Positions 1 to 64,000 of a DNA stretch of 64,000 nt are shown in pieces (within the stretch, counting starts at the first letter, position 1; each line of letters opens with the position of its first letter). The DNA lies in sequence record OR539219.1, one strand, 5' to 3'. Origin of the DNA: Escherichia phage vB-Eco-KMB39. Under the pieces are notes generated by a model. The model saw only the letters and a program-made list of their open reading frames with translations, had not been told where the DNA came from and did no database searches. The translations under genes were made by a program, and so were the position numbers.

Positions 1-144
1 TTATCTGCAAATCCTTACACTGTAGCAAAAGATGAAAAAGAAGCAAGAATAATTGATGGTGGAGACATGGATAAAATGGCGGGTCGTTCAGATTTGTCTG
101 TTTTATTAGGTGTTAAGCTACCAAAAATTATCGTTGATGAATAA
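1..144 (+). CDS. 24: C-terminal fragment of head vertex protein gene 24 (partial, runs off window start)
   Basis: Open frame from window edge ending in TAA at 142-144; position immediately before the rnlB/hoc block as in T4; identity by synteny and weak recall only. Confidence 0.5.
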   Translation, partial: LSANPYTVAKDEKEARIIDGGDMDKMAGRSDLSVLLGVKLPKIIVDE

Positions 145-147
145 AAC

Positions 148-173
148 AAAGGGACCGAAAGGTCCCTTTTTAT
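148..173. terminator. Bidirectional intrinsic terminator between convergent gene 24 and rnlB
   Basis: Hairpin AAAGGGACC-GAAA-GGTCCCTTT followed by T-run; U-rich on both strands. Confidence 0.6.
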
Positions 174-1178
174 TTAGCTTACCAATTCAATCCAAGCCGG
201 ACGAAGTACATCTTGTACCATTTTAACTAATTCCTTTTTAATCAAAGAAGGATTATCCGCTTGAGTTAGAGTAATACCTTCACGAGAAGTTTCTTCCAAA
301 ATATCTTGAACAGTTAGTCCCATCACTTTTCCAAAATCCTTCGGACCAATTTCGCCAATTTTAGAAATAACGTTATTTACTCGGTTCAGTGTAACGTAAC
401 AAGCTAAAATTCCCAGCAATTTATTATCAGCTTCTGACAGTTCAACTTTAGCTTTAATAGGCTTATCAGACTTTTTCTTTTCACTAAATTTAGAGTTCTT
501 GCATTTAATCGCTACGCGATTGCCATTAGGCATCCAAGAAGGATAACAAGGTTTCAATACATATCCTTCAGCAGTAAATACTTCGCCTTTTGCTTCGGCA
601 TTCCAAACGCATTTATTTGCATCAACTAATCCAGCATGGTCTACTGTAAAATTATAATCTTGAACGACAGAATCTAAATCGTTTGGCAATTTAATAAGCT
701 CTTCAAATTTACCGCGACCCAAAAGTGGAGCCATTTTAAATTTAAATGTATTACAGAATGATTCCATCATATAATCATCGACATAAGTCACATCACCACT
801 TTCGGTAGTAACAATAATGTCAAATACATAAAAATCTTTATCACCATAATCGACATTCTTCTGAATGCCAGGTCCAGCAAATTCGCCAAAGACTTGATAA
901 GATACAACTGCCGAAGTTTCCATAATATCTTGTACTGCTTTAATGGAATCAGCGTAATTTTTTAGAATAATTTCATACCCAAAGAAATCTTCAGCAGGAA
1001 GAATAGGACCAGTACGTTTAGCACAAGTTGCTTTATCGCGTTCAATAATCAGTGAGAAATTTGTGCCATGAATCTTTTCACGAGCTACCCATTCGCCGCC
1101 AGTCAATCCTAAACTGTAAAGTTTTTCAATGAATTTAGAATTGTAATGATTTTCAAGACTGCTATACTTTTTAAACAT
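174..1178 (-). CDS. rnlB: RNA ligase 2 (Rnl2, gene 24.1)
   Basis: 334 aa ORF; sequence [42 protein letters not shown]... matches recalled T4 Rnl2 almost residue for residue, including the ligase KIHG lysine motif. Confidence 0.93.
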
Positions 1179-1187
1179 AATTAATCC

Positions 1188-1466
1188 TCAAAATGTAATT
1201 TCTAACCAATCACCATCACGCTGGTCACTATTGACTTTAAAGCTAAATCCTTCTTTTCTCAGCCAATCACCAATTTCTTCAGTAATCAATTTATCGCGAG
1301 CAGTGCAATAATAACTAAAATATGTTTTACCTTGTTCAGCTGCTTTATTAGCAAGTTCCGAAAAATCTTTAATAAAACACTCTAGCTTAAACTGTTTGCT
1401 TTTAAGTGCTTTTTCGCGTAATTGATTAGCAAAAGATTCATTTTCATAAAGATCATACTGTTCCAT
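1188..1466 (-). CDS. Hypothetical protein (position of T4 24.2)
   Basis: 92 aa ORF tightly packed downstream of rnlB; synteny only. Confidence 0.55.
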   Translation of the reverse strand: MEQYDLYENESFANQLREKALKSKQFKLECFIKDFSELANKAAEQGKTYFSYYCTARDKLITEEIGDWLRKEGFSFKVNSDQRDGDWLEITF

Positions 1467-1668
1467 TTTTCACCTTCTTATTAATATGTCTTTTTCTATA
1501 GACAACTTTTTCTCGAGTCTCAAATTTATTCTTAGCAGTCATAGCTCGAGCCCATAATACAGCCACTTCCTTTGCCTGTAAGTTCAATTCACGAGCAATT
1601 TCAATGAATGACTTTCCAGACTCATGGAGTGTAAACACCACAACCTCAGTTCTCATAATCAATCTCAT
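1453..1668 (-). CDS. Hypothetical small protein (position of T4 24.3)
   Basis: 71 aa ORF; 14 nt overlap with the next gene; synteny only. Confidence 0.5.
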   Translation of the reverse strand: MRLIMRTEVVVFTLHESGKSFIEIARELNLQAKEVAVLWARAMTAKNKFETREKVVYRKRHINKKVKNGTV

Positions 1669-1735
1669 GTTATCGAGTTGGTGCCATTATATACATCGTT
1701 TTCTGATTGTGTTTTGTGTGCTTTCAAAATGAAGA

Positions 1736-1752
1736 AAGGGGCCGAAGCCCCT
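1736..1752 (-). terminator. Hairpin terminator downstream of hoc
   Basis: GGGGCCGAAGCCCC; on the minus strand reads GGGGCUUCGGCCCC (UUCG tetraloop) followed by U-rich tract. Confidence 0.55.
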
Positions 1753-1756
1753 GAGA

Positions 1757-3175
1757 TTATGGATAGGTATAGATGATACCAGTTTCTAAAGCAGTTTTAT
1801 GAATGATGTATCCATTACGCGATTCTTGAACATCAACTTCTGGATAGTCTTTCATCATCTTCTGAAGAGTGTAACGATGCAAGTAGTACTTACTATCTGG
1901 ATCGTCAGTTTTCCAATCTTTACCTTCTTCAGTCATTTTTTGGATTTCATCCATAACCCACCAACCGCACCAGATATAAGCTGAAGTACGATGTGGAAGA
2001 GGATGAACATAAGGCAATTCACCTTCTGGTTCCGGAGCAACTTTATCAGTTACCTGAACTTGACCAGTCGCTTTAACTGTTTTACTATCATAGTCAGTTG
2101 CTGTAACGACAGCAGTAACTTCAATAGTTTGGCTTCCAATAGATGAGGTATCAACAGTATATACGTTAGTTGACCCTTCTACAGGAGAAGAATCTTTCTT
2201 CCATGAATACGTAATTTGTGCTTCTTCCGGAGCATCCGTAACATTAGCGGTAAATGTAGCCGAAGCATCTTGCTGAACATTAATAGAAGGAGGAGTCAAT
2301 GTAACCTGTGGATTCATTGTCTTCTTATTAACCGTTAATGATACTTCATTAGAAGTAACTGTTTTTGCGTCGTAATCCGTTGCTGTTACTTGGGCTATGC
2401 ATTTAATTTTTTTAACTCCAGCCACAGTTGGAGTATAGTTAAATGTAGAGTTAGTTTCTCCATCAACTTGTGAATCATCTACATACCACTGATACGTGGC
2501 AGACGCTCCATCAGGTTGAGAAGCTAAGGCAGCAGTAAATTGAACCGGGGTTCCAATTACTCCAGCAGCAGGACTATCAGGAGTTACTGCCAAGGTAGTT
2601 GTCTGCGTCTTTTTATTAACAGTCAGTGACACTTCATTAGAAGTAACTTCCTTTGTATCATAATCTGCCGCGGTTACTTGAGCTACACACTTAATTGTTT
2701 TAACTCCGCTTGTGGAAGGAGTGTAATTAAATGTAGCAGAAGTTGCTTCGCCCACAGGAGAACCGTCAACGTACCATTGATATGTAGCAGTTGCGCCCGA
2801 TGGCTGCGAAGCTAAAGCAGCAGTAAATTCAACAGCTGTTCCAATTACTCCTTCTGGAGGACTATTAGGAGTTACAGCTAAAGTAGTTGTCTGTGTCTTA
2901 TTTTGAACTGTGATAGTTGTAGTAGCTTCTGCTGTTTCAGCATCAGTATCTGGAACTGGGTTTGTTGCAACTACTTTAATAGTTTTTTGACCGGCAGGTC
3001 CTTTTAATACATAACTAAAAGTTGCAGATGTTTCTTCCTGTGGAACATCATCTACAGTCCAAGCATATGTAATAGGTCCATCTCCAGTTTGACCACTGGG
3101 TGTAGCAGTAAACTGCTGAGTCTGATCTATAACTCCAGTAGGTGTTTTAGGAGTTATATCAACTGTAAAAGCCAT
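1757..3175 (-). CDS. hoc: Hoc, highly immunogenic outer capsid protein, with four Ig-like domains
   Basis: 472 aa; tandem Ig-like ~95 aa modules plus C-terminal capsid-binding region; T4 Hoc is 376 aa, so one extra module. Confidence 0.88.
   Translation of the reverse strand: MAFTVDITPKTPTGVIDQTQQFTATPSGQTGDGPITYAWTVDDVPQEETSATFSYVLKGPAGQKTIKVVATNPVPDTDAETAEATTTITVQNKTQTTTLAVTPNSPPEGVIGTAVEFTAALASQPSGATATYQWYVDGSPVGEATSATFNYTPSTSGVKTIKCVAQVTAADYDTKEVTSNEVSLTVNKKTQTTTLAVTPDSPAAGVIGTPVQFTAALASQPDGASATYQWYVDDSQVDGETNSTFNYTPTVAGVKKIKCIAQVTATDYDAKTVTSNEVSLTVNKKTMNPQVTLTPPSINVQQDASATFTANVTDAPEEAQITYSWKKDSSPVEGSTNVYTVDTSSIGSQTIEVTAVVTATDYDSKTVKATGQVQVTDKVAPEPEGELPYVHPLPHRTSAYIWCGWWVMDEIQKMTEEGKDWKTDDPDSKYYLHRYTLQKMMKDYPEVDVQESRNGYIIHKTALETGIIYTYP
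2330..2899 (-). repeat. Internal tandem duplication (~285 bp x2) encoding two near-identical Ig-like domains within hoc
   Basis: Protein modules KTQTTTLAVTPNSPPEGVIGTAVEFTAALASQPSG...SLTVNKK and TQTTTLAVTPDSPAAGVIGTPVQFTAALASQPDG...SLTVNKK are ~80% identical; approximate DNA limits. Confidence 0.75.
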
Positions 3176-3184
3176 AAGTTATCC

Positions 3185-3865
3185 TTATTTTAATGTTACG
3201 AAAGAAGAGTTGCGTGTTTCACGAATTAAAACTGATCCGTCACGGTTAATGTAGTAAATTAAGCTAAATAAAGTTTGGTGTGCCGACGCGTGTTCAAAAC
3301 TAGTTGGGTGAGATTTCCAATCCGGAGTTTCAGCGATCCATTGATAAATCCACCAAGGAACCGTGCAAAATCCTGGATTTTTTCCAATCAGCTGAAGATT
3401 CGGACTAAAGTTTTCCGGAAGAGTAAATACAGACGGCTTTTCAGATTCAATAATCTCAGCTACAGCCTGTTCGAATTTTTCTTCAACAAAAGGAGTATCT
3501 TCAATCAAAACGTCAGTATTTTCGGGAATTTTATCCGTTTCTACTACTTCAATTTTAATGTCAGATTTAACCGGAGAATCAATCAGAAGTGCTGCTTCTG
3601 GATTGACTTCTTCATCGTCATATTTTAACCCCTCTGCGGCATCAGCAGCATTGATTAAGTCTTTAATAGATAACCCATCAGTCTCTGGCATAGGTTCACT
3701 AGCGAGCTTCTGGAGGGCTTCTTCAATATCAATAACGATATTATCAAAAGATTTATTCTTTTTGACCTTTATACCAAACTGTTCAGCATATTCAGCTAAT
3801 TTAGCTTTAGCTTCTTTATTATCATCAAGAGCCTTCAGCTCTGCAATATAATCTTTATCTATCAT
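3185..3865 (-). CDS. inh: Inh, inhibitor of prohead protease gp21
   Basis: 226 aa acidic ORF directly upstream of hoc, same length and position as T4 inh. Confidence 0.8.
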   Translation of the reverse strand: MIDKDYIAELKALDDNKEAKAKLAEYAEQFGIKVKKNKSFDNIVIDIEEALQKLASEPMPETDGLSIKDLINAADAAEGLKYDDEEVNPEAALLIDSPVKSDIKIEVVETDKIPENTDVLIEDTPFVEEKFEQAVAEIIESEKPSVFTLPENFSPNLQLIGKNPGFCTVPWWIYQWIAETPDWKSHPTSFEHASAHQTLFSLIYYINRDGSVLIRETRNSSFVTLK

Positions 3866-3878
3866 AATATTTCCTCAG

Positions 3879-3886
3879 TATAAATA
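3879..3886 (+). promoter_or_regulatory. T4-type late promoter (TATAAATA) for segD/uvsW
   Basis: Exact TATAAATA about 30 nt upstream of the segD ATG. Confidence 0.6.
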
Positions 3887-3914
3887 TAGATATATTTATT
3901 ACTCGGAAAATAGT

Positions 3915-4532
3915 ATGTACCACTTTGTATATGAAACAACAAATCTAATAAACGGTAAAAAGTATATAGGAAAACACTCTACTGATGACTTGAATGATGG
4001 TTACCTTGGTTCCGGTAAGGCAATTCAGCAGGCTATAAAGAAATATGGTGAAAACAATTTCTCTAGAACAATACTAAAAGAGTTTAAAACTTCCGAAGAA
4101 GCGTACATGTATGAAGAAGAAATTATAACTCCTGAAATAATAAAAAGCAAAAATTATTATAATATGAAACCTGGTGGAATTGGTGGAATTGTTATGACTA
4201 CAGAGGTTATAGCAAAGATGAAAGAATCTTCCGCTAAGAGATTTGAAAACTCACCGGGCACGGTATTAGGTACAACTTGTTACACCAATGGAACTAAAAA
4301 TATTTTTATTAAACCTGGAGAACTTGTTCCAGAAGGATTTGTAAAAGGGATGGTTCATCCTAATAGAAAGTCCAGAAAAGGATGTAAAGTCAAACCGACT
4401 ACCACAGGAACTTTTTGGGTCAATAATGGCGCAATAAATAAATTAATACAACCAGACGGTATTATTCCCGACGGATTTATTAAAGGTCGTCTCATGAAAA
4501 GAGATTCTAAAGGCAAATTTAGTAAGGCATAA
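3915..4532 (+). CDS. segD: GIY-YIG homing endonuclease SegD
   Basis: 205 aa; N-terminal GIY-YIG motif (VYETTNLINGKKYIGKH); located between inh and uvsW as T4 segD. Confidence 0.82.
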   Translation: MYHFVYETTNLINGKKYIGKHSTDDLNDGYLGSGKAIQQAIKKYGENNFSRTILKEFKTSEEAYMYEEEIITPEIIKSKNYYNMKPGGIGGIVMTTEVIAKMKESSAKRFENSPGTVLGTTCYTNGTKNIFIKPGELVPEGFVKGMVHPNRKSRKGCKVKPTTTGTFWVNNGAINKLIQPDGIIPDGFIKGRLMKRDSKGKFSKA

Positions 4533-4534
4533 TT

Positions 4535-6043
4535 ATGGATATTAAAGTACATTTTCACGACTTCAGTCATGTACGCATCGATTGTGAAGAGAGCACGTTC
4601 CACGAATTAAGAGATTTCTTTTCGTTTGAGGCAGATGGATATAGGTTTAATCCTCGCTTCAGATATGGCAACTGGGATGGACGAATCCGTCTTTTAGATT
4701 ATAATCGTCTTCTTCCGTTCGGCTTAGTCGGGCAAATTAAAAAGTTCTGCGATAACTTTGGCTATAAAGCCTGGATTGACCCTCAAATTAATGAAAAAGA
4801 AGAATTATCAAGAAAAGATTTTGATGAATGGCTTTCTAAATTAGAAATCTATTCAGGAAATAAAAGAATTGAACCACACTGGTATCAAAAAGATGCAGTG
4901 TTCGAAGGATTAGTTAATCGTCGCAGAATTCTTAATCTTCCAACATCCGCAGGTAAATCTTTAATTCAAGCTTTGCTTGCACGTTATTATTTGGAAAATT
5001 ATGAAGGTAAAATTCTTATCATTGTTCCAACAACTGCTCTGACAACTCAGATGGCTGATGACTTTGTTGACTATCGTTTATTCAGTCATGCAATGATAAA
5101 GAAAATCGGCGGCGGAGCATCAAAAGATGATAAATATAAAAATGATGCACCAGTCGTCGTTGGTACATGGCAAACTGTAGTTAAACAACCGAAAGAATGG
5201 TTCTCACAGTTTGGAATGATGATGAATGATGAATGTCATCTTGCTACAGGAAAAAGTATTTCATCTATCATATCAGGATTAAATAACTGTATGTTTAAAT
5301 TTGGTCTATCAGGTTCATTACGTGATGGCAAAGCCAATATCATGCAGTATGTTGGAATGTTTGGTGAAATATTTAAACCAGTAACGACTTCTAAATTAAT
5401 GGAAGATGGACAAGTAACTGAGCTAAAAATTAATAGTATTTTTCTTCGCTATCCCGATGAGTTCACTACTAAATTAAAGGGAAAAACTTACCAAGAAGAA
5501 ATAAAAATTATTACTGGACTCAGTAAAAGAAATAAATGGATTGCTAAATTAGCTATTAAACTTGCACAAAAAGATGAAAACGCTTTTGTCATGTTTAAGC
5601 ATGTATCACATGGTAAAGCTATTTTCGATTTAATTAAAAATGAATACGATAAAGTTTATTACGTATCAGGGGAAGTTGATACCGAAACACGCAACGTAAT
5701 GAAAACCCTAGCTGAAAACGGTAAAGGAATAATTATAGTAGCTAGTTATGGTGTATTTTCTACTGGTATTTCAGTTAAAAATCTGCATCACGTTGTTTTA
5801 GCGCACGGTGTTAAATCAAAAATCATTGTATTACAAACAATCGGTCGTGTATTACGTAAGCATGGTTCTAAGACAATAGCAACAGTCTGGGATCTTATAG
5901 ATGACGCGGGCGTAGTTTCTAAATCAAAAACATCTTCTAAAAAATACTCGCATTTAAACTATCTTTTAAAACATGGACTTGATCGTATTCAGCGTTATGC
6001 TGATGAAAAGTTTAATTATGTGATGAAAGAGGTTAAACTTTGA
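4535..6043 (+). CDS. uvsW: UvsW RNA-DNA and DNA helicase
   Basis: 502 aa; SF2 helicase motifs (Walker A region PTSAGKS, DECH box MMMNDECHLA); sequence matches recalled T4 UvsW. Confidence 0.92.
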   Translation: MDIKVHFHDFSHVRIDCEESTFHELRDFFSFEADGYRFNPRFRYGNWDGRIRLLDYNRLLPFGLVGQIKKFCDNFGYKAWIDPQINEKEELSRKDFDEWLSKLEIYSGNKRIEPHWYQKDAVFEGLVNRRRILNLPTSAGKSLIQALLARYYLENYEGKILIIVPTTALTTQMADDFVDYRLFSHAMIKKIGGGASKDDKYKNDAPVVVGTWQTVVKQPKEWFSQFGMMMNDECHLATGKSISSIISGLNNCMFKFGLSGSLRDGKANIMQYVGMFGEIFKPVTTSKLMEDGQVTELKINSIFLRYPDEFTTKLKGKTYQEEIKIITGLSKRNKWIAKLAIKLAQKDENAFVMFKHVSHGKAIFDLIKNEYDKVYYVSGEVDTETRNVMKTLAENGKGIIIVASYGVFSTGISVKNLHHVVLAHGVKSKIIVLQTIGRVLRKHGSKTIATVWDLIDDAGVVSKSKTSSKKYSHLNYLLKHGLDRIQRYADEKFNYVMKEVKL

Positions 6044-6732
6044 ATTATAAATTAATATATGATAATTTAATTAATAGAGCCCAGAATCGGGCTCGCCTTA
6101 ATGGATACACTGAAACACATCATATAATTCCTAGATGTATGGGTGGTACAAATGATAAGTGTAATTTAGTAGAACTAACGGCTGAAGAACATTTTATAGC
6201 CCATAAACTTTTAGCTAAAATTCATCCAAACCATTACGGTATAATTAAAGCTGTTATATGTATGGGGATGAATTCAAATACTCATGAAAGACACGTCAAT
6301 AAATCTTACGCATGGGAACGTCGTAAAATGGCAGAACTTCAATCCGGCGAAGGTAATCCATTTTACGGAAAACACCATACGGAAGAACATAAACAATATA
6401 TGTCAAAACTCATGAAAAGTCGTCCAATTACATGGGGAAATAAAATTAGTAAAACTAAAAGAATGAACCCAACGAAATGGACTGAAGAAGCTAAAAGATT
6501 ACATTCAATCAATCAATCGGGTAAAAATAACGGCATGTATGGAAGGAAACATTCCGCTAAATCTATTCAGAAAATTAAAGATAACATGCCAGATAATTCA
6601 GGAGCTAATAACCCAGCTGCTAAACCTATAGAAGTAAATGGTGTTAAGTATAAATGTATGAAAGATGCTTCTAAAGCTACTGGATTATCAATGTACAAAC
6701 TAAGAATACTTAGAAAAACAGTTAATTTATAA
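6040..6732 (+). CDS. Free-standing HNH homing endonuclease (Mob family) inserted after uvsW; TTG start overlapping uvsW stop
   Basis: 230 aa; N-terminus MNYKLIYDNLINRAQ...TETHHIIPRCMGGTNDKCNLVELTAEEHFIAHKLL closely parallels MobE at 33608-34339; repeated NUMOD3-like GKHHTEEHK/GRKHSAKS motifs; only in-frame start is TTG at 6040 preceded by AAAGAGG. Confidence 0.8.
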   Translation: MNYKLIYDNLINRAQNRARLNGYTETHHIIPRCMGGTNDKCNLVELTAEEHFIAHKLLAKIHPNHYGIIKAVICMGMNSNTHERHVNKSYAWERRKMAELQSGEGNPFYGKHHTEEHKQYMSKLMKSRPITWGNKISKTKRMNPTKWTEEAKRLHSINQSGKNNGMYGRKHSAKSIQKIKDNMPDNSGANNPAAKPIEVNGVKYKCMKDASKATGLSMYKLRILRKTVNL

Positions 6733-6744
6733 GGGCTTCGGCCC
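6733..6744 (+). terminator. Hairpin after HNH gene
   Basis: GGGCTTCGGCCC (UUCG loop) then TTTGG; weak T-run. Confidence 0.4.
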
Positions 6745-6757
6745 TTTGGAGAAAAAG

Positions 6758-6988
6758 ATGTTACTAGAATTTAAACAATTTCTTTATGAAGCTTCTATTG
6801 ATGAATTTATGGGTAAAATTGCCTCTTGTCAAACATTAGAAGGTTTAGAAGAACTTGAAGCTTATTATAAGAAAAGAGTTAAAGAAACTGAATTAAAAGA
6901 TACTGATGACATCTCTGTGAGAGATGCTTTGGCAGGAAAAAGAGCTGAATTAGAAGATTCAGATGATGAAGTAGAAGAAAGCTTTTAA
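6758..6988 (+). CDS. uvsW.1: UvsW.1 small acidic protein
   Basis: 76 aa from ATG at 6758 (MLLEFKQFLYEASIDEF...); matches recalled T4 UvsW.1; ORF-track start at 6746 is a TTG. Confidence 0.8.
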   Translation: MLLEFKQFLYEASIDEFMGKIASCQTLEGLEELEAYYKKRVKETELKDTDDISVRDALAGKRAELEDSDDEVEESF

Positions 6989-6997
6989 ATTAAAAAA

Positions 6998-7020
6998 GGC
7001 CCAACCAAAAAGGAAGGGCC
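6998..7020. terminator. Possible hairpin between convergent uvsW.1 and uvsY.-2
   Basis: GGCCC...GGGCC inverted repeat with large A-rich loop; weak. Confidence 0.3.
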
Positions 7021-7043
7021 AAAACTATAGACTAAAGGTCACA

Positions 7044-7211
7044 CTATAGCAAAAGTTGTGTTTCATTTAATTGTTCTTCCGAACTTTCTGAAACTGGTAG
7101 TTCTTTAATGTAATTATAACAAGGCCCAGGATGTACAGGACCTTTGTCTGTTTCAACAACCAATGCAGAATCGATTGGAGTTTTACAGACAACACAAATC
7201 TTATCTGACAT
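7044..7211 (-). CDS. Small Cys-rich protein (position of T4 uvsY.-2), below ORF-track length cutoff
   Basis: Hand-translated 55 aa ORF MSDKICVVCKTPIDSALVVETDKGPVHPGPCYNYIKEL...; CxxC...C pattern. Confidence 0.55.
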   Translation of the reverse strand: MSDKICVVCKTPIDSALVVETDKGPVHPGPCYNYIKELPVSESSEEQLNETQLLL

Positions 7212-7239
7212 GATTGTCTCCTCTAAATTATATATCTAT

Positions 7240-7464
7240 TTATATAACTCTCATATGCATATCAATACCCATATCTTTAGAATAAAAATATTCATCAAGA
7301 TATCCAGCAAATTTTCCTTTAATATAAAGGACATCTTCACCACACGGGTGGTCGGCCAGGATACGAATATCCTGACGCTTAAGATTATACTTTTTCATTA
7401 AGAATTGAATCTCAGTTTCAAATTCTTCTTCATAATTAAAAGCATCATCAATGCTATATCTCAT
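7240..7464 (-). CDS. Hypothetical protein (position of T4 uvsY.-1)
   Basis: 74 aa ORF immediately downstream of uvsY. Confidence 0.6.
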   Translation of the reverse strand: MRYSIDDAFNYEEEFETEIQFLMKKYNLKRQDIRILADHPCGEDVLYIKGKFAGYLDEYFYSKDMGIDMHMRVI

Positions 7465-7877
7465 TATTTTCCAGCCTCAAATGCTCGCATGTCTTGAATG
7501 TGCTTAATAGCAAATCCACGTGATTTAATAGCATCAAGAGCTCCGCTACAGAAATCTAATAAAATCCCCCAATACTGTAACGAGGTATCAACCTTTAAAA
7601 CATCCTTATCAGCTGATAGAACTGTCTTCATTTCTGATTTCTCGTAACGATCCATACTAAATTCATCACCATCTCCTCGTCCCGAGTAGTAGTCTAATTT
7701 AGCTTTAAGAGCAACTTTCTTTTGCGCGTCAATTCTAAGCATTTCCTTTTTAATACTTGAATGCTTATTAAGCCATTTACTATATAACATCACATTATTA
7801 GCTGCTTCATACTGTAATTTAGTCGAATCTATAAACACATCTTTCTTCAATTCTTCTTGAAGATCTTCTAATCTCAT
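7464..7877 (-). CDS. uvsY: UvsY recombination mediator
   Basis: 137 aa; MRLEDLQEELKKDVFIDSTKLQYEAANNV... matches recalled T4 UvsY. Confidence 0.92.
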   Translation of the reverse strand: MRLEDLQEELKKDVFIDSTKLQYEAANNVMLYSKWLNKHSSIKKEMLRIDAQKKVALKAKLDYYSGRGDGDEFSMDRYEKSEMKTVLSADKDVLKVDTSLQYWGILLDFCSGALDAIKSRGFAIKHIQDMRAFEAGK

Positions 7878-7917
7878 ATTGTTCTCTATTCAATTGTTAT
7901 TGGATGGACTTAGATTC

Positions 7918-7944
7918 ATTATACCACGTTTTAACGTGAAGCAT
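7918..7944 (-). promoter_or_regulatory. MotA-dependent middle promoter upstream of uvsY
   Basis: On minus strand: MotA box ATGCTTCA, 13 nt spacer, -10 TATAAT, about 40 nt upstream of the uvsY ATG. Confidence 0.65.
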
Positions 7945-8342
7945 TATACTCTATTACTAGAAGCCAGTTGCAGTTTTATCTGCTCAATATCATCAGGGTT
8001 ATCGATGACCGAAAAACGTATTTCTACTATCAGAGTATAATCATCATAAACGGGTATCACATTAACTGCTAATTTATCAATACGTGGCTCATAGTTTCTT
8101 ACTGCGCTTTCGATATTACGCTCAACTGTGTCAGCAGTAAGAGGAGTCATATTTTCAAAAAGCTGGTCTGATAAATCACATCCAAATTCAGGGTCAAACG
8201 GTCTTGAACCTTTTCTTGTTGTAATAATTCCCAAAAGACTGTTTTTAATTGACCTTAATCCAAGTGATCTGGAAACGTCTTTGTTCCAATCCATTTTCAT
8301 TTCCGGGTCAATGTCAGAATAAAGCTTATTAATATTTGACAT
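7944..8342 (-). CDS. 25: Baseplate wedge protein gp25
   Basis: 132 aa, same length and order as T4 gp25. Confidence 0.88.
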   Translation of the reverse strand: MSNINKLYSDIDPEMKMDWNKDVSRSLGLRSIKNSLLGIITTRKGSRPFDPEFGCDLSDQLFENMTPLTADTVERNIESAVRNYEPRIDKLAVNVIPVYDDYTLIVEIRFSVIDNPDDIEQIKLQLASSNRV

Positions 8343-8968
8343 TATAGTAACTCAAAGAACTCTTTGAGGCCTCTTATTACGTGAGCATGGGTTTTTCCAC
8401 ACTCTGGACACTTAATTGGAACAGCCAAATAAACAGTAGGCTTTAAAAGCATATCTTTTATAGCTACAATATCTGACTCTGTGATGATAGAATATAAATC
8501 TTCCAGTTCTTTTTCATTTAAGTCTTCAACTGGAATGCTTTCCCCGTTAGCATGAATCGTTTCTATACATGATACTATCATGTGGGCTATATTTTTATCA
8601 TCAAAAATTTTAGGGTATCGGAATTTAATTTTAATGTCACCCAGTGTATACCAGAGGTCTTCTGGTGCATCTATTTGTGTATGTAATAGATTTATATGGG
8701 TTGGTATTTCAGTTCCACAGGTGCACTTCCAGGAGTTTTCGTGATTAACTTCACCGAGAGAATGTGCCCATAAATGAATCAACAATAGTTCTGATTCTTG
8801 GCGGTTTAAATCTTTTGCATTTGTGCAGTCTTTGATTAGCTTTTTAACAATTACTTCTACGGAACCATTATTTTTGGCAGTAATAAGTTCTAGATATTCT
8901 TTAAGCGTGAATGCGCGACAATTGATTATTTTAGAACCAACTCTCACATCAAATTTGTATTCATACAT
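8342..8968 (-). CDS. 26: Baseplate hub protein gp26
   Basis: 208 aa; Cys-rich; synteny and size as T4 gp26. Confidence 0.85.
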
Positions 8969-8989
8969 ATTTAGCTCCTTTATTTATCA

Positions 8990-8997
8990 TATTTATA
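8990..8997 (-). promoter_or_regulatory. Late promoter (TATAAATA on minus strand) for genes 26-25
   Basis: Plus-strand TATTTATA; overlaps the divergent late promoter for gene 51. Confidence 0.6.
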
Positions 8998-9001
8998 AAT
9001 A
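8994..9001 (+). promoter_or_regulatory. Late promoter (TATAAATA) for genes 51-27-28-29-48-54
   Basis: Exact TATAAATA 18 nt upstream of gene 51 ATG. Confidence 0.65.
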
Positions 9002-9018
9002 GAATAAAAGGAGCATCT

Positions 9019-9768
9019 ATGGCAAACATTATTCGTTGTAAATTACCAGATGGTGTTCATCGTTTTAAACCATTTACGGTAGAAGATTATCGAGATTTTT
9101 TGTTAGTTCGAAACGATATAGAACATCGGTCACCACAAGAACAGAAAGAAATAATTACTGATTTAATTGATGATTATTTTGGAGACTATCCGAAGACTTG
9201 GCAACCATTTATATTTTTGCAGGTATTTGTAGGGTCAATAGGTAAAACAAAAGTACCGGTCACATTTGTATGTCCAAAATGTAAAAAAGAAAAGACAGTT
9301 CCATTTGAAATATATCAAAAAGAATTAAAGGAACCTGTTTTTGATGTAGCTAATGTTAAAATTAAATTAAAGTTTCCTTCTGAGTTTTATGAAAATAAAG
9401 CAAAGATGATTACTGAAAATATTCATTCTGTTCAAGTAGATGAAATATGGTATGATTGGAAGGAAATTAGTGAATCCAGTCAAATAGAACTTGTTGATGC
9501 CATCGAGATAGAAACATTAGAAAAAATTCTCGATGCAATGAATCCTATTAATTTAACTCTACATATGTCATGCTGTAATAAGTACATTAAAAAATACACT
9601 GATATAGTAGACGTGTTTAAGCTATTAGTTAACCCAGATGAGATATTTACTTTTTATCAAATTAATCACACACTCGTAAAAAGTAATTATAGCTTAAATT
9701 CAATAATGAAAATGATTCCTGCCGAGCGCGGATTCGTATTAAAACTGATTGAGAAGGATAAACAATAA
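9019..9768 (+). CDS. 51: Baseplate hub assembly protein gp51
   Basis: 249 aa; size and synteny as T4 gp51. Confidence 0.85.
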
Positions 9769-10940
9769 TGAGTATGTTGCAACGCCCCGGATATCCAAAT
9801 CTCAGCGTTAAATTATTTGATAGCTACGACGCTTGGAGTAATAATAGATTTGTTGAATTAGCTGCTACTATTACTACATTAACTATGCGGGATTCTCTTT
9901 ATGGCCGAAATGAAGGAATGCTGCAGTTTTATGATTCTAAAAACATCCATACAAAAATGGATGGAAATGAAATAATTCAGATTTCTGTAGCTAATGCAAA
10001 TGATATTAATAATGTTAAAACACGAATTTATGGATGTAAGCATTTTTCCGTGTCAGTAGATTCAAAAGGTGATAACATCATTGCTATTGAATTGGGAACT
10101 ATTCATTCTATAGAAAATCTTAAATTTGGTAGACCATTTTTCCCTGATGCGGGTGAATCAATAAAAGAAATGCTTGGTGTCATTTATCAAGACCGTACAC
10201 TATTAACTCCAGCAATAAATGCTATAAATGCTTATGTTCCTGATATTCCATGGACTAGCACATTTGAAAACTATTTGTCATATGTAAGAGAAGTTGCTCT
10301 AGCTGTAGGAAGTGACAAATTTGTATTTGTGTGGCAAGACATCATGGGAGTTAACATGATGGACTATGATATGATGATAAACCAAGAACCATATCCAATG
10401 ATTGTCGGCGAGCCATCTTTAATAGGTCAATTCATCCAAGAATTAAAATACCCATTAGCATATGATTTCGTTTGGTTGACTAAATCGAATCCTCACAAAC
10501 GTGACCCAATGAAAAATGCTACTATCTATGCTCATTCATTTTTAGATTCTTCATTGCCAATGATTACTACGGGAAAGGGCGAAAACTCTATTGTAGTGTC
10601 AAGGTCAGGTGCTTATTCTGAAATGACTTATAGGAATGGTTATGAAGAAGCTATTCGTCTTCAAACTATGGCACAATATGACGGCTATGCTAAATGTTCT
10701 ACTGTTGGTAATTTTAACTTGACTCCTGGTGTTAAAATTATTTTTAATGATAGTAAAAACCAATTTAAAACAGAATTTTACGTTGATGAAGTTATCCATG
10801 AATTATCCAATAATAACTCAGTAACTCATCTATATATGTTCACTAATGCAACGAAACTGGAAACAATAGACCCAGTTAAGGTTAAAAATGAATTTAAATC
10901 TGATACTACCACTGAAGAAAGTAGTTCTTCCAATAAGTAA
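9768..10940 (+). CDS. 27: Baseplate hub subunit gp27
   Basis: 390 aa; size and synteny as T4 gp27. Confidence 0.88.
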
Positions 10941-11421
10941 TAAAGAAGTTTCTATTCCTAAAATGGGTCTTAAACATTATAACATTTTAAAAGATGTTAA
11001 AGGCCCTGATGAAAATTTAAAACTTCTTATTGATTCTATTTGTCCGAATTTGTCACCAGCAGAAGTTGATTTCGTTTCTATTCATTTATTGGAATTTAAT
11101 GGAAAGATTAAATCTCGTAAAGAAATAGATGGTTATACTTATGACATTAATGATGTTTATGTGTGCCAAAGATTAGAATTTCAATACCAAGGAAATACAT
11201 TTTATTTTAGACCTCCTGGAAAATTTGAACAATTTTTAACGGTGAGCGATATGTTATCTAAATGCTTACTTAAGGTCAACGATGAAGTTAAAGAAATTAA
11301 TTTTCTTGAGATGCCAGCATTCGTTTTAAAATGGGCAAATGATATTTTTACAACTTTAGCAATTCCTGGCCCTAATGGTCCAATAACTGGAATTGGCAAT
11401 ATTATTGGATTATTTGAATGA
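10888..11421 (+). CDS. 28: Baseplate hub distal subunit gp28
   Basis: 177 aa; overlaps 3' end of gene 27. Confidence 0.8.
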
Positions 11422-13190
11422 AAAAGCCACAAGAAATGCAAACGATGCGTAGAAAAGTTATTTCAGATAATAAACCAACACAGGAAGCGGCTAAATCCGC
11501 TTCTAACACTTTATCTGGACTTAATGATATATCTACGAAATTGGATGATGCTCAAGCTGCTTCTGAATTAATAGCTCAAACTGTCGAAGAAAAATCGAAT
11601 GAAATAGTTGGAGCAATTGGTAACGTAGAAAGCGCAGTGAGTGATACTACTGCCGGTTCTGAGTTAATTGCTGAAACTGTCGAAATTGGCAACAATATTA
11701 ATAAAGAAATCGGTGAATCACTCGGAAGCAAATTAGATAAATTAACAAGTTTACTGGAACAAAAAATTCAGACAGCTGGAATTCAGCAAACTGGAACGAG
11801 TTTAGCTACGGTTGAAAGCGCTATTCCCGTTAAAGTCGTTGAGGATGGTACTGCTGAATCTGTGGGTCCTTTATTACCAGCTCCTGAAGCAGTTAATAAT
11901 GATCCTGACGCTGATTTTTTCCCTACCCCTCAGCCAGTTGAGCCAAAGCAAGAATCACCAGAAGAAAAACAGAAAAAAGAAGCATTTAACTTAAAATTAT
12001 CTCAAGCTTTAGATAAATTAACAAAGACAGTTGATTTTGGATTTAAGAAATCCATTTCAATTACTGATAAAATATCAAGCATGCTATTTAAGTATACCGT
12101 CAGTGCTGCTATTGAAGCTGCTAAAATGACTGCAATGATATTGGCTGTTGTTGTTGGAATAGACCTGTTGATGGTTCATTTTAAATACTGGTCAGATAAA
12201 TTTTCAAAAGCCTGGGATTTATTTAATACTGACTTTACTAAATTCTCTAGCGAAACCGGAACATGGGGTCCTTTATTACAGAGCATCTTTGATTCTATTG
12301 ATAAAATTAAACAACTTTGGGAAGCGGGAGATTGGGGTGGATTGACAGCAGCTATTGTTGAAGGACTCGGAAGTGTTCTTTTTAATTTAGGTGAACTTAT
12401 TCAATTAGGTATGGCTAAATTATCTGCAGCAATTCTTCGAGTCATTCCTGGTATGAAGGATACTGCTGATGAAGTAGAAGGAAGAGCATTAGAAAATTTC
12501 CAAAATTCTACTGGAGCATCTCTCAATAAAGAAGACCAGGAAAAAGTTGCAAATTATCAAGATAAACGAATGAATGGAGACCTTGGTCCGATAGCAAAAG
12601 GATTAGATAAAATTGCTAATTGGAAAACTCGTGCATCTAATTGGATTCGTGGGGTTGATAATAAAGAAGCACTAACTACCGACGAAGAACGCGCAGCAGA
12701 AGAAGAAAAATTAAAGCAACTTTCACCTGAAGAAAGAAAAAATGCTTTAATGAAGGCTAATGAAGCCCGTGCCGCAATGATTCGCTTTGAAAAATATGCT
12801 GATTCAGCTGATATGAGTAAAGACTCAACGGTTAAATCAGTTGAAGCTGCCTATGAAGACCTTAAAAAACGGATGGATGACCCGGATTTAAATAATTCGC
12901 CGGCAGTTAAAAAAGAACTTGCTGCTAGATTTTCTAAAATTGATGCTACTTATCAAGAGCTCAAGAAAAATCAGCCTAATGCCAAACCTGAAACTTCTGC
13001 TAAATCGCCAGAAGCAAAACAAGTCCAGGTAATAGAAAAGAACAAAGCACAGCAAGCTCCTGTTCAACAAGCATCTCCTTCAATCAATAATACTAATAAT
13101 GTTATTAAGAAAAATACTGTCGTTCATAATATGACACCCGTAACGAGCACGACTGCTCCTGGTGTATTTGATGCGACTGGAGTTAATTAA
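11418..13190 (+). CDS. 29: Baseplate hub subunit / tail length determinator gp29
   Basis: 590 aa; coiled-coil and low-complexity regions; size and synteny as T4 gp29. Confidence 0.88.
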   Translation: MKKPQEMQTMRRKVISDNKPTQEAAKSASNTLSGLNDISTKLDDAQAASELIAQTVEEKSNEIVGAIGNVESAVSDTTAGSELIAETVEIGNNINKEIGESLGSKLDKLTSLLEQKIQTAGIQQTGTSLATVESAIPVKVVEDGTAESVGPLLPAPEAVNNDPDADFFPTPQPVEPKQESPEEKQKKEAFNLKLSQALDKLTKTVDFGFKKSISITDKISSMLFKYTVSAAIEAAKMTAMILAVVVGIDLLMVHFKYWSDKFSKAWDLFNTDFTKFSSETGTWGPLLQSIFDSIDKIKQLWEAGDWGGLTAAIVEGLGSVLFNLGELIQLGMAKLSAAILRVIPGMKDTADEVEGRALENFQNSTGASLNKEDQEKVANYQDKRMNGDLGPIAKGLDKIANWKTRASNWIRGVDNKEALTTDEERAAEEEKLKQLSPEERKNALMKANEARAAMIRFEKYADSADMSKDSTVKSVEAAYEDLKKRMDDPDLNNSPAVKKELAARFSKIDATYQELKKNQPNAKPETSAKSPEAKQVQVIEKNKAQQAPVQQASPSINNTNNVIKKNTVVHNMTPVTSTTAPGVFDATGVN

Positions 13191-13198
13191 GGAATAAT

Positions 13199-14293
13199 AT
13201 GGCAATTGTTAAAGAAATAACTGCTGATTTAATTAAAAAGTCCGGTGAGAAAATTTCAGCCGGACAGAGTACTAAATCAGAAGTAGGAACTAAAACATAC
13301 ACTGCCCAGTTTCCAACTGGGCGTGCTAGTGGTAATGACACTACAGGGGACTTCCAGGTAACAGATCTATATAAGAATGGATTATTATTTACTGCATACA
13401 ATATGTCATCTAGGGATTCTGGAAGTCTTAGATCGATGAGATCTAACTACTCTTCTTCATCTTCGAGTATTTTACGTACAGCCAGAAACACTATTAGTAG
13501 TACAGTATCAAAACTATCAAATGGATTAATATCAGATAATAATTCAGGAACAATAAGTAAAGCTCCTATCGCAAACATTCTTTTACCGAGATCTAAATCT
13601 GATGTTGATACATCATCACACAGATTTAATGATGTTCAAGAAAGCCTTATCAGTAGAGGCGGAGGTACTGCTACTGGTGTGCTAAGTAATATTGCTTCAA
13701 CCGCAGTATTTGGGGCGCTGGAAAGTATAACACAAGGTATAATGGCTGATAATAATGAACAGATTTATACGACAGCCAGAAGTATGTATGGTGGTGCTGA
13801 AAATAGAACTAAAGTGTTTACATGGGATTTGACTCCACGTTCAACAGAAGATTTAATGGCTATTATTAATATCTATCAATATTTTAACTATTTTTCTTAT
13901 GGTGAAACGGGTAAATCTCAATATGCTGCTGAAATAAAGGGGTATTTAGATGATTGGTATCGTTCTACGTTAATTGAACCTTTATCTCCGGAAGACGCAG
14001 CTAAAAATAAAACACTATTTGAGAAAATGACATCGAGTTTAACTAACGTTCTAGTGGTTTCAAACCCGACAATTTGGATGGTGAAAAACTTTGGTGCAAC
14101 ATCTAAGTTTGATGGAAAAACGGAAATATTTGGTCCATGTCAAATACAGAGTATCAGATTTGATAAAACACCTAATGGTAACTTTAACGGATTAGCTATT
14201 GCTCCAAACCTCCCTAGTACATTTACTCTTGAGATTACTATGAGAGAAATTATCACGTTAAACCGTGCTTCTTTATATGCGGGGACTTTTTAA
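13199..14293 (+). CDS. 48: Baseplate tail-tube junction protein gp48
   Basis: 364 aa; size and synteny as T4 gp48. Confidence 0.87.
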   Translation: MAIVKEITADLIKKSGEKISAGQSTKSEVGTKTYTAQFPTGRASGNDTTGDFQVTDLYKNGLLFTAYNMSSRDSGSLRSMRSNYSSSSSSILRTARNTISSTVSKLSNGLISDNNSGTISKAPIANILLPRSKSDVDTSSHRFNDVQESLISRGGGTATGVLSNIASTAVFGALESITQGIMADNNEQIYTTARSMYGGAENRTKVFTWDLTPRSTEDLMAIINIYQYFNYFSYGETGKSQYAAEIKGYLDDWYRSTLIEPLSPEDAAKNKTLFEKMTSSLTNVLVVSNPTIWMVKNFGATSKFDGKTEIFGPCQIQSIRFDKTPNGNFNGLAIAPNLPSTFTLEITMREIITLNRASLYAGTF

Positions 14294-15258
14294 TGTATTC
14301 TTTAGAGGAATTTAATAATCAAGCAATAAACGCAGATTTCCAACGTAATAATATGTTTAGCTGCGTTTTTGCGACAACTCCATCAACTAAAAGCTCTTCG
14401 TTGATAAGTTCAATTAGCAACTTTTCTTATAATAACTTGGGTCTAAATTCAGATTGGTTAGGATTGACTCAAGGCGATATTAATCAGGGAATTACCGCGC
14501 TAATTACAGCTGGCACACAAAAACTGATAAGAAAATCAGGAGTTAGTAAATATCTTATTGGTGCCATGAGTCAACGTACAGTTCAAAGTTTATTAGGCTC
14601 ATTTACAGTTGGTACATATTTAATTGACTTCTTTAACATGGCATATAACTCATCTGGATTGATGATATATTCTGTAAAAATGCCAGAGAATAGATTATCC
14701 TATGAAACTGACTGGAACTATAATTCTCCTAATATTCGTATAACTGGGAGAGAATTAGACCCTTTGGTTATTTCATTTAGAATGGATTCAGAAGCTTGTA
14801 ACTATCGTGCAATGCAAGACTGGGTTAACGCTGTTCAAGACCCAGTAACTGGACTGCGTGCTTTGCCACAAGATGTCGAGGCAGATATTCAGGTTAATCT
14901 TCATTCTCGCAATGGATTACCTCATACTGCGGTAATGTTCACCGGATGCATTCCAATGTCAGTGAGCGCTCCTGAATTATCATATGATGGAGATAACCAA
15001 ATAACTACATTTGATGTTACTTTTGCGTATAGAGTCATGCAGGCTGGAGCAGTTGATAGGCAAGCTGCGCTTGAATGGCTTGAATCTGCTGCTATAAATG
15101 GTATTCAAAGCGTTCTCGGAAATAGTGGAGGTGTTACTGGACTATCTAATTCGCTTTCACGACTCAGTAGATTAGGTGGAACTGCAGGAAGCATTTCAAA
15201 CATTAATACTATGACAGGAATTGTCAATTCGCAAAGTAAAATATTAGGAGCAATATAA
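14293..15258 (+). CDS. 54: Baseplate tail-tube initiator gp54
   Basis: 321 aa; size and synteny as T4 gp54. Confidence 0.87.
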   Translation: MYSLEEFNNQAINADFQRNNMFSCVFATTPSTKSSSLISSISNFSYNNLGLNSDWLGLTQGDINQGITALITAGTQKLIRKSGVSKYLIGAMSQRTVQSLLGSFTVGTYLIDFFNMAYNSSGLMIYSVKMPENRLSYETDWNYNSPNIRITGRELDPLVISFRMDSEACNYRAMQDWVNAVQDPVTGLRALPQDVEADIQVNLHSRNGLPHTAVMFTGCIPMSVSAPELSYDGDNQITTFDVTFAYRVMQAGAVDRQAALEWLESAAINGIQSVLGNSGGVTGLSNSLSRLSRLGGTAGSISNINTMTGIVNSQSKILGAI

Positions 15259-15262
15259 CAAT

Positions 15263-15290
15263 GGGGACCTTTCGGTCCCCATATTTTTAT
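15263..15290. terminator. Bidirectional terminator between gene 54 and the convergent alt-region genes
   Basis: GGGGACC-TTTC-GGTCCCC hairpin followed by ATATTTTTATTT. Confidence 0.65.
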
Positions 15291-15577
15291 TTACGGAATG
15301 AAATGAAAGCAGCAACTGAAGCAACTAAACTGTCTTCAATATAAACTTCAATTTTTACCGGAGCTTCTGACTCAAATTTACCTGTTACTACACCCTGAAA
15401 AATACTTTCAGTCTGTTTTGGCTTTGAAAAATTTTCAGAAGGAAAAATTCCGAACTTTTTATCTGTTCCAAAAATTTTGATAAATTCATCGTAAACTGCT
15501 TCATTAAAAGCGTTATCAGCAGGAATAACGCCTTCAACTACAAGTTCTTGACCTAAAAAGCGCAAAGAAGATTTCAT
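15287..15577 (-). CDS. Hypothetical protein (position of T4 alt.-3)
   Basis: 96 aa ORF with its own early promoter and downstream terminator. Confidence 0.6.
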   Translation of the reverse strand: MKSSLRFLGQELVVEGVIPADNAFNEAVYDEFIKIFGTDKKFGIFPSENFSKPKQTESIFQGVVTGKFESEAPVKIEVYIEDSLVASVAAFISFRK

Positions 15578-15608
15578 TTTGTGTTCCTCATGTTATGTCA
15601 GTAAGACT

Positions 15609-15637
15609 ACTATAACACAACATAAGGAACTTGTAAA
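15609..15637 (-). promoter_or_regulatory. Sigma70-type phage early promoter
   Basis: Minus strand: -35 TTTACA, 17 nt spacer, -10 TATAGT; abuts the stop codon of the upstream alt paralog. Confidence 0.6.
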
Positions 15638-17695
15638 CTACATTTTGAACTTTTTAGACATTCCGTTGATGTTAACCAAAGAAGCCAAGATTTGAGAAAC
15701 TTCGTTTTCCTCTTCTTTTGATTCTTCTACAAGAAATTGATTAAATCCAGCCATTGGACGAACTTCACCAGTTTCCATTAGATGGTCTCCATCATATACT
15801 GATTCTTCTAATTGTTCAGAAGGAGGAACGATTGTACCTTCAATTAGATACTTGTTATAAGCAGTTTCTTTCATAAAGTACGTACTTACTTTATTAATCT
15901 TCAGTAAAATTCCACGCGGTAGAATAACTTCAGCTTCTGATGGAAATCCTGATAAATGACCTGGAACGATAACTTTGATTCGCTCAGCTCCTTTAATTAC
16001 CATACCCACGCTAGTTTCAGCATCTTCATTAGCATATGTAGAATGACTACCCATATGCATCAAATCTTCTGCATCAACGGAATCTTCTCCTTCACCGGAA
16101 AATACTGCGCCGGAATCATCTAGAGCCATATAGTTTTTACCATGCTCACCGAAGATATTTGGTTTAAGCGATGTGGATACGAAGTTCTTGAAATAAAACA
16201 TTTTATTTTCAATGTTATGACGCAAAGTTTTAAAGGTAACTTCTTGTCCACGGTAAAGCGTAGTTCCTGGAGGAAGAACTGAACCTTTAGCGAATGCAGA
16301 ATCCAACGTCTCGATGTGCTTAATAGCACGTTCCATATATTCTTCACGGGTAGAATCTGGTTTACCCAAAAGGAACGAGTTCATTTCAACATATGAATCT
16401 GCACAATAATCTTCAATTACATCAGACTCAGCCTGAGTCAGTCCTTTTGGAGTTACTTCAGTGCTTGCGTATTCATATGCCTGAGCAGCAGATTCATTAA
16501 TCAATTTATAAATGCCATTCATGACAAATTGAATAATAGCTGTCTTTTCATCTGGCGTAGCTTTAGAACCTTTAACCAAATCATTGATAATTTTCTTAAT
16601 AACATCAAAGCTATTAGAAATATTAATGTCAGCAAGATCGCTTAAAATTTTATCGGTTTTATAATCAAAGAATTCTTTATTCTTTAAATATTCTTGAGAA
16701 CCTTGATATGTTATATCGCTCTGCAGCTTGATAGATGGATCACGTAAACGCGCATGGGCCAATGCGATATGATTTCGGAAGTTTTCTAGTTCATAATCGC
16801 TAGATTTAAAACGAGAAGCACTCCTCATACCACCAATAGCTCCTTTGCTGAAGTTTGAACCAATCTGGATAACGCCAGAGTTCATTGGTCCTTCTGCTTT
16901 ATATACCGGAACTTTAGATTCAAACTCTTGATATTTCTTGGCAGCGAAGCTATCACCCTGAAGTGAAGCATCAACAGTAGAATATTGAGCTTGTGCTGCT
17001 AATCGACGACTGATTTTAGTTTTCTGAATAACAGCTTGGTCCGTGCGTTTATCATTTTCTAAAGCAATAGAAGCAGCAACAGCGACAGCTTTAGGAACAG
17101 CATTTCCTGTTTTAACGTCTACATAAACATCACCGACCTTTGATTCAACTTTTGTGAATAACTCAGTTGAAATAGGAGGTACACCTGGAATGTCTTCTAA
17201 ATTGGCATTTTTACGGTAAACCATAATATATGCATACTTTTTATCATAGTCCCAGATTTCCTTTAAAAGAACATATCGACCTGCTCCTTTAGTACGTACT
17301 AAACGGTCAGCAATAACTTGCATTTGACGAGCTGCGCCATTTGTTTTACTCTTTAGTACACGGAATAAGCACGCGTCAATTTTGTACTGCTTCATTGTTT
17401 GAAGAGCAGTATCAAAAACAGCATTAATGACGCCAATTGGATTTCCACCCAAGTTTCTAAGCTTAACCAGCGATAATTTCTCGTTGACACCTATCATTAC
17501 GATATGCATCATTTTATCGCCTAGTTTAACGTTTTTATTTGTATCACCACCAGAGGTGTATGTACAAAATCTAAATCCAGGAAGCACGCTTTCTTCGCCG
17601 GCTTGGATAGCAAAAATTTGAGGTATTTTATGCTTAGGATTTAAGTTAACAACCGGCGCCGAAGCGCCGTCAAATAATTCTGTAATAAGTTCCAT
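15638..17695 (-). CDS. Alt-like ADP-ribosyltransferase paralog (intact)
   Basis: 685 aa; N-terminal ~220 aa ~65% identical to the adjacent Alt (MELITELFD...); C-terminal ART motifs R (TLYRGQEV), STS (NFVSTSLKP), ExE (EAEVILPRG). Confidence 0.85.
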   Translation of the reverse strand: MELITELFDGASAPVVNLNPKHKIPQIFAIQAGEESVLPGFRFCTYTSGGDTNKNVKLGDKMMHIVMIGVNEKLSLVKLRNLGGNPIGVINAVFDTALQTMKQYKIDACLFRVLKSKTNGAARQMQVIADRLVRTKGAGRYVLLKEIWDYDKKYAYIMVYRKNANLEDIPGVPPISTELFTKVESKVGDVYVDVKTGNAVPKAVAVAASIALENDKRTDQAVIQKTKISRRLAAQAQYSTVDASLQGDSFAAKKYQEFESKVPVYKAEGPMNSGVIQIGSNFSKGAIGGMRSASRFKSSDYELENFRNHIALAHARLRDPSIKLQSDITYQGSQEYLKNKEFFDYKTDKILSDLADINISNSFDVIKKIINDLVKGSKATPDEKTAIIQFVMNGIYKLINESAAQAYEYASTEVTPKGLTQAESDVIEDYCADSYVEMNSFLLGKPDSTREEYMERAIKHIETLDSAFAKGSVLPPGTTLYRGQEVTFKTLRHNIENKMFYFKNFVSTSLKPNIFGEHGKNYMALDDSGAVFSGEGEDSVDAEDLMHMGSHSTYANEDAETSVGMVIKGAERIKVIVPGHLSGFPSEAEVILPRGILLKINKVSTYFMKETAYNKYLIEGTIVPPSEQLEESVYDGDHLMETGEVRPMAGFNQFLVEESKEEENEVSQILASLVNINGMSKKFKM

Positions 17696-17698
17696 GAT

Positions 17699-19792
17699 TT
17701 ATCCTTGAACGAACTTGTAAGGCATGTTTGTAATATCTATGCAAGACGCAATAATTCCAAGAGATGATTCTACTTTCTGTTTAACATTTGATGAAACAAA
17801 TGATGCAAAGTCAACTTTGTCTTCTATTTCAATATCACCTGTCATTGCAACTACTTCGCCGGTTTCCATTAAACGGTCACCGTCATAAATTACCGATTCG
17901 GTGAGTTCTTCTGTGGTCATAACTTCAGCTTGAATGAGTTTTGTATTATTAGACGTGATTCCGTCATTATTAGAAGCATCAGTTATTTTATTAACTTTGA
18001 CCATCAATCCACGCGGTAGAATAACTTCAGCTTCTGTTGCTATTCCGAGACTTCCTGGATATACAACATTAACTTTATGAGCTCCATCAATTGCCCATCC
18101 TATTTGAACTTTAACGTATTCAGGATTTTCTTTATACGCTCTTATTTCGTTTGGATTAATAGTTATTCCTTCTTCATTTTTATCAACTGTTAATTCATTG
18201 CGAGCTTCTGGTTCTAAAAGACCAATACCAGCATGTGTAATTCCAAAACGTCCAAAAATGATAGGAGTTAAAGAAGTAGATACAAAATTTCTGAAATAGA
18301 ACACTTTATTTTTAACTAGTGCTTCGTATATAGGAGCAGTCATACTTTGAGCACGATAAACTGTAATGCCTTCTGGTATACGGTCACCATTTTCAAAAGC
18401 TGAATCTAAATTATTTATAGCAGATTCAATTTCTTTTTCACTCATTATATCATATCGTTCTGGATTGTAACGACCTAAAAGAAGATTATTGATGTCTGTA
18501 TATCCTGAACCACAATACTCTCTAATGCCGCGCTTTTGTGATGGAGTATATTTAGAACCATCACGGGCAATAGTAATATCAATCATTGGACCTGCACCAA
18601 TTCCGGAAAAGCTATAAATCATTCGTTTGAGGAATTTAGTTTTTGCTGCATTCCAGGCATTTTTAGTTATTTCTCCCCAGACTTCATCTGGCTGCCCTTT
18701 ACGAGTTTTATTATGTTTATCAAGCCAATTATCTTTATATTCTTCAAATAATTGATTAACAGCTGCTGCGTATTTCTCTAAACATTTTATTGAAGTAGTT
18801 GGTTCATTTTTAATCGCATTAAGAATTACATCTTTAATTTTTTCTGAAACTTCACCGACTTGACTCATTGGAAAGAATTTATAATCATAGTGAAGTTCAT
18901 CTGCCGTTCCTTCAGCAATAATTTTTGCTGCCTTAGTTTTAGAAGCTAATGAATTAATTCCAAGCTTCATTTCTTCTGCTTCGGGAATTAAAGGTGCAGT
19001 AGCAGGTTTATTGAAATTAGCTGCGGTAGATTCATACTTCTGGAATAATTCACTTTCAAATCTAGAAGATTCCAATGACTGACTTTGTGCAATTGCTCTA
19101 CGGGAAATTTTAACTTTAACGATTACGGCTTGGTCAGAACGTTTATCGTTTTCTTGTGCAATAGATGCAGCAATTGCCTCATTTTTGGTTACTTGAGCTC
19201 CAGTATCTTTATTAATATAAACATCACCGACCTTCGATTCAACTTTAGTAAAGAGCTCGGTACTAATTTCCGGAACTCCTGGAATGTCTTCTAGTGATAC
19301 ATTTTTGCGATGTATAAGAATATATGCATACTTTTTATCATAATCCCAGAGTTCCTTAAGAAGGACGTATCTGCCACCTGAACGACTACGGATAAGTCTA
19401 TCAGCAATAACTTGAATTTGTCGAGCTTGGCCAGCAGTTTTAGACTTAAGAATACGAAGCATACAAGCATCAATTTTATACTGACGCATTGTTTGCATTG
19501 CAACAGTAAAAACTGAATTGATATAATTAATTGGGCTTGGACCAAGACCTTTTAATTTAGCAATTGAACCTTTAGCAGTTAATGTAAAAGGAACAATATG
19601 CATCATTTTGTCGCCCATTTTTAAATCGCGATTAGTATCACCTCCAGATGTATAGGTACATAAACGAAAGCCTGGTTGTTCAATTGCATCATCAACATGA
19701 ACTGAAAAAATTTGTGGTATTTTCTTCTTTGGATTTAAGTTTGTAATCGGAAGAGTAGTATCTTCGTCAAATAATTCTGTAATAAGTTCCAT
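17699..19792 (-). CDS. alt: Alt ADP-ribosyltransferase (capsid-packaged, modifies host RNA polymerase)
   Basis: 697 aa; MELITELFDEDTTLPITNLNPKKKIPQIF...; ART motifs TVYRAQSM / NFVSTSLTP / EAEVILPRG; adjacent to gene 30 as in T4. Confidence 0.88.
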   Translation of the reverse strand: MELITELFDEDTTLPITNLNPKKKIPQIFSVHVDDAIEQPGFRLCTYTSGGDTNRDLKMGDKMMHIVPFTLTAKGSIAKLKGLGPSPINYINSVFTVAMQTMRQYKIDACMLRILKSKTAGQARQIQVIADRLIRSRSGGRYVLLKELWDYDKKYAYILIHRKNVSLEDIPGVPEISTELFTKVESKVGDVYINKDTGAQVTKNEAIAASIAQENDKRSDQAVIVKVKISRRAIAQSQSLESSRFESELFQKYESTAANFNKPATAPLIPEAEEMKLGINSLASKTKAAKIIAEGTADELHYDYKFFPMSQVGEVSEKIKDVILNAIKNEPTTSIKCLEKYAAAVNQLFEEYKDNWLDKHNKTRKGQPDEVWGEITKNAWNAAKTKFLKRMIYSFSGIGAGPMIDITIARDGSKYTPSQKRGIREYCGSGYTDINNLLLGRYNPERYDIMSEKEIESAINNLDSAFENGDRIPEGITVYRAQSMTAPIYEALVKNKVFYFRNFVSTSLTPIIFGRFGITHAGIGLLEPEARNELTVDKNEEGITINPNEIRAYKENPEYVKVQIGWAIDGAHKVNVVYPGSLGIATEAEVILPRGLMVKVNKITDASNNDGITSNNTKLIQAEVMTTEELTESVIYDGDRLMETGEVVAMTGDIEIEDKVDFASFVSSNVKQKVESSLGIIASCIDITNMPYKFVQG

Positions 19793-19815
19793 GTTATCCT
19801 CTCTAGTGTTTATTC

Positions 19816-19823
19816 TATTTATA
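19816..19823 (-). promoter_or_regulatory. Late promoter (TATAAATA on minus strand) upstream of alt
   Basis: Plus-strand TATTTATA about 25 nt upstream of alt ATG; fits Alt being a late, head-packaged protein. Confidence 0.6.
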
Positions 19824-19828
19824 AAATT

Positions 19829-19845
19829 AAAGGCCCGAAGGCCTT
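19829..19845 (-). terminator. Hairpin terminator upstream of alt late promoter
   Basis: AAAGGCC-CGAA-GGCCTTT. Confidence 0.5.
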
Positions 19846-19848
19846 TAA

Positions 19849-20034
19849 TTAATAGAGAGCTAAAAGAGTACGATATACTTCAAACTTTGGACCTTTTTCA
19901 TATGGATCAAATCTTTCCATGAATTCATCATATGCTAGTTTATCTGGGAATTCAAGAATAACCTGCGATACCGCAGTGGAAACATCTCCACCTTCTTTTT
20001 GAGCCACGACAATTGTTTCTAAGTAAGCTTTCAT
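19849..20034 (-). CDS. Hypothetical small protein, start overlaps gene 30 stop
   Basis: 61 aa ORF; ATGA-type overlap with ligase stop codon. Confidence 0.5.
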   Translation of the reverse strand: MKAYLETIVVAQKEGGDVSTAVSQVILEFPDKLAYDEFMERFDPYEKGPKFEVYRTLLALY

Positions 20035-21494
20035 AAACCAGTTACCTCATGAAAATCGCCAAATACATCTTCGAACGTATTAGCTTTAGTTTTATCTTCA
20101 CGTAAACGAATTGCAATTGGAAGAAATAGCTTAACGTAATCAGTACGTCCATCTAATTTTACCCAGCCGTTGCATTCGCACTCTAGAATTTTTCCAATAT
20201 AATAATTTTGGTTTTCCATAATGCGAGTACGATCAAGTTCATGCGATTTTATACCGGCTTTATCTTTTAAGCCTGAACCAGCATTTACTTTAATTTTTCC
20301 ACACTCTGATTCAAGAATGAAACCACCTGCTTTAGTAGGGTCTTTACGGTGAGGATAAATTCCTACAATTTTTAAATCAACATCAATTACTTCTTTAAAT
20401 TTATAAAGATTTTTTGAACGAGCATTTTCCCATAATCCATCGATATTTTTAAGAATAATACCTTCAAGACCTTGGTCAATATACTTTTTATAAATTACCT
20501 TAGCTTCATCTAGGTTATTTACTACTTGGTTTTCAATTAAAATTACTTTATCATAGCCTGATGTCATTTGTTCTAGTTTAGAAAAACGTACATCATATTT
20601 TAAACGAAATGCTGGAAGACCATATATTTCTACTAATGGAACATAGTCCCAGACCTGAAACTTCATGCATTGTGCTTCTTTTTCAGAAATGGTTCCCTTT
20701 AAAGATTTATTAGCGATTCCATTAGAAGTAGTACGTGATTCAGCTACTTCGGCGAATTCTTTAGCTTTACTAATTTCAGGATAAGCATCAAAAAGAAAAT
20801 CTAGGCCTTCTGGTTCCTTTTTAACTTGCTCATGGTATACCAATTCGCCATCAATTAACACACCTTCTGGATGAATCTGGCGAGCTTCTGCAGTCATTTT
20901 GATTAACTCTTCCTTGAGAAGATCTAATCCTAGATATTCATTACCAGCTCGTGATAAAAGACGAACATCATCTAATTCATCACCTCTGACTTCAGCAAAA
21001 CAGCGAGCTCCATCAGCTTTTAGCTGTGCAAAGGCTGGAAATTTGATATTCTTATTAATGCCTTTTTCGTCATAAGAACTTGCTAGCATTTGAGGTTGTT
21101 CAGGAATTAAACCTGGCCAAACTTTGTTTGCAATAGATACTGATGCACCGCATTCAAGGTCTCGCATCATCACCCGACGCAAAACTTCAACATCATCTTT
21201 TTTACCGTCAGTAATATATCCAGTTAATTCCTCAATTGCCGCATTTCCAGTCAATTTCCGAGTAGCTAACGTGAATTCAATGAAGTCAAGCATATCGGTA
21301 AGAGTCAACATTCCAAAACTCTGGGTAGTAATACCCGGTTTAGGCCATTTCTTGATATAATACTGTAACCCACGAGAATAAGTCAGACGATATACTCGTT
21401 TAAGCAATTCATTATCTTTATTCTTTTCAAGAATTGCTTGCTTCTGCTTAGTTGAACCAATAGATGCTATTTCGTTCAGAATTTTAAGAATCAT
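20031..21494 (-). CDS. 30: ATP-dependent DNA ligase gp30
   Basis: 487 aa; MILKILNEIASIGSTKQKQAILEKNKDNELLKRVYRLTY...; adenylation lysine motif region; matches recalled T4 ligase. Confidence 0.93.
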   Translation of the reverse strand: MILKILNEIASIGSTKQKQAILEKNKDNELLKRVYRLTYSRGLQYYIKKWPKPGITTQSFGMLTLTDMLDFIEFTLATRKLTGNAAIEELTGYITDGKKDDVEVLRRVMMRDLECGASVSIANKVWPGLIPEQPQMLASSYDEKGINKNIKFPAFAQLKADGARCFAEVRGDELDDVRLLSRAGNEYLGLDLLKEELIKMTAEARQIHPEGVLIDGELVYHEQVKKEPEGLDFLFDAYPEISKAKEFAEVAESRTTSNGIANKSLKGTISEKEAQCMKFQVWDYVPLVEIYGLPAFRLKYDVRFSKLEQMTSGYDKVILIENQVVNNLDEAKVIYKKYIDQGLEGIILKNIDGLWENARSKNLYKFKEVIDVDLKIVGIYPHRKDPTKAGGFILESECGKIKVNAGSGLKDKAGIKSHELDRTRIMENQNYYIGKILECECNGWVKLDGRTDYVKLFLPIAIRLREDKTKANTFEDVFGDFHEVTGL

Positions 21495-21760
21495 TGTTCA
21501 TCCTTTAGAGTTTGGTTTACAGCTCTATTATAAATCAATTCATCATTAAGCTCAGTCAAAGACCTGTGATACGTGGTTCTAACTTTATTTCCTTGCATCC
21601 AGTGCTTGACATAAATGAAACCTTGCTCTACACATTTTTTAAAAATTCGTTCGTCTTTTTGAGCTCGGAATTCTGGATTGCATCTAAAAAATTGATTTAC
21701 GTGACCGTAATCACGTGTAGTATTACCTTCATTTTCATAAATAGTGTGAACGACAAACAT
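21491..21760 (-). CDS. Hypothetical protein (position of T4 30.1)
   Basis: 89 aa ORF. Confidence 0.55.
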   Translation of the reverse strand: MFVVHTIYENEGNTTRDYGHVNQFFRCNPEFRAQKDERIFKKCVEQGFIYVKHWMQGNKVRTTYHRSLTELNDELIYNRAVNQTLKDEQ

Positions 21761-22596
21761 TAGAATGCTCCTTGGAAAATATTATCACCACTAGTAGGTC
21801 TATTATACAAATACTCTATGCCACCGGGTTTAATATAGTTCCATGTCTGAAACGGATGCGTCTGATATGGATGATATAGATTATAAGGATTAAATCCAGG
21901 AGTTCTCCAGGTAGTGTTCCAAGGAAAAGAATCGTTTTTAATCATCTTTTCAATTACATCTTTTATAGCTTTTTCACTATCAAAACTTTCTTTATTTTCA
22001 TTCGATGGAAAAAGCTTATTCTCTACATCATTCCATGTATAAACTCGCTGTGCAGCTTTTGGAATATTGTCACGCTCTCCTCGAGCCATCCAATAAACAG
22101 GAACATTTAATATTTCACTCGCATGATCGCAGTGGTGAGCGAGATCGTCAATATAACAAATTACGTTATATTTCTCTTTTGCCTTTTTGAACAACTCTTC
22201 TTTTGAAGAATCATGACCACACATCAATACTTCTGAGAAGGCATCAGGAAAAAGAGCATTCAAATTAAATTGACGATTCAGCAGAGCGTCAATAGAATCA
22301 CCCAGTGCTGTAACAGCTACAAAATTATAATCTTCTTTTAATTTGTTAATTACACACAGGGCATCTTTATATGGAGACAAATAGCGAATAAAATCTGAAC
22401 GATTATACTTTTCGATTAATTTAACACCAAGTTCTTCATCGCAATTAAAGAGCTTACCAGGAGAAATAAATTTTTCGTCCTGAATCATTTTTAAAATATG
22501 TTCCAACGGAAGATTATATTTTTGGGCAAAATAAGGAAGGCCTGATTGCCAGCTTAAACATACTCCATCAATATCAGTTAAAATAGTAGGCTTCAT
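21760..22596 (-). CDS. HAD-superfamily-like hydrolase with Pro/Tyr/Trp-rich C-terminal tail (position of T4 30.2)
   Basis: 278 aa; N-terminal DxDG motif (ILTDIDGV), candidate motif II (VAVTALG) and motif IV (YIDD). Confidence 0.6.
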   Translation of the reverse strand: MKPTILTDIDGVCLSWQSGLPYFAQKYNLPLEHILKMIQDEKFISPGKLFNCDEELGVKLIEKYNRSDFIRYLSPYKDALCVINKLKEDYNFVAVTALGDSIDALLNRQFNLNALFPDAFSEVLMCGHDSSKEELFKKAKEKYNVICYIDDLAHHCDHASEILNVPVYWMARGERDNIPKAAQRVYTWNDVENKLFPSNENKESFDSEKAIKDVIEKMIKNDSFPWNTTWRTPGFNPYNLYHPYQTHPFQTWNYIKPGGIEYLYNRPTSGDNIFQGAF

Positions 22597-23057
22597 AGAG
22601 AGTCTCTTAATAGGTTTAACACATCAATAAATTCAGCTTCGGTTAGTATTGTATCATCTTTTGTTAGACCACTAGCCATGCTATGCTTCAAAATTTTTCC
22701 TTTTGAGGCTTGTAAGGCATCACGAAACCCCTTGTTTTGGATCGCTGCTTCAAAATATGCATTTGTATACAATTCTTTCCACGCTGGAGAGTATCTTGAA
22801 AACGGAACTCCAAGCCAGAAGAGGGTCCCACGGTCTTGAGCTCTAGCATAAGACCTTCCAGCTTGTTGGGCGGCAAGCCCGGATAACCCAAATATACGAC
22901 GTTGTTGTTCAGCATTTTTCACCTTACATCCTTGAAGGAATCCTTCGAGACCTCCAAATTGGATACCATCCATAACGAAAGGCCATTGGGCGAAATTGCT
23001 TAATGCACATGATGGCCATCTAAAATTGCTTCTTATTTCTAGCTCAGACATTTTCAA
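22593..23057 (-). CDS. NADAR (YbiA/DUF1768)-like domain protein (position of T4 30.3)
   Basis: 154 aa; segment ALSNFAQWPFVMDGIQFGGLEGFLQGCKV resembles the YbiA/NADAR core (FSNFAAWP...DG...SEHYFQAQKF); motif-level only. Confidence 0.55.
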   Translation of the reverse strand: MKMSELEIRSNFRWPSCALSNFAQWPFVMDGIQFGGLEGFLQGCKVKNAEQQRRIFGLSGLAAQQAGRSYARAQDRGTLFWLGVPFSRYSPAWKELYTNAYFEAAIQNKGFRDALQASKGKILKHSMASGLTKDDTILTEAEFIDVLNLLRDSL

Positions 23058-23250
23058 TACTTATAATTTCAACATCAGCCCAATGACCATAGCAAGGAAG
23101 ACGAAATTCAACTGGCCAGTTAGGGTCCTTTTCTAATATAATAGACTTAACTTGTGGTTCTTCATGTTCATCGGTATACGGACCTTTATACGTTACTTTA
23201 TATGTGACCTTAATGTACTGAATTCCAAAAATCTTATTAATTATATTCAT
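23044..23250 (-). CDS. Hypothetical small protein (30.x series)
   Basis: 68 aa ORF in overlapping tandem array. Confidence 0.5.
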   Translation of the reverse strand: MNIINKIFGIQYIKVTYKVTYKGPYTDEHEEPQVKSIILEKDPNWPVEFRLPCYGHWADVEIISIENV

Positions 23251-23444
23251 ACTAATTCCTTTAATCCATAGATAGGAGATAATTCATCACCCATACGAAG
23301 GTCTTCATTTCCATCTACCCAGGAAACAATATAAGCCTCTTTTATTTGAATACCACTCCATTTAAATGGAGGTAGAACCTTAGAAATTAATCCAGGTATA
23401 CCGACTCCCTTTAATTCAACAGTTTGACCCAAAAAGAATTTCAT
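23247..23444 (-). CDS. Hypothetical small protein (30.x series)
   Basis: 65 aa ORF, 4-nt overlap with neighbour. Confidence 0.5.
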   Translation of the reverse strand: MKFFLGQTVELKGVGIPGLISKVLPPFKWSGIQIKEAYIVSWVDGNEDLRMGDELSPIYGLKELV

Positions 23445-23731
23445 TAGAACCTCATCTGAAAACCATGCGATTTAACATTACCGCCGTCAATATCAGAAAT
23501 GTTAATTTCACGCGCAATTGAAGGGTCAATGTCAATTTCACGATTGAGTTTAGCGATAGCTAGAGTATCACGCCCATTTACAGTACGGAACTCTAAAGGG
23601 CAGACTGCATTAACATAGTTTTTAATCGATTCACTGGTAGGCTGCAAATGAGCAGGAAGGTCTTTAGGCGCCTTAGAGAAAACTACTTCGCAAAAATTTT
23701 TACGAGTATCAAAATAAGTAGTCATAAACAT
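23444..23731 (-). CDS. Hypothetical protein (30.x series)
   Basis: 95 aa ORF. Confidence 0.5.
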   Translation of the reverse strand: MFMTTYFDTRKNFCEVVFSKAPKDLPAHLQPTSESIKNYVNAVCPLEFRTVNGRDTLAIAKLNREIDIDPSIAREINISDIDGGNVKSHGFQMRF

Positions 23732-23747
23732 AGTATTTTCCTCAGTA

Positions 23748-23763
23748 AGGGGCCGAAGCCCCT
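23748..23763 (-). terminator. Hairpin (UUCG-loop) between 30.x genes
   Basis: AGGGGCCGAAGCCCCT, same stem-loop as at 1738. Confidence 0.45.
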
Positions 23764-23771
23764 ATTTTATT

Positions 23772-24137
23772 TTAAATATCAAATTCATTAAGAACTACAT
23801 CAAAGATTGCTTCAAGATGCTCAGGTTTAGCTCTGTTGCTCAGAATATGACGAATCCAAGTTTTAACCAGAAGCTTGCGATTAACGCCATTCCAACAAGG
23901 ATGAGTACCTAAATCACGTTGACGGAAATCATCATCTAATGCGATTTTAAAGGAAGAACCTTCTTTCGTGATTGAAACCGTGATGCCATTTTCAAATCGC
24001 ATATAAACGTAGTTAGGAGTCATATACTGTTCAATTTCGCATACTGATCCATTTTGATGTTTCCAAAGGCAGATAGTATCAATAGAACCTGCAATACCAT
24101 TAGAAACATATTTACGTTCAAAGTTGATGTAGTTCAT
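23772..24137 (-). CDS. Hypothetical protein (30.x series)
   Basis: 121 aa ORF. Confidence 0.55.
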   Translation of the reverse strand: MNYINFERKYVSNGIAGSIDTICLWKHQNGSVCEIEQYMTPNYVYMRFENGITVSITKEGSSFKIALDDDFRQRDLGTHPCWNGVNRKLLVKTWIRHILSNRAKPEHLEAIFDVVLNEFDI

Positions 24138-24205
24138 TTTTATTCTCCGAGATGTTTAATTGCGGTACAGGTATATAATATCATATCCTGTACCAAAGTA
24201 AACAA

Positions 24206-24538
24206 TTATTTTACTACTTTCCAGTGCTGCATGTCAAGTTTGCCAACTTTTTTCATCTTCTCAATTAAGCGTTCGGCACGTTGGCGAGCTGTAACATAAT
24301 ACCATTCACCTAATTCATTTTGTTCAATTTTTCCAACGATTACTGTATTCAACTCATAAATCCAACCGGTAAAGAAATTATGAACTTGAATTGTAAAGGT
24401 GAAATCTGTTCCCATACCTTCTGTTGTTTCTACTTCAATAATATCACCTTCAACTGCCATTAAGAACCACATAGTTTCATCATATTTACCATTGAAGCAT
24501 TTAGTTTTAACTGTAGCGTTCAGATTAATCGTTTTCAT
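24206..24538 (-). CDS. Hypothetical protein (30.x series)
   Basis: 110 aa ORF preceded by early promoter. Confidence 0.55.
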   Translation of the reverse strand: MKTINLNATVKTKCFNGKYDETMWFLMAVEGDIIEVETTEGMGTDFTFTIQVHNFFTGWIYELNTVIVGKIEQNELGEWYYVTARQRAERLIEKMKKVGKLDMQHWKVVK

Positions 24539-24565
24539 TTTATTCTCCTTTGTTTGTGTAAGATA

Positions 24566-24594
24566 ATACTATCACAAAGGAACTATACTGTAAA
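24566..24594 (-). promoter_or_regulatory. Sigma70-type phage early promoter
   Basis: Minus strand: -35 TTTACA, 17 nt, -10 TAGTAT; about 28 nt upstream of ATG at 24538. Confidence 0.5.
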
Positions 24595-24623
24595 CAACTT
24601 TGTGCAATCTTTGGAAAATAAAA

Positions 24624-24646
24624 AAGGACTCCCGAAGGAGTCCTTA
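24624..24646 (-). terminator. Intrinsic terminator
   Basis: AAGGACTCC-CGAA-GGAGTCCTT; minus-strand hairpin followed by UUUUUAUUUU. Confidence 0.65.
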
Positions 24647-24648
24647 AC

Positions 24649-24825
24649 TTATGCTTTCTGCTTACCAAAACGAGAAGCATCATCTCGAAGAACCGCACGT
24701 GCTCGGCGCATGATCTTCTCAACAGTTTGATTAATACGAGAGTTCGACCCACGCTTGTAACCAGCGCGTTTAGAATCACCAACTTTCTTTTCAACTGCTT
24801 TCTTTGCTTTAGCTTGTTTTGCCAT
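24649..24825 (-). CDS. Small highly basic protein (position of T4 30.9)
   Basis: Probable start MAKQAKAKKAVEKKVGDSKRAGYKRGSNSR... (58 aa); the longer 72 aa ORF-track version lacks an obvious RBS. Confidence 0.5.
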   Translation of the reverse strand: MAKQAKAKKAVEKKVGDSKRAGYKRGSNSRINQTVEKIMRRARAVLRDDASRFGKQKA

Positions 24826-24944
24826 TATAAATTCTCTTTTAAATGAAAATGCAGGACTTATTGGCATTGCCTGCGCAAGCCCTCAAGGGGAACATAGGTT
24901 TTATATATTTACCGACAGGATAACCATAAACCTCGTCAACATAA

Positions 24945-25193
24945 TTACTTCAGTGTTACCACAAAGTGACGAACTGCTTTTCGTGCAGCAGAAGCCAGAG
25001 GCTTAGCATATTTAAGTTCATCTTTTTCCTGAAGCTCAGCAGCTAATGCAGTTTGAGCAGGATTCAGATGTTTGAAATAACGCAGGATTTCAAGAGCTTC
25101 GGCTTCAACATCAATAGATGCGCCATAGTTTTCGTGACCATTATTCCATGCGTTTCGTTGCAGTTCAAGAGCGTGTTGTAATTGTTTAATCAT
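24945..25193 (-). CDS. rIII: rIII lysis-inhibition accessory protein
   Basis: 82 aa; MIKQLQHALELQRNAWNNGHENYGASIDVEAEALEIL...; size and sequence as recalled T4 rIII. Confidence 0.9.
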   Translation of the reverse strand: MIKQLQHALELQRNAWNNGHENYGASIDVEAEALEILRYFKHLNPAQTALAAELQEKDELKYAKPLASAARKAVRHFVVTLK

Positions 25194-25325
25194 TTAAAAA
25201 TTCTCGTTAGAGATTAAAACTCGGTAGTCACGTTCTTCTGAATTTCATCTTCTTTCGACAGATCTCTCAGTTGTAGACTACCACGTAGAATTGTTCGGTT
25301 AACTTATTATTCCGACACCCAATTC

Positions 25326-25333
25326 ATATTATT
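25326..25333 (-). promoter_or_regulatory. Late promoter (TATAAATA on minus strand) in the 31-rIII intergenic region
   Basis: Plus-strand TATTTATA about 135 nt upstream of rIII ATG. Confidence 0.45.
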
Positions 25334-25340
25334 ATTTATA

Positions 25341-25676
25341 TCACTTATAAAGACATGGAATAGCTTTATAATGACATGTTACGAATTTTTGTTTAATTTC
25401 TTTTGGCTGCTTAAGACCCAGAGCTACAAAAGGATGCGGAACATTTCGAATTTGACCAACTGGAAGAGAAGTCAAATCACCAACTTCGCAGAAACCTTCA
25501 GGAACATCAGGACCAACAGAGTGAACTACACACAGTTCAGGAACTTCACCTTGAACACGTTTACCGATAATGAGTCCTGATTCTGTAACTTCTTCATCAC
25601 CAGCTTGCGCAGGTTCAGAAACTAAAATAACAAATTCACCGACAGCACGAATTGGTAGCTGTTGTACTTCAGACAT
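25341..25676 (-). CDS. 31: gp31 co-chaperonin (GroES analogue) required for head assembly
   Basis: 111 aa; [40 protein letters not shown]...; matches recalled T4 gp31. Confidence 0.92.
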
Positions 25677-25706
25677 TGTTTTTCCTTTTTGTTAACAGAT
25701 GAATTA

Positions 25707-25732
25707 ATAATAACAAATAATTCTTAAAGCAT
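25707..25732 (-). promoter_or_regulatory. MotA-dependent middle promoter upstream of gene 31
   Basis: Minus strand: MotA box ATGCTTTA, 12 nt spacer, -10 TATTAT. Confidence 0.55.
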
Positions 25733-26041
25733 TTATTTACCAATAAATTGAAGCAAATGCTCAACTTTCATACCATTAACAGAAATCAATTTGTCAATAG
25801 AAAAACCTCGCCATGCACCGAGTTCAACATCAAATATCGGAATCATATCAGTAGATTCTTTCCGAGTAGATTCAGTCAATTTACCGGTTTGCATAGTTGG
25901 CATAAAGTCAGCATCACGAGTGCCTTTCATAGTACGAATAGTACCATCAGACTTTTCAAAAACCACGTTTGAAATACCCATGGACAATTTAGTTTTCAAA
26001 ATTTCACGAATTGCTACTTTCTGTTCAGTTGTCAATTTCAT
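25733..26041 (-). CDS. Hypothetical protein (position of T4 31.1)
   Basis: 102 aa ORF. Confidence 0.6.
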   Translation of the reverse strand: MKLTTEQKVAIREILKTKLSMGISNVVFEKSDGTIRTMKGTRDADFMPTMQTGKLTESTRKESTDMIPIFDVELGAWRGFSIDKLISVNGMKVEHLLQFIGK

Positions 26042-26278
26042 TTATTTACCTATTACAGTTTTAATATGGGTTGTTCCACGTTCTTTAAGAGTGGAAAGCA
26101 ATTTTTGGCATTTTTCTAAATCAGATTTCCAACTATACGGTCTATCAATACAAACCCATTCTGACTTATAATACTGCTTCCATTTAGAGAAAAAATATTT
26201 CTTATACTCTACAGCAAATGAAATGTTCTCGTTAGAATAAGAACTAATTGCTGTGAGCTGTACCAAACGAAATTTCAT
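26042..26278 (-). CDS. Hypothetical protein (position of T4 31.2)
   Basis: 78 aa ORF. Confidence 0.55.
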   Translation of the reverse strand: MKFRLVQLTAISSYSNENISFAVEYKKYFFSKWKQYYKSEWVCIDRPYSWKSDLEKCQKLLSTLKERGTTHIKTVIGK

Positions 26279-26859
26279 TATTCACCACAGAATTCGTTGA
26301 TATTTTCCCAATTTAACTTATTTAAGTTTTTCTTAGGAACATTAAACACTTCAATACCCGCATTTCGCAGAATATCATCCCAGCCAGGTTTATTTTTATC
26401 GTATGTTTCGCAATAAACCAACTTTTTAATTCCAGATTGAGCTATCGCTTTTGCACAATCTGGGCAAGGAGAAAGTGTTACATACATAGTAGCACCTTCA
26501 ATTGAAGAACCATTTCGCGCAGCAAACAAAATCGCATTTAGTTCAGCATGAATTTCATTTTTAGACGACCATTCAGAGTGAGCGCTACGGTGTTCTTTCG
26601 CCAAGACAAAGCGATCAGTTGAACCAAATGATACGCATTCAGGCTTATGGCCTTGAATGATAGTGTGTTTAGGCTTATTCAACAACCAACCTTGCTCAGC
26701 AGCATAATCACAACAGTTCACACCTCCTGCGGGTGAACCATTATATCCGGTAGAAATAATACGTCCATTCTTTTCAATTACTGCTCCTACCTTCCAGGAG
26801 CAACATTTTGATTCTTGTGATACTAAATATGCAATTTGAAGTACTGTACTCGCTTTCAT
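26278..26859 (-). CDS. cd: dCMP deaminase
   Basis: 193 aa; zinc-binding deaminase motifs HAELNAI and PCPDC. Confidence 0.92.
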   Translation of the reverse strand: MKASTVLQIAYLVSQESKCCSWKVGAVIEKNGRIISTGYNGSPAGGVNCCDYAAEQGWLLNKPKHTIIQGHKPECVSFGSTDRFVLAKEHRSAHSEWSSKNEIHAELNAILFAARNGSSIEGATMYVTLSPCPDCAKAIAQSGIKKLVYCETYDKNKPGWDDILRNAGIEVFNVPKKNLNKLNWENINEFCGE

Positions 26860-27194
26860 TTCATAATCACCAGATAAGCAGATTTAGCAGTTTCAACACG
26901 ATAAATTTCGTGACGAAGTTTAGTTATACTTTTAATAACAGAACTAATTATATTCTGCCCATCTTTAAAGCGGTTTTTCTTATCAATAAAAATTGCGCCA
27001 ACCATCTTTTTGTGAAGCTCAACTGGATACTTCGTCACAATAATAGCATCATATACAGAAGGATGAATACTATTTACTAGAGTGTCATTCATTAAAGTTA
27101 TTCTAATGAACTGTGCTGTTTCAGAGTCAAGCGCTCTATGATCGCCAGTATCATTTTCAAGACAATTATCAATTATATCAGTTAAATTCATCAT
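26856..27194 (-). CDS. Hypothetical protein (position of T4 cd.1)
   Basis: 112 aa ORF. Confidence 0.55.
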   Translation of the reverse strand: MMNLTDIIDNCLENDTGDHRALDSETAQFIRITLMNDTLVNSIHPSVYDAIIVTKYPVELHKKMVGAIFIDKKNRFKDGQNIISSVIKSITKLRHEIYRVETAKSAYLVIMK

Positions 27195-27427
27195 AGTACG
27201 CCATACACCCTTTGTGCTTCAACTAATCCATCAAAATCCAATTTGAGATGTGTTATTTGATCACCATCACCTGGATTCACAATTACTAATACTGAACGAG
27301 GAGTTTCGGTAATAACACGAACCGATGTTTCAGGAAATCGTTCAGAAACCTTATTTACCAATTCCTGAGCAAATAGTTTAACTTTTTCTTGGAATTCTTT
27401 AACAGTAATTGGTTTTTCACTTAGCAT
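27191..27427 (-). CDS. Hypothetical protein (position of T4 cd.2)
   Basis: 78 aa ORF preceded by early promoter. Confidence 0.55.
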   Translation of the reverse strand: MLSEKPITVKEFQEKVKLFAQELVNKVSERFPETSVRVITETPRSVLVIVNPGDGDQITHLKLDFDGLVEAQRVYGVL

Positions 27428-27457
27428 TTCAATTTCCTCATTTGTTTTGGTAGAGCT

Positions 27458-27486
27458 ATAATATCACAACTCTACCAAAAAGTAAA
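27458..27486 (-). promoter_or_regulatory. Sigma70-type phage early promoter
   Basis: Minus strand: -35 TTTACT, 17 nt, -10 TATTAT. Confidence 0.45.
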
Positions 27487-27489
27487 CTA

Positions 27490-27771
27490 TTAAATTGCCT
27501 TGAATTCTGATGTCTGTGATTCAAAGCGAATATCGCCTTTGATGACTAGCTCAGCATCAAGACCAAATACGACAATGATATGCGCGGAACCCGGATACAG
27601 CGTAATTGCAATAGAATCCACCTGGTCTGGAAGCAAAGTATTCAATACATGAGTCACTTGAGCATGAATTCGAAGCTCGGCTGCGTTATCAAGCTTTTCA
27701 AACATATTATTAGCGATAATTTGACTAAACACTACTTCTACGATTTTAGAATAAGTCGGAAACATATTCAC
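27490..27771 (-). CDS. Hypothetical protein (position of T4 cd.3)
   Basis: 93 aa ORF. Confidence 0.55.
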   Translation of the reverse strand: MNMFPTYSKIVEVVFSQIIANNMFEKLDNAAELRIHAQVTHVLNTLLPDQVDSIAITLYPGSAHIIVVFGLDAELVIKGDIRFESQTSEFKAI

Positions 27772-27960
27772 CTCACATAATTTTCTTCAAGCCAATTAAT
27801 AACATCCAACGCATTATCAAAAGTTGAACCATCTACTATTTCTTCTGTTTCATAATCAAGAATATCTAAGTCTACTCTTCCATCAACAATAGGCCATAAA
27901 CAAAATAGATATTTCTTTTCTTTTTCAATTTTATCACAAAGTTGATAAATCTTTTCTATG

Positions 27961-27968
<8 letters not shown>
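27768..27968 (-). CDS. Hypothetical protein (position of T4 cd.4)
   Basis: 66 aa ORF. Confidence 0.5.
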
Positions 27969-29379
<1,411 letters not shown>

Positions 29380-29383
<4 letters not shown>

Positions 29384-29610
29384 TTATTTTTCTCAACTAA
29401 TGATTGAATATAATCATGCAGATCTTTAGACGCCTTAGCCCAATTATTTTGATATTCATTTTTAAGATTAGCACGTGATTGAGCTAATAAAACATCATTA
29501 GTTGGAGGTAAAGATTCTAACCGCTGAATCTGGCGTCCGTAAATCATTGCAGCCATCTCGGATTCATAAATCAATCCTTTGAGATGTTCAAATTGATGCC
29601 ATGAAATCAT
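29380..29610 (-). CDS. Hypothetical protein (pseT.x series)
   Basis: 76 aa ORF. Confidence 0.5.
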
Positions 29611-29906
29611 TTACATTTATCCTCTTTTAACTCTTGACGATAATAACATATCATAGTTTTTTGATCATGTACATATCGTTTTACATCATTAAGCCAAATA
29701 CGAAATTCCTGGGAATCTTCAAATGGCATACCGACCCAAGCTTTACCATCAATAACTTTAACTTGCCAAGATAGTTTAGCTTCGTCATATGACTTTATTT
29801 GTACAGGCCAATTAGGATGAACTGTTTCTTTCTTTACTTCTAGAGGCTTTGTCGAACAACCAACTAGAAGACCAATAGATAATATTACTGCTGATAGTTT
29901 AATCAT
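29607..29906 (-). CDS. Outer-membrane spanin (o-spanin) lipoprotein, Rz1 analogue
   Basis: 99 aa; signal peptide with lipobox LLVGC|S; C-terminal Cys residues; directly downstream of the i-spanin-like ORF. Confidence 0.7.
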   Translation of the reverse strand: MIKLSAVILSIGLLVGCSTKPLEVKKETVHPNWPVQIKSYDEAKLSWQVKVIDGKAWVGMPFEDSQEFRIWLNDVKRYVHDQKTMICYYRQELKEDKCK

Positions 29907-30256
29907 TTAGAAAGGTCCTGGATGTCTTCTGCGAACTTGTTGAAGGAGCTGTTGATTTGTTTTTCAACCAATCCTGGCTTACGAGCCACCACATCCGCCT
30001 TCTTTGCGTCTTTGCGCAGCTTTTCATTTTCACGCTCAATAGCAGCAATTGCCTCACGATTTTTATTATTCATCGCGTCAATATAATTATACTGAATTCG
30101 CAAATTATTTAATGCTAAGGCGTTTTCATTGGCCGTTTTTGTAATTTCAGTAACTGATGTTTCTAATCTTTCTACCTTATTTTTTAAAATAATAGATGTT
30201 CCGCCTAATGCTATTACAATTAATAGCAAACCTGCTGTAGTATTACTTAATTGCAT
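29903..30256 (-). CDS. Inner-membrane spanin (i-spanin), Rz analogue
   Basis: 117 aa; N-terminal TMD (TAGLLLIVIALGGTSIIL) followed by charged coiled-coil region. Confidence 0.7.
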   Translation of the reverse strand: MQLSNTTAGLLLIVIALGGTSIILKNKVERLETSVTEITKTANENALALNNLRIQYNYIDAMNNKNREAIAAIERENEKLRKDAKKADVVARKPGLVEKQINSSFNKFAEDIQDLSK

Positions 30257-30750
30257 AAAGTTTTAATAACCTCTACAATATCATCTTGAGAAAGACCGTT
30301 AATTAAAATATGATGTTCAGCCGGAGATTTAGAAATTTTAAAGCATGCCTCAACATCTTCTGCCATATCCGATGCACTACGATTTGGATTACTAATTCCA
30401 AGACGATGCTTTCCAGTCAAAGGATTAACGATGATATAGCATTTACAGCTATTGATATGAACATTGGGCTGAGTCTGATTAATGAACACTTCGCACTCAT
30501 ACTTAGCGAGTTGATTTTCTAAAAAGACTTTCATCTCTTCAACCGCATCAGGAAGCATATCGCGGGCTTGCTCAAGACGACGATTTCGATATTCTTTAAT
30601 GGCAGTTTTCCGCTTGACTTGCTTAGCTAAATCTTTCTTAAGATCGGTGATATATCCAACTCGACGATTTCCTTTGAATACAGAAATCCCATCTGTAGTA
30701 TCACCGTATGCTTCAACGACCATCTCAGTAGTAATAAGCTGCAAATCCAT
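30247..30750 (-). CDS. alc: Alc, inhibitor of host transcription on cytosine-containing DNA
   Basis: 167 aa ORF between the pseT block and rnlA, same size and position as T4 alc. Confidence 0.75.
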   Translation of the reverse strand: MDLQLITTEMVVEAYGDTTDGISVFKGNRRVGYITDLKKDLAKQVKRKTAIKEYRNRRLEQARDMLPDAVEEMKVFLENQLAKYECEVFINQTQPNVHINSCKCYIIVNPLTGKHRLGISNPNRSASDMAEDVEACFKISKSPAEHHILINGLSQDDIVEVIKTLCN

Positions 30751-30781
30751 TATAAAGTCCTCATGTTATGTCAGTAAGATT

Positions 30782-30810
30782 ATTATAACACAACACGAGG
30801 GACTTGTAAA
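30782..30810 (-). promoter_or_regulatory. Sigma70-type phage early promoter for alc
   Basis: Minus strand: -35 TTTACA, 17 nt, -10 TATAAT; shares leader sequence with the promoter at 15609. Confidence 0.6.
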
Positions 30811-30814
30811 CAGC

Positions 30815-32402
<1,588 letters not shown>

Positions 32403-32410
32403 AATAAAAT

Positions 32411-32424
32411 GGGCCTTGCGGCCC
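32411..32424 (-). other. RNA hairpin between nrdB stop and denA start
   Basis: GGGCC-TTGC-GGCCC directly upstream of denA ATG; possible terminator or translational control. Confidence 0.4.
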
Positions 32425-32429
32425 ACTCC

Positions 32430-33608
32430 TTAAAAGTATTTTTTAAAACTCATCATAACTTTATCATCAACATCATTATCAATCTGTGCAACAAGATAAG
32501 ATGACAGTTCTACTTCTTGCGGCGCGGATTGAACATTATCAGAATTAAGGTATTCACGAATCCAAGGATATGGATGTTTAACCGGAGCATCGGTAATTGG
32601 GCATGGAAGACCACACTGTTTCATACGAGATACAGTTAAGTAATCAATAAAGCTCCACATGCTATTTGTATTTAATCCAGGAACATCGCCATCTTTAAAT
32701 AAATGAACTGCCCAATCTTTTTCTTGGCGGTTAACTTCCATGAAAATATCAACTGCTTCTTGTTCACACTCTTTGGCAATTTTAACCCATTCATCACCAT
32801 CAGTGCCAAGTTGAAGTTGACGAATAATATACTGGGTGCCTTTAAGGTGGAGTTGTTCGTCTCGAGCAATGAATTTCATAATCTTCGCATTACCTTCCAT
32901 GATTTCCATATTTTTATGGAAGTTGAAAGTACATGCAAAGGATACATAAAAACGAATAGCTTCCAGGGCATTGATAACATGAAGGCAGAGATAAAGCGAC
33001 TTCATCAATGCATATTTACATTCTTCCACATGCATAAGACTATTTGAATATGCATCTAAATCATATTCATTTTCGGAAAAACATTTAAAAATTTCTTTTG
33101 CATTTTCCCATTCGCGCGTCTTAACCAGAACATCATCATAATAACGACCAATAGATTCAGCACGTTTCATGATAGCTTTATCTAATACAATCTCATCAAA
33201 TACCTTTGACGGATCAGTATAAAGATTTCGCATAATATGAGTGTATGAACGACTGTGAATAGTTTCACTAAAAGTCCATGTAGCAACCCATGTATCAAGA
33301 CTTGGGTCTGAAATTAACGACATAAGTACAGCAGACGGTGCACGACCCTGAATGCTATCTAGAAGTGATTGATACTTCAGGTTATTAGTAAAAATATCTT
33401 GCTGATATTGAGGAAGCTTGTTAAATTGCGCAGCATCCATCATTAAGTTTACTTCTTCAGGACGCCAGAAAAATGACAACTGCTTTTCGGTTAAATCTTC
33501 AAAAACTTTATGACGTTGAATATCGTAACGCGCAATACCAAGACCTGAACCGAAGAACATAGGTTCTTTTAAAACATCAACTGGATTTGTATTAAAAACT
33601 GTAGACAT
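32430..33608 (-). CDS. nrdB: Ribonucleotide reductase small subunit, intronless
   Basis: 392 aa from ATG at 33608 (MSTVFNTNPVD...); di-iron ligand motifs; single uninterrupted ORF. Confidence 0.92.
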   Translation of the reverse strand: MSTVFNTNPVDVLKEPMFFGSGLGIARYDIQRHKVFEDLTEKQLSFFWRPEEVNLMMDAAQFNKLPQYQQDIFTNNLKYQSLLDSIQGRAPSAVLMSLISDPSLDTWVATWTFSETIHSRSYTHIMRNLYTDPSKVFDEIVLDKAIMKRAESIGRYYDDVLVKTREWENAKEIFKCFSENEYDLDAYSNSLMHVEECKYALMKSLYLCLHVINALEAIRFYVSFACTFNFHKNMEIMEGNAKIMKFIARDEQLHLKGTQYIIRQLQLGTDGDEWVKIAKECEQEAVDIFMEVNRQEKDWAVHLFKDGDVPGLNTNSMWSFIDYLTVSRMKQCGLPCPITDAPVKHPYPWIREYLNSDNVQSAPQEVELSSYLVAQIDNDVDDKVMMSFKKYF

Positions 33609-34339
33609 TAATTTTTCCTCTTTAAAATTCTGCCGCGTTTCCAACCTGGCGGTATAATATCATCTTTACCTATAAGCGTGCATTCACTTCCATTATTAAT
33701 CCATTTCTTACCGCGGATTCCTTTATAATCTCTTGGTTGTATTTTGTCAAACTTTGCATCAAGTTGATATGCCCATCGAAATCCATAGGCATATTGAAAT
33801 TTACCCTCAGCACAATATTTGATATTTGACCCGTTTCCATTAACTGACCTGGACGCTGCGGCAATAGAGTGAAAGGTTTCTATGAAATCCCCATCTAATG
33901 AGAATTTATGTATTTCGATAGATGGGCATGCATACCTATTCACGTTTGATACATGTTGTTTAGTTTCGTTTTTATGATGCTTGCCTAACATTCCTCTAGG
34001 ATGAGGATTATTTTTCCAATATTTCTTAAAGAAATCAGAATTAGCTTTAGCAAATAATTTTCTGTGCAAGCTATACAATCTGTTATTAATTCTATTACCA
34101 GCTTTATCTGTTGCCATTAACGTTAACGCAGAGGCAAGACCAAAATGGCCTTCATTTATCTTGCATAGTAATAGATGCGCTATAAAATGTTCTCTAGCTG
34201 TTAATTCAACTAAATTTTCTTTATCATCAGAACCTCCCATGCATTTAGGGACTATATGATGTGTCTCTTTATACTCGGATAAATGTTCCCGAGCCTGAGC
34301 TCGGGAAATTAGGTCATTATAGATTTTTTGATAATTCAT
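33608..34339 (-). CDS. mobE: HNH homing endonuclease MobE
   Basis: 243 aa; HNH motif region ETHHIVPKCMGGSDDKENLVELTAREHFIAH; sits between nrdA and nrdB as T4 mobE; stop overlaps nrdB start (TAATG). Confidence 0.82.
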   Translation of the reverse strand: MNYQKIYNDLISRAQAREHLSEYKETHHIVPKCMGGSDDKENLVELTAREHFIAHLLLCKINEGHFGLASALTLMATDKAGNRINNRLYSLHRKLFAKANSDFFKKYWKNNPHPRGMLGKHHKNETKQHVSNVNRYACPSIEIHKFSLDGDFIETFHSIAAASRSVNGNGSNIKYCAEGKFQYAYGFRWAYQLDAKFDKIQPRDYKGIRGKKWINNGSECTLIGKDDIIPPGWKRGRILKRKN

Positions 34340-36603
34340 TACAATTTACACGCTGCACAATCGTCGGCTTTAGGAGTTTCTATTTCATAATCATCAGTAC
34401 CAGAACCATCACGGGTATTATGATAATAGAAATTTTTAATGCCATAATACCATCCGTATAACATGTCATCAATCATTATTGACATTGGAACCTTTCCTTT
34501 TGGAAAAATCTGCGGGTCATAGTATGTATTCGCTGAAGCTGATTGACATACCCATTTCAGCATAATAGCTACCTGCGTAAGATAAGGTTTATTACCTTTC
34601 TTAGCTAATTTCCACGTATAATCATATAGGTCTATGTTATGCTCAATATTGGGCACGACTTGATTAAAGGAGCCCTCTTTTGATTCTTTAACAGAGACTG
34701 GTCCACGTGGAGGCTCGATACCGTTTGTACTGTTAGAAACTTGGGAAGATGACTCACATGGCATAAGTGCTGATAATGTGCTATTACGGATGCCAAAGAG
34801 CTTAAGGTCTTCCCGCAGCGCCGACCAGTCACAAACGTATTTTGGAGATGCGATTTGGTCAATCTTTTTATTGTACCAGTCGATAGGTAATTCGCCTCGA
34901 GACCAACGAGTGTCTGAATAATATTCGCAAGGTCCTTTTTCTTTGGCGAGCTTAATGGATGCTTTAATGAGTCCATACTGTAATCTCTCAAATAGTTCAT
35001 GTGTTAAATCATTAGCATCTTCATAAGAAGCAAAGTTACTTGCCAGCCAAGCTGCATAGTTGGTAACACCTACGCCAAGATTTCGACGCTTTTTAGCTTT
35101 TTCTGCTTCAGGAACCGGATATCCTTGGTAATCCAAAAGATTATCAAGAGCACGAACTTGAACTTCTGCCAATTCATTAATTTTATCTTGGTCTTGCCAG
35201 TCAAAATTATCTAATACGAATGCAGAGAGAGTACACAATCCAATTTCAGCATCAGGACTATTCACATCATTTGTTGGAATAGCAATTTCACAGCACAAGT
35301 TACTCTGACGAATAGGTGCCTTTTCACGAATAAACGGAGTATAGTTATTCGTATTATCAATGAACTGCACATAAATCCTTGCTGTTCCTGAGCGTTCAGT
35401 CATGAGTAATTCAAATAGTTCACGGGCTTTAATACGCTTTTTACGAATATTAGGGTCTTTTTCTGCGGCTTCGTACAATTCACGGAAACGGTCTTGGTCT
35501 TTAAAATAAGAATAATAAAGCTCGCCACCCATTTCATGCGGACTGAACAAAGTAATGTAGTCGTTCTTTCCAAAACGTTCCATCATCAAATCATTCAGCT
35601 GGACGCCATAATCCATATGACGGATACGGTTTTCTTCTACACCCTTGTTATTTTTTAGAACGAGAAGATTTTCAACTTCCAAATGCCAAATAGGATAATA
35701 AGCAGTAGCAGCGCCGCCACGAATTCCACCCTGTGAGCATGATTTAACAGCAGTCTGAAAATGTTTCCAAAAAGGAATAACACCAGTATGGCGTACTTCA
35801 CCCATGCCAATCTTAGAACCTTCGGCACGAATCATACCAACGTTAATACCAATTCCAGCACGTTTGGAGATATATTCAACAATTGAAGTGGAAGCCTTAT
35901 TGATAGACTTTAATGAATCACCTGCCTCAATAACAACACATGAACTAAACTGTCGAGTCGGAGTACGGCAACCAGCCATAATAGGAGTTGGTAATGAAAT
36001 CTGTCGAGTAGATACTGCTTCATAAAAATGAATAACATGTTTTAATCTATCAATAGGTTCATCTTGATGCAATGCCATTCCAATAGTCATAAATGCAAAC
36101 TGAGGAGTTTCATAAATTTGACCAGTGGTTTTATCTTTAACTAGATATTTTTCTTTTAATTGCATCGCCCCGGAATAAGTAAATTCCATATCCCGCTCGT
36201 GCTTAATTTTTGATTCTAAAAATGTAATTTCTTCTGCTGAATATTTTGACAATAATTCAGGGTCATATTTACCTTCATTTACACAGTAAGAAATATGGTC
36301 AATAAATGAACGTGGTTCATACTGCCCATAAACATGCTTACGAAGAGCAAACATTAAACAACGTGCAGCTACATATTGATAATCAGGCTCTTCAACTGAA
36401 ATAGAATTCGCAGCAGCCTTAATTACAATGGTTTGAATGTCATCAGTGGTCATTCCATCACGGAGATATGATTTAATATTTTCATATAATTCATAAGGAT
36501 CTACAGATGTTCCTTCAGCTGCCCAAGATAAAACTTTAATAATTTTTTGCGGGTCAAAGCTTTGAGAAACACCACTACTTTTGATAACATTAATTAATTG
36601 CAT
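34339..36603 (-). CDS. nrdA: Ribonucleotide reductase large subunit
   Basis: 754 aa; ATP-cone N-terminus, class I RNR catalytic region; same length as T4 NrdA. Confidence 0.93.
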   Translation of the reverse strand: MQLINVIKSSGVSQSFDPQKIIKVLSWAAEGTSVDPYELYENIKSYLRDGMTTDDIQTIVIKAAANSISVEEPDYQYVAARCLMFALRKHVYGQYEPRSFIDHISYCVNEGKYDPELLSKYSAEEITFLESKIKHERDMEFTYSGAMQLKEKYLVKDKTTGQIYETPQFAFMTIGMALHQDEPIDRLKHVIHFYEAVSTRQISLPTPIMAGCRTPTRQFSSCVVIEAGDSLKSINKASTSIVEYISKRAGIGINVGMIRAEGSKIGMGEVRHTGVIPFWKHFQTAVKSCSQGGIRGGAATAYYPIWHLEVENLLVLKNNKGVEENRIRHMDYGVQLNDLMMERFGKNDYITLFSPHEMGGELYYSYFKDQDRFRELYEAAEKDPNIRKKRIKARELFELLMTERSGTARIYVQFIDNTNNYTPFIREKAPIRQSNLCCEIAIPTNDVNSPDAEIGLCTLSAFVLDNFDWQDQDKINELAEVQVRALDNLLDYQGYPVPEAEKAKKRRNLGVGVTNYAAWLASNFASYEDANDLTHELFERLQYGLIKASIKLAKEKGPCEYYSDTRWSRGELPIDWYNKKIDQIASPKYVCDWSALREDLKLFGIRNSTLSALMPCESSSQVSNSTNGIEPPRGPVSVKESKEGSFNQVVPNIEHNIDLYDYTWKLAKKGNKPYLTQVAIMLKWVCQSASANTYYDPQIFPKGKVPMSIMIDDMLYGWYYGIKNFYYHNTRDGSGTDDYEIETPKADDCAACKL

Positions 36604-36920
36604 AAGTCCTCAACTTGAAAATCGTCTTTAAACAATCGGTTAACTATATGAGCTATTATATCACCATGACACGGCTTTGGTTTACATGTGCATCCTAGCC
36701 TCATTCCACGTAAAGGCTCTAAATGTGCTTTAGTTATTTCTCCGGATTTAATTCGACGTATAAAATCTTTTTTGAATAATTCAATGGCAGCCTCCCGGCT
36801 GCCAGCATCTTTACCGACGTAATTTCCCCAAAATGTACCACGGTGAATATTAACATCAAAGTCGGATTTATATTTATTCACTACCTGGCATAGACGGCCC
36901 GCGCGGTGATAATTCGTCAT
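36594..36920 (-). CDS. Hypothetical Cys-rich protein (position of T4 nrdA.1)
   Basis: 108 aa ORF; [11 protein letters not shown] motif. Confidence 0.55.
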
Positions 36921-37149
36921 ATTGTTTTTCCGTTAAAACAGTAATATCATAGTAACAATCTGAAGAAGTTTTAACTGTAGAAATTTTATTATCAAAATAC
37001 TCACGAGTCATTTTATGAGTATAATATTTTTTGCCATAAATGATAATAGGCTGATTTGGTCCTGGAACTTCTAACTCACTTGGGTTAGGAAGTGTAAAAA
37101 GAACTACACCAGAAGTATCTTTAAATCGTAAAATCATATATCCTCGCAA
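36874..37149 (-). CDS. Hypothetical protein (position of T4 nrdA.2)
   Basis: 91 aa ORF. Confidence 0.55.
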
Positions 37150-37160
37150 TTAATAATTAA

Positions 37161-37472
37161 TTACACCGCCATTTTTCCTTTAATAGGAGGGTGTGATTCG
37201 TAACCTTTAAGAACGAAATCTTTAGGCCTGAGTTTAAGAACATATTTTAATTGTTCTTTAGTAGAAAGATGACGGAATTTATAAGGCAATCCGCCTATTA
37301 CCAGTTCACAAAGCTCTTTAGGTTCACGACGTAAAATTTCTTTACATTGTTCAACGTGATTCATATAGATATGAGTATTACCGCCAGAAAATATCAAATC
37401 TCCAGGAATAAGATTACACATCTTAGCTACAATATGAATTAACGCAGCATATGATGCAATATTAAACGGTAG
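37161..37472 (-). CDS. td: Thymidylate synthase, exon 2
   Basis: Exon 2 encodes LPFNIASYAALIHIVAKMCNLIPGDLIFSGGNTHIYMNH...; joins exon 1 in frame after the intron. Confidence 0.9.
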   Translation of the reverse strand, partial: LPFNIASYAALIHIVAKMCNLIPGDLIFSGGNTHIYMNHVEQCKEILRREPKELCELVIGGLPYKFRHLSTKEQLKYVLKLRPKDFVLKGYESHPPIKGKMAV

Positions 37473-38488
37473 CATTATGTTCAGATAAGGTCGTTAATCT
37501 TACCCCGGAATTATATCCAGCTGCATGTCACCATGCAGAGCAGACTATATCTCCAACTTGTTAAAGCAAGTTGTCTATCGTTTCGAGTCACTTGACCCTA
37601 CTCCCAAAAGGGATAGTCGTTAGGCATTTATGTAGAACCAATTCCATTTATCAGATTTTACACGATAAGTAACTAATCCAGACGAAATTTTAAAATGTCT
37701 AGCTGCATCTGCTGCACAATCAAAAATAACCCCATCACATGAAATCTTTTTAATATTACTAGGCTTTTTACCTTTCATCTTTTCTGATATTTTAGATTTA
37801 GTTATGTCTGAATGCTTATGATTAAAGAATGAATTATTTTCACCTGAACGATTTCTGCATTTACTACAAGTATAAGCAGAAGTTTGTATGCGAACACCGC
37901 ACTTACAAAACTTATGGGTTTCTGGATTCCAACGTCCGTTTTTACTTCCGGGTTTACTGTAAAGAGCTTTCCGACCATCAGATCCAAGTTTAAGCATCTT
38001 AGCTTTAACAGTTTCAGAACGTTTCTTAATAATTTCTTCTTTTAATGGATGCGTAGAACATGTATCACCAAACGTTGCATCAGCAATATTGTATCCATTA
38101 ATTTTAGAATTAAGCTCTTTAATCCAAAAATTTTCTCGTTCAATAATCAAATCTTTCTCATATGGAATTTCTTCCAAAATAGAACATTCAAACACATTAC
38201 CATGTTTGTTAAAAGACCTCTGAAGTTTTATAGAAGAATGGCATCCTTTTTCTAAATCTTTAAAATGCCTCTTCCATCTCTTTTCAAAATCTTTAGCACT
38301 TCCTACATATACTTTATTGTTTAAAGTATTTTTAATCTGATAAATTCCGCTTTTCATAAATACCTCTTTAAATATAGAAGTATTTATTAAAGGGCAGTCC
38401 TACAATTTAGCACGGGATTGTCTACTAGAGAGGTTCCCCGTTTAGATAGATTACAAGTATAAGTCACCTTATACTCAGGCCTCAATTA
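37473..38488 (-). ncRNA. Self-splicing group I intron of td (1016 nt) carrying the I-TevI ORF
   Basis: 5' end UAAUUGAGGCCUGAGUAUAAGGUGACUUAUACUUGUAAUCUAUCUAAACGGGGAACCUCUCUAGUAGACAAUCCCGUGCUAAAUUGUAGGACU and 3' end ...GACCUUAUCUGAACAUAAUG match the recalled T4 td intron; exon 1 ends in U, intron ends in G. Confidence 0.9.
37620..38357 (-). CDS. I-TevI: Intron-encoded GIY-YIG homing endonuclease I-TevI
   Basis: 245 aa; MKSGIYQIKNTLNNKVYVGSAKDFEKRWKRH... matches recalled I-TevI; lies inside the td intron. Confidence 0.93.
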   Translation of the reverse strand: MKSGIYQIKNTLNNKVYVGSAKDFEKRWKRHFKDLEKGCHSSIKLQRSFNKHGNVFECSILEEIPYEKDLIIERENFWIKELNSKINGYNIADATFGDTCSTHPLKEEIIKKRSETVKAKMLKLGSDGRKALYSKPGSKNGRWNPETHKFCKCGVRIQTSAYTCSKCRNRSGENNSFFNHKHSDITKSKISEKMKGKKPSNIKKISCDGVIFDCAADAARHFKISSGLVTYRVKSDKWNWFYINA

Positions 38489-39037
38489 ACCCAAGAAAAC
38501 ATCTACTGATCGTTGATACCACTGCAAATCCAAATAGCCATTACGCACATTAAACTGATAGAACATATGACAAGGCGGTAATGCCATTTGCTTGAGTTCA
38601 GCTGGATTCCATGCTGAAACAACTTGACGTCTATCATTTGGCAGTTTTTTAATACGATCAATAACTTCTACAATTTGGTCTACACCGCCAAAATCACGCC
38701 ATTGTTTTCCATAAATTGGACCAAGTTCACCGCTATGGTATCCTAAATCTTTTGCTTGATTTTCGTAATTTTCATCCCAGACTGTTTTGCCTTGAATTAA
38801 TGAATCATGCTGAATTAATCGTAAATCATTTACGTTAGTACTTCCTGACAAAAACCATATTAGCTCAGCAATACAAGCTTTCCAGGCGAGCTTCTTAGTC
38901 GTTACTGCAGGAAAACCTTTAGTTAAATCCCAGCGTAATTTAGTACCGAACAAAGCAATTGTTCCTGTGCCTGTTCGGTCATCGGTTTCATAGCCATTTT
39001 CAAAAATGTCTTTAATTAAATCTTGGTATTGTTTCAT
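38489..39037 (-). CDS. td: Thymidylate synthase, exon 1
   Basis: 183 aa; MKQYQDLIKDIFENGYETDDRTGTGTIALFG...; active-site region ALPPCH; in-frame stop lies just inside the intron. Confidence 0.92.
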
Positions 39038-39082
39038 TTAGTACCTTATATAAATTATAATACATTTTATGAAGCTAAATAA

Positions 39083-39445
39083 TCAATACGGTTTAGCATC
39101 AAATTTTCTTTCAATTTCAGGCGTGAAATACAATTCTTTACCGCGTTTGGAAAAGCGACCAATAATATGATAATTATTCTCATCAAACGTAATATTGCCA
39201 ATATCCATAGCTTTCAACCAAATATCGATATTTCTATCCAGTTTTATATCAAAATTCCAATACGGAGAACTATTACCGAAAATACTGCAAGCGGATTCAG
39301 TGCAATAACTGCTGCTATAAATCTTGTCTTTGGGAACTACTAATTGATAGACGCCTTTGATAAACTGAGGACCCTGCCATTTTGGTTGTTTCGCGTCTTT
39401 TTCTAATAGAATAGGATAATAATTAAAGTTCATATTTTCCGCCAC
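39083..39445 (-). CDS. Hypothetical protein inserted between frd and td (not expected from T4 gene order)
   Basis: 120 aa ORF MAENMNFNYYPILLEKDAKQPKWQGPQF...; no recognised motifs. Confidence 0.55.
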   Translation of the reverse strand: MAENMNFNYYPILLEKDAKQPKWQGPQFIKGVYQLVVPKDKIYSSSYCTESACSIFGNSSPYWNFDIKLDRNIDIWLKAMDIGNITFDENNYHIIGRFSKRGKELYFTPEIERKFDAKPY

Positions 39446-39453
39446 GCGTTATT

Positions 39454-40041
<588 letters not shown>

Positions 40042-40284
40042 TCAAAACCCCCTTTCAATAAACCATTCAGTGGCTTTATTAGCGTCAAAGAATAATTCTT
40101 CATATGTCTTTTCTTTGTTTTCAAAGACTGTCACACAAACACGTTGGCATTCTCCACAGTATTCTTCTGACATACGCAAAGCATCAGAAAACATTTCATT
40201 AAATTCATTTAAATCAGGATTATACAATGCGTTAAAAATTGCATAATCGAATTCATCATTCATAAATTCAAATACAAAAATCAT
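40042..40284 (-). CDS. Hypothetical protein (frd.x series)
   Basis: 80 aa ORF. Confidence 0.55.
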   Translation of the reverse strand: MIFVFEFMNDEFDYAIFNALYNPDLNEFNEMFSDALRMSEEYCGECQRVCVTVFENKEKTYEELFFDANKATEWFIERGF

Positions 40285-40294
40285 ATTATTTTCC

Positions 40295-40537
40295 TTAAAC
40301 AGACTTTTTCACAATTTTCCAATCAGCTTTAAACTGTTCAACGTCAGAGTGGTAAATCCAGAATCCTGCGCTTTCTCCATCCTCATAAAGAGGGCATCCA
40401 TCGCATTCATCTTCCCATCCCATGTCACGTAAAAGATGTTCAGCTTTTTCAACAAGTTCAGAATCTTTACCTATGATATTAAAATACCATTTACCTCTAA
40501 CTTCTGAATCTTTAATGCTCTGGCGTTGTAATCTCAT
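40295..40537 (-). CDS. Hypothetical protein (frd.x series)
   Basis: 80 aa ORF preceded by early promoter. Confidence 0.55.
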   Translation of the reverse strand: MRLQRQSIKDSEVRGKWYFNIIGKDSELVEKAEHLLRDMGWEDECDGCPLYEDGESAGFWIYHSDVEQFKADWKIVKKSV

Positions 40538-40562
40538 TTTATTCTCCTTAGTTGATAGGGTA

Positions 40563-40591
40563 ATAGTATCACACTACTACCCTACTGTAAA
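40563..40591 (-). promoter_or_regulatory. Sigma70-type phage early promoter (conserved cassette)
   Basis: Minus strand: -35 GTTTACA, 17 nt, -10 TACTAT, then leader with GGAG and ATG at 40537. Confidence 0.6.
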
Positions 40592-40972
40592 CTACTTTTT
40601 GAAAGTTTTTCGCAAAAGTTCAATGATTTCATCTACATTGTTTTCGTCTACAATGCAGTGAATTTTTGTTACGCCAGAAATCTTGTCTTCGACTTCATCT
40701 TCTTCAGAAGTCGGTTCTTTATACTCACGAAAACAATGAAATTCGTCTTCACAAATTTCTAAAAGTCTATCTTTGAGGTAAAAATGCTTTCCATTTGCGC
40801 ATTCAATGTGTTTTACTGCTTTATATCCATTAGCGACAGAAACTTCTTTAACTTCAAACCATCCGCCATTATCTCGAATAGCTTTAACTATTGATGAATT
40901 AGAACGTGGGCTATAATTAATAAATGTATCAATAAGTCTTGGAACAAGTTCATACTTTCTACCAGTATACAT
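40592..40972 (-). CDS. Hypothetical protein (frd.x series)
   Basis: 126 aa ORF. Confidence 0.6.
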   Translation of the reverse strand: MYTGRKYELVPRLIDTFINYSPRSNSSIVKAIRDNGGWFEVKEVSVANGYKAVKHIECANGKHFYLKDRLLEICEDEFHCFREYKEPTSEEDEVEDKISGVTKIHCIVDENNVDEIIELLRKTFKK

Positions 40973-40992
40973 TGTGTTTTCCTCATTTTAAC

Positions 40993-41009
40993 GGGGCTGT
41001 AATAGCCCC
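40993..41009 (-). other. RNA hairpin between small early genes
   Basis: GGGGCTGTAATAGCCCC. Confidence 0.4.
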
Positions 41010-41016
41010 TTGATAA

Positions 41017-41247
41017 TTATTGTTCAATCAGTCCCATATAAAATTCTGCATCTTCAGAATCCATGCCATCACAATATTCATTAGCCATAAAGCGGGTGAG
41101 GTCTTCAAGAGGACCTTCAATGACAATAGAAAAATTGCAATAATTGGGATCATCATGAATACTTGTGATACTAAGTTCAGGATAACGATTACGAATAATT
41201 TCTTCAATATATTCAAAATCAACGATGTCAATATCAACTTTAGCCAT
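41017..41247 (-). CDS. Hypothetical acidic protein downstream of gene 32
   Basis: 76 aa ORF preceded by early promoter. Confidence 0.55.
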
Positions 41248-41291
41248 ATTATTTTCCTCTTTTAATCATCAGCAGTATTGCCGATAGTTGT

Positions 41292-41320
41292 ATAGTACCA
41301 TGGAATGACAAGAATGTAAA
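41292..41320 (-). promoter_or_regulatory. Sigma70-type phage early promoter (conserved cassette)
   Basis: Minus strand: -35 TTTACA, 17 nt, -10 TACTAT; A/T-rich UP-like tract upstream. Confidence 0.6.
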
Positions 41321-41351
41321 CTGTTTTGTGAAAAAATTTTAAAATAAAAAA

Positions 41352-41370
41352 GGGGACCTCTAGGGTCCCC
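41352..41370 (-). terminator. Gene 32 intrinsic terminator
   Basis: GGGGACC-TCTA-GGGTCCCC; minus-strand hairpin followed by UUUUUAUUUU about 25 nt after the gene 32 stop. Confidence 0.7.
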
Positions 41371-41392
41371 AATTAATTAGTAATATAATCTA

Positions 41393-42298
41393 TTAAAGGT
41401 CATTCAAAAGGTCATCCAGGTCCGTGTCATCAGCACCAGATGAACTGCCAGAGATTGAGCTCATAAAATCATCTTCAGTTTTTGGTTTGAAGTCATCAAC
41501 ATTGAATGCATCCAAATCATCAGCAACTTTATCAGCTTTCTTAGCAGCAGTTGCAGCGGCACCGCCCATCACAGCAGTTCCCATAACTTGACCGAATTTA
41601 GTGCTCAGTTCTTCAAATGATTTGAATTTATCTTTAGAAGTCATTTCAGAAAGGTCAACCATTTGTTCGAACAGTTCTTTCTGGAAAGATTCATCATCAA
41701 TGTTTGGAATCGCAGATTGATTCAGGAATTTAGATTCGTCGTAGTTACTAAAACCAGAAACTTGTTTAACTTTCAGTACAAAGTTAGCACCTTCCCACGG
41801 ACAAGTTACATCAACCGGAGTTTCACCCATTTCAACATCAACTGCAATCATTGCATTGATTTTATCCCAGATTTTCTTACCGAAACGGTATTTAAATACT
41901 TTACCTTCATTTTCTGGAGCAGCTGGGTCTTTTACTACAAGAATGTTAGCCCAGTAAGAAGTTTTACGTTTAACAAGACCGTACTCTTTATTGTCAGTGT
42001 TATACAAATCATTTTTACTGATGTATTGACATACTGGGCAAGAATCGTAATCACCGTGGGTAGATGAACATGTTTCAATATACCATTTACCATTTTTCTT
42101 GAAACCGTGATTTACAAGAATTGCGAATGGTGCTTGTTCATCATTTTTAGACGGAAGAAAACGAATTACTGCTTGACCGTTACCCGCATTATCGAGTTTC
42201 AGTTTCCACTCGCCTTTATCTTCAGAAGAAAAACCTTTATTGCCATTCAGTTTAGCCATTTGTGCAGCAAGTTCAGCAGTAGATTTACGTTTAAACAT
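41393..42298 (-). CDS. 32: Single-stranded DNA-binding protein gp32
   Basis: 301 aa; [49 protein letters not shown]...; zinc ligands; acidic C-terminus; matches recalled T4 gp32. Confidence 0.95.
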
Positions 42299-42370
42299 TT
42301 TATTTCCTTTTTAATTTAATTTAATTAACAGTTGGTGCTATGACACTTTACCTCATAGCTGGCATAATTC
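42299..42370 (-). promoter_or_regulatory. Gene 32 autoregulatory translational operator (pseudoknot plus unstructured A/U-rich tract)
   Basis: mRNA leader ...AUGAGGUAAAGUGUCAUAGCACCAACUGUUAAUUAAAUUAAAUUAAAAAGGAAAUAAA-AUG matches the recalled T4 gene 32 operator; overlaps 3' end of segG. Confidence 0.7.
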
Positions 42371-42985
42371 GCAATACTCTGGGTCTTCGAGAGGTATCCA
42401 ACCTGAGTTGAAATACTTTACCATCGATTTAGCAGTTGTATCAGTTATATTTATATTACCTTTAACTCTTCGCCATCCAGGAGTTTTACCGTACAGATTA
42501 GAGGATAATAATAACACATAATTCTCGTAAGCAATATGAGATAATTTCCAAGACTCTATATTAGCTCGTGATGTTTTCCAAGGTCTAAAATCGTCACGGT
42601 TCATATAATTAGCCAATCTCATATGCTCTCTAACTTCCGGGTCTTTAGCTGGATGAGTTTCACCACTCACACCAAATCCACCACCAGCATATACCAGATT
42701 AAAATAGTCTGGATTATCTCTGGCATTTACTTCAAGTTGGTATTTTCGTTCTGCTTCAATAACATCCAAGTCATCATCAATTTGAATTATTTTAACGCTC
42801 GGTTTTTGAAGCATTACCGCATTCAAAAATCTTTTTTGTTTACATGAGCTCCAGTATTCCTTTCCGGAAGAGTCATATATTATTCCGTTCTCAAATGAGC
42901 AATTTAATTTACTACCGATATAGTAGTATGGCGGAGTCTTATTTTTGACACGGTCTTCAAATGTAAACCAATATACTATATTCAT
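42353..42985 (-). CDS. segG: GIY-YIG homing endonuclease SegG
   Basis: 210 aa; N-terminal GIY-YIG-like motif (IVYWFTFEDRVKNKTPPYYYIGSK); located between genes 32 and 59 as T4 segG. Confidence 0.7.
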   Translation of the reverse strand: MNIVYWFTFEDRVKNKTPPYYYIGSKLNCSFENGIIYDSSGKEYWSSCKQKRFLNAVMLQKPSVKIIQIDDDLDVIEAERKYQLEVNARDNPDYFNLVYAGGGFGVSGETHPAKDPEVREHMRLANYMNRDDFRPWKTSRANIESWKLSHIAYENYVLLLSSNLYGKTPGWRRVKGNINITDTTAKSMVKYFNSGWIPLEDPEYCELCQL

Positions 42986-42986
42986 A

Positions 42987-43640
42987 TCAATACTTGCAAG
43001 ATTTCACAGTTTCAATGAAAACATTTTTAGCTTTCTGTGAATCAATATTTAAAATTTTTCTATAAGCCTTTAACTTTATAGAATAATTATTCCAGACTAA
43101 ATTATCAGTCTGTTCATCGTGTTTATCAATTATATTTAAAAACGAATCAAGCAAGATAAACGTCTCAAACGAAATTATGTTCGATTGCAGAAGTTTAAAA
43201 ATATAACTTGACTGAACCTTTGGATTATATTCAAAGATTTCTTTAAAAGCAGAAACTTCAACTTTTTTACTAAAATAGTAAATATTGCGAATATCTTCTT
43301 CAAACTTAAACTTAATTTGCTTTAAGCGTCCGATATATTCACGATAAAACACAAGTGCATCAGCGTCAGAGATGTCGCCAATCCAAGCATCTTGGTTAGC
43401 AACCAAATTACTTATAAAGATTAAAGCGAGTTCCTTTAATTTATATTTTTCTGATAACTTCTGGAAAAAATACTTATCCCTTCGCTTTTGATAAGCGGCA
43501 TCAGACACCCGCATGCACCAATTATACTTAATAACATCATACTTTCCATTCATATGTTGTTTTATCATTAAGTATAATTTATAAACTGATTTACCATCAA
43601 TGTATCTTTCACCACCAGCAGGCATGCGGAGTTTAATCAT
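42987..43640 (-). CDS. 59: gp59 helicase loader
   Basis: 217 aa; same length and position as T4 gp59. Confidence 0.88.
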   Translation of the reverse strand: MIKLRMPAGGERYIDGKSVYKLYLMIKQHMNGKYDVIKYNWCMRVSDAAYQKRRDKYFFQKLSEKYKLKELALIFISNLVANQDAWIGDISDADALVFYREYIGRLKQIKFKFEEDIRNIYYFSKKVEVSAFKEIFEYNPKVQSSYIFKLLQSNIISFETFILLDSFLNIIDKHDEQTDNLVWNNYSIKLKAYRKILNIDSQKAKNVFIETVKSCKY

Positions 43641-43975
43641 AGCAGAAAATCTAATGTATTAGTTTTTTCACAACGAACAACAGAAGGACGTAAAAGATTT
43701 TCGTCAATAGCTTCCGACTGAATTTTTTCAATTATACCCGAAGGAATAAATTTAGCAAATTGAGTTTCAGGAATAGAGTTTTCTTCCAAGAATGCTGTCG
43801 TAGCTTCAAGATAACTCATTCCAAACTCTTCTACCATTTTTTCAATAATAAATCCATTTTCTTGACGATCAAGAAGCTTTGCTATTTCATCCTTTTCTTT
43901 CTTGATTGAAAGTTCTTTTTCTGAAAGACCGGTCTCATCGACCGGACGAATATCATTTAGAGAAAACTGTGTCAT
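43637..43975 (-). CDS. 33: gp33 late-transcription co-activator
   Basis: 112 aa from ATG at 43975 (MTQFSLNDIRPVDETG...). Confidence 0.85.
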   Translation of the reverse strand: MTQFSLNDIRPVDETGLSEKELSIKKEKDEIAKLLDRQENGFIIEKMVEEFGMSYLEATTAFLEENSIPETQFAKFIPSGIIEKIQSEAIDENLLRPSVVRCEKTNTLDFLL

Positions 43976-44222
43976 AAAGTTCAACTACCTCTTCAGTTTC
44001 AGCTTCAAACACATCACGGTTATCTTTATGATACAAAGCTAATAGACGATTAAACATCTTACCATCAACGCCAAGTTCATCTTTGGCACGAATTCGAATA
44101 TCTTTAATCAGTTCATTATAACCGGAAATTTTCAGTTTATGATCAGATGCTTCTTTAATAAATTTAGCCAAGTCTTCGCCATGGATAGCTTCATCAAATT
44201 CAACCATTTCTTTTTTAGCCAT
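43953..44222 (-). CDS. dsbA: DsbA double-stranded DNA-binding protein
   Basis: 89 aa; size and position as T4 dsbA; overlaps gene 33 start. Confidence 0.8.
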   Translation of the reverse strand: MAKKEMVEFDEAIHGEDLAKFIKEASDHKLKISGYNELIKDIRIRAKDELGVDGKMFNRLLALYHKDNRDVFEAETEEVVELYDTVFSK

Positions 44223-44230
44223 TATTCACC

Positions 44231-45148
44231 TCAAAATTCATTAATGCTGTTAGTTAATTTAGAAAGACCCGCTTTTACAAAATATGAATAAATTTTGCCA
44301 CGCGGTGGTAATTTATATGAATTATAGTAATTCACAATGTTTGAAGCAATATTATCAGGAATATAATCAAAATCAATTAGAACTAAATTTTCTTTATAAC
44401 GATTATATTCAGATTCTGTGAGAAGCACCTTAGCTTGCTCACGGTCATTAGCAATAGCTTCAACGATTGAAGTTTTCATTGAAGGAGTTCGTTCACCTTC
44501 AACTCTGGTAAACCAAAAGTCAGATCGTACTTTAACTGAAGCAACGTTATCCTTTTTGTCGCCTTTAAGGATTTTAGTCATACAGTCAATTTCAGCAGAA
44601 CCGCTTTTAATTTTAACCCATTTCTTATGCATCGGTGACCATTGCTTAACATTTGGGTATTTGTGAAGCTGTGTAAAGTCACCATCCGACGAAATGATTA
44701 AAATTTTATGTCCTTCTAAAGAGAACTTTTTAACAAGAACAGCAATGTGGTCATCTGCTTCATACTTATCAATATCCATAACAATGTATGGCATATAAGC
44801 TTTCAATTCATCTATAACTTTATGGCTGGATTCAAAATAACCTTCCCAGTCCCAAGTAGATTCTTCTCGTGCTTTTCCGCGGTTTTTCTTGTAATAGTAA
44901 GCAAAATCACGACGCCAATATCCAGATTTCGCATTATCAATACACAGTACAATTTTAGTGTATCCAAGCGTTTTTGCTTTTTTGACATTAAACTTAATTG
45001 AGTTCAATATCAAATGACGAACCATTGATAAATTAATTTTTTCTTTATCTGGGAAGTTTACCAAAGCAGTTGAAAGCGCAATTTGACTAAAGTCAATAAA
45101 GCAAATTCCTTCTTTGTAATCTTCATCCAACATCATTTCTAAATCCAT
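44231..45148 (-). CDS. rnh: RNase H (5'-3' exonuclease / flap endonuclease)
   Basis: 305 aa from ATG at 45148 (MDLEMMLDEDYKEG...); FEN-family acidic residues. Confidence 0.9.
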   Translation of the reverse strand: MDLEMMLDEDYKEGICFIDFSQIALSTALVNFPDKEKINLSMVRHLILNSIKFNVKKAKTLGYTKIVLCIDNAKSGYWRRDFAYYYKKNRGKAREESTWDWEGYFESSHKVIDELKAYMPYIVMDIDKYEADDHIAVLVKKFSLEGHKILIISSDGDFTQLHKYPNVKQWSPMHKKWVKIKSGSAEIDCMTKILKGDKKDNVASVKVRSDFWFTRVEGERTPSMKTSIVEAIANDREQAKVLLTESEYNRYKENLVLIDFDYIPDNIASNIVNYYNSYKLPPRGKIYSYFVKAGLSKLTNSINEF

Positions 45149-45210
45149 ATGAACCTCGTTCAATTAGTGAGATTTATATTATATACCATCCAAATCTTAA
45201 AGTAAACAAG

Positions 45211-45218
45211 TATAAATA
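45211..45218 (+). promoter_or_regulatory. Late promoter (TATAAATA) for gene 34
   Basis: Exact TATAAATA about 35 nt upstream of gene 34 ATG. Confidence 0.65.
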
Positions 45219-45252
45219 CTTATTATTGAAAACACAATAGGAGCCCGGGAGA

Positions 45253-48200
45253 ATGGCCGAGATTAAAAGAAAGTTCAGAGCAGAAGATGGTCTGGACGCA
45301 GGTGGTGATAAAATAATCAACGTAGCTTTAGCTGATCGTGCCGTAGGAACTGACGGCGTTAACGTTGATTACTTAATTCAAGAAAACACAGTTCAACAAT
45401 ATGATCCAACTCGTGGATATTTAAAAGATTTTGTAATCATTTATGATAACCGCTTTTGGGCTGCTATAAATGATATTCCAAAACCAGCAGGAGCTTTTAA
45501 TAGCGTACGATGGAGAGCGTTACGTACTGATGCAAACTGGACAACTGTTTCATCAGGACCTTATCAATTAAAATCGGGCGAATCAATTTCAGTTGATACT
45601 GCAGCTGGTAATGACATTACATTTACTTTACCATCTTCTCCAATTGATGGTGATACCATCGTTCTCCAAGATATTGGAGGAAAACCTGGAGTTAATCAAG
45701 TTTTAATTACAGCTCCGGTACAAAGCATTGTAAATTTTAGAGGTCAGCAAGTACGTTCAGTACTAATGACTCATCCAAAATCACAGATAGTTTTAATTTT
45801 TAGTAATCGTCTGTGGCAAATGTATGTTGCTGATTATAGTAGAGAAGCTGTAGTTGTAACTCCTGCGAGTCTCTATCAGGCACAATCAAACGATTTTATC
45901 GTACGTAGATTTACTTCTGCTTCAGCAATTAATATTAAACTTCCAAGATTTGCCAATCATGGCGATATTATTAATTTCGTTGATTTGGATAAATTAAATC
46001 CTCTTTATCACACAATTGTTACTACATATGATGAAACAACTTCAGTACAAGAAGTTGGAACTCATTCCATTGAAGGCCGTACATCGATTGACGGTTTCTT
46101 GATGTTTGATGATAATGAGAAATTGTGGAGATTGTTTGACGGGGATAGTAAAGCACGTTTACGCATTATAACAACTAATTCTAATATTCGTCCAAACGAA
46201 GAAGTCATGGTATTTGGCGCGAATAATGGAACAACCCAAACAATTGAACTTCAGCTTCCGACTGATATTTCTGTTGGTGATACTGTTAAAATTTCCATGA
46301 ATTATATGAGAAAAGGACAAACAGTTAAAATCAAAGCTGCCGGTGAAGATAAAATTGCTTCTTCAGTTCAATTGCTGCAATTCCCAAAACGTTCAGAATA
46401 TCCACCTGAAGCTGAATGGGTGACTGTTCAAGAATTAGTTTTTAACGGCGAAACTAATTATGTTCCAGTTTTACAGCTTGCTTATATAGAAGATTCTGAT
46501 GGAAAATACTGGGTGGTACAACAAAACGTTCCAACAGTTGAAAGAGTTGATTCTTTAAATGATTCTACTAGAGCAAGATTAGGCGTAATTGCTTTAGCTA
46601 CACAAGCTCAAGCAAATGCTGATTTAGAAAATTCTCCGCAAAAAGAATTAGCAATTACACCAGAAACATTAGCTAACCGTACTGCTACAGAAACTCGTAG
46701 AGGTATCGCAAGAATAGCAACTACTGCCCAAGTGAACCAGGATACTACATTCTCTTTTGCAGATGACCTTATCATTACTCCTAAAAAGCTGAATGAAAGA
46801 ACTGCTACAGAAACTCGTAGAGGTGTCGCAGAAATTGCTACGCAGCAAGAAACTAATGCAGGAACCGATGATACTACAATCATCACTCCTAAAAAGCTTC
46901 AAGCTCGCCAAGGTTCTGAATCATTATCTGGTATTGTAACCTTTGTATCTACTGCAGGTGCTACTCCAGCTTCTAGCCGTGAATTAAATGGTACGAATGT
47001 TTATAATAAAAACACTAATAATTTAGTTGTTTCACCTAAAGCTTTGGATCAGTATAAAGCTACTCCAACACAACAAGGTGCGGTAATTTTAGCAGTTGAA
47101 AGTGAAGTAATTGCTGGACAAAGTCAGGAAGGATGGGCAAATGCTGTTGTAACGCCAGAAACGTTACATAAAAAGACATCAACTGATGGAAGAATTGGTT
47201 TAATTGAAATTGCTACGCAAAGTGAAGTTAATACAGGAACTGATTATACTCGTGCAGTCACTCCTAAAACTTTAAATGACCGTAGAGCAACTGAAAGTTT
47301 AAGTGGTATAGCTGAAATTGCTACACAGGTTGAATTCGACGCAGGCGTCGACGATACTCGTATCTCTACACCATTAAAAATTAAAACCAGATTTAATAGT
47401 ACTGATCGTACTTCTGTTGTTGCTCTATCTGGATTAGTTGAATCAGGAACTCTCTGGGACCATTATACCCTTGATATTCTTGAAGCAAATGAGACACAGC
47501 GTGGTACACTTCGTGTAGCTACACAGGTCGAAGCTGCTGCAGGAACATTAGATAATGTTTTAATAACTCCTAAAAAGCTTTTAGGTACTAAATCTACTGA
47601 AGCACAAGAAGGTGTTATTAAAGTTGCAACTCAGTCTGAAACTGTGGCTGGAACGTCAGCAAATACTGCTGTATCTCCAAAAAATTTAAAATGGATTGTG
47701 CAGAGTGAACCTACCTGGGCAGCTACTACTACAGTAAGAGGCTTTGTTAAAACTTCATCTGGTTCAATTACATTTGTCGGTAATGATACGGTAGGTTCAA
47801 CACAGCCATTAGAATCATATGAGAAAAATGGTTATGCAGTATCACCATATGAATTAAACCGTGTATTAGCAAATTATTTGCCATTAAAAGCAAAAGCTGT
47901 AGATAGTAATTTATTGGATGGTCTAGATTCATCTCAGTTCATTCGTAGGGACATTGCGCAGACAGTTAATGGTTCACTAACCTTAACCCAACAAACGAAT
48001 CTGAGTGCCCCTCTTGTATCATCTAGTACTGCTACGTTTGGTGGTTCAGTTTCGGCAAATAGTGTACTAACTATTTCTAATACTGGAACAGAAACTCATC
48101 TGATTTTTGAGAAAGGACCTCAAACTGGAACTAACCAAGCGCAGACGGTGACTATTAGAGTGTGGGGTAATCAATTTAGTGGGGAATCAGACACAACACG

Positions 48201-49122
48201 TTCTACTGTATTTGAAGTTGGTGATGAAACGTCTAATCATTTTTATTCTCAGCGCAATAAAGCCGGAAATATAACATTTAATATCAACGGTACAGTAACA
48301 CCGATAAATGTTAATGCTTCAGGAACATTGAATGCAAATGGCGTAGCAACATTTGGTAATTCAGTCACTGCAACTGGTGAAATTATTTCTCGAAGCGCAA
48401 ATGCTTTCCGTGCTATTAGCGGAAATTATGGTTTCATTGTTCGCAATGACGGGTCAGTAACGAATTTTATGCTTACTGCATCGGGTGATCAGACTGGCGG
48501 ATTTAATGGATTGCGTCCTTTAGCTATCAATAATGCATCTGGTCAAGTAACGATTGGCGAAAGCTTAATCATTGCCAAAGGTGCTACTATAAATTCAGGC
48601 GGTTTGACTGTTAACTCGAGAATTCGTTCTCAGGGTACTAAAACATCTGATTTATATACCCGCGCACCAACAACTGATACTGTAGGATTCTGGTCAATTG
48701 ATATTAACGATTCAGCCACTTATAATCAGTTCCCGGGTTATTTTAAAATGGTTGAAAAAACTAATGAAGTGACTGGACTTCCATACTTAGAACGTGGTGA
48801 AGAGGTTAAATCTCCTGGTACATTGACTCAGTTTGGTAACACACTTGATTCGCTTTACCAAGATTGGATTACTTATCCAACAACACCAGAAGCGCGTACC
48901 ACTCGTTGGACACGCACATGGCAGAAAACCAAAAACTCTTGGTCAAGTTTTGTTCAGGTATTTGACGGAGGTAACCCTCCTCAACCGTCTGATATTGGTG
49001 CTTTACCATCTGATAATGCTATAATGGGTAATCTTACTATTCGTGATTTCTTACGAATTGGTAATGTTCGCATTGTTCCTGACCCAGTGAATAAAACGGT
49101 TAAATTTGAATGGGTTGAATAA
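45253..49122 (+). CDS. 34: Long tail fibre proximal subunit gp34
   Basis: 1289 aa (same as T4 gp34); MAEIKRKFRAEDGLDAGGDKIINVALADR...; internal beta-repeat motifs. Confidence 0.93.
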   Translation: MAEIKRKFRAEDGLDAGGDKIINVALADRAVGTDGVNVDYLIQENTVQQYDPTRGYLKDFVIIYDNRFWAAINDIPKPAGAFNSVRWRALRTDANWTTVSSGPYQLKSGESISVDTAAGNDITFTLPSSPIDGDTIVLQDIGGKPGVNQVLITAPVQSIVNFRGQQVRSVLMTHPKSQIVLIFSNRLWQMYVADYSREAVVVTPASLYQAQSNDFIVRRFTSASAINIKLPRFANHGDIINFVDLDKLNPLYHTIVTTYDETTSVQEVGTHSIEGRTSIDGFLMFDDNEKLWRLFDGDSKARLRIITTNSNIRPNEEVMVFGANNGTTQTIELQLPTDISVGDTVKISMNYMRKGQTVKIKAAGEDKIASSVQLLQFPKRSEYPPEAEWVTVQELVFNGETNYVPVLQLAYIEDSDGKYWVVQQNVPTVERVDSLNDSTRARLGVIALATQAQANADLENSPQKELAITPETLANRTATETRRGIARIATTAQVNQDTTFSFADDLIITPKKLNERTATETRRGVAEIATQQETNAGTDDTTIITPKKLQARQGSESLSGIVTFVSTAGATPASSRELNGTNVYNKNTNNLVVSPKALDQYKATPTQQGAVILAVESEVIAGQSQEGWANAVVTPETLHKKTSTDGRIGLIEIATQSEVNTGTDYTRAVTPKTLNDRRATESLSGIAEIATQVEFDAGVDDTRISTPLKIKTRFNSTDRTSVVALSGLVESGTLWDHYTLDILEANETQRGTLRVATQVEAAAGTLDNVLITPKKLLGTKSTEAQEGVIKVATQSETVAGTSANTAVSPKNLKWIVQSEPTWAATTTVRGFVKTSSGSITFVGNDTVGSTQPLESYEKNGYAVSPYELNRVLANYLPLKAKAVDSNLLDGLDSSQFIRRDIAQTVNGSLTLTQQTNLSAPLVSSSTATFGGSVSANSVLTISNTGTETHLIFEKGPQTGTNQAQTVTIRVWGNQFSGESDTTRSTVFEVGDETSNHFYSQRNKAGNITFNINGTVTPINVNASGTLNANGVATFGNSVTATGEIISRSANAFRAISGNYGFIVRNDGSVTNFMLTASGDQTGGFNGLRPLAINNASGQVTIGESLIIAKGATINSGGLTVNSRIRSQGTKTSDLYTRAPTTDTVGFWSIDINDSATYNQFPGYFKMVEKTNEVTGLPYLERGEEVKSPGTLTQFGNTLDSLYQDWITYPTTPEARTTRWTRTWQKTKNSWSSFVQVFDGGNPPQPSDIGALPSDNAIMGNLTIRDFLRIGNVRIVPDPVNKTVKFEWVE
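46660..46870 (+). repeat. Near-identical direct repeats within gene 34 (tail-fibre repeat units)
   Basis: ACTGCTACAGAAACTCGTAGAGGT(A/G)TCGCA recurs about 120 bp apart, encoding ERTATETRRG(I/V)A(R/E)IAT; further degenerate copies downstream. Confidence 0.7.
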
Positions 49123-49130
49123 GAGGTATT

Positions 49131-50246
49131 ATGGAAAAATTTATGGCAGAGTTTGGACAAGGATACGTCCAAACGCCATTTTTATCGGAAAGCAATTCAG
49201 TAAGATATAAAATAAGTATAGCGGGTTCTTGCCCGCTTTCTACAGCAGGACCATACGTTAAATTTCAGGATAATCCTGTAGGAAATCAAACATTTAGCGC
49301 AGGTCTTCATTTAAGAGTTTTTGATCCTTCTACAGGAGCATTAGTTGATAGTAAGTCATATGCTTTTTCTACTTCAAATGATACTACATCAGCTGCTTTT
49401 GTTAGTTTCATGAATTCTTTGACGAATAATAGAATTGTTGCTATATTAACTAGCGGAAAGGTTAATTTTCCTCCTGAAGTAGTATCTTGGTTAAGAACCG
49501 CCGGAACGTCTGCTTTTCCATCTGACTCTATATTGTCAAGATTTGATGTATCATATGCTGCTTTTTATACTTCTTCTAAAAGAGCTATTGCATTAGAGCA
49601 TGTTAAATTAAGTAATAGAAAAAGCACAGATGATTATCAAACTATTTTAGATGTTGTATTTGACAGTTTAGAAGACGTTGGAGCTACCGGGTTTCCAAGA
49701 AGAACATATGAAAGCGTTGAGCAGTTTATGTCAGCGGTTGGTGGAACTAATAACGAAATTGCACGTCTACCAACTTCATCCGCGATAAGTAAACTTTCTG
49801 ACTACAATTTAATTCCTGGCGATGTTCTTTATCTTAAAGCACAACTATATGCTGATGCCGATTTACTTGCTCTTGGAACTACGAATATATCCATTAGATT
49901 TTATAATGAATCGGATGGATATATTTCTTCAACACATGCTGAGTTTACTGGTCAAGCTGGGTCATGGGAATTAAAGGAAGACTATGTAGTTGTTCCTGAA
50001 AATGCGGTAGGATTTACGATATATGCACAAAGAACTGCCCAAGCAGGTCAAGGAGGCATGAGAAATTTAAGCTTTTCTGAAGTATCAAGAAATGGCGGCA
50101 TTTCAAAACCTGCTGAATTCGGCGTCAATGGTATTCGTGTTAATTATATCTGTGAATCTGCTTCACCTCCGGATATAATGGTACTTCCTACACAAGCATC
50201 GTCTAAAACTGGTAAAGTGTTTGGGCAAGAATTTAGAGAAGTTTAA
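49131..50246 (+). CDS. 35: Long tail fibre hinge connector gp35
   Basis: 371 aa; size and synteny as T4 gp35. Confidence 0.88.
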   Translation: MEKFMAEFGQGYVQTPFLSESNSVRYKISIAGSCPLSTAGPYVKFQDNPVGNQTFSAGLHLRVFDPSTGALVDSKSYAFSTSNDTTSAAFVSFMNSLTNNRIVAILTSGKVNFPPEVVSWLRTAGTSAFPSDSILSRFDVSYAAFYTSSKRAIALEHVKLSNRKSTDDYQTILDVVFDSLEDVGATGFPRRTYESVEQFMSAVGGTNNEIARLPTSSAISKLSDYNLIPGDVLYLKAQLYADADLLALGTTNISIRFYNESDGYISSTHAEFTGQAGSWELKEDYVVVPENAVGFTIYAQRTAQAGQGGMRNLSFSEVSRNGGISKPAEFGVNGIRVNYICESASPPDIMVLPTQASSKTGKVFGQEFREV

Positions 50247-50250
50247 ATTG

Positions 50251-50277
50251 AGGGAGCCTTCGGGTTCCCTTTTTCTT
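50251..50277 (+). terminator. Intrinsic terminator after gene 35
   Basis: GGGAGCC-TTCG-GGTTCCC hairpin followed by TTTTTCTTT. Confidence 0.6.
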
Positions 50278-50285
50278 TATAAATA
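50278..50285 (+). promoter_or_regulatory. Late promoter (TATAAATA) for genes 36-37-38
   Basis: Exact TATAAATA about 24 nt upstream of gene 36 ATG. Confidence 0.65.
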
Positions 50286-50308
50286 CTATTAAAATAAAGG
50301 GGCATACA

Positions 50309-50965
50309 ATGGCTGATTTAAAAGTAGGTTCAACAACCGGAGGCTCTGTCATTTGGCATCAAGGAAATTTTCCATTGAATCCAGCCGGTGACGATGTACT
50401 CTATAAATCATTTAAAATATATTCAGAATATAATAAACCACAAGCTGCTGATAACGATTTCGTTTCTAAAGCTAATGGCGGTACTTATTTAAATAAAGTA
50501 ATTTTTAATAAAGGAATGACTGTTCCTGGCGCAGGGTCAGGTGATAATGGTATTTTTGCTGGTCCTGGTGATAGTGCCACGTATGATACTACAAATATGG
50601 ATATTGTTTCATGGTATGGTATTGGTTTTAAATCATCACAAGGAACAGCAGGTAGAACTGTAGTAATTAACACACGAAATGGAGATATTAGCTCAAAGGG
50701 CGTAATTGAAGCATCACAAATCCGTGTAACTTCGTTATCACCAGTAAATAATTATGACCTTACGCGGAAAGATTATGTTGATGGAGCAATAAATATTGTT
50801 ACAGCAAACGCAAACTCTAGGGTATTACGCTCTGGAGACACTATGACAGGAAATTTAACTGCGCCAAACCTTTTTTCACAGAATCCTGCATCTCAACCCT
50901 CGCATGTTCCACGATTTGACCAAATTGTTATTAAGGATTCTGTTCAAGATTTCGGCTATTATTAA
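50309..50965 (+). CDS. 36: Long tail fibre distal connector gp36
   Basis: 218 aa; size and synteny as T4 gp36. Confidence 0.88.
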   Translation: MADLKVGSTTGGSVIWHQGNFPLNPAGDDVLYKSFKIYSEYNKPQAADNDFVSKANGGTYLNKVIFNKGMTVPGAGSGDNGIFAGPGDSATYDTTNMDIVSWYGIGFKSSQGTAGRTVVINTRNGDISSKGVIEASQIRVTSLSPVNNYDLTRKDYVDGAINIVTANANSRVLRSGDTMTGNLTAPNLFSQNPASQPSHVPRFDQIVIKDSVQDFGYY

Positions 50966-50973
50966 GAGGACTT

Positions 50974-53900
50974 ATGGCTACTTTAAAACAAATACAATTT
51001 AAAAGAAGCAAAACTGCAGGAGCACGTCCTGCCGCTTCAGTATTAGCCGAAGGTGAATTGGCTATAAACTTAAAAGACCGTGTACTTTTTACTAAAGATG
51101 ACCAAGGAAATATTATTGATCTGGGTTTTGCTAAAGGCGGTAGTATTGACGGGAATGTTATTCATACAGGCAATTATAACCAAACTGGCGATTATACTTT
51201 AAATGGCGTCTTCACTCAGACTGGTAATTTTAATTTAACTGGTATTGCTCGAGTAACTCGCGATATTATTGCCGCTGGGCAGATTATGACTGAAGGCGGA
51301 GAACTTATTACAAAAAGTTCAGGTACAGCGCATGTTCGTTTTTTCGATAACAATAGTCGCGAACGCGGAATCATTTATGCCCCGGCTAATGATGGTTTAA
51401 CTACACAAGTACTTAATATCAGGGTTCAAGACTACGCCGCTGGTAGCGAAAGCACTTATGCATTTTCAGGCAGTGGACTATTTACTTCACCTGAAGTATC
51501 AGCATGGAAATCTATTTCGTCTCCACAAATTCTGACCAACAAAGTCATTACTAATAATAAATCTACGGGTGATTATGACATCTATTCGATGGCAGACAAT
51601 GTTCCATTGTCTGAAAGCACTACTGCTATTAATCATCTTCGTGTCATGCGTAATGCCGTTGGTTCTGGTATTTTCCATGAAGTTAAAGATAATGATGGAA
51701 TAACTTGGTATGCAGGTGATGGACTTGACACCTATCTTTGGTCATTTACTTGGAGCGGCGGAATTAAATCAAGTCACTCAATTTCTATTGGTTTAACACC
51801 TGGTAATAAAGATTATTCAATATTAGGACCATCTAGTATTGCTTTAGGAGATAATGATACTGGATTTAAATGGCATCAAGATGGATATTATTTTAGCGTT
51901 AATAATGGAACAAAAACGTTTTTATTTAGTCCTAGCGAAACAACTAGCCTAAGAAAATTTGTAGCTGGATATTCTACTAACGGAACCGATTTAACTACTC
52001 CTCCAACTGAAAATTATGCTCTTGCTACTGTCGTGACATACCACGATAATAACGCGTTTGGAGATGGTCAGACTCTTTTAGGATATTATCAAGGCGGTAA
52101 CTATCATCACTATTTCCGCGGCAAGGGTACTACAAACATTAATACTCACGGCGGTTTGTTAGTTACTCCTGGTAATATTGACGTTATTGGTGGTTCTGTT
52201 AATATCGATGGTAGAAATAATGCTTCTACACTGATGTTTAGAGGTAACACAACTGGTAGCAGTTCAGTTGATAATATGACAATTTCCGTGTGGGGTAATA
52301 CCTTTACTAATCCTAGCGAAGGCACCCGTAAAAATGTCATGGAAATTTCTGACGCAACTAGTTGGATGAGCTATATTCAACGAACAACTGCAGGTAAAGT
52401 CGAATCGGTTATAAATGGCACCCAGATTGTTAATGAAAACTTGACAGTAGTAAAAAATGCTACATTTGACGGTACAATCAGCGCAGCCGGTGAAATCGCG
52501 ACAAATGCTGTAAATGGTCTTCGCATTTGGAACGCAGATTATGGAGCTATTTTTAGACGTTCAGAAGGAAGTCTTCATATTATTCCAACTGCTTACGGTG
52601 AAGGTAAATATGGCGATATCGGTCCACTTCGCCCGTTTAGTATGGCTTTAGATACTGGTAAAGTTACTATTCCAGATTTACAATCAAGTTACAATACGTT
52701 CGCTGCTAACGGTTATATTAAATTTGTTGGTCATGGAGCGGGTGCCGGCGGTTATGACATTCAATATGCTCAAGCGGCTCCTATTTTCCAGGAAATTGAT
52801 GATGATGCTGTAAGCAAATATTATCCTATTGTTAAACAGAAGTTTTTAAATGGTAAAGCCGTTTGGTCTTTAGGTACTGAAATTAATTCGGGTACATTCG
52901 TTATTCATCATCTGAAAGAAGATGGTTCACAAGGCCATACGTCTCGTTTTAATCAAGACGGTACTGTTAACTTCCCAGATAACGTTTCTGTCGGCGGCGG
53001 TGAAGCTACTATTGCTCGTAATGGTAACATCTGGTCTGATATCTGGAAAACGTTTACTTCAGCAGGCGACGTAACTAATATTCACGATGCTATTGCTACT
53101 CGCGTTGCCAAAGAAGGCGACACGATGACCGGCACTCTTTGGATTAATAAAGATGCTGCTGGAATAGTTCTTAATCCTCCTTTGACCAGTGATTCATCAT
53201 TTATTCGTTCTGATACGGCCGGGGCCAATAATTGGTATATTGGTAAAGGCGGTGCCGACAATGGTCTAGGTTTTTACAGTTACATTACACAAGGCGGTGT
53301 ATACATAACAAATAACGGTGAAATATCGCTTTCTCCTCAAGGACAAGGAACATTTAATTTTAATAGAGACCGCCTTTATATAAATGCTAGTCAATGGGTT
53401 GCACATAAATCTGGCGCTTGGGGCGACCAATGGGGCTTAGAAGCTCCTGTATTTGTGGATTTTGGTAGCGTTGGTAATGATAGTTATTATCCTATTATCA
53501 AAGGAAAATCTGGTATTACTAACGAAGGATACGTATCCGGTGTAGATTTTGGTATGCGCCGCATCACTAATACATGGGCCCAAGGTATTATTCGTGTAGG
53601 TAACCAGGAAAATGGCTCCGACCCGCAAGCTATCTATGAATTCCACTCTAATGGTACTTTTTATGCTCCGAGCTTACTTAAGAGCAACAGAGTATCGGCT
53701 GGTGGTGGAGACCCTGTATGGACTGGACCATGTATTGTTATCGGCGATAACGACACCGGATTGGTATGGGAAGCAGACGGTATTTTCAACGCATATGCAA
53801 ACGGTCAAGGTGTGTTTAGTTTCCGCGCTGGTCTTGCTCAGACATTTGGCAACGTGTCCCTTAACGTTAACGCCGGTATGTACGTTCGTGATAACATTGA

Positions 53901-54243
53901 TGTTAACGACGTTTATATTCGTTCTGATATTCGTTGTAAGTCAGAAATTAAGCTTATTAAGAACGCTCAAGAGAAATCTAAACTCTTAGGTGGTTATACT
54001 TATCTGCTTAAAAACTCTGTCACAGACGAAGTTAAACCGTCTGCAGGTTTAATTGCTCAGGAAGTTCAAGAAGTATTGCCTGAACTTGTTTCTGAAGATA
54101 AAGAGACCGGCTTACTTCGTTTAAACTATAACGGTATTATCGGTTTAAATACTGCTACTATCAACGAGCATACTGACGAAATCAAGGAATTGAAATCTGA
54201 AATTGCTGAATTGAAAGCATTAATTAAATCATTGATAAAATAA
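50974..54243 (+). CDS. 37: Long tail fibre distal subunit gp37 with C-terminal intramolecular-chaperone-like domain
   Basis: 1089 aa; conserved N-terminus MATLKQIQFKRSKTAGARPAAS...; C-terminal ~106 aa begins SDIRCKSEIK... and ends in coiled coil. Confidence 0.9.
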   Translation: MATLKQIQFKRSKTAGARPAASVLAEGELAINLKDRVLFTKDDQGNIIDLGFAKGGSIDGNVIHTGNYNQTGDYTLNGVFTQTGNFNLTGIARVTRDIIAAGQIMTEGGELITKSSGTAHVRFFDNNSRERGIIYAPANDGLTTQVLNIRVQDYAAGSESTYAFSGSGLFTSPEVSAWKSISSPQILTNKVITNNKSTGDYDIYSMADNVPLSESTTAINHLRVMRNAVGSGIFHEVKDNDGITWYAGDGLDTYLWSFTWSGGIKSSHSISIGLTPGNKDYSILGPSSIALGDNDTGFKWHQDGYYFSVNNGTKTFLFSPSETTSLRKFVAGYSTNGTDLTTPPTENYALATVVTYHDNNAFGDGQTLLGYYQGGNYHHYFRGKGTTNINTHGGLLVTPGNIDVIGGSVNIDGRNNASTLMFRGNTTGSSSVDNMTISVWGNTFTNPSEGTRKNVMEISDATSWMSYIQRTTAGKVESVINGTQIVNENLTVVKNATFDGTISAAGEIATNAVNGLRIWNADYGAIFRRSEGSLHIIPTAYGEGKYGDIGPLRPFSMALDTGKVTIPDLQSSYNTFAANGYIKFVGHGAGAGGYDIQYAQAAPIFQEIDDDAVSKYYPIVKQKFLNGKAVWSLGTEINSGTFVIHHLKEDGSQGHTSRFNQDGTVNFPDNVSVGGGEATIARNGNIWSDIWKTFTSAGDVTNIHDAIATRVAKEGDTMTGTLWINKDAAGIVLNPPLTSDSSFIRSDTAGANNWYIGKGGADNGLGFYSYITQGGVYITNNGEISLSPQGQGTFNFNRDRLYINASQWVAHKSGAWGDQWGLEAPVFVDFGSVGNDSYYPIIKGKSGITNEGYVSGVDFGMRRITNTWAQGIIRVGNQENGSDPQAIYEFHSNGTFYAPSLLKSNRVSAGGGDPVWTGPCIVIGDNDTGLVWEADGIFNAYANGQGVFSFRAGLAQTFGNVSLNVNAGMYVRDNIDVNDVYIRSDIRCKSEIKLIKNAQEKSKLLGGYTYLLKNSVTDEVKPSAGLIAQEVQEVLPELVSEDKETGLLRLNYNGIIGLNTATINEHTDEIKELKSEIAELKALIKSLIK

Positions 54244-54246
54244 TAA

Positions 54247-55056
<810 letters not shown>

Positions 55057-55086
55057 TTTGAATAAATATCCTTAAAAGGAGGGTCT

Positions 55087-55743
55087 ATGGCAGCACCTAG
55101 AATATCATTTTCGCCCTCTGATATTCTATTTGGTGTTCTAGATCGCTTGTTCAAAGATAACGCTACCGGGAAAGTTCTTGCTTCCCGGGTAGCTGTCGTA
55201 ATTCTTTTGTTTATGATGGCGATTGTTTGGTATAGGGGAGATAGTTTCTTTGAGTACTATAAGCAATCAAAGTATGAAACATACAGTGAAATTATTGAAA
55301 AGGAAAGAAATGCACGCTTTGAATCTGTCGCCCTGGAACAACTCCAGATAGTTCACATATCATCTGAGGCAGACTTTAGTGCGGTGTATTCTTTCCGCCC
55401 TAAAAACTTAAACTATTTTGTCGATATTATAGCATATGAAGGAAAATTACCTTCAACAATAAGTGAAAAATCACTTGGAGGATATCCTGTTGATAAAACT
55501 ATGGATGAATATGCAGTTCATTTAAATGGACGTCATTATTATTCCAACTCAAAATTTGCTTTTTTACCAACTAAAAAGCCTACTCCCGAAATAAACTACA
55601 TGTACAGTTGTCCATATTTTAATTTGGATAATATCTATGCTGGAACGATAACCATGTACTGGTATAGAAATGATCATATAAGTAATGACCGCCTTGAATC
55701 AATATGCGCCCAGGCGGCCAGAATATTAGGAAGGGCTAAATAA
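55087..55743 (+). CDS. t: Holin T
   Basis: 218 aa; single N-terminal TMD (VAVVILLFMMAIVWY) and large periplasmic domain; matches recalled T4 holin. Confidence 0.92.
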   Translation: MAAPRISFSPSDILFGVLDRLFKDNATGKVLASRVAVVILLFMMAIVWYRGDSFFEYYKQSKYETYSEIIEKERNARFESVALEQLQIVHISSEADFSAVYSFRPKNLNYFVDIIAYEGKLPSTISEKSLGGYPVDKTMDEYAVHLNGRHYYSNSKFAFLPTKKPTPEINYMYSCPYFNLDNIYAGTITMYWYRNDHISNDRLESICAQAARILGRAK

Positions 55744-56016
55744 TTATTTGTTCGTATACATCTCTAGATATCGATATACACCCTCAAAACCCTCGTTGAA
55801 TTCGTCGATGAGGGTTTTCTTATCTTCTTGAGTTAATTCAGAAACAATTTTACGGAATGAATTCTGATTTAATTTTCTACCTTCATGTGTTACTCCAATC
55901 TCATTCAGAAATGCAATAAAATTAGCACGATTCTCAACAATATCTTCTCTGGAAAATTTAATCAAAATAGACGCAACAGTAATAATTTCACGAACTGTAT
56001 CAATGTTTTTATTCAT
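55744..56016 (-). CDS. asiA: AsiA anti-sigma70 factor
   Basis: 90 aa; MNKNIDTVREIITVASILIKFSREDIVENRANFIAFLNEIGVTHEGRKL... matches recalled T4 AsiA. Confidence 0.93.
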   Translation of the reverse strand: MNKNIDTVREIITVASILIKFSREDIVENRANFIAFLNEIGVTHEGRKLNQNSFRKIVSELTQEDKKTLIDEFNEGFEGVYRYLEMYTNK

Positions 56017-56028
56017 TAACTATACCAC

Positions 56029-56181
56029 TCAATTAGTTGACTTTGTTATAATATCATCAGACGCTTGATTTGTAAACTGGTCTGTGTTATTTTCTTCAAA
56101 AATTTTTTCTACGAATTCCTTGAACGACTCACGTTCCTGAGCTACATTGTGCTCGATTACCTTTTCAAGATTATGACTCAT
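56029..56181 (-). CDS. Small acidic protein between arn and asiA, below ORF-track cutoff
   Basis: Hand-translated 50 aa ORF MSHNLEKVIEHNVAQERESFKEFVEKIFEENNTDQFTNQASDDIITKSTN; ATGA overlap with arn stop. Confidence 0.45.
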   Translation of the reverse strand: MSHNLEKVIEHNVAQERESFKEFVEKIFEENNTDQFTNQASDDIITKSTN

Positions 56182-56456
56182 TCGAAATAATCTTCAATTT
56201 CGTAATCATGGACATAAATCATTATAGTTTTTAATACATCATCAATACTTTTTCCTGGAGCTGGAATTACGTAAAAATATCCTACTTTTGAGAGGTCTTT
56301 ATAAGTTCCAACCAAGAAATCATTATTCTCAAGATGTAGTTCTTCAACTAATTCATTGACAATTGAGTGGTATAAATTTGGTAGAAACTTATATAGCTTT
56401 TCTAGAATATCAATTTTGATTGTATATTGAACCACAGATTGAGAATCAATAATCAT
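56178..56456 (-). CDS. arn: Arn anti-restriction protein (inhibitor of McrBC)
   Basis: 92 aa; MIIDSQSVVQYTIKIDILEKLYKFLPNLYHSIVNELVEELHLENNDFLVG...; acidic. Confidence 0.85.
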   Translation of the reverse strand: MIIDSQSVVQYTIKIDILEKLYKFLPNLYHSIVNELVEELHLENNDFLVGTYKDLSKVGYFYVIPAPGKSIDDVLKTIMIYVHDYEIEDYFE

Positions 56457-56539
56457 AGACCTTCCCCTTATGTTTCTGTTTGCGATTAGATTCTTTAAAC
56501 GCTTTCTTTTTATCCTTATGGACAGAAGCTTTATTAAAA

Positions 56540-56758
56540 TTATGTTTTGCGACTAAATTGTTCATAGTGCTGAATTACCTCTCTCAAACATTTGCATGTG
56601 AATGAAAACTTTTTAGCTACACCACATTCAAATATATGTTCTCTTAAATCACGTGTATCAGTATATCCCATCTCAACAATAAAATGCCTTATTAGATTTT
56701 TATCTTTATCATTGAGAGAATTAAAATAATCAGATTTTGAATTAATTTCCCTGGCCAA
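56540..56758 (-). CDS. Hypothetical protein (arn.x series)
   Basis: 72 aa ORF. Confidence 0.5.
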   Translation of the reverse strand: MAREINSKSDYFNSLNDKDKNLIRHFIVEMGYTDTRDLREHIFECGVAKKFSFTCKCLREVIQHYEQFSRKT

Positions 56759-57038
56759 ATTGAATCACCTTCAGTTGACGTTTTAATTCTTTTATCATTT
56801 CTTCGTTCATCGCAATATAAAGATCGCGTAAAGCAGGTTTTAGCATTCCATTTACCGGAGAACTAAATGGGCATACATAATCTTTTCCTACAAGCTTTTT
56901 GGTAAATTCCATATCACAAAATTTAAATGCCGGCTCATTCGCATAAATTCCCCAATTAGTTGACATCATTTTATTGGCATATTCCAGTGCCTGGATTTGA
57001 TTCATAATTCCATCAATTTGAAACTTTTTAATATTCAT
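56742..57038 (-). CDS. Hypothetical protein (arn.x series)
   Basis: 98 aa ORF. Confidence 0.55.
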   Translation of the reverse strand: MNIKKFQIDGIMNQIQALEYANKMMSTNWGIYANEPAFKFCDMEFTKKLVGKDYVCPFSSPVNGMLKPALRDLYIAMNEEMIKELKRQLKVIQFGQGN

Positions 57039-57499
57039 TAGTAAAGGTCCTCAGAGTAAAGTTCTTTTTCACTACCACCACGTTCAATACGTACTTGTCC
57101 AGCGTAAGTTGCAATAATCATTGCTTCTTCACGTGTCCAATAATTACTATATTGGTCAATAAACCCTTGGTCATCATCACAAACTTGTTGAGTAACTAAT
57201 TGAGGTTTAACTACATCTAAAACTTCGGCCATATCTTTAGAATAATGACGAGCACCTGGAATAATAAGAGTTCGTCCATCTTTTAATTTAAAACGGTTGG
57301 CTGCGCAGACAATTCGTCGTTGATACTTTTGGTTTTCATCCCAATACGCAGTCTGCCAACAGATTTCAGGAACTTCATCTAAAACATTTTGTTCTGTATA
57401 TTCACCGCCGTAAGAAGCTAATTTAGCAGCCAGACTTTCCGGAGTCTCACGTAACAAAGCTTTATCTAACAGAGCTAAACGTTCTTTAAAAGTTTTCAT
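57038..57499 (-). CDS. Hypothetical protein (arn.x series)
   Basis: 153 aa ORF. Confidence 0.6.
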
Positions 57500-57825
57500 T
57501 TAAACCATCCTTTAATACGTTGCCACAAAGTTTTCTGTTGAGCTTTGTTAACACCAATTGAACGAATAACCGGTTGAGATTCCTGGAATTCTTTATAATC
57601 AGCAAGATAAATTTCGTAAGCTGCATCTGTAAAGGAACTTATCGCTGCCATAAAATTATTGCGAATACCTACTGGAGCATCTTTACTTTCACGAATAATC
57701 ATGTATTTACCAGTCTTAATCTTTACGATAGTTCCAAGATAAGCTCCATGATACCAGATGTCCCAACCCTCTTGAGTAGGTTCTGCACAACGACGAAGTT
57801 CATTGACAATTTCTAACTTGTTCAT
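57496..57825 (-). CDS. Hypothetical protein (arn.x series)
   Basis: 109 aa ORF. Confidence 0.55.
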
Positions 57826-57835
57826 TATTTATTCC

Positions 57836-58471
57836 TCACAGTTCAGATGCTACAGTGATTACTGCTTCAATGTTTTCTGCCGAACGTTTAATGTCAAGAT
57901 ACACATTACCGTTTTTAGCGATTTTACAAGACATTCCGATATCGGTAAATTTCTGAATATGATGTTCCATCATTTTGTATCCAAAAATTCGCATGTTTCC
58001 ATTATTGTTAATTTCAAAATTGCGAATTCCGTGAGTGCGTTTTTCTAAAATAGCAAGATAGTTACTGCGGTAAGTTTCAACCTTTTTAAGAACAAATCCA
58101 TTTTCATCTAAAAGTTTTAACATGAGGTCTTTATCTTCTTCCATATCGGAAGTAATCTCACGAGCTTTACGAGTTGCTCGTTTTTTCAGTAGTTCCGGAG
58201 CATTTTCCTGCGCGTATAAAGTTGCTGCATTTGAAATAATATCCTGAGCTTCACCAGTAATGATTAATCCATCACCAGATTTCTCTACCAGGCCTTTTTT
58301 AATCAATACACCAATATTACTATTAACTACTGCGTTACCTAAATCTGGATGCACCTCACGAACTTCTGCAGCTGTAATAAAATCTTTCTTAGCAATGGTA
58401 ATTAAAATCGCAGCAGTTTTTTCATTCAGAACATCGTTAGAAGCTTTGATGATGTAAGTTACTTTAGACAT
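57836..58471 (-). CDS. motA: MotA middle-transcription activator
   Basis: 211 aa; MSKVTYIIKASNDVLNEKTAAILITIAKKDFITAAEVREV... matches recalled T4 MotA. Confidence 0.93.
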   Translation of the reverse strand: MSKVTYIIKASNDVLNEKTAAILITIAKKDFITAAEVREVHPDLGNAVVNSNIGVLIKKGLVEKSGDGLIITGEAQDIISNAATLYAQENAPELLKKRATRKAREITSDMEEDKDLMLKLLDENGFVLKKVETYRSNYLAILEKRTHGIRNFEINNNGNMRIFGYKMMEHHIQKFTDIGMSCKIAKNGNVYLDIKRSAENIEAVITVASEL

Positions 58472-58512
58472 TTTCTAATCTCCGTAATTCTGTATCAGTA
58501 GTTGATAGTTGT

Positions 58513-58541
58513 ATAGTACCACAGTATGCTTTGGTTGTAAA
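58513..58541 (-). promoter_or_regulatory. Sigma70-type phage early promoter for motA (conserved cassette)
   Basis: Minus strand: -35 TTTACA, 17 nt, -10 TACTAT; A/T-rich upstream tract. Confidence 0.65.
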
Positions 58542-58574
58542 CCGTTTTGTGAAAAAAATTTTTGAAATAAAAAA

Positions 58575-58594
58575 GGGAGAGCCGAGGCTCTCCC
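58575..58594 (-). terminator. Intrinsic terminator
   Basis: GGGAGAGCC-GAG-GCTCTCCC; minus-strand hairpin followed by UUUUUU. Confidence 0.65.
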
Positions 58595-58600
58595 TAAAAA

Positions 58601-58750
58601 TTACTGCATGACTGTGATAACTGTCATGATAACACGTTGAATTCCGAACGCAAGAAGACCTCCTGCTACGGCTGGAACAACACCTAAACCCGCCAGTAAA
58701 ATGCTACCGGATACTAATGCAGCGCTTGTAATACCTATGAATGGACTCAT
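58601..58750 (-). CDS. Small hydrophobic membrane protein downstream of gene 52, below ORF-track cutoff
   Basis: Hand-translated 49 aa MSPFIGITSAALVSGSILLAGLGVVPAVAGGLLAFGIQRVIMTVITVMQ; ATGA overlap with gene 52 stop. Confidence 0.5.
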   Translation of the reverse strand: MSPFIGITSAALVSGSILLAGLGVVPAVAGGLLAFGIQRVIMTVITVMQ

Positions 58751-60075
58751 TTGATTTCCTCTAAATCTTTGGTGTATTCTGTAACTACATCAGTAGTTTT
58801 CCAATATTCGTTTTCTTCTTTCTTAGCTTTAGCTTCTTCAGCAAGTTTCTTTGCTTCATCAGAAGTCATATGAAAAATATTCATACCAACTAGTTTATCA
58901 ACATAAGAAGAATACATATCAATTTTAGAAAGTTCTTCAGTCAGTTCTTTACGAGTTTTACCCTGCACGACGATTTCACCTGAAATTACTTTCTTAATGA
59001 AATGCGCCTTGGCAAAGGCTAAACGAAAAGCTGATTCAGTTTCTTTGATTTTGTTATCAATTCGTTTTTGGACATAAGTTTTACGAACTTCAACGAAGTC
59101 TTTGATTAAATCAACTACGTTATCGTAAACTTGTAGTTTTCCTTTCTCATTAATAACCGTAATATTCTGAGAACGACGCTCAATCAACCCGAAGTCTTTC
59201 ATAATTTTTGCGTGGCGTTCTTCTTCATTATCGCTCAAAGAATATTCTTTACGGAATTTAACTTTAAAGCCAAAACCATGCTCACCACAAGCATCATCCC
59301 ATGTAATGAAGCCTTTATCTTCAAGTGGGTCTAAGATTTTACTCACATAAGTTTCACGATCATACTTATACGGAATCTCAGTGATATGCATTTGAGTTCG
59401 TGAAGTAAACTTATATGTTCCACGAATTTCATATTGCCCATCAATTTCAACGACTTCACCACGAAATTCTGGGAATTCTACCTTCGGTTTAGTTACTTTC
59501 TTTCCTTGAAGAGCTTGTAATACAGCTTTCTTAACAGAAGAAACACTATGAGGAAGAATGTAAGTTGCATAACCAGTTGCAATACCGGAAATACCATTAA
59601 GAAGAACAGTAGGAATAATAGGCAAATAGAAAGCAGGCGGAATGTGTTCTTTATCTTGATGTACCGGAGCATATTCAGTATCTTTATATACGCTATAGAA
59701 ATTTTTACTTACACGAGCAAAAATATAACGACTTGCCGCTGCTTTTTGAACGGTACGAGAACCAAAGTTTCCTTGACCATCTAACAAAGGAAAGTTATTA
59801 TTCCAAGTATTAGCCATCAAAGCCCCCGCGTCTTGTGCAGAGTTTTCGCCATGATGATATCCAAGGTCCGCTACACCACCTGCAATAGAAGCGAGTTTGT
59901 GAAACTTATCTTTATTCCCTCGTGCCAAATCAAGAGCTCGAGCAATAACAAATCGTTGAACTGGCTTAAATCCATCAATCATATTTGGAATAGCACGATT
60001 TTCAACCGTGTACATAGCATAAGCCAATGCTTCATTATCAATGATACTTTTTAAATCGCGATTATTCAGTTGCAT
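58747..60075 (-). CDS. 52: DNA topoisomerase II medium subunit gp52
   Basis: 442 aa (same as T4 gp52); GyrA-like N-terminal region with candidate catalytic tyrosine. Confidence 0.9.
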   Translation of the reverse strand: MQLNNRDLKSIIDNEALAYAMYTVENRAIPNMIDGFKPVQRFVIARALDLARGNKDKFHKLASIAGGVADLGYHHGENSAQDAGALMANTWNNNFPLLDGQGNFGSRTVQKAAASRYIFARVSKNFYSVYKDTEYAPVHQDKEHIPPAFYLPIIPTVLLNGISGIATGYATYILPHSVSSVKKAVLQALQGKKVTKPKVEFPEFRGEVVEIDGQYEIRGTYKFTSRTQMHITEIPYKYDRETYVSKILDPLEDKGFITWDDACGEHGFGFKVKFRKEYSLSDNEEERHAKIMKDFGLIERRSQNITVINEKGKLQVYDNVVDLIKDFVEVRKTYVQKRIDNKIKETESAFRLAFAKAHFIKKVISGEIVVQGKTRKELTEELSKIDMYSSYVDKLVGMNIFHMTSDEAKKLAEEAKAKKEENEYWKTTDVVTEYTKDLEEIK

Positions 60076-60079
60076 AAAT

Positions 60080-60220
60080 TTACCATACTAGTGAATGTAG
60101 TGCCATAATAACATCAGAAATGAAAAGCACGACTTGAATTAATCCGAACATTACTCCATAATATAGTGCTACTAATAAAGTAGCAAGGGCTAATGAATAG
60201 CCCAAGATTTTCTTAATCAT
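60080..60220 (-). CDS. Small hydrophobic membrane peptide, below ORF-track cutoff
   Basis: Hand-translated 46 aa MIKKILGYSLALATLLVALYYGVMFGLIQVVLFISDVIMALHSLVW. Confidence 0.45.
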   Translation of the reverse strand: MIKKILGYSLALATLLVALYYGVMFGLIQVVLFISDVIMALHSLVW

Positions 60221-60371
60221 TAGTAGATAACAACACAAATGTTAAATATGCACACATACCCTGAGCTAAAGCTTGCGAAAACACACTGCTGGCATCAATA
60301 CAGATAGTTAAAACACATGCTACTATCCAACAAATAAATGAAATAACTCCTAATAATTTTGCAATATTCAT
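60213..60371 (-). CDS. ac: Small membrane protein, probable Ac (acridine sensitivity)
   Basis: Hand-translated 52 aa MNIAKLLGVISFICWIVACVLTICIDASSVFSQALAQGMCAYLTFVLLSTND; position between 52 and stp; T4 ac is ~51 aa. Confidence 0.5.
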   Translation of the reverse strand: MNIAKLLGVISFICWIVACVLTICIDASSVFSQALAQGMCAYLTFVLLSTND

Positions 60372-60378
60372 ATTTTCC

Positions 60379-60459
60379 TCACTGGCGTCCGAAGACGCCT
60401 TTAGTTTTAAGATTGTTACGATAGAACTGCATCACATGTTCGTTATGGAAATTACTCAT
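60379..60459 (-). CDS. stp: Stp peptide (activator of host PrrC anticodon nuclease)
   Basis: Hand-translated 26 aa [26 protein letters not shown], matching the recalled T4 Stp; start overlaps ndd stop (TAATG). Confidence 0.8.
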
Positions 60460-60917
60460 TAATATGCCTGCAAAACGAATTTAAAATTATCAGCCAACAT
60501 ACGGTTCATTTCTTCAAGTGTTTGATACTCAGAATGATGATTACGAGTAAACGCTAAAGATAACTGTCCTTTTCCAAATCCCGTCGTCAGAGGTTTCATC
60601 TTAGAAGCAGGCAGATAAAATACTGTGTATGGAACATTGTTATTTGCAATAGTACGTGCAAGCTGAGACCGACGTTGACGAATATGACTTAGAACTGCAC
60701 TGAATCCTTGCTTAGAACGCTGATTACCTACATAAAATCGTGCAGACACACATGGATTACTAAATGGACGACCATCTAATTTACTCACTAAAAAGTAAAA
60801 TCCAGGTTTAGATAAAAAGTCTTTATGTGGAACTCCCAAAAACCATTCACCGCCCTTGATTGTGCCAATAACAGTAGCGCCTGCATTATTCAGATCAGTA
60901 ACAGTCATGTATTTCAT
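60459..60917 (-). CDS. ndd: Ndd nucleoid disruption protein
   Basis: 152 aa from ATG at 60917 ([45 protein letters not shown]...). Confidence 0.88.
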
Positions 60918-60977
60918 ATTAATTTCCTCTAAATTATTTTCTACTCCAAGGCCGCATGAATACACACGGCCATTAAA

Positions 60978-61193
60978 TTACTCGTCGCAGTCGACGCTCA
61001 ATTCCCAGAATTCTTCTACGGTATAAGTTTCAGTATCATTTTCAATACAGAAACGTTCATTACTGTTATTTGCTAAAGTAGCGTTAACTGTCATTTTCTC
61101 GCTGGTGCTCTTAAGAGGTGAAATACGAATTAACTGATCACCACTATCCAAGCAAAAAATTTCACCAACTTTTACATCTTTAAAGATTTTCAT
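60978..61193 (-). CDS. Hypothetical protein (ndd.x series)
   Basis: 71 aa ORF. Confidence 0.55.
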   Translation of the reverse strand: MKIFKDVKVGEIFCLDSGDQLIRISPLKSTSEKMTVNATLANNSNERFCIENDTETYTVEEFWELSVDCDE

Positions 61194-61201
61194 AATTCAC
61201 C

Positions 61202-61309
61202 TCAAGGAGTATAAAATCCGAATGCAGTTGTTGACCATCCCATCCAATATGGAAAATTTGCACCAATGTAAAACATAAGAATATAAAACCAACCGCTCAA
61301 CAAATTCAT
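61202..61309 (-). CDS. Small hydrophobic peptide (ndd.x series), below ORF-track cutoff
   Basis: Hand-translated 35 aa MNLLSGWFYILMFYIGANFPYWMGWSTTAFGFYTP; ATGA overlap with upstream ORF. Confidence 0.4.
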   Translation of the reverse strand: MNLLSGWFYILMFYIGANFPYWMGWSTTAFGFYTP

Positions 61310-61527
61310 CATTTTACACCATTCCAAATTGTTTCAACCACAGATTTTAAACCATTTTGATGAATATCAATTCCGACTACTGTCATCAAATAGATTCCAA
61401 CTACAACTGAACCTAAGGCAAAAATCAGCATAAAAATGAATAAAGCCGGAAAAATATTATCGAAAAACCATTCAATAAATGTAAAAGCACTGCGTTTACG
61501 CTTCATATTTTCCTCACATAAATCCAA
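61309..61527 (-). CDS. Small membrane protein (ndd.x series)
   Basis: 72 aa ORF; predicted TMD LFIFMLIFALGSVVVGIYLMTVV. Confidence 0.5.
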   Translation of the reverse strand: MDLCEENMKRKRSAFTFIEWFFDNIFPALFIFMLIFALGSVVVGIYLMTVVGIDIHQNGLKSVVETIWNGVK

Positions 61528-61627
61528 AGTAAACGTTTAATACATCAATCATTAAAACGATTGGGAATATACTCAAAACTATTAGTATTATAACTACATT
61601 CCATATAGCTTTAACAATCTTTTTCAT
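61514..61627 (-). CDS. Small hydrophobic peptide (ndd.x series)
   Basis: Probable start MKKIVKAIWNVVIILIVLSIFPIVLMIDVLNVYFGFM (37 aa) just downstream of early promoter and GGAGG; ORF-track N-terminus reads through the promoter. Confidence 0.45.
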   Translation of the reverse strand: MKKIVKAIWNVVIILIVLSIFPIVLMIDVLNVYFGFM

Positions 61628-61655
61628 TTTCTGTTCCTCCGTAGTTGATAGGGTA

Positions 61656-61684
61656 ATAGTACCACGGAAGAACAGTCTTGTAAA
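61656..61684 (-). promoter_or_regulatory. Sigma70-type phage early promoter (conserved cassette)
   Basis: Minus strand: -35 TTTACA, 17 nt, -10 TACTAT, followed by GGAGG and ATG at 61627. Confidence 0.6.
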
Positions 61685-61691
61685 CAACTTT

Positions 61692-61790
61692 TTAAAAATA
61701 TTCGTAATAAATGTGAATACCAATCACCACTGCTGAAACCTGTGCAACCCACCACGCACAAGCAATAAGTACAGAATTCAAAATTTTCAT
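61692..61790 (-). CDS. Small hydrophobic peptide (ndd.x series), below ORF-track cutoff
   Basis: Hand-translated 32 aa MKILNSVLIACAWWVAQVSAVVIGIHIYYEYF; ATGA overlap. Confidence 0.4.
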   Translation of the reverse strand: MKILNSVLIACAWWVAQVSAVVIGIHIYYEYF

Positions 61791-61873
61791 AATAACCTCA
61801 TCACAAAAGTAAATGTTAAACAAATTAATGGAATACTAATTAACCAAACGAAACACCACCATAATGAACTCAT
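61787..61873 (-). CDS. Small hydrophobic peptide (ndd.x series), below ORF-track cutoff
   Basis: Hand-translated 28 aa MSSLWWCFVWLISIPLICLTFTFVMRLL; ATGA overlap. Confidence 0.35.
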   Translation of the reverse strand: MSSLWWCFVWLISIPLICLTFTFVMRLL

Positions 61874-62133
61874 AGCTCAATCTCAGCGATTTTCATTTCA
61901 TTACTATTAATAGCCGCTTTAAGACTATCTGAAAGAATTACATTCCAGTGGTCATTCATATGACCATTAACTAAGCGTGTAATTTCTTCGGGAGTTGAAA
62001 AATAAGGCGTATCAGACTCCCAATGCGATAATCCTAAGCGAGTATAAATCATACCTTCATCATCGCTAGAATATTCAACTGACACAAACTCATCAGTTAT
62101 TTTATGTTTAGCGTAATAAAATTTAAATTTCAT
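61870..62133 (-). CDS. Hypothetical protein (ndd.x series)
   Basis: Probable start MKFKFYYAKHKITDEFVSVEYSSDDEGMIYTRL... (87 aa) after early promoter and GGAGG; ORF-track N-terminus reads through the promoter. Confidence 0.55.
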   Translation of the reverse strand: MKFKFYYAKHKITDEFVSVEYSSDDEGMIYTRLGLSHWESDTPYFSTPEEITRLVNGHMNDHWNVILSDSLKAAINSNEMKIAEIEL

Positions 62134-62161
62134 TTTCCGCTCCTCCGTAGTTGATAGTTGT

Positions 62162-62190
62162 ATAGTACCACGGTCCTTGTGGTATGTAAA
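62162..62190 (-). promoter_or_regulatory. Sigma70-type phage early promoter (conserved cassette)
   Basis: Minus strand: -35 TTTACA, 17 nt, -10 TACTAT; near-identical to the promoters at 58513, 41292 and 61656. Confidence 0.65.
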
Positions 62191-62207
62191 CCGTTTTGTG
62201 AAAATTT

Positions 62208-62765
62208 TTAAATGGAAAGATACCATCCGTTGTAGTTGCTTTTTCTTACAACCTTACGAAGGTCTTCTCTGTCACCGATGAACTTCGGAGTGTACTGGAT
62301 GACACCTGGATGAATTTCTTTAGTGTTGAATATAATTATACAGTCAGCGACTTGATGATTTAGAATGGGCCCTAAATTTATTCCAGAACCATATGGATAC
62401 TCTCCGCTGCATCCCGTTGTTACCGAAATCCAACGCGAGTCAGTTTGATGTGTTTTGACTTCTACACGAAGCCCGCAATATTTTGGATGCGCTAAAACAT
62501 CCCATGCATACGTGTACGGATCATCGACATTTTCTTGGCCTTTATTGACATATCCGCTTAGCCAATCTGCCACAAAAAACTCTGCGTACACAGCGATACG
62601 GCATCTTTCGATAACTTCTGCTTTATCCTGGTTCGGGTTTTGTTTTAAAGAGTATCTTGCTGTATCAGCAATTTTGACCTTCATTTCACTAGTCAAGTCA
62701 CTGTTCGATAGGGTAAATGTCGGAATCTGAAATAGTCTCTGTAAACCCGGATTCGTTTTCTGCAT
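62208..62765 (-). CDS. denB: Endonuclease IV (dC-specific ssDNA endonuclease)
   Basis: 185 aa (same as T4 DenB); MQKTNPGLQRLFQIPTFTLSNSDLTSEMKVKIADTARY... Confidence 0.88.
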   Translation of the reverse strand: MQKTNPGLQRLFQIPTFTLSNSDLTSEMKVKIADTARYSLKQNPNQDKAEVIERCRIAVYAEFFVADWLSGYVNKGQENVDDPYTYAWDVLAHPKYCGLRVEVKTHQTDSRWISVTTGCSGEYPYGSGINLGPILNHQVADCIIIFNTKEIHPGVIQYTPKFIGDREDLRKVVRKSNYNGWYLSI

Positions 62766-62810
62766 TTAAACTTTCCTTTATGTCGGAATCATAATTTCTC
62801 TTAAAACAAA

Positions 62811-62826
62811 AGGGCCGAAGCCCTTA
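62811..62826 (-). terminator. Intrinsic terminator (UUCG-loop hairpin)
   Basis: AAGGGCCGAAGCCCTT; minus-strand hairpin followed by UUUGUUUU. Confidence 0.55.
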
Positions 62827-62828
62827 TT

Positions 62829-63023
62829 TTATTTGAATTGTGCGATTCTTTTCTCTAGACACTCAGCATAAGATTTCATTGAGATGAACTGCGAAAGTAG
62901 CAGTTCTTGCTCAACTGCGTTAACTGTTAGAAACTTTGCGCTTTCTAAAAATTTACTCAGTGCATTAATTTTGAGCATTAATTGATCGTATTCTTCTTTT
63001 ACTCGTGCTTGATAACCTAACAT
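62829..63023 (-). CDS. Hypothetical protein (position of T4 denB.1)
   Basis: 64 aa ORF with RBS AAGGAAA. Confidence 0.55.
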   Translation of the reverse strand: MLGYQARVKEEYDQLMLKINALSKFLESAKFLTVNAVEQELLLSQFISMKSYAECLEKRIAQFK

Positions 63024-63037
63024 AATTTTCCTTAGTT

Positions 63038-63053
63038 AAGGGCCGAAGCCCTT
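63038..63053 (-). other. RNA hairpin overlapping rIIB stop codon
   Basis: AAGGGCCGAAGCCCTT, identical to the hairpin at 62811; no T-run. Confidence 0.45.
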
Positions 63054-63990
63054 ATTTAAATTGTTCAGTAACGTCTTCAACTACTTCGTATTGGCAGGTA
63101 CGCATTTTAGCATCGTTGTAATCAATCGGAATTGATACTACATCACGCGGATGTACTTTAACTTTTACAACTCGGCTAGTTGAACTGCCAAAGTGACGAA
63201 TATAAGATTTAGAACACACATGCAGACCACGAGAACAAGTTTGTGTATCATCGTCATTCACACGAGTACGCGGCATTTTAACTACTTTACCAGGACTGTT
63301 ATCAAAGGTGTTTGAGTGACAGTCAAAGTAGTTGTCACGAACTACTTTCCAAGCATAGAAGTAACCATCTTCTGTAATTTCAATATCGTTTGCTACCAAG
63401 AAATCAAAGAGTCGAGATACCGCTTTCTGGCTTGGGTTTTCCAGCAGATTTTCCAAGAACGGAAAATAAAATTCAAAGTTTTCACCTTTTTCCATCGAAT
63501 CGAGAATACGATCAACTAAACCAGACCGTAATTCGATATTTTGATAGAACAAGCTTCCGCCTTCAATTCGAACATCGCCGGAAATATATTTTTCAACAGC
63601 GCGACGAACATTAATTTTTTGTGCCGCTTCTTCTAACTTATCTGCTACGAGCAGATTAAGAATTTCCTGGAAGTTTGAATGAGTATTAGGAGTTGCGTTA
63701 TAAGTTACACCGTCAACAGTAATCGAAATGAATTTTTTAGATGCATTCCAAATAATGTCAGATTTAGCAACTGGAGCAATAACTGCATCGCTATTAACTT
63801 TAACTGTAATATCACCGCTAATAGTAACTTTAGAGCGTTTAGCTTCTTCAGCATTTTTCAAAACACGACGAATTGTGTCAACCGATACACCTTGCCAATC
63901 AGCCAATTCCTGTTGGGTGTAATTACCACTTGAATACAGTTTAACAATTTCAGCTTGTTCGTTTTTGGTCAGGCATTTAATATTGTACAT
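63052..63990 (-). CDS. rIIB: rIIB rapid-lysis / membrane-associated protein
   Basis: 312 aa; MYNIKCLTKNEQAEIVKLYSSGNYTQQELADWQGVSVDTIRRVLKNAEE... matches recalled T4 rIIB. Confidence 0.92.
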   Translation of the reverse strand: MYNIKCLTKNEQAEIVKLYSSGNYTQQELADWQGVSVDTIRRVLKNAEEAKRSKVTISGDITVKVNSDAVIAPVAKSDIIWNASKKFISITVDGVTYNATPNTHSNFQEILNLLVADKLEEAAQKINVRRAVEKYISGDVRIEGGSLFYQNIELRSGLVDRILDSMEKGENFEFYFPFLENLLENPSQKAVSRLFDFLVANDIEITEDGYFYAWKVVRDNYFDCHSNTFDNSPGKVVKMPRTRVNDDDTQTCSRGLHVCSKSYIRHFGSSTSRVVKVKVHPRDVVSIPIDYNDAKMRTCQYEVVEDVTEQFK

Positions 63991-64000
63991 AATTTTCCTT

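Follow-up and report, generated by a model that had tools for sequence, protein, structure and literature searches.

What is the origin of the Ig-like domain by which the Hoc protein of Escherichia phage vB-Eco-KMB39 exceeds that of T4, and how long has it been there? The hoc product, the highly immunogenic outer capsid protein, is a non-essential head decoration protein of T4-type phages; it also underlies the "bacteriophage adherence to mucus" (BAM) model and serves as the standard scaffold for display on T4 vaccines and nanoparticles. In the window that we analysed, the whole 64,000-nucleotide stretch of this phage's DNA (sequence record OR539219.1), hoc carries two neighbouring modules that resemble each other closely, which the original prediction, made from the letters alone, took to be the outcome of a recent internal tandem duplication. 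We conclude that the repeat is real and its recency is not: what we see is in all probability a two-module hoc allele that is old and widespread, one state in a natural series of zero to three module copies, and as such represents ordinary variation.

The gene had been called hoc in that prediction, and the identification is borne out by its match to T4 Hoc, its position and its C-terminal domain. Its 472-aa product matched the PDB chains of T4 Hoc (5vf3_Z etc.) with an E value of about 1e-214 in phmmer, many matching phage records annotate this gene as hoc, and the gene order rnlB-24.2-24.3-hoc-inh-segE-uvsW is the same as in T4, which places the gene where a hoc is found (Table 1). The HMMER match to T4 Hoc falls into two pieces, with query residues 1-106 aligned to T4 1-106 and residues 189-472 to T4 93-376, and because the match splits around them, residues 93-188 have no collinear T4 partner. 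Among phage records the closest match is the gene at the hoc position of OES_C-2, with 96.8% nt identity. The 20 kb adjoining hoc had their best match in T6 (97.2% identity), on which basis we assign the stretch to a T6/T4-like Tequatrovirus; the hoc of T6 itself is of single-module length. As to expression signals, a consensus scan, which is a pattern match only, placed a terminator-like hairpin beginning 5 nt past the hoc stop, and a terminator is annotated beside hoc in the record of phage NBG2. Immediately upstream of hoc and of inh, the minus strand has no exact copy of the T4 late-promoter motif TATAAATA; the only nearby match precedes segE and is on the plus strand.

Table 1. Features of the hoc region of vB-Eco-KMB39 (positions are those of the window; aa, residues of the hoc product)
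Feature	Position	Strand	Basis and remarks
rnlB	174-1178	-	ORF list
24.2	1188-1466	-	ORF list
24.3	1453-1668	-	ORF list
Terminator-like hairpin AGGGGCTTCGGCCCCT + T-rich tail	1727-1752	-	Consensus scan
hoc coding sequence, 472 aa + stop	1757-3175	-	ORF list; phmmer; nt matches in phage records
C-terminal capsid-binding domain, aa 381-472 + stop	1757-2035	-	Near-identical to T4 Hoc 285-376
Last Ig-like domain, aa 285-380	2036-2323	-	Orthologue of T4 Hoc domain 3; Ig_3/I-set Pfam 289-374
Repeat module B, aa 189-284	2324-2611	-	Orthologue of T4 Hoc domain 2; best PKD PF00801 stretch 195-253
NEVSLT motif copy 2, aa 276-281, closing module B	2333-2350	-	Motif search; putative function
Repeat module A, aa 93-188	2612-2899	-	Ig-like domain extra vs T4; PKD/Ig Pfam matches; pLDDT >90
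NEVSLT motif copy 1, aa 180-185, closing module A	2621-2638	-	Motif search; putative function
Ig-like domain 1 (Ig1), aa 1-92	2900-3175	-	Beta-sandwich aa 1-91 (AF2), block pLDDT 80-94; aligns with T4 Hoc 1-92
inh	3185-3865	-	ORF list
segE	3915-4532	+	ORF list
uvsW	4535-6043	+	ORF list

Pfam, phmmer, the AlphaFold2 (AF2) model and its fold matches agree with the original prediction in giving four Ig-like domains in 472 aa, against three in the 376 aa of T4 Hoc. The protein scored 40.1 bits for PKD (cut-off 23.5), with stretches in both module A and module B, and 31.7 bits for Ig_3 (cut-off 30). The AF2 model, built on a 28-sequence alignment, has four beta-sandwich domains with strands at aa 4-91, 99-187, 194-283 and 290-376 and pLDDT mostly above 90, and its C-terminal 92 residues are of low confidence. 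The best PDB fold matches found by Foldseek are themselves strings of four Ig domains (Sidekick Ig1-4, Dscam1 Ig1-4 and ICAM-5 D1-D4). In the C-terminal domain, residues 381-472 differ from T4 285-376 at one residue (T397; S in T4; nd 1.0, dN 0.004), and capsid-binding function has been assigned to T4 Hoc residues 281-376 (PMC10385173). Two of the features that mark a protein as a Hoc, the homologous C-terminal capsid-binding domain and the N-terminal linear string of Ig-like domains, are present, and Hoc of vB-Eco-KMB39 is, as modeled, four Ig-like domains plus a capsid-binding domain.

The internal repeat could be detected in several ways. Comparison of the protein with itself gave one standout diagonal, at an offset of 96 aa with 68 identities in 90 positions (28 of 90 at the runner-up offset), and comparison of the coding DNA with itself gave a standout offset of 288 nt with 74% identity over 270 nt (46% for the runner-up); a repeat search (find_repeats) returned the same 288-nt spacing in hoc. 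Such a single strong diagonal is what the self-comparison proposed with the original prediction was expected to find, and the position given for the repeat, 2330-2899, lies within 6 nt of the 2324-2899 that we obtained. Its estimated size of about 95 aa corresponds to 96 aa, although "about 80%" identity was a little high: in register, modules A and B are identical at 74 of 96 aa (77%) and 215 of 288 nt (74.7%). All other pairs of Hoc domains have 27-38% protein identity, and the additional domain is, as had been supposed, a tandem paralogue of its neighbour. Tandem Repeats Finder reported no repeat in hoc; this is expected, since two copies at about 75% identity score under its threshold, and it is not counter-evidence. 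In-frame comparisons over 288 nt at the other offsets within hoc give a background identity of 31.1% +/- 3.0%, with a maximum of 44.8%, so that the A/B repeat, some 14 SD above it, is far beyond chance.

Could the repeat nevertheless be an artefact, either a mis-assembled or expanded repeat or a chance likeness between neighbouring Ig domains? Repeats are a frequent cause of assembly error, yet we regard this explanation as extremely improbable and have rejected it in both its forms. With 73 of 288 positions different between the copies, reads would not collapse or expand them, and the reading frame is unbroken across 472 codons; the chance version founders on an A/B identity so far above the background. 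Moreover, hoc has the same length in hundreds of independent assemblies, and a cluster of 472-aa proteins (P0009, from a public assembly) is 100% identical to the Hoc of vB-Eco-KMB39.

The extent of this distribution can be gauged from the 678 phage records that match hoc, 598 of them with at least 80% gene coverage. Among 60 rows sampled at even steps down the ranking of these records, 20 match in a single piece of about 1419 nt. The T4 form, with two pieces spanning 1131 nt, makes up most of the remainder, along with two 5-Ig forms and two forms of about 845 nt. Going by the length of the matches, a 4-Ig-length hoc is present in roughly one third of matching phage records. At the protein level, the 120 clusters listed, which are not to be counted as independent events, comprise 81 of 376 aa, 30 of 468-472 aa and 9 of 567-570 aa; several of the 472-aa clusters have 58-167 member sequences, and long-known isolates with a hoc of this length include PP01 and ime09.

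If the repeat is genuine, is it also recent? A recent, in-place tandem duplication of one Ig module in the lineage of vB-Eco-KMB39 itself, with slight drift since, would fit modules that are adjacent, in frame and exactly one domain long, that are much more alike (77% of residues) than any other two Hoc domains (27-38%), and of which T4 Hoc has only one. We consider it very unlikely all the same, and the first reason is the synonymous divergence between the copies. Third codon positions account for 45 of the 73 nt differences that separate A from B, and by the Nei-Gojobori method dS is 1.29 and dN 0.145. The corresponding dS values between vB-Eco-KMB39 and T4 within hoc are 0.36 for Ig1, 0.27 for module B against the T4 module, 0.34 for the last Ig-like domain and 0.27 for the C-terminal domain, and those for neighbouring genes are 0.14 (inh), 0.26 (rnlB) and 0.23 (uvsW). 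The A/B value is therefore four to nine times that of the orthologous segments (0.14-0.36), from which it follows that the A/B split is several times older than the separation of vB-Eco-KMB39 from T4.

The second reason is that each copy has closer relatives elsewhere, in the corresponding position of other phages. Module B has 89.9% nt identity and a dS of 0.27 to the single module of T4, whereas module A has 77.4% and 0.87; on these identities we take B as the orthologue of the T4 module and A as the extra one. The A type, with 84.7-96.2% nt identity to A, comprises the first modules of OES_C-2, L008 and UGKSEcP2 along with the lone module of F25 and that of L011; to the B type, with 87.2-97.6% nt identity to B, belong the second modules of the same three alleles and those of T4, L009 and L010, which have one module each. 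Module A has 74.7-80.2% nt identity to each of the B-type modules. Thus A and B are each nearer to their positional counterparts elsewhere (84-98% nt) than to each other (74.7%), and the A-B order is common to all three 4-Ig alleles compared at the DNA level. Already in OES_C-2, the closest record match, the A-B pair is present, with 96.2% identity to A in its first module and 97.6% to B in its second, and the single module of F25 has 94% identity to A.

The copies are, in short, neither near-identical at synonymous sites nor each other's closest relatives. The comparison with hoc of related phages, which had been suggested as a check, paired A and B by position and so speaks against a recent origin, as do a dS near saturation and the 4-Ig length of about one third of the matching records, with 4-Ig alleles common among isolates from many hosts. 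We had here to set aside the word "recent". The evidence that the two modules predate the divergence of these phages, and that the single-module form of T4 may be the derived one, is all that is mildly new in this.

If A and B are old, what has happened to them since? The 96-aa module is found in register, among homologous alleles, in zero, one, two or three copies, i.e., as a tandem array of variable copy number. It is absent from the 280-aa Hoc of JQD51, in which Ig1 is joined directly to the last Ig-like domain (the KTMNPQV domain), present once in the 376-aa proteins of T4 (B type) and F25 (A type), twice in the 472-aa protein of vB-Eco-KMB39, and three times in UGKSEcP2 (568-570 aa). In AV111 (282 aa), a further short allele, the head of a B-type module passes into the tail of the last Ig-like domain at the shared VTATDYD; this hybrid domain is a clear deletion scar. 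The Ig1 of F25 is identical to that of vB-Eco-KMB39 at 276 of 276 nt and F25 is without module B; judging from this pair of alleles, copy-number change is still under way among close relatives.

When T4, F25, L009 and L011 are modelled as single deletions from the vB-Eco-KMB39 allele, the better fit is a loss of A in T4 and L009 and of B in F25 and L011. The breakpoint scans have shallow minima (mismatches of 120 vs 121, 46 vs 48, 84 vs 87, and a tie at 86), which lie at the conserved module ends, so that the crossover points cannot be fixed. The minimum for F25 (243-269) overlaps the longest uninterrupted identity between A and B in vB-Eco-KMB39, a run of 18 nt (252-269), on a signal of only 2 nt.

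Exchange between the module types has also left its mark. We scored modules with position-specific A/B log-odds profiles, derived from the first and second modules of 29 two-module proteins, and among the 81 single-module clusters 42 have a B-type head and A-type middle, eight an A-type head and B-type tail and three other patterns, with 16 all-A and 12 all-B over the scorable thirds. Painting of the nucleotide sequences revealed the same A/B patchwork in two- and three-module alleles. These patterns support frequent exchange between module types in the phage population. Clustering by UPGMA of the 96-aa modules, taken from 121 proteins, left A and B unresolved at thresholds of 22% or more and told them apart only roughly at 18%; we put this down to a shortage of informative residues and the extent of the mosaicism, and the nucleotide identities of the smaller set and the A/B log-odds profile are the more informative. 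The suggestion that the repeat is a recombination hotspot holds in part: the mosaics in the population and the variation of copy number between near-identical alleles speak for it, but the longest shared run, at 18 nt, does not. As A and B share no more than this length of uninterrupted identity, they make a poor substrate for homologous recombination and a high rate of intragenic deletion is not to be expected.

How, then, might the array have come about? The reading that we favour, of an old two-module allele in a series, has the order Ig1, module A, module B, Ig4 and capsid-binding domain, A and B being long-separated paralogues (or one-time alleles) of a single 96-residue PKD/Ig-like module. 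Recombination in register, at the conserved module boundaries (...SLTVNK|KTQTTTL...) or close to them, would interconvert the states with zero, one, two and three copies, and exchange of segments between A-type and B-type modules would generate the mosaics. Whether each change of copy number was a gain or a loss is something that we infer; the A-B arrangement may be the original one, from which modules were lost several times over, or two diverged alleles with one module each may have been combined into it on a single occasion.

The latter course would be that A and B were brought together by an unequal or illegitimate crossover between co-infecting phages with single modules of the A type and the B type. 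T-even phages recombine freely upon co-infection, three-Ig alleles with A only (F25, L011) and with B only (T4, L009, L010) exist, and a short stretch of similar sequence, GTT-AA.AA.AAGAC, recurs at the module boundaries and could aid an out-of-register join. This scenario, in which the copies were already about 25% different at their joining, the join could be much younger than the A/B split and the single module of T4 would be ancestral, nonetheless strikes us as unlikely. The A-B order and the exact 288-nt register are found in all 4-Ig alleles examined, and extend to the three modules of the 5-Ig alleles, which means that any joining of A to B was old or singular. Furthermore, most alleles with one module are mosaics and not pure A or B, which a descent from multi-module alleles would lead one to expect, and the zero-module and hybrid alleles of JQD51 and AV111 show that deletions occur. 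It should be said that joining of alleles overlaps with the explanation of an old two-module allele and concerns only the direction and history of events.

More speculatively, the middle of hoc in the T-even phages of E. coli might be a maintained cassette array, its A and B lineages reshuffled into zero to three copies and mosaics under selection on fibre length and NEVSLT valency, with the three-Ig Hoc of T4 derived by loss from a multi-module ancestor. We put this forward tentatively, as a possibility that we doubt more than we believe; if true, Hoc length would be a tunable trait.

What would a fourth Ig-like domain do for the virion? In T4 one Hoc monomer is located at each gp23 hexamer centre, is dispensable for infectivity and forms a fibre of about 180 Å (PMC10385173). 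By analogy, the C-terminal domain of the vB-Eco-KMB39 protein would seat one Hoc at the centre of each hexamer of the major capsid protein, and its four Ig domains would extend outward in a fibre that exceeds that of T4 by about one domain and in which the NEVSLT-bearing module would be shown twice. Under the BAM model it is the Ig-like domains of Hoc that bind mucin glycans (MUC2, fucose). In phage PhiPNJ-9, MUC2 binding by Hoc has been mapped to S183/L184/T185 in domain 2 (PMC11853027), and since NEVSLT closes both A and B, the reported mucin-binding site would occur twice in the Hoc of vB-Eco-KMB39. A fibre longer by one Ig domain, with two copies of the reported MUC2-binding NEVSLT motif, is likely by this reasoning, and an effect of the extra domain on the fibre and on mucus adherence, as the original prediction had envisaged, is plausible; capsid occupancy, fibre length and a change in adherence to mucin or surfaces are all inferred from T4 and PhiPNJ-9. 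The ratio dN/dS relative to T4 is about 0.2-0.3 in the Ig domains and 0.015 in the C-terminal domain; the Ig domains have thus been evolving faster than the anchor, which fits an exposed, adaptable surface.

We would describe the biological weight of the four-Ig allele as incremental. Variable numbers of Ig domains in Hoc are already known from the literature, and the 472-aa allele is already public. Fokine and colleagues described strings of one to ten Ig domains among 650 Hoc homologues (PMC10385173), and domain number in the Hoc proteins of T4-like phages has been noted to vary widely (PMC13435897). Our literature search found no paper describing the 376/472/568 series of Tequatrovirus as such, and returned general statements together with the cases of PhiPNJ-9 and PMBT63. 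For the choice of therapeutic T-even phages and for capsid engineering, it is of consequence that entire Ig modules are present in some natural Hoc alleles and absent from others, and that the motif reported to bind mucin may occur once, twice or three times among them.

Set beside the systems that are known, Hoc of vB-Eco-KMB39 stands closest to the other 472-aa alleles of Tequatrovirus, those of OES_C-1/2/3, DCP2, ECO07P4/5, PP01, slur02/04, ime09 and others, which have the same length and 90-97% nt identity and differ from it by point changes and small mosaic segments only; in OES_C-2 and the metagenomic contig L008 the A-B module order is confirmed in DNA. T4 Hoc (376 aa; PDB 5vf3, 8t1x etc.) has the same gene position and a C-terminal domain one residue apart, but it is without module A between Ig1 and domain 2, and has one NEVSLT where vB-Eco-KMB39 has two. 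The 5-Ig alleles (568-570 aa) of UGKSEcP1/UGKSEcP2 and Shigella phage ESh16 draw on the same module family, A-type first and B-type second, with a third tandem module of mixed A/B character that would extend the fibre by one more domain. At the other end of the series are the short variants (280-282 aa) of the Mosigvirus AV111, of JQD51 (filed under Tevenvirinae only) and of PhiPNJ-9, whose Hoc was described as a two-Ig variant (PMC11853027); they have the same Ig1 and C-terminal domains (84-96% nt), and the MUC2-binding SLT of PhiPNJ-9 belongs to the NEVSLT that is present in both A and B of vB-Eco-KMB39. More distant are the Hoc-like protein of Klebsiella phage PMBT63 (PMC13435897) and Hoc of Marfa (471 aa), which likewise have four Ig domains and a capsid-binding domain, with only about 46-50% identity. 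The extra Ig domain of the Klebsiella phage protein was described as an insertion relative to T4, and phage PMBT63 was better retained on mucin-coated surfaces (PMC13435897). Marfa has an internal 80% repeat of its own (68 of 85 identities, starting at aa 186, offset 94), one position further along the protein, and it is rare, most relatives having a 1134-nt form; because the duplicated pair is at a different position and rare among relatives, we regard the duplication in Marfa as an event independent of that which gave rise to modules A and B.

In some multi-Ig Hoc alleles, a module of the A or B type found in the window Hoc stands together with far more divergent Ig modules (KENNSAVAVTP..., KANSSTLKITP...), and in the cluster of Hoc proteins designated P0072 the second module begins like A or B and then continues as a segment, VEIGTATTFTANVSNQP, that matches the divergent type. 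Judged from these sequences, hoc appears to be a gene in which Ig cassettes of differing origin have been spliced together. The short Hoc alleles of phages AV111 and JQD51 are two distinct forms: that of JQD51 has no copies of the repeated module, and that of AV111 has a hybrid Ig domain in which a B-type module is joined to the last Ig at VTATDYD. AV111 is classified in the database as a Mosigvirus and JQD51 only as Tevenvirinae. In Ig1 and the C-terminal domain, the hoc genes of both phages are nonetheless 84-96% identical in nucleotide sequence to the Tequatrovirus hoc of the window, which suggests that hoc has been exchanged between genera.

Coordinates of hoc alleles and neighboring features (L numbers are loci of other phages, P numbers clusters of Hoc proteins)
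Feature	Location	Strand	Remarks
Terminator-like hairpin	window 1727-1752	-	GC-rich, CTTCGG loop, T-rich tail
Exact T4 late-promoter motif TATAAATA	window 3879-3886	+	29 nt upstream of segE start codon
segE	window 3915-4532	+	homing endonuclease gene
AV111 short hoc	L003 1501-2349		282 aa
JQD51 short hoc	L004 1501-2343		280 aa
Phage a20 hoc, OQ067374.1	L005 1501-2916		four-Ig length
Marfa hoc, MN044033.1	L013 1501-2916		471 aa, distant Hoc
T6 hoc, MH550421.1	L029 2209-3340		no hoc annotation in record
Multi-Ig Hoc, divergent modules	P0098		567 aa
Multi-Ig Hoc, divergent modules	P0072		472 aa

The segE gene near hoc has a dS of 0.04 relative to T4, i.e., synonymous sites are nearly the same, versus 0.14-0.26 for its neighbors inh, uvsW and rnlB, and the inh-uvsW interval of OES_C-2 and UGKSEcP2 is without segE. 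Both observations fit a recent spread of this gene into the window genome. Upstream of inh and of hoc, the minus strand has no exact copy of the T4 late-promoter motif that precedes segE. The hairpin resembling an intrinsic terminator begins 5 nt past the hoc stop codon, inside the 88-nt gap preceding 24.3.

The T6 hoc frame is present as two overlapping ORFs (2855-3340 and 2209-2934), and therefore the gene looks either frameshifted in the sequenced stock or mis-sequenced; the split apparently results from a 1-nt change within the A-run of the GVKKIK codons. The a20 hoc is annotated as three CDS (1501-1743, 1701-2153 and 2191-2916), reflecting either frameshifts or sequencing errors. Several 472-aa Hoc clusters (P0028, P0023, P0017 and others) bear bacterial names in NCBI, such as “endonuclease [Shigella sonnei]” and “PKD domain-containing protein [Escherichia coli]”, so bacterial assemblies evidently hold T-even phage contigs, and the product name of at least one such cluster is wrong.

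Duplication of a Hoc Ig domain is seen in Klebsiella phage Marfa, whose Hoc has an internal repeat (68/85 identities at an offset of 94, starting at aa 186), while the majority of related Klebsiella phages have a 1134-nt, three-Ig hoc gene. The Marfa duplication is an independent event.

Follow-up and report, generated by a model that had tools for sequence, protein, structure and literature searches.

At the boundary between uvsW and uvsW.1, the window analysed here (64,000 nt of Escherichia phage vB-Eco-KMB39, OR539219.1) contains a TTG-started open reading frame of 230 amino acids (6040–6732, + strand) that is probably a functional gene for a free-standing HNH homing endonuclease of T-even phages. 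This assignment draws on the ORF list of the window, the predicted domains, a structural model, and pN/pS values. The ORF is not new to the databases; it belongs to a well-known kind, of which it is an uncharacterised member, and is ordinary for T-even phages. A literature search, with most subscription journals outside its coverage, returned no paper on an endonuclease gene at uvsW/uvsW.1 and no cleavage, nicking, or inheritance experiment for this protein.

Domain architecture of the predicted endonuclease

What kind of protein does this ORF encode? Residues 23–61 (6106–6222, + strand) form a predicted HNH beta-beta-alpha nuclease core, supported by invariant residues, a profile match to McrA, and the structural model. 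Its catalytic-type residues are H27/H28 (6118–6123), N42 (6163–6165), H51 (6190–6192), and H55 (6202–6204), all on the + strand; H28, N42, H51, and H55 are invariant across 59 homologues, with no loss of the HNH His and Asn residues. A profile of these homologues matched the McrA HNH motif (6ghc) at E=2.2e-4, the part aligned to the motif including the stretch YtErHHIiPrCmGGtndkeNlvdLtarEH, and the AlphaFold2 model (mean pLDDT 88.6) shows strands at residues 25–28 and 43–46 and a helix at 48–61. The Pfam HNH family (PF01844) scored 16.2 bits, under its 21.4-bit cut-off; despite this sub-threshold score, the protein is, on sequence grounds, a member of the HNH nuclease superfamily. It also matched PHROG 655, ‘homing endonuclease’ (E=3.9e-60).

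NUMOD3 DNA-binding repeats and their linker (residues 94–122 and ~157–181; 6319–6582, + strand) were recognised in two stretches by Pfam (PF07460; E=7.6e-14; 51.8 bits, cut-off 20.4) and in the alignment to PDB 1i3j, the DNA-binding domain of I-TevI. A predicted C-terminal I-TevI-type helix-turn-helix DNA-binding domain (residues 193–227; 6616–6720, + strand) rests on the profile match to 1i3j (E=3.7e-8; the single sequence gave E=0.0059) and on Foldseek, where 1i3j was the best match of the model (probability 0.99). By these matches, a NUMOD3/I-TevI-type DNA-binding module is present. The NUMOD3, PHROG 655, and McrA matches bear out an earlier sequence-only reading that had proposed an HNH core with NUMOD3-like repeats. 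On this evidence, the protein is a modular, elongated DNA binder in which a Mob-type HNH head is followed by two minor-groove helices of the NUMOD3 kind and a helix-turn-helix of the I-TevI type.

A TTG start codon overlapping the uvsW stop

The endonuclease gene is co-oriented with the repair helicase gene uvsW (4535–6043, + strand; 502 amino acids, annotated as uvsW or DNA helicase in the T6, PST, and T4 records), and the two meet in a TTGA (6040–6043, + strand) that combines the endonuclease TTG (6040–6042) with the uvsW TGA (6041–6043); orthologues have ATGA or TTGA there. A TAA at 6034–6036, one codon 5′ of the TTG, closes the endonuclease frame, and the first in-frame ATG after it is codon 34, past the His-His pair, leaving the TTG as the sole start that yields a complete HNH domain. 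It is preceded, at a spacing of 7 nt, by the Shine-Dalgarno sequence AAAGAGG (6026–6032, + strand), which is built from recoded uvsW codons for Lys-Glu; empty sites have AAAACAG at the same place. TTG and Shine-Dalgarno sequence are kept in 12/12 endonuclease copies examined, and an AAAGAGG-type Shine-Dalgarno sequence is also kept in the Dhakavirus carriers PSD2002 and Bp7. At this junction, orthologues begin at the identical codon; two lineages use ATG and two use TTG, and the ATG starts validate the TTG. The start, its overlap with the uvsW stop, and the AAAGAGG had all been proposed from the bare sequence, and all three hold. Several records place the start at the internal ATG, codon 34, which deletes the catalytic histidines from the protein.

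In T4, free-standing endonuclease genes often lack a promoter and overlap the ORF that precedes them, and their inheritance is by ‘intronless homing’. A search of the + strand from 3800 to 6800 for an own late promoter gave a sole perfect match to the motif TATAAATA, at 3879 upstream of segE, and 7/8 matches at 6046 and 6649; none was assigned. The gene would have no strong promoter of its own and be co-transcribed with uvsW, and ribosomes finishing uvsW would translate the endonuclease from the weak TTG. With the TTGA overlap, the weak start codon, and a Shine-Dalgarno sequence located in the uvsW tail, the protein is probably scarce and made late in infection. A local AU-rich stem of 11 bp can pair part of the Shine-Dalgarno sequence and the TTG (−8.7 kcal/mol; the 111-nt region containing it has z = −3.0). 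A regulatory hairpin over these elements was dropped as a candidate, being missing in orthologues of three other lineages and lacking covariation.

Insertion within the last codons of uvsW

The gene had been described as wedged between uvsW and uvsW.1. It is flanked by both, but the insert sits within the last uvsW codons. Aligning carrier junctions with empty ones, T4 among the latter, resolved an insert of 689 bp with base-precise boundaries. The right-hand boundary lies at 6715–6732 (+ strand), where AAAACAGTTAATTTATAA (K T V N L *) represents the captured original terminal codons and stop of uvsW; this stretch is identical to the uvsW 3′ end of the empty-site phages T4, LH2, OES_C-2, KIT06, and AR1, and now serves as C-terminus and stop of the endonuclease. 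PSD2002 and SP18 show the same arrangement. In carriers, the end of uvsW itself has changed from KTVNL* to KEVKL*, its last four codons being rewritten (T498E, N500K), and TACGTA has become TATGTG at 6017–6022. Twelve carrier loci aligned with seven empty ones delimit a recoded uvsW 3′ tail (5956–6043, + strand) that always accompanies the endonuclease gene. By supplying replacement terminal codons, the element keeps uvsW functional.

Because the endonuclease ORF ends in the original uvsW codons and stop, the signals downstream for uvsW.1 are untouched. The native hairpin GGGC-TTCG-GCCC (6733–6744, + strand), which abuts the uvsW stop in empty-site phages, is unaltered, and uvsW.1 (6758–6988, + strand; 76 amino acids; Pfam UvsW-1, E=1.7e-30), with its own GGAG at 6748–6751, shows zero fixed differences between carrier and empty phages. 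When positions 3500–7600 were searched for a group I intron or other RNA family (Rfam, E<=1), the sole match was a chance-level microRNA (E=0.61, far under the gathering score). The gene is free-standing, outside any intron, and located at the edge of conserved genes. The idea that the insertion split a once-fused UvsW-UvsW.1 (‘genes in pieces’) found no support: in a word-seeded search, 0/75 UvsW.1 homologues were fused to a helicase, all standing alone at 52–96 amino acids (mostly ~75).

Distribution among T-even phages

The ORF occupies this site in 48 records, including T6, Yersinia phage PST, and G28, and the uvsW|uvsW.1 junction is empty in T4 and ~450 other phage records (at least 95% identity). 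About 90% of close relatives are without the gene. The 147-nt uvsW tail recurs at 95% identity or more in exactly as many records, 48, as have the gene. Presence of the endonuclease is independent of segE. The source phage of the window is T6-like. Annotations of the same ORF exist in T6 and about 40 relatives (PST, G28, ACG-C40, HY03, and others), mostly as ‘homing endonuclease’. The same junction houses orthologues of 55–70% identity in Dhakavirus and Gaprivervirus, in a Morganella phage, and in metagenomic contigs; in Dhakavirus, the endonuclease stop overlaps the uvsW.1 start (ATGA).

The gene is thus sporadically present or absent at one site, as are free-standing homing endonuclease genes of T-even phages in general. 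That T4 lacks it, as the earlier reading had assumed, is confirmed, and the patchy distribution with its precise presence/absence supports the proposed mobility. A footprint of precise loss, in which the recoded tail would be joined straight to the GGGCTTCGGCCC hairpin, had 0 matches in IMG/VR; as that collection contains no more than 2 exact carrier junctions and 2 exact empty ones, this zero carries no information on frequency.

A candidate target at the uvsW 3′ end

Where might the enzyme act? Across the 12 carrier and 7 empty loci, aligned over 3.2 kb with 257 polymorphic sites, 9 substitutions are perfectly associated with the gene. All nine, mostly synonymous, lie at 5956–6022, within the final 85 nt of uvsW, and so point to a target there, and none is found to the right; the seven empty sites are identical over the linked tract. 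We infer that 5956–6043 is an immunity/co-conversion tract covering the candidate target, and the linked sites lend indirect support to a target near the end of uvsW, the earlier proposal having been the uvsW/uvsW.1 junction. During mixed infection, the protein would recognise the highly conserved uvsW 3′ end of gene-less phages, around TTTAATTACGTAATGAAAACAGTTAATTTATAA, and nick or cut it, and recombinational repair from the carrier would copy the 689-bp insert along with the recoded tail. The carrier genome would be protected because the insert splits the site, and ~15 mostly synonymous substitutions that rewrite its left half may provide extra self-protection.

Alternatively, the linked recoded tract could be a hitch-hiking donor flank and not the recognition site. 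Free-standing endonucleases of T4 often cut hundreds of bp from their own gene, with distances of hundreds to thousands of bp given in PMC2988022; SegG is one that cuts at a distance. A homing endonuclease cutting elsewhere in uvsW or beyond the 3.2 kb, with the recoded tail as co-converted flank, would fit an upstream allele (5893–5945) that is partly linked to the gene, as well as 10 sites at 5800–5955 whose frequencies differ by at least 0.7 between carrier and empty phages. We nevertheless regard cutting at a distance as unlikely: carriers need immunity, and fixed differences within the 3.2 kb are confined to 5956–6043 and the insert; directly beside the gene, carriers from four lineages have TAT-GTN where empty sites have TAC-GTA (the empty side comprising only four sequences from two genera); and the I-TevI DNA-binding domain, whose type is found here, contacts DNA near the insertion site in its native setting.

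Selection and age of the gene

Among 11 intact copies, pN/pS is ~0.05, codons 1–33 included, at a pS of up to 0.15 between copies; one further copy, in BF15, has decayed through a −4 nt frameshift. Such strong purifying selection indicates a functional gene and not a recent arrival. The suggestion that the gene was recently acquired is accordingly not supported, given a synonymous divergence of up to 15% and the 55–70% identical orthologues at the same site in other genera.

The same low pN/pS and long persistence at one site in several genera, together with the Dhakavirus ATGA overlap that ties uvsW.1 translation to the endonuclease gene, might be taken to mean that the protein has been domesticated and is kept for a benefit to the phage, be it marker exclusion, autorepression-type regulation as for I-TevI, or a repair role with UvsW/UvsW.1. 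We consider this quite improbable, since most close relatives do without the gene and one copy is decaying, since a presence/absence pattern together with a recoded flank in linkage is the mark that homing classically leaves, and since homing produces marker exclusion as a side effect anyway (PMC2988022). Least probable of all, and by a wide measure improbable, is a remnant without activity, comparable to T4 I-TevIII or MobA, that does not cut or whose TTG is too poor for translation: TTG starts are rare, the start annotated at codon 34 in several records loses the catalytic His-His, and the local hairpin can pair with the initiation region, but constraint extends across the whole ORF, the catalytic residues are invariant, orthologues have ATG at the same codon, the Shine-Dalgarno spacing is ideal, and the hairpin is not conserved.

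Relation to known homing endonucleases

T4 MobE is a free-standing HNH endonuclease, encoded between nrdA and nrdB, that nicks nrdB of phages without it; MobE is also encoded in the window (33608–34339, − strand). The present N-terminus had been called near-identical in pattern to MobE, which overstates the likeness: identity is 46% over the N-terminal ~130 amino acids only (46–51% over about 105–130 amino acids for the Mob-type HNH domain), so MobE is no closer than T4 MobB, MobC, and MobD, whose N-terminal HNH domains are 43–57% identical. Like mobE, the gene is free-standing, co-oriented with its upstream neighbour, and has a GC-rich hairpin at a homologous position in the 5′ coding region, and its start overlaps the upstream stop (UAAUGA in mobE, PMC2988022; UUGA here). 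Unlike mobE, it uses another insertion site and TTG instead of ATG, and the C-terminal halves are unrelated, with NUMOD1 in MobE as opposed to NUMOD3 and the I-TevI-type helix-turn-helix. At the DNA level, nt 67–131 of the ORF (65 nt) are 92–93% identical to mobB; the loci of MobB, MobC, and MobD differ, however, and C-terminal similarity is not significant (best for MobB, E=0.002). Orthology to MobE or MobD was rejected, as similarity is N-terminal only (71–134 amino acids) and the genomic sites differ (nrdA/nrdB for MobE, next to nrdC.11 for MobD). By this comparison, where the PST, ACG-C40, and W143 records label the ORF ‘MobE’ or ‘mobD’, the name reflects the nearest hit and not orthology.

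The C-terminal NUMOD3 helix and helix-turn-helix are homologous to I-TevI residues ~170–245 (PDB 1i3j/1t2t; 32% identity to the I-TevI C-terminus). I-TevI, a GIY-YIG enzyme of the td intron, differs in that the present protein has an HNH catalytic domain, is not intron-encoded, and has no detected zinc finger. I-HmuI, the HNH nicking enzyme of Bacillus phage SPO1 (PDB 1u3e), is likewise intron-encoded; similarity to it was undetectable in the sequence searches run, and the structural match was weak. A 261-amino-acid HNH endonuclease of Dhakavirus Bp7 (YP_007004261) shares the junction, the TTG over the uvsW TGA, and the AAAGAGG-type tail, and is 46% identical over the N-terminal 60 amino acids. 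Its C-terminal DNA-binding region, however, is MobD-like (29% to T4 MobD over the full length) and not NUMOD3/I-TevI-like, and its end is not made of captured uvsW codons.

Implications

Beyond a functional homing endonuclease gene, we tentatively entertain, while holding it to be less probable than not, that the element is a cassette grafted into host reading frames, that the uvsW end is a homing site across genera, and that the enzyme belongs to a sixth ‘Mob’ lineage. The UvsW C-terminus would then have been rewritten (T498E, N500K) to build a ribosome-binding site and the stop/start overlap, and the ORF would close on the terminal codons and stop that originally belonged to the host's uvsW. 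In Dhakavirus, where the ATGA coupling would have been taken over, translation of uvsW.1 would depend on an open endonuclease ORF. If true, this coupling would be a retention device in Dhakavirus, the conserved uvsW end TTACGTAA... would be shared by two HNH enzymes with different DNA-binding domains, and the sixth ‘Mob’ lineage would be an unnamed one, absent from T4.

No concept is changed by these findings, in that free-standing HNH endonucleases, overlapping starts, and recoded targets are all established for T-even phages. For the databases, they imply two corrections: the labels ‘MobE’ and ‘mobD’ are wrong, and internal-ATG starts remove catalytic histidines. T4 already holds 15 homing endonuclease genes. 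To this T-even model system, the present work adds a well-defined, uncharacterised homing endonuclease that joins a Mob-type HNH head to an I-TevI-type DNA-binding tail and for which the search for a target has been reduced to a candidate stretch of ~85 bp at the uvsW end, and since natural partners with and without the gene exist (T6 versus T4 or T2), its activity is directly testable by crosses.

An endonuclease gene grafted into the end of uvsW

What lies between uvsW and uvsW.1 in this phage? The window is a Tequatrovirus (T-even) segment whose nearest record is phage T6 (96.4% identity over the first 25 kb); no record identical to it was found. Upstream of uvsW.1 (6758-6988, +; Pfam UvsW-1, E=1.7e-30) we find a 230-aa ORF (6040-6732, +), whose TTG first codon (6040-6042) overlaps the TGA stop of uvsW (6041-6043) and is preceded, 7 nt upstream, by AAAGAGG (6026-6032, +). 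Coordinates and frame thus agree with the sequence-only reading, which had described this arrangement and taken the TTG as start. The frame is shut one codon upstream of the TTG by a TAA (6034-6036), and the next in-frame ATG, codon 34, lies 3′ of the His-His pair. Since orthologues at the same junction begin at the same Met/Leu-Asn-Tyr codon, and both TTG and Shine-Dalgarno sequence are kept in all 12 Tequatrovirus copies, there is good comparative evidence for TTG at 6040 as the real start. The records of W143, ESh30 and SP18 annotate the ORF from the internal ATG (codon 34), dropping the catalytic His-His. The T4 reference record (NC_000866), due to old sequence discrepancies, still shows a fused 587-aa uvsW.

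Insertion boundaries were drawn by aligning the locus to T4 and other phages with an empty site, that is, a junction without the ORF, and define a net insert of 689 bp within the final uvsW codons. The gene had been placed between uvsW and uvsW.1; uvsW.1 does follow downstream, but the insert is not strictly intergenic. Empty-site uvsW ends in ...TAC GTA ATG AAA ACA GTT AAT TTA TAA, with the hairpin GGGCTTCGGCCC immediately 3′, whereas uvsW of the window ends in ...TAT GTG ATG AAA GAG GTT AAA CTT TGA. The endonuclease ORF itself closes with ...AGA AAA ACA GTT AAT TTA TAA GGGCTTCGGCCC, and these matching ends identify its last 18 nt (6715-6732) as the original terminal codons and stop of uvsW, in their original frame. 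The element replaces the UvsW tail (KEVKL in place of KTVNL before the stop), and the Lys-Glu codons of the new tail (AAA GAG G) form the endonuclease Shine-Dalgarno. That the endonuclease split an ancestral UvsW-UvsW.1 gene is unsupported, as no fused protein was found. Just 5′ of uvsW lies segE (3915-4532, +), a GIY-YIG homing endonuclease gene (Pfam SegE_GIY-YIG, 3e-9), so that two unrelated endonuclease genes bracket uvsW, each present or absent among relatives regardless of the other: BF15, W143 and RPN226 carry the HNH gene without segE, and T4, AR1 and LH2 the reverse.

A Mob-type head and an I-TevI-type tail

Pfam finds NUMOD3 above cut-off in two stretches (7.6e-14), in keeping with the repeats noticed earlier, an HNH match under the cut-off (16.2 vs 21.4 bits) and a faint match to the I-TevI DNA-binding domain. 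The proposed HNH core is upheld by several lines of evidence: PHROG 655 'homing endonuclease' matches residues 1-217 (E=3.9e-60); a profile of 59 homologues aligns with the HNH motif of McrA (6ghc; E=2.2e-4; Y-T-E-x-H-H-I-I-P-x-C-M-G-G-x-x-D-x-x-N-L-V-x-L-T-x-x-E-H); and H28, N42, H51 and H55 are invariant across the 59-homologue alignment, with no loss of catalytic residues. A confident AlphaFold2 model (mean pLDDT 88.6) builds the beta-beta-alpha core from strands 25-28 and 43-46 and helix 48-61; beyond it, an extended helical stretch leads to a helix-turn-helix at the end of the chain. The C-terminal 80 profile positions match PDB 1i3j, a crystal structure of the DNA-binding domain of I-TevI (E=3.7e-8). 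Neither an intron nor another RNA family was found around the gene, which is therefore free-standing, as first read.

T4 MobB, MobC, MobD and MobE are all 43-57% identical to the endonuclease over its N-terminal ~70-130 residues. The N-terminal likeness to MobE (33608-34339, −; a separate gene in the window) is thus real, but not the special closeness once read into it. For the C-terminal half, the T4 Mob proteins give no significant match (best MobB, E=0.002) and, among the proteins compared, only I-TevI shows a resemblance (32% over 69 aa). By these comparisons, the protein is a Mob-type HNH head fused to an I-TevI-type DNA-binding tail. We rejected it as an orthologue of MobE or MobD because similarity is confined to the N-terminal part; the PST, ACG-C40 and W143 records name it mobD or MobE. 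ORF nt 67-131 (window 6106-6170, HNH core) share 92-93% DNA identity with T4 mobB, including ~42 identical bases running, vs only 44% identity between the whole proteins, which has the look of a patch left by gene conversion between endonuclease paralogues. A GC-rich hairpin at codons 13-18 (GAGCCC-AGAATC-GGGCTC, 6077-6094, +; RAQNRAR) has a positional counterpart in the 5′ end of mobE (CCCGAGC-TCAG-GCTCGGG, 34286-34307, −), which is probably the weak terminator reported in the mobE 5′ coding region (PMC2988022). No U-run follows the 6077-6094 hairpin on the + strand.

Distribution and age

The ORF occupies the same site in 48 phage records (96-100% nucleotide identity), among them T6 (AP018814 EcT6_00183; RefSeq NC_054907), Yersinia phage PST, vB_EcoM-G28, G8, ACG-C40, UFV-AREG1 and HY03, and most of these give it the label 'homing endonuclease'. 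T4 is without it, uvsW.1 directly following uvsW there, as first read. With ~450 records matching an empty-junction query at ≥95% identity, the gene is present in roughly one in ten Tequatrovirus records. In three carriers (MK327944, G2540-3; OP870145, F26; MW883059, SYGD1) the 1.8-kb region aligns as two pieces with ~98 extra bases, which suggests another small insertion near the locus.

Pairwise comparison of 11 intact Tequatrovirus copies gives pS values of up to 0.15 against a pN of at most 0.011 (pN/pS ~0.05). The copy of BF15 (locus record L098, 1601-2289) has a 4-nt deletion with premature stops from codon 196 and appears to be decaying. Together, this points to a gene under protein-level selection, long resident in the group and occasionally decaying; at such pS values, the earlier suggestion of recent acquisition is not supported. 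IMG/VR, which has very few T-even genomes, yielded no precise-loss footprint.

A recoded uvsW tract and the probable target

In a 3.2-kb alignment of Tequatrovirus loci, 12 from carriers and 7 empty, nine of 257 polymorphic sites are perfectly associated with the gene, and all nine fall at 5956-6022, within the final ~85 nt of uvsW. Synonymous third-position changes account for eight of them, and all seven empty sites are identical over the tract. Leftward, the association fades within ~150 bp; rightward of the insert, frequencies in carrier and empty phages differ by less than 0.7 at every site. The 147-nt tail (5893-6039) is matched at ≥95% identity in exactly 48 records, equal to the number of carriers, all others reaching ~90% or lower. 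The very variable patch at 5893-5945, near the UvsW C-terminus (VVSKSKTSSKKYS in the window vs VKPKSANTKKKYV in T4, ~70% nucleotide identity), is shared by LH2 and OES_C, both with an empty site, and is therefore a separate, ordinary uvsW allele outside the endonuclease cassette. Carriers of four lineages read TAT-GTN where empty T4, LH2, AR1 and JS98 read TAC-GTA, within the palindrome TTACGTAA.

A carrier genome must resist its own enzyme, and the sole fixed differences in 3.2 kb are tract and insert. On the simplest reading, the site that the enzyme recognises or cleaves would overlap the 3′ end of uvsW together with the junction. Possibly, the enzyme cuts at a distance from its gene, as is common among T4 free-standing enzymes (PMC2988022), or the recoded tract is a hitch-hiking donor flank.

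Expression and proposed mechanism

The only perfect late-promoter motif on the + strand of 3800-6800 is at 3879, 5′ of segE. Matches at 7/8 positions occur just within the ORF start (TATAAATT, 6046-6053, +) and 109 nt upstream of the uvsW.1 ATG (TATAAATG, 6649-6656, +); the latter might drive uvsW.1. An 11-bp AU-rich stem (6008-6041, +; AAAGUUUAAUU / GGUUAAACUUU), in a 111-nt region with z = -3.0, can form across part of the Shine-Dalgarno and the opening bases of the TTG; as a cover of the start it proved a dead end, the stem not being conserved in orthologues of other lineages.

We propose as most likely that the gene would be co-transcribed with uvsW, and that ribosomes ending uvsW would translate it via the TTGA overlap with its weak TTG, presumably keeping expression low. 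The endonuclease would nick or cut the uvsW end of co-infecting phages without the gene, and repair would copy insert and recoded tail into the cut genome. Every such step is documented in other mob/seg genes, which include promoter-less cassettes: the mobE start overlaps the upstream stop, MobA and MobE nick, and intronless homing involves co-conversion (PMC2988022).

The same junction in other lineages

Protein relatives (55-70% identity), each overlapping the uvsW stop by 4 nt, occupy this junction in metagenomic T4-like contigs and Morganella phage Rgz1 (ATG start), and in Escherichia phage PSD2002, which groups with Dhakavirus, and Shigella phage SP18 (Gaprivervirus) (TTG start). The insertion design of the window recurs in PSD2002 and SP18: the PSD2002 endonuclease closes with ATGAAACAGGTGGATTTATGA, exactly as uvsW does in empty Dhakavirus JS98, and the SP18 insert (locus record L112, about 890-1600) has on either side a perfect direct repeat of 17 nt, ATTAAACAGGTGGAAAT. 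As the PSD2002 endonuclease stop overlaps the uvsW.1 start (ATGA), uvsW.1 may be translationally coupled to it. Dhakavirus Bp7 (locus record L110, 902-1684) and UGJNEcP4 hold a different, 261-aa HNH endonuclease with a MobD-like C-terminal region at the same junction; like the window gene, that of Bp7 has a TTG/TGA overlap and an AAAGAGG-type recoded uvsW tail. This second enzyme marks uvsW/uvsW.1 as a recurrent endonuclease site.

Free-standing HNH homing endonuclease genes have long been known from T-even phages, and this is one of them. The gene is not new to databases: T6 and dozens of relatives already have it labelled as a homing endonuclease, and it falls into an existing PHROG family. 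Being absent from T4, it stands outside the 15 named T4 endonucleases (PMC2988022); literature searches found no paper describing it at uvsW/uvsW.1, and it is uncharacterised and unnamed. Mildly new are its domain combination, its graft into the uvsW reading frame and the repeated use of the junction in several genera, in Bp7 by the second HNH enzyme with its MobD-like tail.

Follow-up and report, generated by a model that had tools for sequence, protein, structure and literature searches.

Bacteriophage T4 possesses a replication origin at the uvsY gene, oriF or ori(uvsY), which reportedly was the subject of work by Kreuzer and Alberts in 1985, Menkens and Kreuzer in 1988, and Carles-Kinch and Kreuzer in 1997. 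[quoted passage not shown] Transcripts from the T4 origin promoters form persistent R-loops in an unwinding element (DUE), and these R-loops are in all likelihood processed by RNase H so as to prime leading-strand synthesis, with the displaced strand serving for loading of the gp41/61 primosome (PMC3016281). The DUE is not sequence-specific, and heterologous unwinding elements can substitute for it; the origins are turned off as middle transcription ends and the UvsW helicase unwinds the R-loop (PMC3016281). Ordinary T4 middle promoters (approximately 60, e.g., P31 and PdsbA) share with oriF and oriG the MotA box, the spacer of 12 ± 1 bp and the sigma-70 -10 element but, unlike these two, have no known capacity for autonomous plasmid replication.

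Parallels have been drawn between the T4-type origins and the ColE1 RNA II origin, oriK of Escherichia coli (cSDR) and the mitochondrial heavy-strand origin, in all of which a persistent RNA-DNA hybrid gives rise to a leading-strand primer made by RNase H (PMC3016281). The latter three origins, however, have unrelated sequences and employ host polymerase and factors; furthermore, ColE1 depends on a particular fold of RNA II and on G-rich contacts, whereas a T4-type origin needs only a phage-activated promoter and an easily unwound region. Here we describe the counterparts of the T4 origins in a 64,000-nucleotide stretch of DNA of Escherichia phage vB-Eco-KMB39 (OR539219.1), hereinafter the window.

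The uvsY middle promoter

Direct reading of the minus strand of the window from 7946 to 7918 gives TAATGCTTCA, followed by 13 nt and TATAAT; the reverse complement of 7918-7944, two bases shorter at the MotA box, is ATGCTTCA CGTTAAAACGTGG TATAAT. The initial annotation, made without reference to strand, had placed a MotA box, a 13-nt spacer and TATAAT at 7918-7944, and this arrangement is confirmed on the minus strand, that is, the strand of uvsY. The 10-nt MotA box TAATGCTTCA (7937..7946, minus strand) is centred near -30, is identical in T4 and agrees with the consensus reported in the literature, (a/t)(a/t)(a/t)TGCTT(t/c)A, located 12 ± 1 bp from the sigma-70 -10 element (Hinton 2010, PMC2988021). 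The first three bases of the box are also the TAA stop codon (7946..7944) of the upstream neighbour, gene 25 (baseplate wedge; 7944..8342, minus strand), which was identified from its ORF and the annotation of matching records. The 13-nt spacer CGTTAAAACGTGG (7924..7936, minus strand) contains a short inverted repeat, CACGT/ACGTG, and an extended -10 motif, TGn, in the form of TGG at 7926..7924; it leads into a perfect -10 hexamer, TATAAT, read directly at 7918..7923 on the minus strand. With its MotA box at -30, the 12 ± 1 bp spacing and no sigma-70 -35 element, the site has the makeup of a middle-mode promoter. A sigma-70 -35/-10 scan leaves it uncalled, as expected for an activator-dependent promoter that lacks a -35 element; a scan for terminators likewise gave no relevant call at the site. 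By analogy with T4, this promoter would depend on MotA.

The gene served by the promoter is uvsY (7464..7877, minus strand), which encodes the recombination mediator, as attested by a match to Pfam PF11056 (UvsY; E = 4.5e-52) and 98.5% identity to T4 UvsY. There are 40 nt between the last T of the -10 hexamer (7918) and the uvsY ATG (7877), in agreement with the distance of about 40 nt given in the initial annotation.

Two further sequence features of this region can be mentioned. The inverted repeat, CACGT(T)-AA-(A)ACGTG, occupies the promoter spacer (7925-7938, minus strand); its 5-bp arms are kept in relatives, with variation in the loop (TTAAAA vs TATAAA), and the repeat is absent from other genera. 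It was considered as a candidate terminator of gene 25 and rejected given the stem of only 5-6 bp, the lack of a T-run after it and the lack of conservation in other genera. A second, conserved AATGCTT lies within uvsY (7737-7743, minus strand) and is annotated as a 'mot box' in the T4 record M77695 (2036-2042); it is not followed by a -10 hexamer at an appropriate distance.

Correspondence to oriF of T4

Matches to the 1.1-kb region around the site are found in 514 phage records, practically all of them from Tequatrovirus, and three of these records, e.g., vB_EcoM_G10400, are 100% identical; the phage of the window is a Tequatrovirus and a close relative of T4. The MotA box, the spacer and the -10 element are those of T4 PuvsY base for base, and in the T4 record M77695 the features 'mot box' (AATGCTT) and 'TATA_box' (TATAAT) are annotated at the same bases. 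The alignment with T4 (NC_000866; 271 columns from gene 25 into uvsY) shows, besides the identical promoter, one substitution upstream of the MotA box, within gene 25, a 10-bp repeat-unit indel in the leader, and four substitutions more than 200 nt downstream. Within the minimal origin of approximately 100 bp, the sole difference is that one copy of CCAATAACAA is present in the window versus two in T4.

Transcription from T4 PuvsY starts at 115371 (Hinton 2010 Table 1, PMC2988021), 7 nt after the -10 hexamer. Transferred over the alignment, this position predicts that the uvsY mRNA, which would double as the origin-primer transcript, begins with an A at 7911 on the minus strand. In the T4 records AF158101 and NC_000866, the rep_origin feature oriF (oriuvsY) is placed at 115321, at the start of uvsY and in '(-) strand direction', and the primer RNA is stated to be the same as the transcript of gene uvsY; this point is 50 nt downstream of the start site and maps to approximately 7871 in the window. 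The gene order 26-25-uvsY-uvsY.-1-uvsY.-2 is the same as in T4. Thus, the site corresponds to the annotated T4 rep_origin both in position and in sequence.

Taken together, the element shares with T4 oriF the locus (gene 25/uvsY), the strand, the promoter, the downstream sequence into uvsY and the trans-acting genes, and differs from it in the leader, which in T4 contains two copies of CCAATAACAA and is 44 nt long but in the window contains one copy and has a predicted length of 34 nt. The claim that the architecture is that of T4 ori(uvsY) is therefore borne out, with a promoter that is 100% identical and a T4 rep_origin annotated at this very place. Judging from these sequence comparisons, it is highly probable that the element is the orthologue of the T4 uvsY middle promoter and of the overlapping oriF/ori(uvsY). 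The original designation, 'candidate origin', is apt, as firing in this phage is deduced from homology. The element is already known, and its detection here recovers, in a close relative of T4, a phage replication origin that ranks among the best characterised.

Reduced diversity from the promoter into uvsY

Scans of IMG/VR produced only a handful of T4-like loci, and accordingly the GenBank phage collection was used as well. The resulting alignment comprises 15 Tequatrovirus sequences, namely the window, T4, five IMG/VR loci and eight GenBank sequences that were picked as the most divergent in this stretch, a choice that biases the sample against conservation. The MotA box and the -10 hexamer are invariant in all 15, and only four promoter positions vary, all of them in the spacer (7929 and 7932-7934). 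Variability is low in the wider region as well: variable sites number 5 of 66 in the non-coding stretch 7878-7943 and, among the third positions within the initial 100 nt of uvsY, 2 of 33, whereas 56 of 178 flanking third positions in gene 25 and the rest of uvsY are variable. Compared with these flanks, Fisher p is 5.5e-5 for the former class of sites and 0.002 for the latter. The trough of diversity extends over 7758-7943, from the promoter to about +150, with approximately 7.5% of the sites variable versus 25-37% of the flanking third positions; put differently, neutral sites in this segment are 3-5 times less variable than flanking synonymous sites.

The trough fits a cis-acting element that extends from the promoter to about +150 but could instead come from constraint on the uvsY mRNA or its translation, or from local recombination history. 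One specific version of the former explanation is that the conservation reflects post-transcriptional control of uvsY, through mRNA structure in the leader and 5'-coding region or through ribosome binding, rather than origin function. The trough indeed takes in the leader together with ~120 nt at the start of the coding sequence, and constraint of this kind is common at the 5' ends of mRNAs. However, a search of Rfam found no known RNA element at the site, and such control would leave unexplained the plasmid-origin and R-loop data obtained in T4 for the identical sequence (PMC3016281). Moreover, post-transcriptional control is compatible with origin function and does not exclude it. We regard this explanation as possible but, on the whole, doubtful, and retain the reading of the site as a promoter with an overlapping origin.

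The promoter is recognizable outside Tequatrovirus as well. In Mosigvirus, Moonvirus (Merlin) and Karamvirus (Pet-CM3-4), the equivalent position past the stop codon of gene 25 is likewise occupied by TATAAT with a GCTT core at -30, 14-15 nt upstream of it. The -10 hexamer is invariant in these genera, too, and the leader has diverged there.

Middle promoters in the window and the counterpart of oriG

The pattern TGCTTYA-N11-13-TATAAT has 2 matches on both strands of the 64-kb window versus 0.05 expected, and the looser pattern WWTGCTTYA-N11-13-TANNNT has 5 versus 0.94, with the expected counts derived from Markov-1 random sequences that employ the transition frequencies of the window. All matches are on the minus strand, and the combination of TGCTTCA with a perfect TATAAT occurs within the window at the oriF and oriG sites only. 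In an A+T-rich genome, a motif of this kind might be a functionless chance match, and nothing else speaks for this possibility. Given the excess of the stricter pattern over expectation, the identity of the sequence to an experimentally mapped T4 promoter and the invariance of the motif in relatives, the probability of such a match is vanishingly small, and a chance origin of the motif is excluded.

Three additional consensus MotA-type middle promoters, all found by the pattern scan, are on the minus strand at 25707-25733, 42789-42815 and 44324-44350. The first precedes gene 31, with a transcript that begins ...ATGTCTGAAGTACAACAG (MSEVQQ), and is P31, as judged by the downstream ORF, gp31. The other two presumably lie in the gene 32-segG and rnh-dsbA regions, respectively, as suggested by a rough, unaligned estimate of T4 coordinates. 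Middle promoters of T4 have been listed in both of these regions (Hinton 2010, PMC2988021).

The only other strict match, TTTGCTTCA-N-TATAAT, is located at 47462..47489 on the minus strand, antisense to and in the middle of gene 34 (45253..49122, plus strand). From its sequence and position, this is the promoter of T4 P34i/oriG (ori(34)). The initial annotation had looked for a MotA box of the gene 34 origin near 45250-45600 and reported none; the predicted origin is present at 47462-47489, approximately 2.2 kb away. The ~274 nt shared with T4 differ by two substitutions in the promoter spacer, by one that precedes the MotA box by 12 nt and by another one about 134 nt downstream of the -10 hexamer. 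The T4 rep_origin oriG, annotated at 152947, maps to approximately 47391 in the window. The T4 P34i start is at 153011 (Hinton 2010, PMC2988021), and the start predicted for the window is at approximately 47455. Thus, the window contains an antisense middle promoter within gene 34, followed by an A+T-rich stretch and orthologous to T4 152947-153040; the stretch is at least 95% identical in some 498 phage records.

Similarly to oriF, oriG consists of a strict MotA-type promoter with an A+T-rich stretch downstream of it. Unlike oriF, it is antisense within a late structural gene and hence gives a transcript without a coding role, and the sequence common to the two is limited to the promoter consensus. 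Both oriF and oriG (47.46-47.49 kb) can now be annotated here and in hundreds of other Tequatrovirus genomes that have no origin features in their records. Beyond correct annotation, the significance is small: the only mildly new points are the depressed neutral-site diversity across the origin zone and a two-copy leader that is peculiar to T4.

Copy number of the leader repeat

The single CCAATAACAA unit of the window is located in the minus-strand leader at 7888-7897, and the two units of T4 are at 115338-115357 of NC_000866. When the window allele was used as the query, 483 of 499 records were at least 95% identical over 101 nt and hence have no 10-bp gap. The T4 allele, in contrast, retrieved just 14 records with at least 99% identity, all of them T4, T4T, RB55 or RB59. 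The single-copy leader is therefore the norm in Tequatrovirus, and the two-copy form is limited to T4 and its near-clones. To our knowledge, the classical ori(uvsY) experiments were all performed on the two-copy leader allele of T4. A T4 mutant clone, OL964745, carries five CCAATAACAA units; a literature search did not find a paper that names this record.

The loss of 10 bp is not expected to abolish origin function because the DUE has been reported to be sequence-independent. The copy number of CCAATAACAA might, nevertheless, tune R-loop persistence and origin strength, or else the expression of uvsY. The more far-reaching proposition, namely, that the origin zone is under a sequence-level constraint not predicted by a sequence-nonspecific DUE and that the laboratory T4 allele is atypical, seems rather unlikely to us.

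The putative downstream unwinding region

By alignment with T4, the putative downstream unwinding element, or R-loop zone, is approximately 7812..7911 on the minus strand and encompasses the predicted 34-nt leader and the first uvsY codons. The 50-100 nt downstream of +1 are 70-71% A+T, versus 64% for the whole window, and by nearest-neighbour duplex stability they rank among the weakest 5-12% of windows. The predicted oriF transcript is purine-rich (63-65%, in the top 1-4%). These values are compatible with a DUE at 7812..7911.

None of the physical properties that we considered is a sufficient criterion in itself. Nearest-neighbour stability was rejected as a predictor because the region is merely moderately unstable (top 5-12%), so that the DUE is unpredictable from stability alone. 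The difference between RNA:DNA and DNA:DNA energies, estimated with the hybrid parameters of Sugimoto 1995, was discarded as a discriminator, with oriF and oriG being unremarkable among middle promoters in this estimate. Transcript purine richness was not retained either, as oriG lacks it beyond 50 nt. GC/AT skew was dismissed as origin evidence because its profile tracks the coding strand; the cumulative skew has a local minimum at ~9 kb, near the gene 26/51 divergence. Physical properties would not identify the origin without homology.

Promoter and probable origin

A promoter alone does not make an origin, since only two of the approximately 60 T4 middle promoters act as plasmid origins (PMC3016281). 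Accordingly, the element could be the uvsY middle promoter only, with a single-copy leader that does not sustain a persistent R-loop, and early replication could proceed from oriA, C, E or G. Apart from the small share of middle promoters that are origins, this possibility is favoured by the leader being one CCAATAACAA unit short of the experimentally studied T4 allele and by the helical-stability and hybrid-energy profiles, which are not extreme. However, the T4 DUE is replaceable by heterologous elements, which makes it unlikely that removing 10 bp from a repeat with 70% A+T would abolish function; the rest of the minimal origin is identical to that of T4; the single-copy allele is the norm of the genus (~483 of 499 records); and neutral-site diversity is low across the presumed DUE. 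With these observations set against it, a promoter without origin activity appears quite unlikely. All the requirements for a T4-type origin that can be tested on sequence were found in the window, and an origin overlapping the promoter remains the preferred reading; by analogy with T4, R-loop formation and firing would be expected in this phage.

The factors that fire and silence the T4 origins are all encoded in the window, with 97.6-100% identity to their T4 counterparts. A tblastn search identified the middle-transcription activator gene motA (57839..58471, minus strand; 98.1% identity over 211 aa with T4 MotA as the query), the anti-sigma co-activator gene asiA (55747..56016, minus strand; 100% over 90 aa with T4 AsiA) and the T4 RNase H gene rnh (44234..45148, minus strand; 99.7% over 305 aa). 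UvsW is encoded by an ORF at 4535..6043 on the plus strand and shows 97.6% identity to T4 UvsW.

On the model of T4, RNA polymerase with AsiA-remodelled sigma-70 would, together with MotA, initiate near 7911 on the minus strand a few minutes after infection. The majority of the transcripts would serve as uvsY mRNA, and a fraction would remain paired with the template within the A+T-rich 50-100 bp that follow, which would create a persistent R-loop. The RNA of the R-loop might then be trimmed by RNase H to a 3'-OH, which would prime the leading strand leftward, i.e., to lower window coordinates, and gp59 would load the gp41/gp61 primosome onto the displaced strand. Late in infection, two events would silence the origin, namely, the cessation of middle transcription and the unwinding of the R-loop by UvsW. 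The second element, oriG at 47462-47489, probably follows the same logic.

Finally, between uvsW and uvsW.1 (6746-6988), the window contains a 230-aa homing-endonuclease-like ORF (6040-6732, plus strand) with NUMOD3 motifs (E = 7.6e-14). This ORF is absent in T4 and in vB_EcoM_G10400 and is found at the same place in T6 and some 48 other records. From this distribution, the window is mosaic relative to its best match at uvsY.

Follow-up and report, generated by a model that had tools for sequence, protein, structure and literature searches.

Two adjacent full-length Alt-family ADP-ribosyltransferase genes at the alt locus of Escherichia phage vB-Eco-KMB39, with a remnant of the second gene in T4

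The alt locus and its gene pair

The window analyzed here is a 64,000-nt stretch of the genome of Escherichia phage vB-Eco-KMB39 (OR539219.1). It carries alt (copy 1) and a full-length paralog of it (copy 2) on the minus strand, both of them intact and separated by 3 bp. The features of the locus are collected in Table 1. A preliminary description of this DNA had claimed two adjacent, intact Alt-family ORFs of 697 and 685 aa, and the coordinates and the matches to PF03496 and PHROG 802 agree with it. Both proteins start with MELITELFD and have the full-length three-part architecture, which consists of an N-terminal domain, a helical middle and a C-terminal ADP-ribosyltransferase (ART) domain with a tail.

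Table 1. Coordinates of genes, domains and signals at the alt locus in the window
Feature	Position	Strand	Remarks
alt (copy 1)	17699..19792	(-)	697 aa; positional ortholog of T4 alt
Second full-length Alt paralog (copy 2; RB32 'alt.-2')	15638..17695	(-)	685 aa
Copy 1 N-terminal domain, aa 1–238	19079..19792	(-)	Identity 100% vs T4 Alt, 68% vs copy 2
Copy 1 ADP-ribosyltransferase domain, ~aa 413–632	17897..18556	(-)	PF03496 match aa 378–627; catalytic-residue alignment
Copy 2 N-terminal alpha/beta domain, aa 1–237	16985..17695	(-)	Common to copy 1 and T4 alt.-1/alt.-2
Copy 2 ADP-ribosyltransferase domain, ~aa 413–631	15803..16459	(-)	PF03496 match aa 416–620; model matches toxin structures
T4-type late-promoter motif TATAAATA	19816..19823	(-)	23 nt upstream of copy 1 ATG; same position before T4 alt
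GC-rich hairpin AAAGGCC-TTCG-GGCCTTT	19829..19846	(-)	Just past alt.1 stop and just before late promoter; read from sequence
Shine-Dalgarno AAGGA for copy 2	17702..17706	(-)	Within the last codons of copy 1; read from sequence
Upstream 9-bp repeat CTAAAGAGT	17348..17356	(-)	Marks 5' boundary of the T4 deletion
Downstream 9-bp repeat CTAAAAAGT	15649..15657	(-)	Marks 3' boundary of the 1,699-bp T4 deletion

Family membership, catalytic residues and fold

Both proteins matched the Pfam family PF03496 (ADPrib_exo_Tox), copy 1 with 129.3 bits and copy 2 with 72.0 bits, above the curated cut-off of 23.4 bits. PHROG 802 (Alt-like ART) was matched from end to end, over aa 1–696 of copy 1 and aa 1–685 of copy 2 (profile positions 2–674 of 674). 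Precomputed Pfam assignments for the relatives of copy 2 list PF26846 and PF03496, and NCBIfam yielded no model for either copy.

The R / STS / ExE motifs, previously noted in both copies, are located at R480, S505-T-S507 and E587-A-E589 in copy 1, and at R482, S507-T-S509 and E587-A-E589 in copy 2. R482, S507, S509, E587 and E589 were invariant in an alignment of 20 Alt-family sequences, which revealed no catalytic loss in either copy. R480 and the ExE of copy 1 aligned with the catalytic YR and ExE of CdtA and iota toxin Ia. Among the R-S-E ADP-ribosyltransferases, E-x-E is the arginine-specific signature. In T4 Alt, the Glu-to-Ala exchange E577A in this motif abolishes activity (PMC11404850); the reported E577 is taken to be the same residue as E576 of the RefSeq T4 Alt protein.

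A phmmer search with copy 2 against the PDB sequences gave no match at E ≤ 0.01. The AlphaFold model of copy 2 (pLDDT 74) matched Vis, C3bot, CDTa, VIP2 and Ia with E values from 1.7e-6 to 5e-4, and the TM-score was ~0.6 on the target over ~245 columns. The model of the N-terminal domain had a pLDDT of 84.6 and a pTM of 0.83. As judged from the model, copy 2 adopts an ART fold of the C3/VIP2/iota-toxin type. The Alt copies have this catalytic fold and the R / S-T-S / E-x-E motifs in common with Vis, C3bot, CDTa, VIP2 and iota Ia, which are bacterial toxins that are secreted, use different delivery domains and show a sequence identity of 14–19%.

Divergence between the copies and comparison with T4 Alt

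The full-length identity of copy 1 and copy 2 is 40% (BLASTP, E = 8e-158), and it is unevenly distributed. The N-terminal ~220 aa had been described as ~65% identical, with a diverged center. Our comparison bore this out, with values of 68% over copy-1 residues 1–238, 20% over 239–412, 36% over 413–632 and 42% over 633–697. Between S-T-S and E-x-E, the identity decreased to 7–15% in windows. This stretch and the central helical region are the parts least alike between the paralogs. In related toxins, the S-T-S to E-x-E stretch is the site of the substrate-recognition loops. Recent gene conversion was rejected as the cause of the N-terminal likeness: the nucleotide identity in this region is only 67%, and no identical stretch is longer than the 27 nt at the very start of the genes.

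T4 Alt (NP_049811.1, 682 aa) resembles copy 1 in its promoter, hairpin, catalytic motifs and both gp21 sites. The two proteins are 100% identical over aa 1–238 and 92% identical in the C-terminal tail, but T4 carries a different allele in the middle, with 32% identity over aa 239–412 and 67% in the ART domain. T4 Alt and copy 2 have the architecture and all motifs in common, at 42% identity overall. T4 Alt is a head-packaged, injected mono-ADP-ribosyltransferase with RNA polymerase alpha (Arg265) and other host proteins as its targets. ModA and ModB are early proteins of ~200 aa, which are made after infection, are unpackaged and have no counterpart of the N-terminal and central domains. These T4 enzymes belong to the same R-S-E ART clade as Alt and are found in the same phage group (PMC5512222). 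T4 Alt alone is known to ADP-ribosylate RNA polymerase alpha at Arg265 (PMC2988021).

Transcription and translation signals

A late promoter had been placed before the first copy, and the motif TATAAATA indeed lies 23 nt upstream of the ATG, in a position identical to that in T4. Because this motif by itself is about as frequent in the whole window as expected by chance (11 found vs 10 expected), we infer its late-promoter function from its position and from the homology with T4. The adjacent hairpin was absent from the list of a simple terminator scan. It is identical in T4, and in the record of phage OE5505 the homologous site is annotated as a terminator. The probable role of the hairpin is to stop early or middle transcripts that arrive from upstream.

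The copy 1 stop codon (17699–17701) and the copy 2 ATG (17693–17695) are separated by a 3-bp gap without promoter or terminator, and the two genes are therefore probably co-transcribed. A separate promoter for copy 2 was considered and rejected, the internal TATAAATA at 18412–18419 being at chance frequency. The search for sigma-70-like promoters in the region gave 19 matches vs 17.1 expected in shuffled sequence, with none specific to copy 2.

Prohead protease sites

T4 Alt is cleaved by the prohead protease gp21 at ITE-6 and LTE-619 (PMC5694885). Motifs of this type were found at ITE-6 and LTE-632 in copy 1 and at ITE-6 and LEE-631 in copy 2, the C-terminal L-x-E being ~55–65 residues before the end in both cases. 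E6 and E631 were invariant in the alignment of 20 sequences, and copy 2 keeps the conserved tail beyond the C-terminal L-x-E. Besides its role as an enzyme, Alt has been described as a prohead core protein (PMC11404850). In the virion proteome preparation of phiD1 (fD1), DNA ligase and dCMP deaminase were flagged as particle-associated, that is, non-structural proteins were present (PMC8309999).

Conservation and distribution of copy 2

Copy 2 is the same gene as RB32 alt.-2 (YP_803136.1), T2 KMC23_gp211 (YP_010073850.1), T6 KMB99_gp201 and phiD1 (fD1) g200. These genes encode 685 aa, lie between alt and alt.-3, and are annotated as 'Alt-like RNA polymerase ADP-ribosyltransferase'. Their products are 99% identical to copy 2, the differences being few synonymous and rare nonsynonymous substitutions. 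In phiD1 (fD1), the same two genes are g200 and g201 (PMC8309999). The pair is also annotated in T2, T6, RB32 ("alt.-2; similar to alt") and other phages, with a DNA identity of 96–98%.

Copy 2 is under strong purifying selection. For the window, RB32, phiD1 (fD1), T2 and T6, the dN/dS values were 0.023–0.046 for copy 2 and 0.032–0.088 for copy 1, and any two copy-2 orthologs showed 4–11 nonsynonymous differences over 685 codons. A near-full-length copy 2 (at least 80%) was present in 401 of the 497 phage records with the gene, and ~95 of these records, besides T4, were without most of it. The 90%-identity cluster of copy 2 comprises 772 member sequences.

The paralogs had been remarked on in silico in papers of 2006 and 2026 (PMC1524935, PMC13600099); our literature searches for experiments on the second paralog found none, only these in-silico remarks. 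The two-gene alt arrangement is thus already known. Within the genus it is the usual condition, from which T4 departs. The window represents a T2/RB32-type Tequatrovirus with the usual two-gene alt locus of the genus, in which copy 2 is an anciently duplicated paralog.

Tandem arrays of full-length alt paralogs, arranged head-to-tail from DNA ligase to alt.-3, occur elsewhere in the Tevenvirinae, for example in Dhakavirus C6 and in Aeromonas phage 44RR (ORF187c) (PMC1524935). The Alts of these other arrays keep the R/S-x-S/E-x-E and L-x-E sites. Dhakavirus C6 has three such genes, encoding 694, 681 and 707 aa. The first groups with copy 1 (67%) and the last with copy 2 (51%), while the middle one is 35–37% identical to copy 1 and copy 2 and has no counterpart in the window. 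Because the end paralogs of Dhakavirus C6 group with copy 1 and copy 2, respectively, the Alt duplication predates Tequatrovirus.

The remnant of copy 2 in T4

The preliminary description had tentatively given T4 one full-length alt and the short downstream ORFs alt.-1 and alt.-2. This is correct, and the short ORFs are the remnant of a second alt copy. Over its first 348 nt, copy 2 is a near match to the DNA of T4 alt.-1 and alt.-2 (NP_049810.1, NP_049809.1). In T4, the loss of 1 nt from an A-run causes a frameshift that splits the reading frame of the second copy, and a 1,699-bp deletion between the 9-bp repeats CTAAAGAGT and CTAAAAAGT removes the rest of it. The T4 database record already traces alt.-1 and alt.-2 to an old duplication of alt. 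T4 is fully viable without most of the gene, so that growth, on laboratory hosts at least, does not require copy 2. A tie between the loss of copy 2 and the T4 allele of alt was also considered and rejected, as phage OE5505 has a T4-type alt together with an intact copy 2.

Proposed mechanism and alternative readings

We consider it quite likely that the locus is a two-gene late alt unit, the products of which would both be packaged, trimmed by gp21 and injected, and would act on partly different targets, with T4 keeping a remnant of the second gene. Alt and copy 2 would form a single late transcription unit from the TATAAATA promoter, and the translation of copy 2 would begin at its own ribosome-binding site, 3 bp past the copy 1 stop. 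Both proteins, made late, would enter the prohead core via their shared N-terminal region. After trimming by gp21, they would be injected with the phage DNA, and both would use NAD+ to ADP-ribosylate host proteins on arginine residues before the phage expresses any of its genes. The view that both copies are active and head-packaged fits the sequence evidence, because the protease sites are conserved, the genes appear to be co-transcribed late, and the purifying selection is strong. The central region and the S-T-S to E-x-E stretch, which carries the substrate loops in toxins, diverge most; this suggests that the host targets of copy 1 and copy 2 most likely differ in part. Rather tentatively, copy 2 might be an injected enzyme with substrates of its own, for example one that inactivates a host toxin or defense protein spared by Alt. 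Its loss in T4 and its presence in T2, T6 and RB32 might then play a part in differences in host range or defense sensitivity among T-even phages.

Copy 2 could instead be a redundant back-up or dosage copy, packaged and active on the targets of Alt, such as RNA polymerase alpha Arg265. The catalytic motifs, the arginine-type E-x-E and the processing sites are alike in both copies, and T4 and ~95 other records manage without most of copy 2. Nevertheless, we regard redundancy as unlikely. The central region is only 20% identical and the windows between S-T-S and E-x-E only 7–15%, yet copy 2 is 99% conserved among its orthologs, with a dN/dS of ~0.03. Moreover, the two lineages have been separate since before the Tequatrovirus/Dhakavirus split, and pure redundancy is rarely so long-lived.

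Very improbable, in our judgment, is a mainly structural or scaffolding role of copy 2 in the prohead core, or a pseudoenzyme with a non-catalytic ART domain. The description of Alt as a prohead core protein as well (PMC11404850), the Pfam score of copy 2 (72 bits, below the 129 bits of copy 1) and the lack of a phmmer match for it among the PDB sequences would be consistent with such a role. However, a pseudoenzyme would usually have lost its catalytic Glu or Arg, whereas all catalytic residues are invariant here. The modeled fold of copy 2 matches active toxins, and the 4–11 nonsynonymous differences between any two orthologs over 685 codons also argue against it. We see just as little chance that copy 2 is made late, stays unpackaged and acts in the producing cell instead of being injected: it keeps the MELITE propeptide, with the first 27 nt identical to alt, and it retains the C-terminal L-x-E and the tail, which is sensible only if the protein is exposed to the prohead protease (PMC5694885).

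Implications

As a sequence finding, the gene pair adds nothing new; hundreds of genomes have it in their annotation. At the alt locus, the model phage T4 is not typical of its relatives. About four-fifths of these have a second Alt-type enzyme that is conserved and probably injected. Work on ADP-ribosylation in host takeover or counter-defense with T2, T6 or environmental T-even phages should reckon with a pair of these enzymes rather than a single one.

The alt locus carries two intact genes

Two intact genes with catalytic and processing motifs lie at the alt locus under purifying selection, with a promoter motif at the T4 position. Copy 1 is the positional ortholog of T4 alt, copy 2 is a second full-length paralog, and the surroundings of both form a typical T-even phage segment. 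The two adjacent Alt-family ORFs of the preliminary description were borne out in every detail by coordinates, BLASTP, PF03496 and PHROG 802. The proteins begin with a common MELITELFD and are 40% identical in a full-length alignment (BLASTP, E = 8e-158). Each scored above the Pfam gathering threshold for PF03496 (ADP-ribosyltransferase exoenzyme) and matched PHROG 802 (Alt-like RNA polymerase ADP-ribosyltransferase) end to end. The similar N-terminus and diverged centre claimed earlier were also recovered: identity was 68% over copy-1 residues 1–238, 20% over 239–412, 36% over 413–632 and 42% over 633–697.

Features of the alt locus (window coordinates)
Feature	Position	Strand	Remark
gp29	11418-13190	plus
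gp48 and gp54		plus	same segment
Hairpin ATGGGGACC-TTTC-GGTCCCCAT	15261-15282		perfect 9-bp stem; between convergent genes 54 and alt.-3
alt.-3	15287-15577	minus	96 aa, Pfam DUF5498, intact
Early-type promoter of alt.-3	15637-15609		TTTACA-17-TATAGT with upstream TG
Copy 2	15638-17695	minus	685 aa
Downstream junction site CTAAAAAGT	15649-15657		copy 2 gene nt 2039-2047
Upstream junction site CTAAAGAGT	17348-17356		copy 2 gene nt 340-348
MELITELFD codons, copy 2	17669-17695
Copy 1	17699-19792	minus	697 aa; stop codon 17699-17701
Mosaic segment of copy 1	17897-19078		aa 239-632
MELITELFD codons, copy 1	19766-19792
Late-promoter motif TATAAATA	19816-19823		directly after hairpin; then GAGAGG, then copy 1 ATG
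GC-rich hairpin	19829-19846		downstream of alt.1 stop codon
alt.1	19849-20034	minus
DNA ligase gene 30	20031-21494	minus

The first 27 nt, encoding MELITELFD, are identical between the genes; the N-terminal regions are just 67% identical as DNA. The identical starts suggest either that the propeptide or the start of translation is under additional constraint, or that a short tract has undergone conversion.

Catalytic residues, fold and selection

The R / STS / ExE motifs noted earlier in both ORFs were located at R480, S505-T-S507 and E587-A-E589 in copy 1, and at R482, S507-T-S509 and E587-A-E589 in copy 2. The five residues (Arg, two Ser and two Glu) were invariant across 20 aligned Alt-family proteins with 42–95% identity to copy 2. 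A phmmer comparison with PDB sequences placed 'VYR' of copy 1 on the catalytic 'VYR' in CdtA and iota toxin Ia, and 'EAEVILPRG' on 'EYEVLLNHG' of the same toxins. As is well established for C3-like and iota-like toxins, arginine specificity in the R-S-E clade goes with E-x-E and not with Q-x-E. A Glu-to-Ala change in the E-x-E motif of T4 Alt, given as E577A, abolished in vivo ADP-ribosylation (PMC11404850). The RefSeq T4 motif reads E574-M-E576, and we take the mutated residue to be E576, with the numbering off by one; E576 corresponds to E589 in both copies. The AlphaFold model of copy 2 (mean pLDDT 74.4) matched the solved structures of Vis toxin, C3 exoenzymes, CDTa, VIP2 and iota Ia (E from 1.7e-6 to 5e-4, target-normalised TM-score about 0.6 over about 245 columns).

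Pairwise Nei–Gojobori estimates among the window, RB32, phiD1 (fD1), T2 and T6 gave dS values of 0.10–0.19 and dN values of 0.0025–0.0069 for copy 2, with dN/dS of 0.023–0.046 (0.032–0.088 for copy 1). The copy 2 proteins of these phages are 99% identical. Copy 2 is under strong purifying selection over the whole protein.

Expression signals

The late promoter previously proposed upstream of the first copy corresponds to the promoter motif TATAAATA, and T4 has the same hairpin, TATAAATA and alt-start arrangement. In the OE5505 record, a terminator is annotated where this hairpin lies. The copy 2 ATG follows the copy 1 stop codon by 3 bp and is preceded, 6 nt upstream, by AAGGA; given this spacing and the AAGGA, the simplest reading is a single late transcript with copy 2 as its second gene. 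Downstream, alt.-3 has its own promoter. C-terminal extensions of the T4 alt.-3 protein allow phage escape from the CmdTAC defence system (PMC11618068). The hairpin between genes 54 and alt.-3 was listed on both strands in the terminator scan, with a T-rich tail mainly on the plus strand, and is thus probably a bidirectional terminator; OE5505 has a terminator annotated in this gap too.

Predicted packaging and divergence of the paralogs

By mass spectrometry, T4 Alt was shown to be trimmed at two sites by the prohead protease gp21: at ITE-6, with loss of six N-terminal residues, and at LTE-619, with loss of 63 residues from the C-terminus (PMC5694885; PMC9026906). Predicted gp21 sites are ITE-6 and LTE-632 in copy 1, and ITE-6 and LEE-631 (aligned position) in copy 2. 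Glu6 and Glu631 were invariant in the 20-sequence alignment, and L-x-E at the C-terminal site is also kept in all three paralogs of phage C6. The best case that can be made for entry of copy 2 into the prohead comes from these conserved motifs. By analogy with T4 Alt (PMC2988021; PMC9026906), the Alt proteins would be synthesized late, incorporated into the prohead core, trimmed by gp21 and injected with the DNA, and host proteins would be arginine-ADP-ribosylated immediately on infection.

The N-terminal domain is conserved between the paralogs, and the helical middle and the S-T-S to E-x-E stretch are the most diverged. Within the latter, C3-like/iota-like toxins carry loops for substrate recognition. 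In 40-residue windows of the most diverged stretches, identity fell to 7–15% between copy 1 and copy 2, and to 22–37% between copy 1 and T4 Alt. Since the divergence includes the stretch holding the toxin substrate loops, the two enzymes may have different target sets.

Compared with T4 Alt, copy 1 is a mosaic allele, with 100% identity in residues 1–238, 32% in 239–412, 67% in the ADP-ribosyltransferase domain and 92% in the tail. Both allele classes occur in the database (316 records at ≥90% identity to copy 1, 212 at 60–80%). In the genus they coexist, and each combines freely with an alt locus that has or lacks copy 2.

The T4 remnant and the age of the duplication

As the preliminary description had it, T4 has a single full alt (682 aa) plus short alt.-1 (61 aa) and alt.-2 (67 aa); its record regards the two short ORFs as an old duplicate of the beginning of alt. 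In our alignment, the short ORFs are the start of copy 2, near-identical in protein and DNA. The frame of this remnant is split by a 1-nt deletion in an A-run, and directly after CTAAAAAGT the T4 sequence resumes with the final 11 nt of the copy 2 gene; CTAAAGAGT and CTAAAAAGT lie 1,699 bp apart in the window. T4 is therefore a deletion derivative at this locus. Coupling of the loss to the T4 alt allele was rejected, because OE5505 has a T4-type alt with an intact copy 2.

The Dhakavirus C6 has three full-length tandem Alt paralogs of 694, 681 and 707 aa (4495-10755 in the C6 stretch, L007). All have R / S-x-S / E-x-E and the L-x-E site, with S-A-S instead of S-T-S in the third. The first shares 67% identity with copy 1, the last 51% with copy 2, and the middle one 35–37% with both. 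Given the matches of the first and last paralogs, the lineages of copy 1 and copy 2 parted before the split of these genera, and their order has been preserved.

Distribution and annotation

Megablast found at least 80% of the 4.9-kb locus in 349 phage records, nearly all at 90–98% identity, including T2, T6, RB32, RB33 and RB27. For copy 2 alone, 401 of the 497 matching records held at least 80% of the gene; partial matches, in the sampled rows, covered the first 348 nt only, as in T4. In public data, its 90%-identity protein cluster comprises 772 sequences. In the RB32 record the gene is called alt.-2 and annotated 'apparent insertion in alt.-2; similar to alt', and T2 and T6 RefSeq name both genes 'Alt-like RNA polymerase ADP-ribosyltransferase'. 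Annotation of the locus is inconsistent among the matched records: 'thymidylate synthase' is the feature name under the match in ECO78 and ZCEC14, and T6 RefSeq names alt.1 'siderophore-interacting protein'. One record with a 97%-identical copy carries the name Pseudomonas phage PsgM02F; its host, Pseudomonas coronafaciens, is unusual for a Tequatrovirus.

The tandem pair is the standard, already annotated and known state of the genus. Among the paralogs of alt, Nolan et al. (2006) listed T4 alt.-1, T4 alt.-2 and a full-length second copy in phage 44RR (PMC1524935). The different-targets hypothesis of the preliminary description was already proposed for the two Alt-like paralogs (43% identity) of phage 6phi13, as an expanded target range (2026; PMC13600099). 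The two-gene finding is real and its interpretation sound, with the activity, packaging and targets of copy 2 as predictions. A literature search found no experimental work on a copy 2-type second Alt enzyme, perhaps because T4 lacks it. This enzyme is widespread and conserved, and its remaining interest is biological, not genomic.
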